A DNA stretch of 63,881 bases, filler included, from Platydemus manokwari (lineage: Eukaryota): assembly GCA_037951405.1 (NCBI GenBank). It is 6 parts of 6 records of this genome, joined end to end, with 100 filler letters (N's around TTAATTAATTAA, not from the genome) between each part and the next. Parts side by side here need not be neighbours in the genome. Positions count along the whole stretch, not along the records: positions 11,467 to 20,891 come from JBBMOY011250985.1; 5 more parts are not named here. One strand, given 5' to 3'. Below, one piece after another: positions 1 to 63,881 of this stretch. Position numbers and translations under genes: made by a program. The notes below the pieces were generated by a model, which worked only from the letters and a program-made list of their open reading frames with translations, was not told where the DNA came from and made no database searches. The stretch's first letter is position 1, and each line of letters starts with the position of its first letter.

Positions 1-13790: not shown

Positions 13791-15686
13791 TTAGTTATTT
13801 ATTTTATGGTTTTTTGTTTCATTATTTGTTGGCACTGATTTTACCAAAAACTATCTTCAATTTTTGTTACATATATAATTGATAAATGTAGCAATTATTC
13901 AACATGCTCACACCATAATAATAATAATCATACATTCATTTAATAGTAACTTTCATTACTAATTAAATTTCAACTAGATTATATAATAAACTTTGAGAAA
14001 ATATTATGGTCATGGAATAATCTCTGTAAACTTGATATGAGAAAACAAATAAAATCGACAAATAAAAAATAAAATCGCATACAATTAACCGTCTTCCAGA
14101 CTAAATAAAAATTGATTACTTATCTTTCTTCACACTTTTTGATATGCCAATCTCTCATTAGATACAGCGAAATTTTTTCCAGGTGACTACTTCACAGAGA
14201 GTGAGTTTCCTTATTATTACAAACAAAGACCTAAAAGTGCGAGTAGATTTAAATTATAGTCCTGATTGTAAAGTTATTCGACCATAATGGAAAATCACTT
14301 TTTCATCCTATTGAAATGAAAATTTATTGTTAAATATTTCTTTACAGATTAGTTTTATATTTTCGTCATTGTATTAAATTAGGTGATTATCAGGTGTTTA
14401 TGCGATTAAAGTTTTACTGGTTCTAATAGGGCTTTAATAATCTCTTAAGGTGACATAACTATTGGAATTTCACATAATATCTAAAGGCTTAAAATTCTTA
14501 TTTGTATAAACTAGTCGTTACTATCAAGTCGTTATAGAAAAATTATCTGAACCTAAATTCATGCCGACTTAAAATTGTTGTATTAATTAGATCAATTATC
14601 AAGAAGATAAACTATTATATAATGAGGGTTACTTAGAAATTCGATAAACAGTAAAAAAATAACAAAACGGTTTTGCCAAAATGTGCAACGCTCCACTGAA
14701 ATGGACAGTTTCAAAATAACTAAAAGAATCATATTGGAAAAAACAAAAAATTTAAATAGTGCAACGAATAACAAATTTTACACTGAATGATAATAAATAG
14801 ATAATAACTTGCTATATAAATCAAATTACCAATAATATTTTCAAAATGATTGATAATGTACTCGATATCCATGCTCTTGAAAACAACTTCCTAAGTGGTC
14901 TTCTTGTAGAATTTTTAAAGCTGATTTTCAAATGTAATGTGGTGATATCTTATATACTTTTCATGCAGTATTTCATTGTGATTTATTAATATTATATTTC
15001 ACTTGTAAATGTTATTTTTTAGCATTTTTCATTGTCTTCTACTTGTATTTGTTTTTATGTTCCTACTCTTTATAGTTTTGAACTTAAAGATTAATTATTT
15101 TAGTATAAAGATTTGACAAAAATAATACTCACTGGTAAATACGAAGCTAACCAAACTTAGTTCACAAATACGTGACTTGATTTGTGGTGTTTAAGATAAT
15201 ATTTACTTCATAATAAATCAAATGACATGGTAAACGATATTTATATGCTTTAAAATGTTCAACTTACGCTTTTATATAAAAATTTAATCCTTAATTATTT
15301 ATATGACGTTATTCATATATTGTTTTAAAATTTTACTAAAATTGCCTTTGTTTATTGATGTAAATCAAACTAACGTTGTAATTTTCAAATTTTAAAACCA
15401 GGGTTAATCGATTTTTTTTATTAGGCAGCATCAAATTTTTTTTTAATATAAACAATGTCCAACATAAAATAACAAATATGTACAAACGAACAATGGTAAA
15501 TCATTTTGAAAAATAAAATCGAAATATTCACAACTTTATAAGAAAATAATTGTTTGGTAAAAATATGAATTGAGAACAAACAAGTTGAAACTAACAAAAT
15601 ATATAAAACACCAATCAAATGACTGAAAAAATCAAGTTATTATTATTAATATTAAAATGCTATTGACTTCATTACCTAAACAATTT

Positions 15687-18600
15687 TTAGGGATCTTCAT
15701 TTGATAGTAACTGAACAGGGTCTTCTATAGCTGGATTTTCTGATTCATTTAACAAATAAAAACTTTCATCTTCTTGGATACACATCGCCGTTCCAATATC
15801 AGTTTGAATGTCTGTGTTCATTATTTTTTCCAGTTCCTCATCGGTTTGTTGTTTGATACAAACAATGCATTTGAACCTATTATCTGATTGTACACATCTA
15901 CTGTCACAACAGGGCTGCAAATGAACCCATTTATGACAAAAATCACAATGTGCCCAATCAACAACCTGATCAAATATAAATAATTAATAAATCAATGTAA
16001 TTTGATGTTGTTAAAATAAATAGATTTCACATATACAGTCAATTAAAAATTGTGAAGTGAAATTGAGAGATCAATTCATATTTAATTTTCCGCTATAACA
16101 ACAGAAGATGATGGGTGAGAAATGAGAAATTATTTCAAAGATCGACATGTCGGCGGGAAAATCAACAATTTTTTGGGTATTTATAACAAAAATATTTTTC
16201 AAAATCCTGACTAACGAAATATTTTTCAAACAATCCGTACACTGTATCGATGGCTTTGTTTAAATCAGATATATTTCTAATAAAGGAATAAATTCATTGT
16301 CGTTATATATATATAAATGTGATGAAAATATTATTCAGAAAAAACTTCAAAGATAAAATAAACATGAATTGAATTAATTATTAAAACTATTCATAACTTT
16401 CATTCATAGCTATTGATTGAATGTGATATAATGACATGATTATTTTCACAAGGATATTTATATCAAAAATCATATGTTTGTAAATATATGAAATAAATTC
16501 ATTAAAATTACCAATTCTTCTGCTTCGGATATCTGTGATAAGCCGGGAGGTTCAATTCTTCCACATACATGACAATTTTGATTGATTTCGCCGTTAGCTT
16601 GATAATCTATTTGCGATTTCAATTCCATTAAATCTGTAACATCCATTTCATGTTGATTTTCATATACTACAGGAGTTGTGATTGAAGTACTAACTGTTTT
16701 AATTGGATGACTGCTACAACTATTATTTACAGATGTACTTGTTGAAGTACCAAAGCACTAAATAATAATAATAATAATAATCATATATTATACATATTGA
16801 AATAGAATTTTTATAAAAAATCACCTTTATAAAAGAATCAGATTTTGATATGATAATAGAATTCTTCTTTTGATTATTTGAAGGTATTGGCTGAAGTCGT
16901 ATTATTGGTCGATTAGTAGCAACACTTGATGAGGCCGGTTTAATAACGACATTGTTTGAGGATTTATAAACTTTAACGGGATTATTAGAGTTAGTATTTG
17001 GTTGAGAAATGAAAATGTTGCTTTGATCTGATGGAATTGGATCGGTTGGAACCAATTTAATTTGATTTGATCCACTGATGGAATAAACTGGTAATGAGCT
17101 TGTTGGAGAAATTTTACAAATTGGTGTTGGTTGCGACTGAGTTGAACGTAAAATCACTGGATTTTTAGATGATCCAGAATCTATTTCGATAAAGAAATTC
17201 AATTTATTGACATTTATTATCTGATATTTGGTAAACAATTTTCAAATAATAGTTTATATTAAATTATATATATATATATATATATATATTGAAATAAAAG
17301 TCTTGTCCGATAGAAAATAATATTTATTTAACCAATAAAGACAATGTGTAAATTGAGAAATATAAACAAATCATCATTCGTGTGTAAATCTGAAATGTTG
17401 AAAATAATCACCTTTAAGGTCAACACACATTTTATTAAATGATAGACATCCGAAACAATTATTTAATTACAAGATGGAACTTAAACATTGAAAAAAGGAT
17501 TTAATAATGTATTTAAATTAAACATTTCTTCATAAAACATTGAAATGTTTCAGATTTACAAATGAGTGATGTTTTGTTTATATTTCCAATTTACATATTA
17601 TCTTTATTGGTTAAATAAATGTTATTTTTCAACGGACAAGACTTTCGTTCCGACCCTACATATATTTATAGATTCAAGTGTAAATAGTATAAATAATCCC
17701 AGAAAAATGTGAAATATATCAAAATGAATGAATTAAAACCAAATCTATCAATATTAAATCATAAACATTAGCTAAACTTATACATAAACATAATCAATGA
17801 AATCATATTACTTTTAATGGACAATATTTTTGGCTGACTGGTATTTTCAGAAGGAATTGATGATCCAACAGGAAGATTATTTCGATTTTTTGAATTATTA
17901 AATTCCGCTCTTTGTGTATGCATTTGATTCATGACTTTTGATGCCATATTATCAAGCACTTTAATATTACTCAAACTGGGATACATACTAGATGTATTAA
18001 TAGAATGAGGTATAAAGAAATCATTTGGATTCATATTGGATTGAGACACATTATTATTTGGAATCATTGGAAAATTATCATTGGAATTATATGGTCTATC
18101 AGTAATTGGTGAATGAGCAAGTGGTGGCATATTAGATAATGGATCACGTCCTGGAAACATAGACATGGCACTAGATGAATTATTTTGCATGAAATCTGAT
18201 TCATTCATATCCATACTATCCATATTTTCATCATTAGGATCATCATCACTACTATTAGGCTGTGTATAATCAAATTAATTTAATATAATAAACATGTTAT
18301 AATGGCTCACCATGTACGGTGCTAAACTATTTGACAAGTTATTGTAAGGACAAATACCAAGTTTAAAGAATGTTTGAATCAAATTAATAGGTTGCAGAGC
18401 CCATTCATATGCCTGGCAAATTATACGGCTTACATTTGTTTTATTAACATTGCGTTTAAAATCATCGTGATATTTTTGAATCCGTTTCGTAAAATATTTC
18501 TATAAACAAAAATATAAACATATGATTTCGATCTTTAACATTGCAAAATATATATACTGGATATGCAGCAAAACACGAACTTTCAACGCAATGATTATAT

Positions 18601-20570
18601 GGCGGATGAGGTGGTAAAGGAAACAAAAGCACATTGTCTTCTTTTGCCTTTTCGAGAACTCTTACAGTAACAAATTGCAAATGACCATCATAGAGCAGAA
18701 TCACAGGTCTTTGTGGTATCAATGGACGAAAATGGCGTTCATACCATTGTATAAAGGCATCAGCATTAACCCAACCGTTACTAGAAGTTGCAAATTTAGA
18801 TCCTTTAACGGAGCCTTCCATCATCTCTTCTATTAATGAAATCAATAATAAAATAATAATAATAATAATAATCATTTGAAATTATCCAATCAACCCAAGA
18901 AAGTTAACAATGTTAATCATTTCAAATATTATTTTTAAACATTATTTTCTCAATTTTTACCAATAAAATATGTTAACTATTAGATGAATTTATTCATAAA
19001 CTATATTATAATGAAATGGCATGGAAATGAGATAAAATATGAAACAAATAGCTTAAAAAATCCGCATCTCGAAATGGAAAAATCACAAAATCAAACCAAA
19101 AACATATCTGATAAGAAATTTTAAAATAAATATGATTTCAACAATTCCTTACCACTAATTTCACTAGCTTTAAACATTAAAAAAGCAGGTATTTTGTCAC
19201 CAGCAGCATTACCAGCTCCAAGAACAGCAGCCGTTGGATTCCAATAGGTATTGGATTGAGGTCGTTGAATGGTAATTGGAAGAATTTTAGGAACATTGGA
19301 ATTATCACATGCAATGCTCACTTCATCAGTCATCCAAATATGGTCTGGTTTATTTTTTATATCATATTTAATAAGCACCTAAACATGATATCACATCAAT
19401 ATTATTATCAATATAATGAGAATAATATCATTATCAAAAACTATATTAAAACATGTAGACTGAATAGCTCTCGAATTTTCATTTTATTTCAGAAAAACCA
19501 AATGAAATATCATATAGAAATATAATATTAGCTCAAACATGGTATCAAATCTTATCAAAGTATTTATATAGCCTTAAACCTGTACCAAAGCCCATAAATA
19601 AACCAGAAATATGCATGGATTTGCTGGAATAAATATCGATATTAATGCCAGGATCAAATAACAATTGTCAATTATTTGATATAGAATCTAATCTAAACAT
19701 AAAATTCATTAAAACGCATGAACAAATTCCATTCAAGACCATCCGCAAAAAAACATATCATAATTAATAATGTTTTTATCTTGTTCAGAAATATAAATAA
19801 GCCATTTCTAAATTTAGAAAACAAACCAATCCAATTTAAAATAACATAATATCACAATTTGATTATGGTTTGCAACTATTTACGTTTTTAAAAAACATGT
19901 GTAATTTGAACAAGTTTTACAACAAACAAAATCTAGTCTACCTTGTCAAGATTTTCATAATAAGCTTGGATCGATTCTGCTGACACTCCTTTACTTTTAC
20001 GATTACTCCGTGGACCGTAAAGATAATTTTTCAAATCAGGCCAACGATTTAAAAATGCATAAAACCATGCTTGGCTTGGATTCAAAAATTTAAATGGTGC
20101 AATTCTATCGACTGCTTTGGTCATATCACCAGCTAGTTCAACAACTTGATTCCTTGTATATGGATATCCAATTTTACTCATAAACAAAATATGATCAACC
20201 ATTTTTTTCTCTTCCTCAAATGTAAAAAAAGTTGGTGGTCCTGGTCGAGAACAATCTAAACTAACACGACCATGAACTCTATCTCGCAATGTCGACTCGG
20301 GTACATTATAATGACTAGCAGCACCTCTTAATGACATACCAGTGCATTTAACTGCATTAAAAGCATTAGTCATGTCTTTTTGTGTCCATCTACGCCTCCG
20401 AGTCTTTAATTATAAAATAAAATTTATATCAAATACGAACTGATTTATACTTTAGGTTTATTTGCTTGATTATTAACATATGGATCGTGAATAAACACAA
20501 CTTGCTGCTGAAAACATTTGCTATCATTGTCTTCGTCATTATTTTCCCAATAATCTTCACTATCTCTCAT
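15687..20570 (-). CDS. Pogo/Fot1-like transposase-derived protein: HTH_psq + CENP-B-type HTH + DDE_1 + low-complexity linker + C-terminal PHD finger, about 865 aa, 9 exons
   Basis: Phase-consistent GT-AG exons 20570-20451, 20403-19942, 19378-19153, 18829-18558, 18499-18311, 18259-17812, 17180-16825, 16757-16512 and 15965-15687 give 2598 nt with no internal stop. Motifs: WTQKDMTNAFNAVK..GMSLRGAASHYNVPESTLRDRV (psq HTH), PSQAWFYAFLNRWP, IWMTDEV, GAGNAAGDKIP, SSNGWVNADAF, RPVILLYDGH, LPPH, FFKLGICPYN, and CHVC...WAHCDFCHKWVHLQPC...FKCIVC (C4HC3 PHD). Confidence 0.9.
17297..17660. mobile_element. Foldback MITE (family B) with inverted arms of about 100 bp, inside intron 6 of the pogo-derived gene
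   Basis: AAAGTCTTGTCCGATAGAAAATAATATTTATTTAACCAATAAAGA at 17297 is the near reverse complement of TCTTTATTGGTTAAATAAATGTTATTTTTCAACGGACAAGACTTT ending at 17645. The left end lies next to a (TA)n run. A second copy is at 23605-23812. Confidence 0.85.
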
Positions 20571-20891
20571 AATGCTCTAAAAGTAAAGTTTTCGAAATAA
20601 ATTAGATATAACATTATTTTAAATATTAAATAACTATTTCAATTATTTTAACTTTGAAATATTTTAAGAAATTTATATTTTTGGTCTTTACAACGATAAT
20701 TCAAAACATTAATAACCGAAAATTGGTATCAAGATTAAACTATTAAATAATTCGTAAACAGTGCGATTGTAATTCACATAAACAAAAATAGATGTTAAAT
20801 GTTAAGATAATTAGTATAAATAAAAAACAAATTTTACTTATCTTATTTATAATACTATGTATATACCTTTATATTACCTTGAATGTGTAAG

Positions 20892-20991
20892 NNNNNNNNN
20901 NNNNNNNNNNNNNNNNNNNNNNNNNNNNNNNNNNNTTAATTAATTAANNNNNNNNNNNNNNNNNNNNNNNNNNNNNNNNNNNNNNNNNNNN
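20892..20991. other. Assembly gap linker
   Basis: N-TTAATTAATTAA-N 100-nt spacer. Confidence 0.98.
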
Positions 20992-23604
20992 TCTGCAAAT
21001 GGAAAATATTTTGATTGAATTTCATTAAATAAATATTTTAAAAAATGTTTTTGTTTTTTAAAAAAAAAAGCCGGAATCATACTAATACACCTAATAAATA
21101 TTAATAAATAATTAATATAATATTATACTAATCGGTATACACACTTGAAATTATATACCCAATAAAATAGCATTGAAAAATTATTATAAAATTAATGATC
21201 TAAAAAATATATAAATGAGGTGATGACTGCAAGCCAGATATTCATTCACCACATTTACAACAATCATTGTGTTTCAAGAAATCGAATGACAAATTCAGAA
21301 AAGTCAAATTCAATAATTTATCCACTGCACCTAACATGCCACACATAAATAATTTAACCCAATCCATGTCATGCCGCCGACGATTTTTCATACCATATTC
21401 AAATTTTTATCTTGAAAGATTTACCAATTTTTTACTGTGTTTCAAATGTAATTCCGAAATGTTGTATGATGCCAATTAGTAAGAACGAGCGATCATTAGA
21501 AAATATCGATTATTTACAAATACCATCGCTTAAAATGAAAGAAATACCAAAATGGATTAAGTTTGAATTCTTATTGGAATGAATGTAATGTGCTGGGGGC
21601 GGTGTAAACTGTGATATCTAGATAAGATATGATATGCGAAAAAAGCAGCAAATGATTATTGCCAGGTTCACATTTCATTTGTACAGATGCCTACATTTGT
21701 AGTAATAGTAGATAGTCGCCTTAATAGATGAAATATTGACAGCTTGGATTACAACAGATTGAAATCCGTGATTTGGAAATGCCATCAATTGTTTTCAAAT
21801 CAATTCTTAAGGGAAATGTTTCAATTTTATTTCACCAATAAACAATCATTTAATACGGTAGAGAATCATTAACGATAATCTAGCAAATTAAGATGGAATA
21901 GGAAATCACATTAAATATGCGAGCAGTAATTAAATCACATAAATAATTATTAATATTTTATTTAATAAATGTTAAGATTTATATATTTGAAATCATATAT
22001 CATCTTCATTATATATTATGATGATATAAAATAAAAATGCTATTGTAATAGTCATGATCTAATAATGGATGAAGATAAAGTTTAGTAATGAATCTGTAGC
22101 TGTACATATTGATTATTAATTTACATCATTTCCATAACTGCATCAGTCAAATAATTACATCATTTGGAGAATATTTTAATTGTAGAAGATTTCTTAACAG
22201 ATATTTACAGAAATAATTATTCCGCAATTATGATATTTTTAAAACATATCTGGTAACATGGTGGTAAAAATATGAATTGCAGTCATGATTGATGTTAAAA
22301 GAAAAGATTCAAAATTAATGTATATATATTATCAATAGATCGATTTCGTAATAATATCTACTTGAGTCCGCTGTTTTAAAATTATCGATTAAAATTATCG
22401 GATCAAACCTAAGAATGATTCAAAATTAATTTTTTAGAGAATTTCGAAGATTCGGGTTTAAGTATTCTTAAAAGTACAAATATTTGATATCACGAAATCA
22501 TATTATAATATGATACCGTAGTGTATTAGTGTGTGGGATTGATACTAAATTAATAATTAACTAATTTATTTTAGTTTGATATGACAAAGTACTCCTCATT
22601 TATGTAGAAATTAGCCATTTTTATGCTAAAATTAATATGTTAATTGATCCTTAGACAATTCCATTAAATATACATTATCCCTAGATCGATGTCGTTATAA
22701 TATCTACATAAATTCGACATTTTAGAATTATCGATTGATGGATTCAAACCTCATTCATTTCACTATCACTCATTACTTGATCATATTGACCACAATATAA
22801 AGTTGAGTATAAATTTTATGAATAGACATTCTTGGATTCTTTTTCAATTCGTATTGAAAGAATTATTAACAACTAAAAAAGCTAAATAGCTGTTAAATAC
22901 AGATCATGAAATATTATAAATTATTTCAGGATTAAATTAATTAACAATGATAAATTTGATAATCGAAAATGGTTATCGGATATTACAATTTATTCACATT
23001 TTCTATATTAATAGGTATGATTACGAAAACAATTTAGAAATGGTTAAAATATCAATATACATATCATATCAGTCATTATGTAGATTAAATGAAAGGTAAA
23101 TATTAAACAGAAGTATAGCTTCGACACAGTGAAACCCTTTTTCCATTGTTTTATATGGAATAAACAGCCACACAGAATTAGTTAACAGTTAATCGGAATC
23201 AAGATAATCGAAGTCAAAAAAGTCATAATCACACAATAACGCCAACACCGAGATTGACCAATCCAAGGTTTGTGATCATCAATGGATTTCATGGAAATTG
23301 GAAAATAAATGTAACAAATCGAATTGAATCACAAAATTACATATGCAGATTTTAGTATATAGCATGGCACAAAGACGACCCGTGTGGAGTTGAAGCTTTT
23401 TGTTATCTTGTACTGAGTAGCACATTTGTTAATTTATAAATATAATTTTAGTGCAAACATCGTTTGATTTATACACAACATTACAGAAGATATGAATAGC
23501 TAATATTTCACTTTTAAAATGACATTTTATAGAAGCACAATGAATTCAGCGAAAAATATTATTTAATAAAAATATTAGGAATGATATACCATTATTATTG
23601 TATT

Positions 23605-23812
23605 GGATTGGAACGAGATCTTGTCCGATAGAAAATAATATTTATTTAATCAATAAAGACTACATGAAAATTGGAAATATAAACAAAACATCAATTGTCT
23701 GTAAATCCAAAGAATTTCAATGTTTTATGAAGAAATGTCGAGTTTAAATCTTTTTTTAAATGTTTAATTTCTATCTTATAATTAAATAATTATTTCACAT
23801 ATTTATCATTTA
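23605..23812. mobile_element. Partial second copy of MITE family B
   Basis: GGAACGAGATCTTGTCCGATAGAAAATAATATTTATTTAATCAATAAAGAC... matches the arm and interior of the 17297-17660 element in reverse orientation. Confidence 0.8.
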
Positions 23813-25211
23813 AAAATATTATTTTGTAGTATATGATGGAGTTTAAGCGAAGCGACTTGAAAAAGCTGACATATTTTTGTGGAAAGATGGAATGAATATC
23901 TAACAACATGTGGTAAACATATAAATATAAATAATATAAAATCATGCAAGAGTAATTGGTGATATTCTGTATTATTAGAATGTATAAAGGATAAGCTTTT
24001 ATTCATTCTCATATAGATCAAGAACGTTTCAAGCGCATAATTATGAAACATGGTAGGTTTATTGGTTTTATAGTATGGAAAAGGATTTGTGTTGGAGTGG
24101 AGAACCATTCACTAATGTGAGAAAGAAGCCAGTACTATTTAAATGTCGAATTAAGCAAATTGATTGCTCAATCCTAACAAATGTTTAATTTTCAATTTCC
24201 AATGGTCCATGAAGCTAAAAGAATTTCTTCAACTTTTCTTTATGTTTTTAATTTTGTCGATTCAAATGATAATTGTGGTTATTGTTAATTATTAATTTAT
24301 TTTAATAATAATACTTGATACCTATGGGAATTGTTTTAGAGAATAATAATGTATTTTATTATCATTACATGGTCATATATATTTATTATTTTCCCACATA
24401 ATCGATGTAACAAAATTATTGATGTAAGAAGAATGAGTAGATTTTGAGAAGATCAATATGGAATAGATATATAATATAGAGAAGACAATCAATACAGATA
24501 CAGAGAATAAATTAAGATTTATATTTAAATATAAAGAAAATATTGAAAATTTATCTAAAAAACGAATATGACAAGAATGAGAATAAAATCAAAAATAACT
24601 TAAAATTATTATTTGAAATAAAAAAATACAGCATTATTAACAAATTACATATAATCAATAAAATTTCTTTGAAAATGATTATTAAAAACCTTTCAAATAA
24701 CAATTCATATCATATATTGTAAATAATAAATTCCATCTCATCACAGCTCATTAATATCGATTAAACACATCTTATTCCATCATCATTTCCACTTCATTAT
24801 ATTTAAATATTCAAATATGCTTTTCATTAATAAAGATTTTCATTAATTTTAAAGAGCTTATTTGACATAATAATTATCTTAACGAGACTCAATCTTCTCT
24901 GATCTATGCAATCAATAACAGAATTATCTCATTCCTAAAATGTTTTAAACCTGTATATATTTTGATCAATTTTATTTTATTGTGATTTTCCCAACACCAT
25001 AATGAGTTGATAATTGATCGTCAAAAATAAAGGCTAAGATTGTAAAGAATCATAATTTATTTATAATTCATTTCTTAATGATATGGTTCCGATAAGTAAA
25101 GTGAATATCAAAATTGATTTAAATATTTTATCTGAAATATAATTAATATACTTTGTGATTGTTAATAATGAAGAAAATAATTTTGACATTTTTTTCGAGA
25201 TTTTGATTTAA

Positions 25212-25363
25212 CCCTTTCAATACTGCGAGGATATATAAGTCCCAGAAAAACCATATTTTCTAAAAATCTGAAATTAATTAAATATGTTCCTTTATTTATT
25301 TGCAGCACATATGGTTCAATTATACAAAAATATTTTCACTGGCCAAAAGTCGTATTGAAAGGG
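25212..25363. mobile_element. 152-bp piggyBac-like MITE
   Basis: Perfect 12-bp TIRs CCCTTTCAATAC and GTATTGAAAGGG. The left flank is TTAA, the piggyBac target site. The right flank is TTTG, a degraded match. Confidence 0.65.
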
Positions 25364-27822
25364 TTTGATGAAAAAACGTTTTGATATATTTTTCGAGACT
25401 TTGATTTAAATAAAATAAAGCAACAATATGTATCACTCATAGAAGCTAATAACAGCATAATAAAACAATATCTCTACTACACCAAATAAGAGTCTGGATT
25501 AATTATTACAAACTGGTAAGGCTGGAATATCACGAAATCTCTAATCGGGATTCATTCAATGTTATCGAATCTTATATAAATGACAAACAAATATTAAAAA
25601 TTATCATCTACTGTTTTGATATACAGATTAATATTGGAAATCATATTTATAAAAAATTATATTTTTTCAATATCATTATCAAAATCTAGAAAATATTTTT
25701 CACTCACACATTATTTAATGAAGATAATCAATAAATTATAAATTTCTCTATTGTGATATAACAGATATCATTTAGAGAATTATTTATTTATTATTTGTTT
25801 TAAATAACTTTTATATATTTTTTTATTTTTAGTATTAGTAAATTTCGTTGTTATTTCGTGAGTGTTTAAAACGTGCCATTAATATCTCTCAATACAAATC
25901 TTGTACAAATGAAAAGCCTTTCAAAGCCATACTGGTATATATTCGATATACTCTACAATTTCAACATCTAAGGTAATAAATCCACTGTAACTCTATCATA
26001 ATCAGATAACGTACTAAATAAACAATTAATTCATTTAGATTCCTTTATGTGGGTTATTAGGCGAAAAATAATTTATTATTTTGGCATTACATTATTGATT
26101 AAAGAAACATTATATATAATTACCATGACCTAGTTTTTGATTATATTTGTCATTTTTGTAATACAAATGAGTTCCTATTATGGTTAATTATTAATTTAAA
26201 GGATGAGAAAGGTAAATATTTATTATAAACCAAAATATAAAATAAAATAATAATGTAAGGATTACCCTTATAGTTCTCACACATCATATACATTGAAGAA
26301 TTCAAATGAAGGTGAAGGAAAATACAAGTAGATGAGATTATTGAAAAATAATAAATTTGAATTTCGTTTTGAAATTTTCTTATTCTCAAATGATCTAATA
26401 ATACTCATATATTTAATGGAAAAATGGTTTCAAACATTTATAATTCAATGATAACAAAGATCAAATATCTCCATTCGAACATGAAACTCTCCGACATTTT
26501 ATTTATTTATAATTTCATTTTAATATATATTATATATAGCAATGTTTATATCTTCCAATCGGAAATGTCCTCAATGCTATATTTGGTTGCTATAGAGGAT
26601 ATTGTAGATATTTGTAGTATTTGAGAAACTATATGAATAACCTAACTAGATCATTAATAATAACTAACACGTATTAAACATTGTAAATTCTAAATTATAA
26701 TACAATACAAATTAAAGAAAATATATTCGAATAATATTATCTCTAATTTCTTAAAGCACCTTATTGATCTGGTAATTATATTATCAATTATATTAGCAAC
26801 TAATTTTTTGTAATTATATATTATTATTTTATACTGCAATTACATATTATTATGTCATATTATATTAAATAATAATTATGCATTTTAAAATATTTATAAA
26901 ATCTATTTGCTTAGAGGCATTATTGATTATAAAATGCTTAATAAAGATATATTGATATATAGATTCGATAACATTTATCAAATAAAGGATAAAATCATCC
27001 ATGTTAATGATAATAAAATATTTATTAAAACTCTAGCACTGCATTACATAAAAGATCAAGTTCACCGAATTATAAATAATTCTATGTGTTTTCTATCATT
27101 CTTATCCATAAAGATGAATAGTTTTTATGAATTTTTCTTATGAGTTGTCACTTGAATATTTTTAATTAATTATTACATATGTTGTCCTTGACAATCTTTT
27201 TAATAGTCATAGAGAGTGATTCTGGAACAGTGTTACTATCGTTACAAGTTCGAGCAATTACTAGAATCTTTAACAGAGCTACTTAATAATAATGTTTTTT
27301 ATATTTTCATAGGCCAATCGATAATTGTTATTTCTATGTTTGACAAAAACTTTGTATATTATAAATCAATAATATTATAACCAATTATAAATACAAAAAT
27401 AATGATCTCGCGTGATTTCATAATTATAAATAAATTATTGAAAATTAGTTAAAGATCAATATATTTATCATTTATCATTGATTTTTTATATCAAATGGTT
27501 TCTAACGGATCATTAAAAATTAATGAGATTAAATTTCTAGATAAACGACATTAAAATCAATAAATAATAAATGATCACAAATTAACCATTATCAAATAAG
27601 AACTGTTTTCGAACAAAATATGGAGCATTGGTGAATGGAGACATGTGATCGAATATAATTATATCGTTTTAATTAAATAATATTCATCAAACTATGAGTA
27701 AATATCAATAATCCCATATTTTATTACACAAATATTAAACATCAATTATAATTGTTTGGTGATTAAAGAAAGAATTATTCATGCAAATCGAATATTCTTC
27801 AATAATAAATAAATAAAACTTA

Positions 27823-28170
<348 letters not shown>

Positions 28171-31100
28171 TCGTTTCATTTTCACATTCTTTCATCTTCA
28201 AAAATTGTCGAATATGAATTATATTTTAATGTAAAGGATTCAATGCGATGAATGTCAAGATAATAATGTATTCAGCATATCAAATATATGATTTGCTATT
28301 TATAATATGGGGATATAATCATATAATATTTAAAAATAAAATCTATTCGAAACTAAAGAATAGAATTGGATAAATTTATTGATTAATCAGGACATACAAT
28401 GAAAATGTGATAGCATATTACTTATTAAAATACAACAAACCAACTTTATAATAAAGCAATAACAAATATCTTGACATAATAATGAAAGATTGATGAGAGA
28501 GATTAGAAATAACAGATATATTCATTCATAATATATTATTCTATTATCATATTATCAATGGATAACCAAATGTTATAAATAGATCTACTTCCAATGATAT
28601 TTTAAACTTTTAACATTTAGTCATTTCTACAATTTTCTTAAGTTTTACTTAATACAAACAAGCAAAACAATTTTTAAACAAATTTAAATTATTTTTAAAA
28701 ATCACAACAATTATTATAATTACCGTTTATTAACTGATATATTTAAAACTAATCGATATATTTATCAATAATCAATTAATTATTTACACTGATTTCATAA
28801 CTTGCTTTACACATTATTATAAATCAGTTGAAATTTTCAAAATGCGCCATCTTACAATAAACTCTTGAAAAAATATTGAAAATTATATCAGCTTATCATG
28901 TGTAAACACAATTTAAATGATCACATCTATTTCTTATGGCAGTTCTAATTACTACAATCAATTCTCACTTATCGATTTGATAGATAATTTCAGATCTCAT
29001 TTATCTTATTTCAAGATAACAATGAAACACAAATATTGTAGCTTAAAGAAAGATAATTCTTCAAGCAATGAAACTGAGTGATATAAATAATTGCTGGTCA
29101 TAAATTTATATAAATATTCTTTTACATTTACTTTTATATCTGTGATGATTTTAAAAATTATTACCAAATTAATTATAAATGATGAAATTTCATTTCAAAA
29201 CAAATTAAAATACTTATTTCTTTCAAATATATACCTGCTATGGTCTGTTAAATATACACTGTTAAATACACAGGATTCTCCAGAATAATCGTGTAAATCC
29301 TTATTATGCTTTATTTATGAGAAACCGACTCGAAAACACATAACTAACAGACACGCTGACTATATTTGAAAATAAAAGAAAATTATCATTTTCTCGCTTT
29401 CAATGATAGAGAAAACAAAACGATGATGCACTTCCTATTTAATTCAGATCACTTTCATATCAACACAAAAACATTTTAACATCTCTGTCTCTAAATCAAA
29501 ATTAGAAGTCGAATTAATTTTATAAGTTAATATAAATTCTCCAAATTGAAAATGTTTAATAAGGATAATTTAAACAAAATATCATTAATAAATAATTATA
29601 TTAATCAATTATAAACTTAATCAATAAAATGACAAAGAAATTTCTTAGAAAACTATCTTTATTTATCTCATCATTTATGACTTTGATAAAATAAATCATC
29701 CTTGAAGGAATTCATCAGTGAATATTTAAATATTTAATGAAACTATTGTTGAAAATATAGATACGGGCTTTATCAACAATGATCTAAGAAAGAAAATAAA
29801 TTATCAATTTATTAATAACGACCACAACATTTCAAAATAACATTAATATGATTAATATATGAAAAATAATAATAAATAACAATTTATTGATTACTATCGT
29901 TCCAACAATCAATTCATTTGTTTAATGATTGTATTTCATAAACCATCCATCATAAACACCAAACGGAAACAAAGAAAACGAAACAATTAGAAGGAAGAAA
30001 TTGTGAATTTTATTTTCAAATGCAATTCAACTTGATAAAACAATACAAATTCCAAAATCAATAAAAACAAATATCGTGTATTTCAAAATGTATTGAATAA
30101 ATTCATTTTATATCATAATATATTATCATAATAATGACTTAATAATTTATTTTATATTTTTAAAATAAATAAATCAGTAATAATTTATTAATTTTAACAT
30201 AGATATTTACTGATATTTGACACCTGAAAGAACATTTAGATTTTCAAGCATTAGCCTATTTCATTCAGAACCGAAATTAAACAGACTTCTAATTTTCGAT
30301 ATTGACAATTTTAGTTTTTTAGTATTAAACGACAACTTTAAAATCATATTGAAATGATATACATTTATAATGATTTCATAATTTTATTTTAAAATTATTT
30401 TGTAAAAAATTATTTTAAAAATTATTTCAAAAATTAAAATCAAATTATTTAATATTTAATTTATTGATTTTTATTGTATAATTAATTGATTGGATAATTT
30501 TGTTATATCGTATGAATATTATGTCATATTAAAAGTCAATATCTTAATTATTGATCTTTATAAGAAAATAATTGATTTATTAAAAAATTGTTTTCCTTGA
30601 AATTAAAAATAAATTATTTATATAAAAATGAAATTGATTTACTGAATAAATTATGTGAAATTAATAATCAATAAATTATTTATTTCGAACTAATTAATGA
30701 GTTCATTTATAATCAAGAATGAATTGTTTTCATTTTATTTTCTTAATTAAATTGATTTTTAATTTATTTCTATTTTCATACAATACAAACTTGATTGGAT
30801 ATAAAGTTAAAAAATTACCCAATTATTCAAATTGTTTATTTTATGACGTCATACAATTTTTCATCACATCATCATAGTCTTTGTTTCATCCATTTGTTCC
30901 AACTTGTAAGCCTTCGTTATTTCATCTAATTGATAAATAACATCGTCTATAATAGTGGCTATAAATACCAATGAAATTAGTTTAATTTATGGATTACAGA
31001 TGGAAATGAGAGTTCGACAAATCCTAAAGAAGTAAAAAAAGAAAAGAATTAGAGATTATATATTTTCAAATTAGATTCTGGATTCCAATAAAATATCTGA

Positions 31101-34055
31101 TCAAGATAAGTAGTAAATATCGTCAATAATCTGTATAAAATGTTAAATTTATTCAACAATATCAAAATTGAAGATAGACGTTAAACAGCCATGCACGAAA
31201 ATGAATATTAGTTTGAAAAGAAATTTTCCTACTTTTTCAAAATAATTTTATTATCAGTGTGATGATTATTTTGACAAAATCAATTGACAAAATATTTAGA
31301 AAGCCCTTTCAGATTACTTTGAATTAATTATTGAAACATTTAAAAGTACAAATTAAGAATTATAAGTCTGATGATTATTTTGAAATTATCTTAATAAAAA
31401 CAATAAATAAACTTCAATATATTAATTATATAAAAATATTTATATATAAAGTTTTATTTAAGTCAGAAATTATAAATTCAATTTTATATAAACATTTTGA
31501 AAATTAATTTAAAATTATGCAATTTAATTTATTTAAACGAATGATGTTTGAAATATAGTTAATGTGTTATCGAGTTAAGAAATATAATTGCAATATTGAA
31601 TAAATGAATCGAATGAAAGACATGTTTTCAAAAAATTTAATATATAGCAAATATTAATTTAAATAATTTGATCCTAAAATTAAAAAAGATATTTTTGATT
31701 TTATTTCCTAGTTTATTTTCTAATTTGTTATTATTACTTTTGAAACCTTTTTATAGTTCAAATGAATATGTTAGGATAAACTGATAAGGAGCATGATAAA
31801 TAAAGGGTCCTAAAAAACTTCCAAACTCGATATAATTTAAACTCTAAAAATTACATGTCATTGATAATCCTCGTGGTGCTGATCTAGTATGTATTAATGT
31901 AAAGTCTTTGCTCAAAATTTGTTTACAAGTATTTCTAATTATATGTTTCGCTCAATAAAGACGTCTGGATTAACTTTGTTTGAAATAAAATTATGTTTAT
32001 TGATTTTCAACAATTCACATTCTAATTAATCTAACAAAACAATTATTTTTATAAGTTGCGTGTTTCAATATTTTTACTTTTTCATTATTTTTATCATTAT
32101 AAAATGATAATTAAAATCAATATTTTATCCATTATGTTTTGAGAACTCAGTGATTATTATCTGAATAAGAATTATTATTGGCAATGTTTGGATCAGCCAT
32201 GAATATATTGACAAAATATTTTAAAAAACATGTCAGATTACATAAAAAATTTAATTTTTTGATTTTAATAAATAAATAATTTTATAATCATTATAAAAAC
32301 GATAAATATCTAAATAAATTAGCCAATTATTTCAACATTACTGGTAAAGCAATGCTTAAAATGCTCTCTAATGAAATATTAGTTCAGAGGAAACCATTTC
32401 ATCAATGCTTTTAATAATCAATTACATCTCACTGAATTTATTTTTCCTAAAATGAAATAATATATTTTTATTTTCAAATTCTAAAATTATTAATTATAAA
32501 TTGAAGATTAAAATGATAAAATAAATGACTTTAATTTCCAAATTCGACTCAATATTTTTTTTTCTCATTTGATCAATGAGTTAGAAATATTTTTGTTTCA
32601 TTTATATCGAAATCATATGATTACAACTTTCAAGCGATATTTTTTGATTCAGATTAATTATCGATTTTTAAAATGTTCGTTGAGTAATTTTAGAAAATTA
32701 TTTCTCTCGAATGGATATTTTAATTCTTGTTATTAATGAAAGATTTAGGAATTATCCGCAACAATCGATATTTTGCTATTTTGTTGCAATTGTGAAATCT
32801 ACACATGACAGAATCTGAGAAACAAATTTGAAACCCAAATATTTAGAGCCCGATTAAACCAAAAATAATTTCCCAATTATTGTGTTGCTCATAAGTTTTT
32901 ATTTATTATTTTATTTTTCATTTTTATATCAATATAAGTGTATTATTTGTGTATTATTAATTGTGATATTAATCAATTTATTGACAAAACCAAACAAAAC
33001 TCAATACATCACATGATGGCATAATAAAAGAGATTCTAAAATTATCTCTAACCACACATATTTATAATATTTATATACTTCATATTTCTTTGAGTTCATT
33101 CCAGTGATAATGACCGATAATTGATTATTATTATTAGATGTGTATTTTTAAAATTGTTGTGTTAATTTTTTATTTTATTTTAACTTTATTATTTTATTTA
33201 TTAAATTTAAATTAATTTTAAAGATATTTTAATTTTAATTTTTAAGTAAATTTAAAAATAAACAATAATTAAAATAATATATAATCAAGTTACAATTTCA
33301 ATAACTTATTTATTGATGAAACAACTAAAAAATAATTAAGTAATTTAATAATGAAATAAAACAGAAATTATTGTTAAATCCTTCAATTTTATTGGCTCAG
33401 GAAACTCAGTTGTAATTATAAATATAAATGGTTTATATCACACATTTATTTATTTGATCTCGAACTGTCAATACATATTTTATTGATTTTCGGAAGATTT
33501 TTCTAACAAATCACCTAATTAAATTTAATCACAAAATACTAAAATCAAATCTTATTTATCATATTTATTTATTCATAATTTATTTAAAATATATCGAGAA
33601 TATTCAGATTCAATAAATTCAATGATTTCATTCATTATTTTCGCTTACATCATTTTCTATAGAAACATCTTCCACATACATCATTTCATATTTTCAATAG
33701 AATCTATATATGCACCCGTATGTATTCCTTAACATATGCTTTTTTCTCGTTCGAATTAAATGAAAAGTATTATTTTATAAAAGTTTCAACAGATAATCTG
33801 TAAACTCAAATAATCTATTATTCATATGCCTTTCGATCACATGTCCCATAGAGATTTCATCAAACAATAACATCTATGTAAATGCTGTTTTAATTCTCAT
33901 GTCGAATTTCAATCACCAGATCAATACATCATTGCGGATTAATCATAAAACACTTGAATGAAATTTTAAAAACATGTTTTTTATCTTTCACATTGATAAT
34001 GACTTTATTTCTTAAATATTTATCAATTACTTTGAATGTTTGATTGATTATATAT

Positions 34056-34155
34056 NNNNNNNNNNNNNNNNNNNNNNNNNNNNNNNNNNNNNNNNNNNNT
34101 TAATTAATTAANNNNNNNNNNNNNNNNNNNNNNNNNNNNNNNNNNNNNNNNNNNN
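34056..34155. other. Assembly gap linker
   Basis: N-TTAATTAATTAA-N 100-nt spacer. Confidence 0.98.
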
Positions 34156-34314
34156 ATAATATTGGTAATAGTTATAAAATTAATTATCCGATAATATATT
34201 ATTTTTAATGGCAATGAAATGATAGTCACAATAATATAAAGCATAATAATACATTAACAATAAGGGGATTAATGATAATAAAGATTTCATTAAAACAAAA
34301 CAAAATTTTTTTAC

Positions 34315-35047
34315 TTCTTCCTCATTTATTAATTTGTAGTCTAAATAAACCAACTGTGACAGAAAAGCCAAAACAACAACTCGAAAATCATCATGCTTGC
34401 AGCAAGGATTTCCCGACAAATTTAGTGCTTTCAGATTTTTGAAAGCTCTTAAATATTTCAGCTGAAAAATAATTTCTTAATAAATTATTGATTTGAAATA
34501 AATATTTTCATCACATTTTCCAGATCATCAAGCAAATTATTACCGATTGACAAAACCTGCAATTTTGTCAAACATTCTAAATTCTCGATTTTCGAAATCC
34601 GATTATTGTATAACGTTAGATCTTCTATATTGACAAGACTTTCTATTCCTTCTATTTTCTCAATGTTATTGAAAGATAAATCTGTCACGGGATTATTTCA
34701 GATAAAATAACACAGTCCAAATTTACCAAGCCATTTAAGATGAACTAAGTGATTCAATCCTGATAATTTTTCTATAATATTATTGTCGAGTTGTAATTTG
34801 GTCAAATTTTTGAACCACCGTAAATTATCAATTTCCAAGATATCTGATATAAAAACATAATATGCGAAACTGACGAGTTTAACGTACTTTTATAACTGAG
34901 TCTCAAACTCTCAACTTTTTCATATGACAGTCCTTCGATCTTTGCGATTTGACCGGCAATACCTTTAGGACCTTGTTCATATACTGCCGCTGTGAGCATT
35001 TCGTCAGTTATAACTGACGGTTCTATTGTATCATACAAGCGGCTCAT
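34315..35047 (-). CDS. DRC3: Dynein regulatory complex subunit 3 (LRRC48), first four exons; the 3' part is lost at the gap
   Basis: MSRLYDTIEPSVITDEMLTAAVYEQGPKGIAGQIAKIEG...NILEIDNLRWFKNLTKLQLDNNIIEKLSGL...DLSFNNIEKIEG...LSGNPCC...LVYLDYKLINEEE matches the DRC3 N-terminus and its LRRs. Introns are short GT-AG. Confidence 0.92.
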
Positions 35048-36182
35048 TTAATTTATTTTATTATTTAAAAAGAAGAAATGTTTGGTAGTTAAGGTAGATA
35101 TTATTTAAACAACAAAATTTTAAAAACTAATATATTTATATAATTTAATAAATTGAAAAATAAATAATACCGTTGAGAAGTTATAATATTTACTTGTTTA
35201 GTTGGTTTTCTGATCATTTAATAAGGGGGATATTGCATTGAATATGATAACATTCGATTGTTTATAATAAAAACGAATTTTAATTTTTTTTCAATGAATA
35301 TCTAAATCATTAATATAGCCCAGGTGGCAATATTTTCAAGAAAATTATTTTAAAAACATTTTTACATAATGTTTAGTATTTTAATTTAAATTTATAATGT
35401 AAATATTATAAAACCAGTATTCAGGGCTCGATTATCGTTATAATCGCTTATTTATAATATGATATTGAGTTTCAAACATTCGATCTATTACTATTTGTGC
35501 ATTCGTGTATTCTTCTAAGTATTTTCATCTACACACACGTATATATAAGAAAGTATATGGTATAAATTTTTATCATTTTCATCTTTCCACAGCTTAAGGC
35601 TTAATATGACATATGTAACTCTTTTAATTTTCAAAGTAAAAGTCCGATCTGTCAATATCTGATAAATATAATTGCCTAATTTTTCGTTGATATATCCCAT
35701 ATACCAAAAGTAATTCTTTACACATTTGTAGTGCATATTTACATCTCACAACCCAATAACCCTTTAAGGGAAATCTTCATTCCTCACTAGTTATTTATAA
35801 TAAATTACATTTCCACACCAATTTCAATCATATCAATCAATCTCAATTCAAATCAATCATCCAAATTTCATTCTTCGATCGTTATCAGTTCTCTCACTGT
35901 CTATAGTCACTATCTGACAACTATTTATTTATCTACTAATAATAGTATTTCCAACAATTTCTACTTATTGAGATATTTTATAAACAATTCTGAGAGTCAC
36001 AATCAAACATAATTCAACACTATTCATTTAAAAATCTGTACCAATAGGTTTTATAAATTATTAATTTCATATTGTAACTATAATCTCGTGCTATCACGGT
36101 TGTCTTAAATAAGTCTCTGAGTTTCTATAATAAAGGTGCTACGGGTGCAATTAAAACTTTGTATTTCAATATCTGTCTTCGC

Positions 36183-37060
36183 TGTTGTGGCGAACTAACC
36201 CGACCATTTTTGACCCAACCAAATTAACCAAAAATAAATATAAATAGATATAAATTTTTTTTTCAAATTAAGTTCCAATTTAAGAAAACAATAAGGGCAA
36301 AAATTATAAATTTATCATAAAAAATTATTTAAAGAAAAATATGTTTTAATAAATCAAAAAATTATATTTGTTTGACTGCTCCAAACAGCTAAATTATAGT
36401 TTCGACCTCAAGGTCATTTGAGAAACAATCAGCCATTCTCTTTTTAGCAACTACGACAGTTCTAGAAATAAACTACCCCAATTTAGGATCTTTATCGACT
36501 AAATTTGTGGGTTGTTACTATTTTTGGAACTGACGTGTAAAGTGTTGCTAATAATAGAGAAAATAGCTGACGTTGCAAACACAGCAGTTAGGCAAGTATA
36601 TAAGCCACGATCAACAGTCAGTTGACGCACAATTACGATTTTCACCTATTCAGCGAAGTTTTGTTACAAAGCAAGTTTTTTCCAAGAAGTTATTTATTGC
36701 ACAAACTCGACTATTATTTTATACATCTAATTTTTACAAGAAGCAAATTTTTTCCGAGAAATTATTCATTGAACATTTGCACATTGAAGCTCAATTCCGA
36801 AGCAAATTTTGTATGATAATTCAATTTAGTAGGCCAATTTTCATTGAAGATTTTTTCCCGAAGATATTATGATGCACGGCTATTATTAGTCTTGAGGTCT
36901 TCTAAAATCACATAGGCTCTCGCTTAAAAAGTTCCCCACTTTCAACTTTTTGTCACGAGAGGCTTATCCGAGCACCTAAGCGGTACGCCCTTTACTGTTT
37001 TCTTGACATACATTTCCTTCTTCCGACAATAGCGATCACAGCCTTGAGTTATTTAAACTA
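36183..37060 (+). repeat. LTR-like or repeat-derived segment with internal imperfect direct repeats
   Basis: Begins TGTTGTGGCG and contains 3-4 diverged copies of AAGCAARTTTTTTCC.AGAA.TTATT.ATTG at about 36670-36875. The overlapping ORFs are non-informative. Confidence 0.35.
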
Positions 37061-38941
37061 TTGTATTAGATTCATTTTGATTTTCAATATATTTTATTTT
37101 GTCTTATTTTACTGCTGGTTATTGAATTTTATTTTATTATCATTTATATTTTAAATAATATTTTAATTATAATCACCCGAATGTCTAGCAACAACAACCT
37201 CTTATCTGTTTGGAATCCAGATAAGTTGGAGATTTAGGGTAATCATATTCTGGGAAATTAATAGCTTTAAAAAATCCTTCTGATATTATGACATTAATCG
37301 AAATTTTTTTACAAATTCTGCATTTGTAATCTGAATTTATTACTATTATATAAATACCTGTCAATCTTTAACAATTGTTATGAAGCTGTTACAGATTGGA
37401 ATCAAGCTCAAAATCAACAATATCATCTCTATCATCCTTATCTTCAGCATATCAGAAGATCAAGCCCCAATCGTCTCAATCAACCTCCTAATCAAGCCTA
37501 CATTTTGTAAATCTGACTCTTTAATCTTGCATGATTTTTATTTATTAATGTGAAAAAAATGTATATATGATTTACGTGAACAAATTTTATGTAAAAAGAA
37601 AAAATAAAAATTATAAAAGTGCAAGTTATATATTATATATCAAAACAATAATTATATTTCAAAAACCACAATAATTGAGAAACAATATTAATAATAATTA
37701 TTATTATTTTGAGGAATAAAATTATATAAATTATAATCGTGGGCGAAAATTAATTAATTAAATTTCAGGCGTATTTGTGAGCGAAAATTGAAATTTTAAA
37801 TGTAGGAGGAAAAGGAAAAGATTATGAATAATACGGGTAAAAAATAAATTAAAATTATTAATCTAGGCGGATTTGTGAAATAATTTTAATATCCAATAGG
37901 GAAAAAGAAAATAATAATCTAAAACGATTATTCAGAATCCGTCCTAGAAAACATTATATAATGAATGGAAAAATCACTAATTTCACTGACAAAAATTACT
38001 AGAAGAACTAGACAATTTTTTAACGAAATAAATAAAATTGAAGAAATCAACAAACGTTAACTAGGTGTGACATATTTGAAGACAAAAAGTGTTATTTGAG
38101 TTTGCGAATGACGGGATAAAGAATATTTGATGGTCCCGCCCATATTATTGAACACATATTATCATCTAAAATCTTATATCAACGCAAAGGAGGTTCCATA
38201 TCTGAGGGTTCCTTTGTTGAGCACTCATTTCTTAATCTGCGTGTTGCATAAACTGAGATTTTGTTTGTTTGAGTAAATAATGTCGTTTGAATTTTGAAGG
38301 GATTTTATCGTAGTCGAGTTTAAAAATATTTATACATTGTTATAAAAGAAAGAACACTTTCACGTATTTTTTGGTAATTAAGGCATGATTTCAAATATAC
38401 CTTTATCTTGTTTATCTTAAATATACCAATATCTTTGTTTAATAGAGGAACTATTTTTTAATGATCTTGTTTGAATGACAGCAACTAAAATTTATTCACA
38501 AATTATTGAAATTCCTTTTCAAACCAAGACAAAAATAAAAATCATAAATAGCGAAATTCGTGAATTGAAATTCTGATTCTAGTTGATTGTTAATGATTGC
38601 ATGGAATGAAGGATAGATCATCAAAATAGAGATTACAACGTTAACTAAGACTCAATCAAATCGTTAATAGCTGATGTGTCGATCACGGTGCGGTACTTTA
38701 AGCTAAATACTTAAGTACAATGATTACTTTTGAATTTACATTATAAATTTATGTAACAAAATGACAAACTCTTATAATTCTTATATTCATTTTTTAACTT
38801 AAGTATAATTAAGATAATCATTTTCAATAATAAGATAATTATTAATGGGGATAATTTTTGTTCAATAACTAAATAATTTTAAAACCAAATATTTTAAATA
38901 ATAACCTAATTTGTTTTAAAAATGTTTAAATTTGCTTCGTA

Positions 38942-39718
38942 ATGAGTGATACTTTAAATGATATCTCTCTTTGCAAATCGAAAATCTCGCTTCCATGCAA
39001 AAAGAAAATCAAAAGAAATGAAGATGATGATAATAATACCATTTCACCCATGAAAAAAGCAATAAAAGTTTATAATTTTTGATATTAACTAATTATTATA
39101 ATTAACTAAAATTTAATATTTATTAGAGTTAATTAGAAGTTTTATGAAATTGGTTGTTTAGATCGAAGATTTGAATACATCTGAATTAAGTGAATCATTT
39201 AAAGGTGATGAAGAGATAGAAGATGATGAGGATGATTTCATTGCACTTAAAGATGACTTTAGTACAGATGTGAATAAAGAATTAAAACGTGTCGAGGATA
39301 GGAAGCAGGTAGCTTTAATAGCTCATTTCAATGAAGAGCAATTAAATAGATTTGAAATGTATCGTCGAGCAACTTTTGCCAAGGCTACAGTTAAACGCGT
39401 AAGAGTGAATTTAATCTAACAGAATCTATATTATTTAGTTGATGCAATCAGTGACATCTACTACAATTACTCAAAATGTCATTATTGCTATGTCTGGAAG
39501 TGCCAAAGTGTTCATAGGAGAAATTATAGAGGAAGGTATGCATTATTTAGATGAAAATTTATGTTTAAAATTATATAGCTTTGGACCATCGAGACAGCTT
39601 GAAGGAAACAGGGGCTTTACAACCTAAGCATATTAAAGAATCTGTTAGAAGATTACAAAACAAGCACTTGATACCTGCTAAAAAACCAGCCTGTCGATTC
39701 AATCATTTAAACTTGTAG
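38942..39718 (+). CDS. TAF11: Transcription initiation factor TFIID subunit 11, 4 exons
   Basis: Exons 38942-39067, 39162-39398, 39439-39535 and 39579-39718 give ...[83 protein letters not shown], the TAFII28 histone fold. Confidence 0.95.
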
Positions 39719-39845
39719 ATTATTGTAATAAAATTATTCACTAGAAGTTTTGTTAGTTTAATTTCCATTTTTGAATAAAGTATAAAACTTTTGATAAATT
39801 TTTAAAATCACAATTCAATCAATAACTTTATTACAATACAAATCT

Positions 39846-40694
39846 TTAATAGAACATAGGAGGTGCAAAATCATTATTCCTGACATCCTTTAACTTTTCA
39901 AATTTTATAGGTTTTTTACCTCTATCCCATTCTCTTTTATTTTTTGTTCTACTATTTGATCTTATATTTGTGAGAAAGTCATCAATAGTAGTAGACACAC
40001 ATTCTTCAGAATCTTCAGCAACTTGAAATTTAGGTAATAAATCGTCAACTGAAACATCAACTTCATATTTTTCCTTAATTTTTTGTAAACGTTGTTGTAG
40101 TTTTTCCTTTTCGGCCTCATTGATTTTATTTAGATTAATTTTTTCTTTTTCGATTTCGAATTGAAATTTCTTTAATTCATTTAATTGCTCCTTCCTTTGA
40201 TTAATATTTGATGAGAATTTATAATAACCAGTACCATGTTCTCGGATTTCCGTATTTAACACATTTGTATAATAACTAGGTTCATCTTCGTCAGAGACTT
40301 TATTAACCATAGCACCTTGGATTTCGTTAATTGTGATATCTTTACACTGTTTAAAATATTCATTGTTTTTCGTATAATGATCAGATTTTTTAACAAAATC
40401 CACCAAATAGTCATCATGAAATGAATCTTTTTGATCAGACAATTCTTCATACAATTTGGACTTTCTTTCTAAATTTTCCAAAGTTTTCAGGTAATCTAAA
40501 TCAGTATCTTGTTTTAAATTAATGTCAATTTTTTGCTTTTTATGCCTTGTTGGAATTACAACAGATTCAACTTTAGACTGTTTGAAAGAATACAAGTCGG
40601 TATTACTCAGTTTAGCATTACATTTAGACTGAGCTTCTGCTTTACGTTTGCATAATTCTGATTTTAATGTTATAAGGCTTGATATATTAGACAT
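39846..40694 (-). CDS. CCDC174: Coiled-coil domain-containing protein 174 homolog, single exon, 282 aa
   Basis: Motifs SSLITLKSEL.KRK, LERKSKLYEEL, YLVDF, EIREHGTGYYKFS, REWDRGK and RNNDFAPP occur in the CCDC174 family order. The first ATG is at 40694. Confidence 0.82.
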   Translation of the reverse strand: MSNISSLITLKSELCKRKAEAQSKCNAKLSNTDLYSFKQSKVESVVIPTRHKKQKIDINLKQDTDLDYLKTLENLERKSKLYEELSDQKDSFHDDYLVDFVKKSDHYTKNNEYFKQCKDITINEIQGAMVNKVSDEDEPSYYTNVLNTEIREHGTGYYKFSSNINQRKEQLNELKKFQFEIEKEKINLNKINEAEKEKLQQRLQKIKEKYEVDVSVDDLLPKFQVAEDSEECVSTTIDDFLTNIRSNSRTKNKREWDRGKKPIKFEKLKDVRNNDFAPPMFY

Positions 40695-41547
40695 TAAAAT
40701 AATTACAATCAAAATCAATCAATAATTTAAATTCATTTGTATTATACAAACAAAGCAAATCAAGCAAAATATTTTTAGTTCGTAATGAAATGAAAATTAT
40801 GTATAAAAGTTCAAATTTCATTTTTAAAATTATTTAATTAGAATTGAAATATATTGTAGCACCATTTTATTGGAAAATAAATTTGTATGCTTTTATATTA
40901 AAATTTTATGATTTGCTAGTATTGTTTTAAATCAAAAATCTGGTTATTTGTTTCTTATTTATCATAATTCAATTAGTAAATATTGATTGTTTCGATTCAT
41001 TATTGACCTATTTGAAATTATATCTTATCGATCTTATTATTTATTTACTCATTTTAATCACAAATAAGTGTTTTAATTTTTTCGAGGCACACTATTGAGT
41101 AGATATGCTTTTATCATAATATTTTTACAAATTGACCTTTTAAAATTAGAAAATACATTTTATTGTTTAATTGTTACAAAAATTTTACAGAGCTCATTTA
41201 AAACCCTCAGAACATAACAACTGGTGAGTCCGATAGGAGACTTAGAAAGTATGGAAAAAACTAATATAAACTTGTGTCACAAAGCTTGAAAAATAGTCTT
41301 CGCCTTCACAAACTTAATATTATTAAAGCCTACAATGTCCTAAAATCCTCAACTCAAGTTCGTCTGGAAGGTTGACATGGATGATGGTAGATAAATATTA
41401 CATTATTAGATTATCTGAAATTATCTGACTATTTTGACATTATTGGTTTTTTTAATTTTGAAAATTAATCTAAAATTGTTTGATTAGTTATTATTTTGTA
41501 AATGTGTGAATTCTATTTGCTTTCTGAAAAATCCTAATAAACAAATG

Positions 41548-42140
41548 TTATGTATAATATTTGAAATATTGTAATGAAATATTGAAGATCCGGTCTTGAT
41601 GGCGTGTTTCATTTATTCGTAACCCATGCATATTAATTCTTCGTACAAACAATACTTCAAAAAGAGAATGTTGAATTGAACTTTGATATGTTGCATTGAC
41701 GACGAATTCTATCCGCGGTATTAATTTATCCCAAACCTGTTTCTCTGATGTCATCGTTGTCACTATCATGTCATGGACCGTTCTAATAATCCTTTCGGCT
41801 AAGCCATTTGCCTGATTTTGGTATGGGGAGGTAAATTCTTGTTTTATTCCAAATCGAGTTGCTAATTCTTTCATTTCTTTTCATTCGAAGACTTCCCCGA
41901 TCAGTGAGCATTGATTTTGGAGTACCATACCTATTTATTTATCGATGATAGCCTTCGAAATACTTGTTTCATCTTGTCGAATAAGTGGCACCAAGCTTAC
42001 TAACTTACTGAATCTATCTACAATTACCAACAAATATCTGGTTTTAGTCATAAATTCCCCAAAGTGCGCAACATCAACAACGATCTGTTCTAAAGACCCG
42101 GACTCTTCCCTGCGAATCATAATCTATTTAGTCCGTACCT
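41548..42140 (-). mobile_element. Decayed Gypsy LTR retrotransposon integrase (rve) fragment
   Basis: EQIVVDVAHF...YLLVIVDRFSK...YGTPKSMLTDRG...FGIKQEFTSPYQNQANGLAERIIRTV is a D,D,E integrase core broken by a stop and frameshifts. Confidence 0.9.
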
Positions 42141-43279
42141 CATGATCGATGCTTAGTAAACTGAACTTAATATAATAAATCGAATGAATTTTCTAAAATT
42201 CATAAAATAAATCAAATGAATTTTTAGTAAAAACATAAAATTAATTTTTAAATCATTGTGAAAAAATAAAAATATTTTAAATTTCCTTAATAGAATTTCC
42301 ACTTTTAAAATAGTATAAATAAACTGCAAAATTAGAATCTCGACTTCGGTTTATAAACGGTTGGCAAGGAAAAATCTTAATCAAAAAACTCAACGAAAGA
42401 AAACTGCATATTGTTATCCGACTATATAGAAATGGGAGTAAATAGAAAAAAATTCACAAGAGATGATTATAAGACATTTTGGCAATATTGGATTTTGTAT
42501 AAGAAGGGACAAATTTCAAATGTGCGAATTTAAAGAGTATTTTCTGATTGATACCATGTAATAAAATCTATATATTTAAAATATCAGATTATATCGATAA
42601 ATTCATTAAAGTTCAATTCGTAAATTCCAAACACAAAATCATTTTAGCTAAAATTATTTTTATATATTATATATTTTATATATTATTATTTTTATATATT
42701 ATAAATTATTTTACTACAACATAAAAATAATTAAAATTTCATACTTATCTGGTCGAGTCATGTTGGTAATAGTGCAGGCATCAAACATTGTTGTCATATA
42801 GGAAATTTCGATGAGTATAGTAATGAGCAGTGATTTTGTGACATGCTTAATATACCATTTTTCAATGGAGTTGCTTACAAAGTATTTAGAAAAATTTAAA
42901 ATTAGCCATTCTTGTTGTATCCTATAATTCAATCAAATATGCTTACAGTACTGTCCTGAAAAAATTTATGGATATTTGACTACTAGCTAGTACCCTTAAA
43001 GTGGAATAGAAGGGTTTGTTTATGTTAGTTTTGGAATCAGATTTTTTGCTGGTAAAAAAGTACACGGAAAACTGTTATAAAGCACTAACAAAGTTTGCGA
43101 AATTCATCGAGTCAAGATGGTTTGAATAATTTTAGCGTTTTAATCCGAATTTATATCGGATTTTGAGTCGGGTTCAGTAACGGAAAATATGCTCTGGTGA
43201 CGATCACTACTGGTTATTTTCAACTGCTGATCAGCTGAGTCGGAGGCATGTTTTTGAAACAAAACTACCATCTGATTCG

Positions 43280-43379
43280 NNNNNNNNNNNNNNNNNNNNN
43301 NNNNNNNNNNNNNNNNNNNNNNNTTAATTAATTAANNNNNNNNNNNNNNNNNNNNNNNNNNNNNNNNNNNNNNNNNNNN
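43280..43379. other. Assembly gap linker
   Basis: N-TTAATTAATTAA-N 100-nt spacer. Confidence 0.98.
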
Positions 43380-44631
43380 CTATCGAGTGTTAATTTTCTT
43401 TTGTCATTGAAAATAATGGGGTGGTAGCCAGTGGGCAAAACCACAAATTATTGTTAGTAACTATTCATTCTCTCGTCCACTTCTAATAATTCATACTTTT
43501 TGTAAAAAAAACATTCCGGTATTACATTGTAGGGTCATAAAAATAATGAAATTAAATATTACTCCCATAAGAATATAGCATTCTGAAAATGACCAATAAT
43601 TATGGTTTTAGTGCTTTAATAATTAATGATCTAGCATTATTTGTATATCCCATAATTTATTGTGAAAGAGTAGAAAAAAATATGATGTCGAATGTTTTTC
43701 CTGATAATTAAATTCATCAAAGGTTTCATTACCCTCGATCGATAAACTAATATTAATTAAAATGTATTTTCATATGCCATTTGGTGGACATCAAGCACAT
43801 TGAAATTAATAATTGCAACAATAAGAATATTCATATTGTGGCTGCTCAAGGTTCATTCAATTGACTACCGATTACTTTCTACACACTGAACACGTTAGAA
43901 TAGACAATAAAACAAAATACAAATTAACAAGCCTAATGTGCAAAATCAACAGTTGTCTGATGCCAGTGTAAAATATAATCGATAACAATAAACATTTTGA
44001 CGAATTGCGAAATTCGAAAATACAACCAACGATTGTTTTTTCGATTGTTTTTTTTCACTATACTTTAAATTATTTCTTTTCTATTGATTTGTTTAATAAA
44101 ACAATTAGAATTTAATTCCGTGATCCGAGTCAGTTAAGTAATTTGCAATCGGTAAATGCAACTATGATTTTCTTTTAGTCTCTAAATAACATTTCGTGGC
44201 TCTTCAGACAATTAAAATGTTGGCACCTTGGTTAAAATGTGTGTACGCAATGTCCAGCCATAATCAATGAAATCTTATTAGACTTCGTGGATTTCAATCA
44301 ATATTTATTGAGTTCACCAATTTTCAAATCATACAGTATAAAATGAATTTGATATTTAGATTTTCTTGATTCCACGGAATCACTGTGTTTATGAGCGAAA
44401 AATAATCAATATAAAATAGTTATTTGGTTATAAATATGTAAATAATCTACTCAAATTATCCATTAAATGGTCAATTGATGCATCATCGTATTTTATTCTT
44501 TAATATTGGTTCATCATTTTTCACATTGTGCTGAAGACTTTTATTTGTACTTTAAGCATTTTGATAACGTTTTTGCTACTCTATTGTGATTATCGTCCAT
44601 TTTGACTGTTCACTTTTATTTAGTTGACAAT

Positions 44632-47600
44632 ATGCGAGCTAAACAATGTTCGATGAGACAAATTATTCCAAACCAGGCTTATATCAATAATGGAGTTCCT
44701 TGCAATGTAAGTCTTTTTTATATTTTGCCTATATATATATATATAGGTATATTTCTTAGTAACATGTAACTTATCTTTACAATTCGTGTCGTCATAGTAT
44801 AATTAGATTTGATAGGAAAATATATCTAAAACAAGATAAAAAATTATTTGTGTGTATAATTAAGTTGTGAAATTAAATGAAGTGATGTTTATTATTTTTG
44901 CAGGTTTATAAATCGTCGTATCTTTTGACAATTTTTTATTTTGTTTTTCTTACCATGGCTACGTATTTATTTATCTATATTCTATATTCATCAGTGTAAA
45001 TATAATTTGTGAAATGAAATTATTCTACTCATTGTAAAAGTTGAATCAGTTTAATTTTTGTTTCGCTTCAGTTCTGTCTTATGTTCTTAAAAATGACGGT
45101 TGAATGAAATTAAATGTTTTCTTTTATTTCTATTAATAATTGTCAAATTCAACGACAAAAATCCCTCTATATCGAAACGTTTTAACTGTGATGTTTATGC
45201 TAACACCTGATAAAATTATTTTTATAATGATATCTGGATTTTACACGTATTTTCTCAATATTAACTTTTATATCTTCGAAGATATTCCACTTTTGGAGCT
45301 GAACTCACCACATCAGTACTGTGGACTATCAGTAATTTTTCTAACTCATATGAACACAGCTGATATATTATTTTCATAACTATTGTCATTAGTAACACTA
45401 TCCATAACCATATTCAGTTCAGTTGAGTTTACAAGCAAAAGTTGTAAATAAAGTATCGTTTATTTAATAATAGTAACTATCAGTATACAAATATAATTCA
45501 TAATATAAATATGGGTATCAAGTATATCGTTGATTCATATCATAAACGTTAACAATATTTGCTATCAATGCAATAATAACAATAATTCTTGTATGCATAT
45601 GTTTGGTTTACAATTTGTATGGTCCAAACCTTTCCCTATAATTGTCTTTGACATTCCACCAATTCTTCCCGGTCAATTCGTATTCACTTGATTTTATTCT
45701 CAAACGATAAAATTTTGCGATCTATTGAGTTTTCTTTAATTATTTGAAAGATTTCTTTTAATGAAATCTATGCTAATTATACTCTTGATATATTGATGTA
45801 GTTAATTTACTTTCTTTTATTTGCAACTATACGGTTGTAGTTCTATCACTACAGACTGCAACGCTGCAAACCGGCAATCAAAGATGATATATACAAGATA
45901 AATATATTGAATTATATTTATTTTAATGTTCGTAACTATATATGAACTGATTAATACATAATAAGAGCGAGCTCATCAATATTATCGGATAACTTTTTAT
46001 GCCATCAAAAAGGAGCTCGTAAAATAATTCAGATTGACCAGGCATCTTAGTAGTGCATTAATTTATGTACATTTCGATGGATCTTATTATTTTTATAAAT
46101 TAAAGAATTAAATGAATCCAGATTCCTGTCAAAATTCCCATTTAAATTTTCTTTTCAATGCATTTGGTATTTCGAAATATTTTTTACCAATCTCGAATCA
46201 GATTGATATTAACTTGATAAAGTTTTTCTTAATGTTAGAGAAATTCGACAATAATATGACTAATTTTACTGCCTCACAATAATTTTGAGAAAAATAATTG
46301 GAATTTTTTATTCAAATTATTGATTGTTTTGATACGAAATGATTTTTGCAGTCATTCTTAATTGTAAAAATTGTTTCAAGATTCTCTTTTTTTGCTTTGA
46401 TAATTGCATTATATTTATTTATAATCATATATAAGTTTCTTTATGTATCTGAGTAAAGTCAACAAAAAGAAATCAGTAACGAATTCGTTAATGTTTAGAT
46501 ATTTAAGTAGCTAGATAATTTTTCTGTGCAGAATTGCTGCATCTTAAAAAATCTGACTCAAAATTATATTGAATATGATTTGTTAATATATACCATATAT
46601 GAAGGGTATGTTGATAGATATAGTATGTTGAAGCTACGCGTTAATAGCTTTCCTTAATGATTATCAATTATTAGAAAGATCTCGAATAATAGATTTTTAT
46701 CACGATCAAATCATTTCTCACAATTTGGCACTGCAAATTTTATCCAGCCAATATTTAGGAAAGCATGGTTTGTACTCTACAATTAGCTCAAATAATTATA
46801 TTCGGATAATTGTATTATTAATACTACTAATAGAGAAAAAAAAATCAAAAGATTGTTAGCCTTGATTAAGTCGTTTCCATTTATGCAGAAAATCGAAAAT
46901 TCTTACTATGATTAGAAAGAAAAAGTTGGCTTGAGATTGCCTTCAACTCTTGCTCTGCTGGCATCGTTGTCGGATGAAAATTAACTATCCGCCATTATCA
47001 TTATTAATATTATTATTTCTATCTGCTGCCTCATGGCAACGTGTGTGTATGCGTGATTAATATCTTAATTTGTGTGCCTGTCTGAAATAATAACATTAAA
47101 TGGAATCTGTGGCGGACTTGCCACATAGTATATTTGAACGAATTTTACTCATTGATCTACTTGTATTAAGTTATGTTTGTGTATGCATATTTCTGTGTAT
47201 GGGTAGATTTTTACAATGTTTAAATAATTAATCTTTTCGCTGGCATTGTTTTTCCAATAAAATCTATTGCAAATCATCATTACAATGAGTTAGATTATAT
47301 TGATATTTAACTGTTATTGATTCGTAGCAAAAATAAGGTCACCTATTAATCGATATTGGTTAAATTTATAAAATAAGCTAAAACTGCGAGTAGTGATCAC
47401 GCACAACTACTATTAAGAGTGTAACTAAACTACTCGTGTCAGTTTTTCAACATCGTCATCAATATTTTCAGTATATCATCTCCCTCGCTGTCTGTCTGTT
47501 TCTCCATCTACTTTGATGACAAATATAATCGAGAAAATCGTCATCGAAAATATTAGCTTTGGCCGTTATGCCTATTCACCACCTATCAACCAATTAGCAT

Positions 47601-50600
47601 GGCAAATTCAATATTTTCCTTGTCGAATTTCTGACCGTTGGTCTCTCTCTGTGTCATTTATCTTGGAATGGGGACTGATAAATTTTGTCTCTAATTTTAT
47701 AAAACACACAAAATCGTGCCAGGAAATCTCGTATCTTGTTGTGGTTTTTTCATGTCAAACTAGCAAGCGTGTTTTGTCAGCGTAAATGATAGTTGAGAAT
47801 TGACGAATTCTTGTCAATTTGTTGAGTATAATCTTAATCTTTCTGATATGCTATATTACTTTCTACTTGATTGAATCAGTGAGAAATCCCTCTATTTTTG
47901 CTTTTCCGTTTAGTTACCTGTTCATTTCATTTTAATGTGTTTGTTCGCAACTATGGGAGTGTGTATTTGTGTGTGTGCGTTCAAACTGTGAGTGTGTAAA
48001 CAAACTGTATTTAGATGTGTAGACACATCCCTGTAATTGTCTGTCATTTTCAACATCAAATACGGACATCCACTTGCTAAATTTCACTACTACTACTATT
48101 TTAACTGCAATTACTTATTTAGATATGTCTTACCATAGGCAGGTGGACAAGAAATACAAACAACCTATCATCCACATTTAAAGTTTCTTGTAGTTATGCT
48201 ACTAATGGATTTTTTCATAAATTCAACACACTTTACGCATAAAATCTATTTTGAATCATAAATATAGGCATCGGGTTATGATTTTTCAAGTTTTTTTCAC
48301 TAGCGCGGTCTGATTGTGGTAAGTCCAAAAATAAATTATGGCGTTAAATACCAATTAGTCATACTACGACAATTTATTTCTCTTTGTTTTTCTTTCGTTC
48401 ACTTGTTTAGTTGTTGAAAAGTTTGTTTTCCATTAATGCGTTTTTTCCACCAAATATTTCTATAAATTAACTCATATTACAACAAAAAACAATCTCAATG
48501 TGACAATGAATTCTAGGAAAATCTATCAAATAATTACCTAGAAATGGATTTTTCATTTCCACAGTCCATGAAATGGAGTGTGATGAGAGTTGGAAAGCTT
48601 TAACAAATTCCTTTTATCGAATTATACTATTACATCATCAAGAACAAACAAATATAATTAATATTCCGTAAAATAACTGGGGTGATCGATTTAACTGCTC
48701 AAAGGTGATAATTTTCTGCTTGACCTGCACAGACAATTTTTTTTTACAATCAAGACAGCGTACTTTTCCACTCCAAAAGTACATGCTGGTTAGCATTTTG
48801 AGAAAATTGTGTTGTGGTAAAAACTTGGATCATTAAAGATTAGTTTCAAAATTTATGTTAAAAATTGATGAATAAAAATTTCTCTTATCGAAATTCAAGA
48901 CGAAAATCGTAAAAAATATTGATTTTTCTAATTTTCCAATTAATTTTTTTAGACAGTTGGCTTTTTCTCCAACTTTTCATTTTTAAATTCATAATCGATA
49001 TAAATATTATCATAATTTGTTTTCGTAACAAGAATAATTTCAATTATTATTATATTCAGCGCCAAATATTGAACTCCAACATTCCTGTAGAAACGACCAA
49101 CGACAGAATGCGATTTAATCATCTGTTTCAGATTGCGGAATGCTATAATCCAATAGGTTTGTGCAAAATATTCATCAAACAACAATCATTATATTTATAA
49201 ATATGGCTGAATTTTAGAAAAATTAACATTGCCCGTTGATAATGGAGAAATATGTGGTCCACTTGTGCTATCCAACAATCAAATGATCACCGAATTCAAT
49301 TTCAATTTAACTGAAGAATCACTTAATGAAATCATCCAGAGAGAAGATCTTGATATCGTTCTGTTTTCTCGATTGGCTCAAAAAGACAATTCAATAAATC
49401 TACTGAGATGGCCGCCTGTTATCATCTCGATCAATGATAATCAATTAACGTTGGAAATGAAACATTTTACCAAAATTTCCATTCACCTACCTCAGTACAT
49501 CAAAAATCATTGCGTAGTTGGTAGAAACGTTGTCAAATTTGAAATTTTCGATTCTTCGAAATTTAACATGGTAATTTTTTGTAATTGATTTTTTTCGCTC
49601 AAAAATATTTTTATGATTTTTTAAACATTTTATTATTATTTTTAGAATATTTGTTGTAATATTTAATTTGAATATTGTGATAAAAATTTTATTTTATTTA
49701 TATTTTGGTTTAAAATTAAAAATGCTTTTTATTGATTTTTCATTTTCGTAACCAGGTTTTCATTAAAATTATATTTTTTAATTATTAAATTTTTGATTTG
49801 AAAGATATAATTTTATGGTTTGTGATTTTTATTTGTGAAATTGCTCTGCATATTTTTTTATCGATTTGTTTTAATGGCCGAAAACTTTTATTCAGGCTGC
49901 TTTTCATTTCTACATCTATATGGTACATCGGCCAACGATCGTTAATGCCAAACAATTGGCAATCAACAATGCTTTCATTTCTGATGATTTGACTTTTAAA
50001 TTATTACGGGAAAATTGTTTGGCATTGCATCGAGACTTTGTCCATATTTCCACTCTATGTCCAATAACAAAAAAACGCATTGAAATACCAGCTCGATTGA
50101 AGTGTTGCAATCATTTGCAGCCATTTGATTTGGTTGGTTTTCTCAAAATGCAGGCTCGATGGATGCTCACTACGTGCCCACTTTGCAAGTATGTTCTAAT
50201 TATCGATTAATTAAAAATTTAGCACAACAAAAAATAAATAAAAGATAGTTTTTATAATATATTTTCATTTTCATAATATCTAATATTTAAATCTAAAAAA
50301 TTGGAAAAATTTGGCTAAAATTATTGCGATTTTTAAATTTTCTTTATATTAAAATAAGCATTTTTGATGTCGCAAATATTTAACGGATGCTAAAATCATG
50401 GAAAGAATTGAATAGTTTTATATGGATTTTCAATAAAATTGTGCATAATGTGGTGAATAAATGTGTATATGAGAATATTCAATGGCTAATAATCCATATC
50501 TCTGTTATGGTCATTTTACCATCTAAACATTTGCGTTATATTTATTGATCATATTATTTATTAACCAGAAAATATTGAATAGTTTTTTCCATTATCTTTT

Positions 50601-53600
50601 TAGTTTTTGACTTTTTTGATTTTCTAAATATAAAATCCTTTGATTCGTCTTCATTGCTTTTCATCGACACATATACATTGCTTAGTTTCGCTAAAATGCA
50701 TTTCGCTCTTTTTTAAATTTAAATTAAATAATTGTTATTTTTATCATTGAAAAGAACCGCTTTTTAATAAAAAAAAAACAATGAAGCGGGGTTTTATAAT
50801 TAAAAGATATTCATAGAATATTTTCATAAAAATTTTATACAACAGCATTAAGCATAAACGAAATGTTATTTTCAAACTTAAATAATATAAAAGAGATTTC
50901 CATGGAATATGAGTCTTGTGTTTCAGAAATATGAGCTTGTAAGTAAAAAGTTATCTTGCAGATGCTTTTTCTACTTGTTTAATATAATAAAATATCATTC
51001 AATATGATTGTGTTTTTCAATATCGATTAGTATTATAATATCATTATTAATAGGAAGACAAGATGTAATAATATCGAATTCATAGTTCTGTAAACAGTAT
51101 GTATCTAAAAATAATTTTGTTCATAAAATAATTGTAAGGTCTCGCTTGTTTTATTGTTGATTTTCAATATGATTATCATTTTATCCCTGCGTTCTTTTAT
51201 CGATATTTATCCTAGTGTAATTATCGACATTAATGATTAAATAAATGGAAAAATCTTTTAGACTGAAACGATTGTTCAAGATTTTGTGAAATCCTTTGAT
51301 CTATTTCAAACATTTCCTATCTCTATTAATGAATTAAAAATTTTTCCTTCGGATAATGGGTATATCAGTCATAGCAACCTGTAAATCTCTTGTTCAACAT
51401 GTAATCCCATTATTTCTGTAATAAATAAGTTTTATGAATATCTATCTCAAATCAAAGATTGTTTGAGACGAGTTGAAGCTAATGAATTTGAACATTTTTC
51501 TACGGATGAAAATATTTCATAATTTTGGCCATTTATTAAATCAATAACTCTGTGAGTGAGTGTGTGTAGAGCTTGTAGATGACTGGAATAATATTTTAAC
51601 ATTTCTGAAACTATGTATACAATAAAAAGTGCAACGATAATAATAATTTCCATATTTTTATTCTGGTATTAGTTCCTGTGCGCAGAGTTTACTTGTTCAA
51701 TTGATATCTATAGTAAAGAAAATCAATTGTCAATCATCCATCAACCTGATCGATTGCTATTTTCTTTTATGTCTCGTTTATTTTCTGAAGTTTATCTCAA
51801 GACTGGTTTCGTCGACATTACTTTTTTCTTATTTCTACTTGTTGCCTTATCAGTTTTATATATTATTGCCGTACACCTATCATTCACTACATGCTCAAAA
51901 ATTTGTTCTCGCAAATTTTTGTATTGTTTATTTGAATAAAATGAAAATTATTTATAAAAATATATAAATTTATTTTCAAAATTGATGTTCTACATCTCCT
52001 CGAGATGAAAATTCATCTTAGAAATTGCCTGTCCGTTATATCTGGGATGAAAGTGATAATTTTAATCAGTATTTCTGATTTATTGATTCAAAACATAACA
52101 TTACTAAAATATTAATTGGATTATTTTTCATTTTATTCTTACCAATATTATCGGAATATCCTATTTTAGTAATAGCATGACAGTCAACTTCAATGGGCGT
52201 AATCGGAACATTGTCATTGATAAAATACTCAACTCAATTTTTGAAAAAGTACCGGTTGGATATGATATGGTGAGGGTCAACGTGAATGCTTCATTTAATA
52301 CAATACCGAATTCAATATATCCCGGTATAGAATACAACCAAGGAATGCACCATGGTAATAATGTGATGGTTTCTGGTCATGGCTTGCAACACGTTTCTGA
52401 AATTAATGGTAACATGGTAATGCAGCAGTCACAGACAATGCCTCCGAATTATAGACCCACAGACCAATCTATGAACTTTCAATTAATCAATGGAAATCCA
52501 TACCGAATGATGCACAATCCTATTAATCCTATGTCAATCGATTCTAGGTCAATGCTCGATCTTAATCCACCCGATGAGCAATCTATGCAATCGTGTATGA
52601 AATATCCACACCAAACTCACGTGTACAATAATAGTGATAAGCCACTTGTCAAGAAACCTGTCAAGCGAAAGTTATCTCGGAAATCCACTCCAAAATCCAA
52701 GATTGATGCGAATCCTAATATTGTAAACAACAATCATCAGATATCTAACGGTGCCATTACACCTCCTAGTACCAGAACGTCTTCTGTCGCTAGTACTAGT
52801 TCTCCAGATTCACTCAATGTTCCACATATGAATCTTAAACGTCCTCCAAGTATGTCTTGATACTTCTTCATTAATAATCGATATTTTGTATTATTACTGT
52901 ATTTTATCGATATAAATCACTATTGATCATTCACGATTATTGTTGAGAGATGTGTTCATCATTTAAACATTTAAGTCAGTTACAATGGAGCGTAAGAAGG
53001 TATTTGATAATATATCTGGTACTGAGCATTGGAAATGGTGCGTCAAGATAGCCTGGTTATAAAAAGTTGCTTGAGCTCCTGGATCGGAATAAATTCATCG
53101 ATAAACTCGATTTGAAATTGTCGTTTATTAATGTAGATCCGAGAATAATAATTGAAATAATAATAGTGTGGCGACTAAATGATTTGGTGGTGCTAGAGCT
53201 TACACAGCTGTTGTGGCGATATACTTGTTAATTTGAGAATAGTTAATTTTGTCGTTTTATTAAATAGTAGCAAAGAACGAGTTCCAAAAAATTATGTTTA
53301 GATTGGTGTTTTTAAATTAGGAATATTAAATTTATACCAGTGTGCACATGACTTTTTGATTTGTGGACAAGTGGGTCACTTTTGAGGTATTTCCAAATAG
53401 ATTGGGAAATGTTTGAAAATAACCATAAAATCAATAAAAGATAGTGTGAGCCAATGTTCACGAAAGTCAATTATTGAAAATCCGCTTATTCGGATGGGAT
53501 ATATGTAGCGCATAGAACGTCACTGTGGTGCCAGTTTGAGTCATTTTTATTTAAGTATTGATTTTGTGTTTAAAGCCATGTAATATCAGTTTTCTTTGAT

Positions 53601-54511
53601 TGCCGTATTTTATTTTTTAAAATGCCAATTTTCGAGAATTTTAATTCTTTGATTTATGCGATATTATTTTAGGTATTGATTTACTGTCGAACAATGTTTT
53701 GTCAGATTGCCACTTGTCCACTGGTGATGAGATGGCTTTATTTTCGGCAACTTCCGTTTCGCAAATGAATAATAACAATCTGTCTTTCAATAATCAAACA
53801 CAAATTCATCAACCTCCACAGCAACATTATCAGCATCTCTATCAACTCCCACCCGAATCCAAACCTCTTCCTCCCAACTGGTCAACTCCTGACCAGCTAG
53901 TTATGCAACAACAATTTCAGCAACAGCATTTTCAGCAACAACACCACAAATCTCTACCGCCACAGCATCAGATTCATCAGATCCAGCAACAGCAACAGCA
54001 ACAACAACAACAACAAATACAGCAACAGGAACAACAAGATCACCAGCAACAGTTCATCATGGGATTACCTTCATCGACTCCATCCTTTTATCCTAACCAG
54101 AACTCGATTAATTCGACTTTTCCCAATTCTGTGAAACCAGAATCGATGCATTACCCTTCCGGTCCCGTAAAAACGGAACCTCTCCACTATCCTCTTTCAG
54201 TTAAACAAGAAACTTTGAACAATTATCCTCCGTCTGTCAAAATAGAATCTTCATTGTCATCCGATCATCTTCATCTTCATTCACATCAGAACGTTGTCAT
54301 GGACACCGCCACCCTATCAAATAATAACAACTCATTCACTCATCAACAACTATCTAACTCATCTTGTTCTTCGTCGATTAATAGTTTCGCTGATCACATT
54401 CTGTCAACGTACAACCCAGTCTCCGAAGCCGAAGAGGTGCCCTGGCTCGAAGGATTCAACTTTAGTGATTTACAGGAATCTGTCGATTTGTCGGACATGG
54501 AAGATTTCTGA
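44632..54511 (+). CDS. Divergent ZMIZ/tonalli-like zinc finger MIZ (SP-RING) protein, about 778 aa, with a polyQ tract and acidic C-terminus
   Basis: Phase-consistent exons 44632-44706 (tentative first exon, strong gtaagt donor), 49060-49156, 49218-49570, 49896-50188, 52170-52849 and 53673-54511. LTLPVDNG...REDLD...WP...HCVVGRN...MVHRPT follows the ZMIZ core (LTFPVRDG...RSDLE...NWP...VCQPGRN...LVHRPS). The SP-RING reads CPITKKRIEIPARLKCCNHLQPFD...CPLC. Confidence 0.85.
51260..51940 (-). mobile_element. Possible decayed hAT-type transposase relic in a ZMIZ intron
   Basis: A long antisense frame with scattered stops reads KNLREQIFEHV...TKPVLR...MID...IVSEMLK. It resembles from memory the N-terminal half of KIAA1586-like hAT transposases. 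Confidence 0.35.
53904..54056 (+). repeat. Coding CAA/CAG polyglutamine-rich tract in the last ZMIZ exon
   Basis: QQQFQQQHFQQQHH...QQQQQQQQQQQIQQQEQQDHQQQ. Confidence 0.9.
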
Positions 54512-54988
54512 TGAACTTTTTCATTTATTTATCCAATCTTAATTATAAAAATGGAAAAAAAATAACAATCTATAAATATATATAAAGCAAGAATAAAGAA
54601 ATGTGATTTTTGTGATCTTATTCCTGATTTGTTTATTTTTTTTGTAAACTTGTTTGTATTATCAATATTAAATATTATTTTCATAATTTCTATTCATATA
54701 TTAACAAATCAATATTATCTACGAGGCGCTTGATCTCTGGAAATCCGTTTGAGACAAAAGTATATATATATATATATTATTGGATGATATATAATTATGT
54801 AAAAATTGACAAAGCTTTAATAAATTGTGGATAAAAAATTACAATTTTAGATATCATATTTTGTCAATGGACAAATCGTTGATTTATTGATCTGATTTTA
54901 TATATTTTAATTTAACTGGAATCATTGATATGTACATTCATTAATTATTATTATTATTGCAACTTTATTTGAAATTGTGAACAAATTG

Positions 54989-55088
54989 NNNNNNNNNNNN
55001 NNNNNNNNNNNNNNNNNNNNNNNNNNNNNNNNTTAATTAATTAANNNNNNNNNNNNNNNNNNNNNNNNNNNNNNNNNNNNNNNNNNNN
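54989..55088. other. Assembly gap linker
   Basis: N-TTAATTAATTAA-N 100-nt spacer. Confidence 0.98.
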
Positions 55089-55329
55089 TTAATTGACTCA
55101 CTCCAATTACGAAATCTTTAGAAATATCAAATTCGGGTGCATGATCATTGAGATCTCTAATTTTGATAAACAGTTTTATTTCTCCCGTTCGTTTTGGTAT
55201 TCCTTTATCTGTTGCTATCAGCATCAGTTCATATTTGTCCTTTTCTTCTCTATCAAACGTTTTCATTGTTTTCAAAGTCGGCTTATTATTTGTCATTTGA
55301 AATAGACTGAAATAGTTTTTATCGTTGCC
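55089..55329 (-). CDS. Cadherin/protocadherin extracellular-repeat exon, partial, runs into the gap
   Basis: After a ttttag acceptor it reads GNDKNYFSL...FDREEKDKYELMLIATDKGIPKRTG...IRDLNDHAPEF, with the DRE, AxDxG and DxNDxxPxF calcium-binding motifs. No intact upstream exon was seen, so it could be a pseudogene. Confidence 0.8.
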
Positions 55330-57147
55330 CTAAAATCACAAAATCAATCTCATTACAATTGATTATAGTTGATTTGTAGATGATCAGATTAGATAATTAA
55401 TATATTATCGTTCAACTATCCAATGAAATGTCAATTATAATGTGATAATAATAATAGTAAAATATACCATACTTATTGACCTCTATGAAGTCTTACCAAG
55501 CCATTCAATTATCCAAGAAATGGATGTAGAGGAAACATTTATATTTTCTATGGCATTTAATCAATCATAGATAAATTTGTGGGTTCCAAAATAAATTATG
55601 AAAATCAGATTAGCTAATTTTACTTATATATTACACGAAAAAGCGAATTTTAATCTCCATTGTGTATAAGAAATATCTGTTATTAATACATGATCTGTGG
55701 TCGATTATAATGTGAGGTTCAGGTTATTCATTTCATACTTAAATATCAAATGTTAATAGAGTTAATAATGGTCGATTTGATGTTCAACTTAACTGCTGAT
55801 TGAAATGGGGAATTTGTGGACTCAAAATTGTGTCGAAAACGAATCTTACATTTATGATTATAAAGTTACATGTCTAAAAATAATTTCAATTTCAGTTTAT
55901 TAGAATTTATGTAATGAATATATAAGCCGTTGACATTATTTTTTGCTGCTTGCATGATAACGTGGAGTTTATCGTCCAAGTCATCAAATGAATTCGATGT
56001 CGATATTATATAACGATGACTATCATGATTGATTTCTCGGTCACAGCAGGTAGTACTATTACAATCTTAGTTAAATAATTATTGCAAATCGCTAGCGAAA
56101 TATAATTAAATGTAATTTCGATTTCACTCCTGCAAACGAAAAATAATTAAAACATTAATTGTTCGTGAAAAGCAATTTTCTTGAAATTCTTCTACTTTCA
56201 AATGATACATCAAGGCCAAATTTTTCATAGTACATTTTATTTGAATTAGTAATTTATTTATTATTTTTTAGTTTGTTTATTTATTGATCCTGATGAATCG
56301 GTCATGGTGAATTGCTGACCGAACTGATTTGACAATCCCCAATTGTATTTTACCGATACACAGATTTCTCAATCCTTCCTACTCCATAGTTTTCAATACG
56401 ACATCGAATCTACTTATCAATAATGTAAAATACTCTTTAGTAGATGATAACTTCAATCAAATTCACTCCAACTTATTCTCGAGCACTGAGCATCTCTTGT
56501 GATTGCAAAAAATAAATAACTTTTAAACCTATTTCTTATATACGACGAATGATTGTAATTCTTGAATTTGATATAATTACTGAATATCTAAGACAGAAAT
56601 TAGCGTCTGACAGCATTTTCAAAGATGTTATTCTCATGATTTATTATATAGAGTTCTAATTGATAGAAGTTATTTTTTCGACATGGACATTTCTATTCGA
56701 TCAAACAGACATCTACTGAAAATATATTTTATACCATTCTCAATTGTTTATTTTTCTGACTAATATATTTAATTGTTTAAATCAAAGCAAAGAATAAACG
56801 ATAACGTCAAGAGATTGATTGTAGTGGAAAATCTTTGTCGAAATTAAATTACTCATCAACTAACTTGTTTAAGTTCGAGTAAAATTTTTACCAGTGATTA
56901 ATTAAAAAGAAAATCACAGAATTTATAAATCCTCGAAAATATATATCAATGAAAAACAATATAACATTTATTTAAAACCCAATTATTAGTATAAAGCCAA
57001 ACTTGAGAACCTTTTGATCCGAAGCAAGTAATAAGAGATTTCGTGATTATATTGAAATACTGGTTAGCAGAATTAGTCAGGCTGTAACGTCACAATAACG
57101 ACTGTAACGGATTTATGAACATAACATTTGAATTATATTTAAACGCC

Positions 57148-57737
57148 TTAAGTTAAGAAAAAGGGTCCTTTGACCTATTTTCGTTATAATGAATTTTCGC
57201 GCATAAGATAATTTTATAACTTAATTTTATAAATAACTGCTCTGTTCGATTTACTTATATAATTCAGTTAATATCTCATTTTTTTAAGATGTCTAATAAT
57301 GACAAAACATAGTTTTAAAACCAAGTTCCCATTCTAATCAAAACACTTCTATATGATTATTTGAGATTTTAAATTTAAGTGTTTATTATTATAAATCGAG
57401 TTAGCTAATTACAGATATGTTTAATAAAACCATTGCTTATTTTTATAAAATAATTGTAAAAATTGAGAATATCTCTCAATTTGCTTCTAATGTTAAAAAA
57501 GGAGTCATCGCTAATTTTCAATAAATTTCAATTCGATCTACTTTTTTCATTTTTTCAAATAATCAAATTTTAGGGGATTTTGAAGTTCTGGACTGTTTAA
57601 TATTTGATTTCAAACAACTAATATTCTTCTTAAGTGCTTAAATAAAAAATTCAAAATGTTTTTCAAGAATTTAATTGAATAACTATACACTCAGTAAGTT
57701 TAAAATTTCATTTTAAGACTCTTTTTAACTTTAGTCA
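57148..57737 (-). mobile_element. MITE family A, copy 2 (inverted relative to 8996-9559)
   Basis: For example, CATAGTTTTAAAACCAAGTTC near 57308 is the reverse complement of GAACTTGGTTTTAAAACTATG near 9378. The alignment extends about 500 bp. Confidence 0.78.
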
Positions 57738-60700
57738 TTAATTCTATTTATTAAATGCATTATTAGATACATCATTACTCAAAAATATCCTTACCAAAAA
57801 TTAAACAAAAAACTTATTTGAATATTTAACATTAACAAACTGATGTCGAAATTGTCTTGAAGGTGAAGAAAAACACTTTGGACATTAGTTATAGTTTATT
57901 TCGTTGTTGAGTTTATAATTTTCATTTTTAAAAATTAATTATTTATCTATTGTTTTTATTGCTTGGGTTAACTTTGAGTAAAACTACTGTGCAACTAAGA
58001 GGACTCAACTTCTGTCTATATTGCACAGCTTGGGGTATAGCTGATAAGTATCACATTCGAATGGTTCCTGTGACCCTTCTCGATTTGTCACTTAAATATC
58101 ATTGAAACATGCCACAAATTAATTTTTCCATTCTCACTTTTTCATTGAACTTAAGTGTATATCAAAGCAAATTACCATATTTTTTTAGCCATTTCCCATA
58201 AATTTCATGCAGCTTAAGTTTTCAGAGTATTTATGACTCTTGTAGACCTGTTAGCTCAAACATCTAAATAAAAAGAATGGAGTTCTTTTATCCATTAAGG
58301 AATTTTATTATTTCGAAAAAGTGGTCAACAATGAAAGAGACAATGCAACTGATAGTGAAAGAACCGTTTAAGATGAAGATGATCATTTTCTTTATTAAAC
58401 TAAAGAGGCGATAGAGCATTTTTTGTTGCAATTTTTGATTTTCCCGTTCGCAGTTATGTCTATCTTTCACAATCTTTGTATCCGATACTTAGCTTAAATG
58501 AATACAGTTACCTAAAGCCATTGTTTCGAGAAGAATGTTTAAAACAAAGAACATATATTTAACAAAGAAATATATTGAATTAAATTATATTATACTATAT
58601 CTCTTATGATATAACCTCGGAACATTTCCCTGTGTTATTTCAATGGCTTTAGTAATAAAGTAACATTTATTTCATTTCATCACTGCCATGGAAATAGATA
58701 GTTGGTTTACTGAAAATATTCAGAATTAAATTTGGAGTTGACCAACCTTTTAACTGACTTTATAACCTCCTGGTAGTTAAGGAGAATTTATGTGTATTGA
58801 CACAATCATAATTCAAAATTATTAATATTGTTTCAAAGAATCCTCATATCATATACATCGTTTTATAGAAAATTCTTATGTAAAGTACTATTTTAAAAGT
58901 GCAAAAAATAATACTTTAAAAATTCAATTCTACATCTTCTATTTGCCTCGCTCATAATGTTATCTCTAAAAAGAACACAAATTTAAGGCTTAAGAAAATT
59001 AGACGAATTATCTCTTTGCTAAAACATCTATTTAAAAGTATTTTTGTTCTATTTTCAAATTAGAATGCTACAAAGTAACGCTTGAATCAATTAATTATTC
59101 AAGATAATTATAATGATAAAATTTTCAGTACGAATCACATATAGTGTATTTACTCATTTTTTTATTCGTTTAATTACTTTATTTCGAAAAATAAATATAT
59201 CATTTGTATCAAAAAATATCCACGTTTTAGAAAGTTAATATTTCTTACGCAATATGAGCCAACAATACGTAAAATGTTACAGATTTTTGTTCACGAGTGA
59301 AATAAAACAAAATTGCTAATTACATACTCGACTCTTTGATAGACTCTACCGTGTTATAATTTTCGTTACTTATATGTTATACGTTTATATTTGACTTATA
59401 ATCGGGATTTAAATATCACTACAATTTTATTTACTACTACTTATTTTAACTTTCACAAGAATTAAAATGAATCACAAATATGTTTCTTTATATTAAATCT
59501 TTTGCAAACTCATGAGCGTTCTCCACGCACCCCTGAATTAATTTTAATTTACCACAAACTCTTTCATCGATCGTAAGTACCCGTGGGAATTTATGATTTA
59601 GAGTTAGAAGCTACCATACCAATCATTTTGTAATTTATACACTATCTTATCTTTAGAACCTTATTAAAATGCATTCAACCAAAAAATATTTAGACTTGAA
59701 AGTTTATATAAAAGTGATACTGGATTTCTCAGTGACATTCGATCTTTAGTTTAAAATATTGATCCAATTAGATCCTTCATCAACTTAAGCAATGAATGGA
59801 CTGGGAACACTGCATCTTACATAACTTGTGATATTTTAGATTTTTTAGTTCGCTCCTATAATATTTATTTTACAATATCCGACAAATACATTTGAACACA
59901 AATCTATGTATCTCTAAGACACAAATTAAAAATTAATTGGCGAATTAAATAAATAATTGAAAAGAAGTCGATAGGCTGGTCATAGATAACCACAATGGAT
60001 CAATGATCAATGTCAAAAGATTTCTTAAAACATATGTTGTCTAGCGGTTTCGGCGACTTCGGAGTATTTAGATGATTATATAAATCTACACACATTCACA
60101 AACGAGATACCACATAACACTCATAAAACAGTTTTTGATAAACAGAAAATGAATGATTTTATTGACTCTATTTGGGGAATCTAAATTTATAGTGGTAATA
60201 AATATTATTTTATAAAATAATTTTAATTTTATACATTTAATAGAATGTTAGAACTTGTTACGTAAAAGACTGAAGTTATTTTCAAAATGTTATTCAGAAA
60301 ACTACAGGTTTTTTTCAGTGTGTCAATACTTTGTACTTAAGTCTATCAAAATAAATACTTGTATTATCTTGGTAGGACTAACAGAATCCAAGGTTTATTT
60401 CAATCTTAATGATAATTATAAAAAATTGAAATTTATGTATCCCATATATAATCTTTCTGGAAAACTTACAAAATTCAATATCGACTCATTCTTTTTGGTA
60501 AAAATGATGATATCAACTGTGTTCATTAAAATTCTTATAAAGATTAAATAAAACTGGTAAAAATTAATTAATTAAATGCTAAATAAATATACATGGTCAT
60601 CTTAGATTATCATATAACGAAGAATGGTTTTTATCATCACTCATAATTAGTCGAACTAAAACTATTGATCCGCCATTAGATGGTTTTTGAAAATGGTGCT

Positions 60701-61635
60701 TGATTTTTTGGAATTAAAATAATTTTTTACAATAATACGACGAACAAATGCTAATCACATTTCTTCAGATAATATCAAATATTTCAAAAAAAATTTAAAT
60801 GTTTTTCGTCATATTAAATAAAATAAACTGAAATTTATTTATAAATGGTGAATGGATTTTCAATTAGGGTGATATTAAGCAAATATAATTTCAAACCAAG
60901 ATGGTATTAGCTCAGTATTTTTCGTATAATACTACGGTTGAGCATAATATTAAACTAATACTTAAACAATAAGTATAACCTTGATAACCACAATAATGTG
61001 CATAATTCTTAAATTTAAATTTTTGTATTTTTTTATTCTGCATATAAGAATATTTCAGAGTTTTTCCCGAGCAGAATAACGTAAATAATAGATCATAATA
61101 TATTTAATTATAATTTTTAGGAGATAATAATAATAAAAACATCGATATTATGGTAAACTGTTATTTATAGAATTGAATTATTATTAAAAGTCTTTATTGT
61201 TTGTCTCATTTGACTAAAAATAATACTTTGTAAATTTCTAATTAAAATAATTTTTCAAGACCAATCGCGCAATGACACTTTAAACAACAATTTAATTTGA
61301 AGAAAAAATCTACTTCAATTTCTTTGATGCCTCAATGTCTCATACACTGTTGAAGGCTTTTCTTTAACTTCGTAGTCTGTTTGATGTTATCCTGGCTATG
61401 TGGATTCTTGGAGAATATCAAACTTGATAATCCAAAAGGTTCTAATCTATCACCTATTTCTTCTTGGTAACAAGCCTTTGGGAAGTTTTAAAGCTATTTT
61501 TCTTTCCAAAAGACAAAGATCTTCCTGAATATATGAAAATAACCATTTTTAATTGCTCTTAGATTAATCTCGTATCTTAGAGTTAATATTATATGATGTC
61601 CATGCAATAATTTTGTAATAAAATAACTTTAAGTA

Positions 61636-63162
61636 ATGCCCCTTCCTTATTTGATTTCGAAAATCATAAACATTTTGTATTATATGTATATCAGGTTTAT
61701 GTCAGTATTCCTGTTAATATTATACATTTTTAGAAAAGAATTTGGACCACCATGTGCAGTCGAATCTATTCCTTACTCTCATGTTTATAAGAATTCAGAA
61801 AGAATAGTGATTAACGTAAGTGGACTTCGCTTTGAAACTAGACTTAAAACTCTGAATCAATTTCCAAACACATTACTAGGCAATCCTATGAAGCGCAACA
61901 AATATTATGACTCACTACGAAATGAATATTTCTTTGATAGAAATCGACCTAGTTTTGATGGAATATTATACTTCTATCAAAGTGGAGGCAATCTTCGGCG
62001 GCCTCATAATGTTGCTATGGAAGTATTTGTTGAAGAAATTAATTTTTATGAATTGGGTGAAGAAGCCATTGAAAGATATAGAGATGAAGAAGGATTCGTT
62101 AAAGAAGAAGTTAAAGTGTTACCTCTAAATCAAATTCAAAAGAAGATTTGGCTTTTATTGGAATATCCTGAAAGTTCAATGTTGGCCAAATTGGTAGCGA
62201 TAATCTCAGTATTGGTGATTGTACTTTCCATTGTGATATTTTGCGTTGAAACTCTTCCAAACTTTCGACAGTATCATATTGTTTCTATCAATTCAAGTGA
62301 AACTAATTCTACAGAATATCTTATTGAAGAAAATGACATACCGAGCTTCTCTGAACCGTTTTTCTTAATTGAAACACTTTGTATTATCTGGTTCTCATTT
62401 GAACTCTTTCTTCGATTTGCTTCATCTCCACAGAAGTTAGTCTTTGCGAAGAATATTCTAAACATAATAGATTTTGTATCGATCGTCCCTTATTTCATTA
62501 CTCTTGGGACTGTTTTGGTGGACAATCCCAAAACTCAAAATCAAGCCACTTCCTTAGCCATTCTTAGAATCATTAGACTAGTCAGAGTCTTTCGAATATT
62601 TAAACTCTCTCGACATTCCAAAGGTTTGCAAATTCTCGGTCAAACTCTCAAGGCCAGCATTGAAGAACTAACAATGTTAACGTTTTTTTTGTTGATTTGT
62701 GTGATACTGTTTTCAAGTGCTGCTTATTTTGTTGAGGCGGATGTGGAAACAACATATTTTCGTAGTATTCCTGACGGGTTTTGGTGGGCATTAGTCACCA
62801 TGACGACTGTAGGTTATGGTGACATGCGTCCAGTTACAATGTGGGGCAAAATAGTCGGTAGTCTTTGTGCAATAGCCGGTGTTTTAACAATAGCTCTTCC
62901 TGTACCTGTTATTGTATCTAATTTTAATTATTTCTATCATAGAGAGATCGAAGCCGACGAGAAACAGGTCTATATTCATGTGGACAGTTTTTCCAGTTAT
63001 GCCAGTGATGAAAAAGCTCTATTGACTGATTCCTGTTTGAATTCTCAGAAGAGTAATACACTACAGTCCAACAAAAACAACCATTTGAAATTTGATGACA
63101 TACAAGAGGTGGAACATGATAAATCGAAGATTTCCTTAAGGTCTCCACAAACCAAAGTGTAA
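61636..63162 (+). CDS. Voltage-gated potassium channel, Shaker/Kv1 (KCNA) family
   Basis: T1 domain [14 protein letters not shown]...[13 protein letters not shown]4 [19 protein letters not shown], pore [10 protein letters not shown]6 [16 protein letters not shown] and C-terminal TKV. The first 33 or so codons look intronic. A probable acceptor at 61733 implies an unidentified upstream exon. Confidence 0.96.
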
Positions 63163-63881
63163 CTCGGCTAATATATTCCATCTCTCATGCCTCATTTTAT
63201 AATAGTTTACTCAATTTTATTCACCTATTTTTCTATACATAACCTGTCAGAGTTTATATAGATATCAGATGTTATTTAATTACAGTTTCTTCTCTTGTTA
63301 CATATATTGATTCAAATTGCCAAAATATTAGACAACAGCATGGTTTAAAGATGATGGATCGAGTTAATTAAATATAAAAGTTAAGTGTAATAAATATCGA
63401 ATAATGTATGGATATAAAGAATTTAATTTCATTAACATAATTTTTTGAATTTAAATAGGTTCATCCGTGTGTTTTAATAAAACAAATGATAATGTTCATA
63501 TTAATATTTCTATTTATTGTATATTTGAGATGTTACATTTGAAAATGGTTTAAGTGGATATAGATTAAGATAAATATAGCTGCTTTCCTTGTAGATTTTT
63601 TTTAATAGATAAATCTAGTACAGTATAATATCAATTAGGAAGAAATTAAGTTATTATGGCTTAATATTATTATTAAACATTTTAAATATTTAAAAATTTG
63701 GAAATGAAGACAGAAGAATTTTTCAAAATAGCTCAATTAATTTGGAAATATACAGATAGAAATCGTAATGAGTTCTAAAATTGATGGCTTCAAAATTAAT
63801 AGTAAATAAATATCCAATAAACAATGTCACATTTATATCTCTCACTTAAATTATTTTTAGATTTTTAAGGATTTAACAAAA

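Follow-up and report, generated by a model that had tools for sequence, protein, structure and literature searches.

Strong support for domestication in flatworms of a pogo-like transposase with a C-terminal PHD-like finger

The window analysed here, a stretch of 63,881 nt of Platydemus manokwari DNA (assembly GCA_037951405.1), contains on its minus strand a gene for a pogo-type transposase with a C-terminal zinc finger. This raises the question of whether the gene is a copy of a mobile element or a host gene and, in the latter case, where the finger came from and what the protein may do. The original prediction was a domesticated transposase fused to a PHD finger, encoded by 865 codons that are split by eight canonical introns and free of stops and frameshifts. 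The gene model rebuilt from the sequence bears this structure out: the frame joined over nine exons is 2598 nt long (865 codons plus the stop), has no internal stops or frameshifts, and all eight introns (47, 563, 323, 58, 51, 631, 67, and 546 nt for introns 1 to 8) are of the GT..AG type. The eight splice junctions were placed by sequence logic and by conservation with annotated orthologs; GC content is 34.1% in the exons vs. 21.6% in the introns. The start codon is the ATG at 20570, the earliest in its open frame, and the acidic patch and the QQ(V/I)(V/L)F motif of exon 1 match the N-termini of the orthologs in the alignment. The encoded order is HTH_psq, Tc5-type HTH, DDE_1 core, linker, and C-terminal C4HC3 PHD-like finger. 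The three introns predicted in or at the edge of the DDE region are introns 2, 3, and 4, while the C4HC3 pattern of the finger is interrupted by intron 8. The features are as follows:

20570..15687, minus strand: the whole nine-exon gene (model rebuilt from sequence)
20451..20570, minus strand: exon 1, start codon and acidic N-terminal patch, residues 1-40 (frame and ortholog alignment)
19942..20403, minus strand: exon 2, HTH_psq and Tc5/CENP-B-type HTH (Pfam)
about 20376-20257, minus strand: HTH_psq (Pfam)
about 20217-20029, minus strand: Tc5/CENP-B-type HTH (weak Pfam match)
19153..19378, minus strand: exon 3, first part of the DDE/RNase H-like core, with D212 (alignment with relatives)
19327-19325, minus strand: first catalytic Asp, D212 (alignment with relatives)
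18558..18829, minus strand: exon 4, DDE core with D317 and E352 (Pfam DDE_1)
18689-18687, minus strand: second catalytic Asp, D317 (alignment with relatives)
18584-18582, minus strand: E352, replacing the third Asp (alignment with relatives)
18311..18499, minus strand: exon 5, C-terminal helices of the transposase core (alignment with DDE_1 relatives)
17812..18259, minus strand: exon 6, S/N/P-rich low-complexity linker, part one (composition, low ortholog identity)
17297..17645, no strand assigned: MITE-like palindromic repeat in intron 6, outside the gene product (inverted arms, depth)
16825..17180, minus strand: exon 7, linker, part two (gene model)
16512..16757, minus strand: exon 8, end of the linker and first Cys pair (CxxC) of the PHD-like finger (gene model)
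15687..15965, minus strand: exon 9, remaining PHD-like finger, acidic tail, and stop codon (gene model, ortholog alignment)
15965-15858, minus strand: remainder of the finger in exon 9 (C4HC3 pattern)
15956-15954, minus strand: finger Trp, W777
15929-15927, minus strand: finger Trp, W786

A complete reading frame with all transposase domains might belong to a copy of an intron-bearing pogo-family transposon that is still or was recently mobile, and a distant 5' TIR is formally possible since the upstream flank ends after 321 bp. However, flanking TIRs, which the original prediction had also failed to see, were not found anywhere in 11467-20891, their absence on the 5' side resting on the 321 bp of sequence before the gap. 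The only strong inverted repeat at the locus is the MITE-like element within intron 6, with inverted arms of 59 and 39 nt that are 90% complementary. In the only run that contains the locus, one of DNA contigs and not of RNA, the summed contig depth at a likeness of at least 80% was about 51,000 for this element vs. 11-17 for exons 4-9, to which the copy number estimate applies, as exons 1-3 had near-zero contig depth. Exons 4-9 are thus at unique depth with no multicopy signal, and the gene is apparently single-copy.

The mobile copy is further opposed by the distribution of the gene. One ortholog of 750-810 aa per species, each on one or two contigs, occurs in seven fluke and four tapeworm genera, including the parasites Schistosoma, Echinococcus, Clonorchis, and Paragonimus, and Macrostomum lignano has an ortholog of 1029 aa of identical architecture. 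The nearest match to exon 2 is a 763-aa Schistosoma protein (88% identity), and the next full-length relatives do not exceed 50%; the closest of them outside the flatworms are mollusc and metagenome pogo-like proteins, also at 50% identity or less. Six of the eight introns (1-5 and 8) share their column and phase with S. rodhaini and E. granulosus, species of other flatworm classes, intron 5 to within two columns. Introns 1 (phase 0), 3 (phase 1), and 8 (phase 0, cutting the finger at the identical column) are common to Schistosoma and Echinococcus, and intron 4 (phase 0), just after exon 4, is common even to Macrostomum, being the sole intron shared with it. Introns 6 and 7 match S. rodhaini and E. 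granulosus in phase inside a linker that cannot be aligned. The true transposon relatives, in contrast, are intronless and have kept the DDD triad.

In the gene tree, which included mollusc and metagenome pogo-like sequences and no named pogo-derived gene, the flatworm genes form a single clade (monophyly SH-aLRT 99), with the order Macrostomum,(window,(tapeworms,flukes)) and very short branches. This order follows the flatworm phylogeny. Between P. westermani and P. kellicotti the overall dN/dS is 0.187, well below 1 as anticipated for a domesticated gene, and in the modules it is 0.000 for the HTH head (154 codons), 0.006 for the DDE core, and 0.000 for the finger; dS between the window gene and Schistosoma is saturated. 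These values, at or near zero, show very strong purifying selection on the three structured modules. tblastx of the 4.2-kb downstream and 0.3-kb upstream flanks of the window gene vs. the flanks of four ortholog loci gave no match, and no gene is visible in these two flanks.

Because the orthologs, the shared introns, the species-like tree, the low dN/dS, the depth of exons 4-9, and the lack of TIRs all point the same way, domestication of a pogo transposase, as originally proposed, is strongly supported, and we regard a mobile copy as extremely improbable. The suggestion that the gene is lineage-specific holds at the flatworm (Rhabditophora) level and fails for a single species. It was also correctly taken for a gene without a name of its own: public records call the orthologs “uncharacterized”, “HTH psq-type domain-containing”, or “DDE superfamily endonuclease CENP B”, and our literature searches found no paper describing the flatworm gene. 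Two pogo surveys leave the PHD finger unmentioned, and flatworms figure in them solely as hosts of transposons (PMC7386202, PMC7325037); a survey of transcription factors derived from transposons in metazoans mentions neither PHD fingers nor flatworms (PMC10027918).

The modules differ strongly in their conservation. In exon 2, HTH_psq (PF05225) is found by single-exon Pfam search with E 3.5e-8 and 33.5 bits vs. a cutoff of 20.4, and HTH_Tnp_Tc5 (PF03221) matches weakly (E 0.0049, 17.2 bits, under the cutoff of 22.2). A second, helical domain is visible in the AF2 model of an ortholog, the full-length match of which is Mos1. Identity of exon 2 is 88% to flukes and tapeworms and 96% between fluke and tapeworm. 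A phmmer search of PDB sequences with this exon did not recover the DNA-binding domain of CENP-B, and neither this search nor the nearest relatives, which are from molluscs and metagenomes, revealed direct orthology with a named pogo-derived gene of vertebrates or yeast. The linker, predicted as about 300 aa rich in N, S, and P, indeed covers about 320 aa (residues 424-745; 18% S, 13% N, and 10% P). Its exon 6 part is only 12-20% identical to the orthologs and matches no Pfam family, and with a dN/dS of 0.41 in the same Paragonimus pair the linker is a fast-evolving, disordered module.

The core is the place to consider whether the domesticated protein is still catalytic, that is, a D-D-E nuclease or recombinase that would be brought to its sites by the HTH pair and licensed by a chromatin mark read by the finger, similar to RAG1/RAG2 but on one polypeptide. 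DDE_1 (PF03184) is detected on exon 4 alone (E 1.2e-7) and is precomputed in all orthologs, and exon 5 aligns with the ...GI(C/Y)P(F/Y)N terminus of DDE_1 relatives. For the HTH+DDE AF2 model of an ortholog (pLDDT 81), the best Foldseek match is Mos1 transposase (E 5e-6), followed by SETMAR and Sleeping Beauty, so active Mos1-type transposases share the predicted fold. Such a catalytic role is also favoured by the extreme purifying selection on the core, by the resemblance of the finger to PHD fingers that read H3K4me3, and by D212, D317, and E352, positions that are acidic in all fluke and tapeworm orthologs as well as in the window gene; with these residues retained, some metal-dependent catalysis may persist. 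Against it, the DGHxSH motif has become DGHLQF, and the third catalytic column, QP[LM]D in the transposon relatives, reads HCVE in the flatworm genes and has Ser, not an acidic residue, in Macrostomum. In mariner elements the replacement of the third D by E reportedly abolishes activity, and programmed DNA rearrangement is not known to us from these flatworms. Because of the change from QP[LM]D to HCVE and the Ser of Macrostomum, transposase catalysis has probably been lost, and we consider a catalytic role unlikely.

The origin of the finger became clear from the transposon relatives. Intronless pogo-like transposases of molluscs and metagenomes, with the DDD triad intact, bear a C-terminal finger that is homologous to that of the flatworms (hhalign probability 98.3%, E 2.2e-14) and in which the KDM5-type Trp pair is invariant as well. 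At least one of them sits in a TIR-bounded element, the terminal inverted motifs of which adjoin TA and which ends precisely where two independent contigs diverge. These homologies indicate that the entire architecture, finger included, was inherited from the transposon, and they rule out the finger as a host domain fused on at the time of domestication. The predicted fusion is therefore right as to the presence of the finger but is not supported in so far as it, and the analogy with RAG1/RAG2, implies a new pairing with a host reader.

The nature of the finger is less straightforward. Its C4HC3 ligands lie at residues 753-809 (Cys-x2-Cys ... Cys-x2-Cys-x4-His-x4-Cys ... Cys-x2-Cys), the first CxxC beginning at 16574 in exon 8, and the pattern is invariant, together with two Trp, across all orthologs. 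When the ortholog finger profile was compared with PDB, the top twelve matches were all histone-reading PHD fingers, the best being KDM5B PHD3 (E 9.7e-4), with which both Trp align. The C4HC3 order and the W-x2-C-D-x-C-x2-W-x-H arrangement around the second Cys pair are shared with KDM5A/KDM5B PHD3, PHF13, PHF23, and Set3, and the two Trp match the cage positions of KDM5A/KDM5B PHD3; in KDM5A this cage consists of just W1625 and W1635 (PMC7613515). However, the flatworm finger differs from the H3K4me3-reading fingers in the variable insert of 19-26 residues between Cys pairs 1 and 2, in a His-Cys spacing of x4 instead of the usual x2, and in its Pfam PHD score (PF00628), which is under the gathering threshold (best E 0.025, with sub-threshold matches in 9 of 13 ortholog fingers). 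Exon 9 alone has no Pfam match, and precomputed PHD annotation is absent from every ortholog. The AF2 model of the finger has a pLDDT of 66 overall and 74-88 in the core; its best Foldseek match (E 0.08) is not significant, and by VIA the Z of 4-4.8 for BPTF and other PHD fingers is equalled by FYVE and Rab-effector fingers. The PHD label of the original prediction thus has on its side the C4HC3 pattern and the PDB relatives (E about 1e-3) and against it the Pfam score and the fold (Z 4-5); by Pfam and fold, membership in the PHD family is borderline.

One can suppose, consequently, that the finger is a DNA-binding or protein-interaction zinc module taken over from the transposase, the protein being a multi-site DNA binder or scaffold with no histone-reading function. 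The low Pfam score, the long insert, the atypical His-x4-Cys, and the FYVE fingers that score as high as PHD by fold agree with this, and so does the finger being native to intact pogo-like transposases. A parallel exists in piggyBac, where a PHD-like cross-brace zinc finger, also native to the element, stands at the C-terminus of a DDE/DDD cut-and-paste transposase and binds transposon-end DNA; piggyBac belongs to a different superfamily, and the likeness is one of domain type and position. The PDB matches, together with the two KDM5-type cage Trp that are invariant in the flatworm genes and the transposon versions alike, speak for a histone reader instead, and we consider a finger without this function possible, though doubtful.

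The explanation that we favour, and hold with reasonable confidence as a whole, is a vertically inherited host gene that arose from a finger-bearing pogo-like transposase and now acts as a DNA-binding, histone-reading chromatin factor. A complete pogo-like transposase of the Tc1/mariner group, already equipped with its C-terminal PHD-like cross-brace finger, would have been domesticated by flatworms with its four modules retained: the bipartite HTH head, the RNase H-like D-D-E core, the linker, and the finger. The protein presumably stopped moving DNA and would work as a sequence-specific chromatin factor. Its HTH pair would recognise a conserved DNA motif, possibly derived from the end sequence of the ancestral transposon, the finger would read the histone H3 tail, plausibly H3K4me3, through its two Trp, and the conserved core may, as in other pogo-derived proteins, provide a platform for dimerisation or for the binding of partners. 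Judging from sequence, the dual role of sequence-specific DNA binder and histone-tail reader is likely; like the silencing function that the original prediction also considered, it is putative.

Vertebrates, yeast, and some insects provide well-known cases of domesticated pogo transposases. Like the flatworm gene, CENP-B of mammals and Abp1/Cbh1/Cbh2 of fission yeast are host genes under purifying selection that were formed from a whole pogo-like transposase; a bipartite HTH (psq/CENP-B type) lies at the N-terminus, and the DDE_1 core has been kept in altered form. The flatworm gene is of independent origin, as its clade stands apart among the mollusc and metagenome pogo-like sequences; it shows no sign of a centromere role, and to our knowledge CENP-B has no C-terminal zinc finger. 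The vertebrate pogo/Tigger-derived genes POGZ, POGK, JRK/JRKL, and TIGD1-7 likewise join domesticated pogo cores to chromatin or transcription modules, and the DDE domain of POGZ is reused as an interaction surface. However, the extra domains of POGZ and POGK (C2H2 fingers, KRAB) are captured host exons situated upstream, whereas the flatworm finger came with the transposase; the distribution of the present gene, unlike theirs, is limited to flatworms.

RAG1/RAG2 is likewise a domesticated transposase that works with a PHD finger, one that reads H3K4me3, as the PHD-like finger of the flatworm protein may do. It is of Transib/RAG-like origin, has the PHD on the separate protein RAG2, and retains catalysis, while the flatworm protein is a single polypeptide of pogo origin in which catalysis is probably lost. 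A D-D-E nuclease aimed by the near-invariant HTH, licensed by an H3K4me3-reading finger, and carrying out programmed DNA cleavage or rearrangement in flatworms would be a single-chain analogue of the RAG1/RAG2 logic, and we see this as quite improbable. Its milder version is that the relatives may form a previously undescribed pogo transposon subgroup that targets integration by means of a native PHD-like histone reader.

A PHD-like finger is a native part of some pogo-like transposons, which suggests that integration in this group is guided by chromatin, and such a transposon would offer its host a “DNA binder plus chromatin reader” ready for adoption in one step. The flatworm gene represents an independent and very old pogo domestication, shared by free-living flatworms, flukes, and tapeworms. 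Its HTH head is conserved to such an unusual degree that an essential, sequence-specific function is indicated. As a flatworm-restricted protein present in major parasites of humans and livestock, it is a candidate lineage-specific regulator.

The Platydemus manokwari gene was rebuilt on the minus strand, starting from the sequence itself and its translation in three frames, and its nine exons join into a coding sequence of 2598 nt (865 codons and a stop).

Exons of the P. manokwari gene in the rebuilt model
20570-20451, minus strand, exon 1
20403-19942, minus strand, exon 2
19378-19153, minus strand, exon 3
18829-18558, minus strand, exon 4
18499-18311, minus strand, exon 5
18259-17812, minus strand, exon 6
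17180-16825, minus strand, exon 7
16757-16512, minus strand, exon 8
15965-15687, minus strand, exon 9

The introns measure 47, 563, 323, 58, 51, 631, 67, and 546 nt and are bounded by GT...AG in 8/8 cases, while GC content is 34.1% in the exons versus 21.6% in the introns. In Pfam searches with single exons, exon 2 matched HTH_psq (E 3.5e-8) and, below threshold, HTH_Tnp_Tc5 (E 0.0049), and exon 4 matched DDE_1 (E 1.2e-7). The S/N/P-rich linker occupies residues 424-745, and a C4HC3 Cys/His pattern, cut through by intron 8, lies at residues 753-809. The flanks are without inverted repeats, the sole strong one being a MITE-like element within intron 6, and a search of the 11467-15686 flank for Rfam families, tRNAs, and Pfam matches in ORFs found none. 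The rebuilt model agrees with the original prediction in the codon count, the eight canonical introns, the linker, the finger, and the lack of flanking TIRs; judged by its sequence, this is a real, intact gene, with splicing that is predicted here.

Searches for sequencing runs with the locus yielded one public DNA run and no RNA run. Copy number was assessed in this single run, in which genomic contigs continue through the introns. In this DNA run, the summed depth of contigs with at least 80% likeness is 11-17 over exons 4-9 and ~51,000 over the intron 6 repeat (17297-17645), which argues that the coding sequence of these exons has no repeat character. The copy count proposed by the original prediction is in this way answered for exons 4-9, while exons 1-3 are barely covered: in its 5′ third (19136-20620), depth is 0-2, although this run contains 97% of the words sampled from the entire stretch, and such dips are not to be read as findings, since conserved genes may be filtered out. 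The intron 6 repeat is a MITE-like palindrome with inverted arms of ~100 nt (blocks of 59 and 39 nt, 90% complementary), adjoined by a (TA)12 run, and its depth relative to the covered exons places it in a repeat family of very high abundance in this genome.

When 1.84 billion representatives were scanned by HMMER with exon 2 as query, one 763-aa protein with 88% identity was returned, while the next full-length single-domain relatives reached at most 50%. A word search with this protein, which is from Schistosoma rodhaini, revealed one protein of 750-810 aa per species, each on 1-2 contigs and all with DDE_1 and HTH_psq, in flukes (Schistosoma, Trichobilharzia, Calicophoron, Dicrocoelium, Fasciolopsis, Paragonimus, and Clonorchis) and tapeworms (Schistocephalus, Echinococcus, Anoplocephala, and Hymenolepis). 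The free-living Macrostomum lignano has a protein of 1029 aa (PAA77811.1) with the same architecture and two close paralogs.

Protein identity by region
HTH head: P. manokwari vs. Schistosoma 88%; fluke vs. tapeworm 96%
DDE core: P. manokwari vs. Schistosoma 58%; fluke vs. tapeworm 77%
Linker: P. manokwari vs. Schistosoma 14%; fluke vs. tapeworm 16%
Finger: P. manokwari vs. Schistosoma 46%; fluke vs. tapeworm 48%

The three Macrostomum copies (P0010, P0170, and P0171) are at least 90% identical and lie on different scaffolds, which is consistent with the reported genome duplication of this species. Some orthologs (P0157, P0165) are misnamed publicly, that of Fasciolopsis as “39S ribosomal protein L22 mitochondrial” and that of Hymenolepis as “kinase D interacting substrate of 220 kDa”. 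In E. granulosus (L004 13626-17735), a KIDINS220-like gene lies downstream of the ortholog in convergent orientation, so the latter name may stem from a neighbouring gene. The S. rodhaini ortholog spans 24 kb and carries in two long introns a 3.4-kb repeat, presumably a recent transposon, whose copies (L001 9110-12475 and 19066-22432) are 99.2% identical. In a synteny search, tblastx between the flanks of the P. manokwari gene and those of four ortholog loci gave zero matches.

For S. rodhaini, E. granulosus, and M. lignano, exons were mapped on the genomic loci, and the introns were placed on the protein alignment. Introns 1, 2, 3, 4, and 8 of the P. manokwari gene are identical in alignment column and phase to those of S. 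rodhaini and E. granulosus; intron 5 is at most two columns away with identical phase, and introns 6 and 7 agree in phase but fall inside the unalignable linker. The fluke and tapeworm genes have one extra intron in the second HTH, and Macrostomum has only the phase-0 intron directly after the third catalytic position in common with the P. manokwari gene. Since introns are common to different flatworm classes, a host gene that already had introns must have been passed on vertically. A tree was built from 13 flatworm sequences together with 43 pogo-like relatives; all flatworm genes fall into a single clade (SH-aLRT 99) with the order Macrostomum,(P. manokwari,(tapeworms,flukes)), which places our gene inside Rhabditophora and outside flukes and tapeworms; the terminal branches are 0.01-0.07 among the parasites versus 0.3-1.4 in the transposon-like rows.

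Selection was estimated from codon alignments of the genomic loci of Paragonimus westermani and P. kellicotti, a pair chosen since S. japonicum and Trichobilharzia had no genomic loci on record; the two S. rodhaini loci are identical in sequence and so without value for this comparison, and between flatworm classes dN/dS is saturated (dS undefined or >2).

dN/dS in the Paragonimus pair
HTH head, 154 codons (dS 0.19): 0.000
DDE core, 219 codons: 0.006
Finger, 74 codons: 0.000
Linker, 211 codons: 0.41
Whole protein, 757 codons: 0.19

Domestication, the central claim of the original prediction, is well supported because of the flatworm clade with its species order, the short parasite branches, and these dN/dS values, and the introns common across classes agree with it; of the checks which it had proposed, those on orthologs and dN/dS turned out in its favour.

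For the core and the finger, ortholog sequences served as proxies, and the P. manokwari finger itself was checked by pattern and alignment. The AF2 model of the ortholog HTH and DDE region (pLDDT 81, pTM 0.74) has its best matches in full-length Mos1 transposase (E 5e-6), in the transposase domain of SETMAR, and in the catalytic domain of Sleeping Beauty. A phmmer search of PDB sequences with exon 2 and with the DDE core of the ortholog yielded spurious matches or none. In the alignment, the catalytic columns of the P. manokwari protein are D212, D317, and E352, and those of transposon-like relatives are D, D, and D, the third within QP[LM]D. At this third position, the motif reads HCVE or HCIE in every ortholog from flukes and tapeworms; Macrostomum, whose version also has a long insert within the second HTH, has lost the acidic residue and has Ser. 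Because the replacement of QP[LM]D is itself invariant among the parasites, it suggests a new, selected, and probably non-catalytic role of the core, while a D-D-E core might still be capable of catalysis.

In the ortholog fingers, the Cys/His ligands and two Trp are invariant, and a Leu-x-Pro-Pro motif is shared. Their profile, compared with PDB, matched KDM5B PHD3 first (E 9.7e-4) and then eleven further PHD fingers, and both invariant Trp align in the KDM5B match. In KDM5A PHD3, the methyl-lysine cage consists of exactly two Trp, W1625 and W1635 (PMC7613515). The Pfam PHD model stays below threshold on these fingers (best E 0.025), the AF2 finger model is of moderate confidence only, and the fold matches are weak (Z 4-4.8), with PHD and FYVE fingers tied. 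By its profile the finger is probably best called PHD-like, and we infer that it may read histones.

The original prediction regarded the finger as fused to the transposase, and here the main correction is needed. A ligand-pattern scan of all retrieved relatives detected the finger again, at the very C-terminal end, in four non-flatworm transposases (P0045, P0119, P0137 from Dreissena polymorpha, and P0140), and a profile–profile comparison between their fingers and those of the flatworms gave 98.3% probability (E 2.2e-14). In P0045, P0119, and P0140 the triad is complete (D, D, D) and stands in the QPLD context, and in P0137 the first position is Val; the genes of P0119 and P0140 can be translated on their contigs without a break and so are intronless. 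Two independent metagenome contigs carrying P0119 are 100% identical over 2488 bp and diverge exactly at the element end, which bears, in inverted orientation, a 16-bp motif (TCCTAYCGATTCGTGC) found twice at the other end, with TA adjoining both ends (L008 ~19-2881, also L007 1-2488); this is a TIR-bounded pogo-like element. Because a homologous finger occurs in intact pogo-like transposases, one of them TIR-bounded, the finger was part of the transposase before domestication, with no host fusion, and its capture from a host gene at domestication is rejected. Such finger-bearing transposases come from bivalve genomes (D. polymorpha) and metagenome contigs, most with the full triad. In the chiton Liolophura sinensis, LOC135475379 (P0033 and P0175, isoforms X1 and X2) has the same HTH–DDE–finger layout with a degenerate triad (DGH to DRT, QPLD to RSEE), and may have arisen from that transposon group by a domestication of its own.

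In line with the original prediction, which recognised no named gene, literature searches (pogo domestication with PHD, flatworms, Schistosoma, and planarians) found no account of the gene, their incomplete coverage making this absence of evidence only; for PHD-bearing pogo transposases, likewise with incomplete coverage, no description was found. Two pogo surveys never mention PHD (PMC7325037, PMC7386202), and a survey of transposon-derived transcription factors does not cover flatworms (PMC10027918).

The P. manokwari gene goes back to an ancient domestication, shared across flatworms, of a complete pogo-like transposase which already had a PHD-like finger. Its protein would now most likely act as a sequence-specific DNA-binding chromatin factor, as suggested by an HTH head that is nearly invariant, by the change in the catalytic motif, and by a pair of Trp like that of KDM5. 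Domesticated pogo transposases are already known as a kind, and this gene adds a further variant with a native PHD-like finger.
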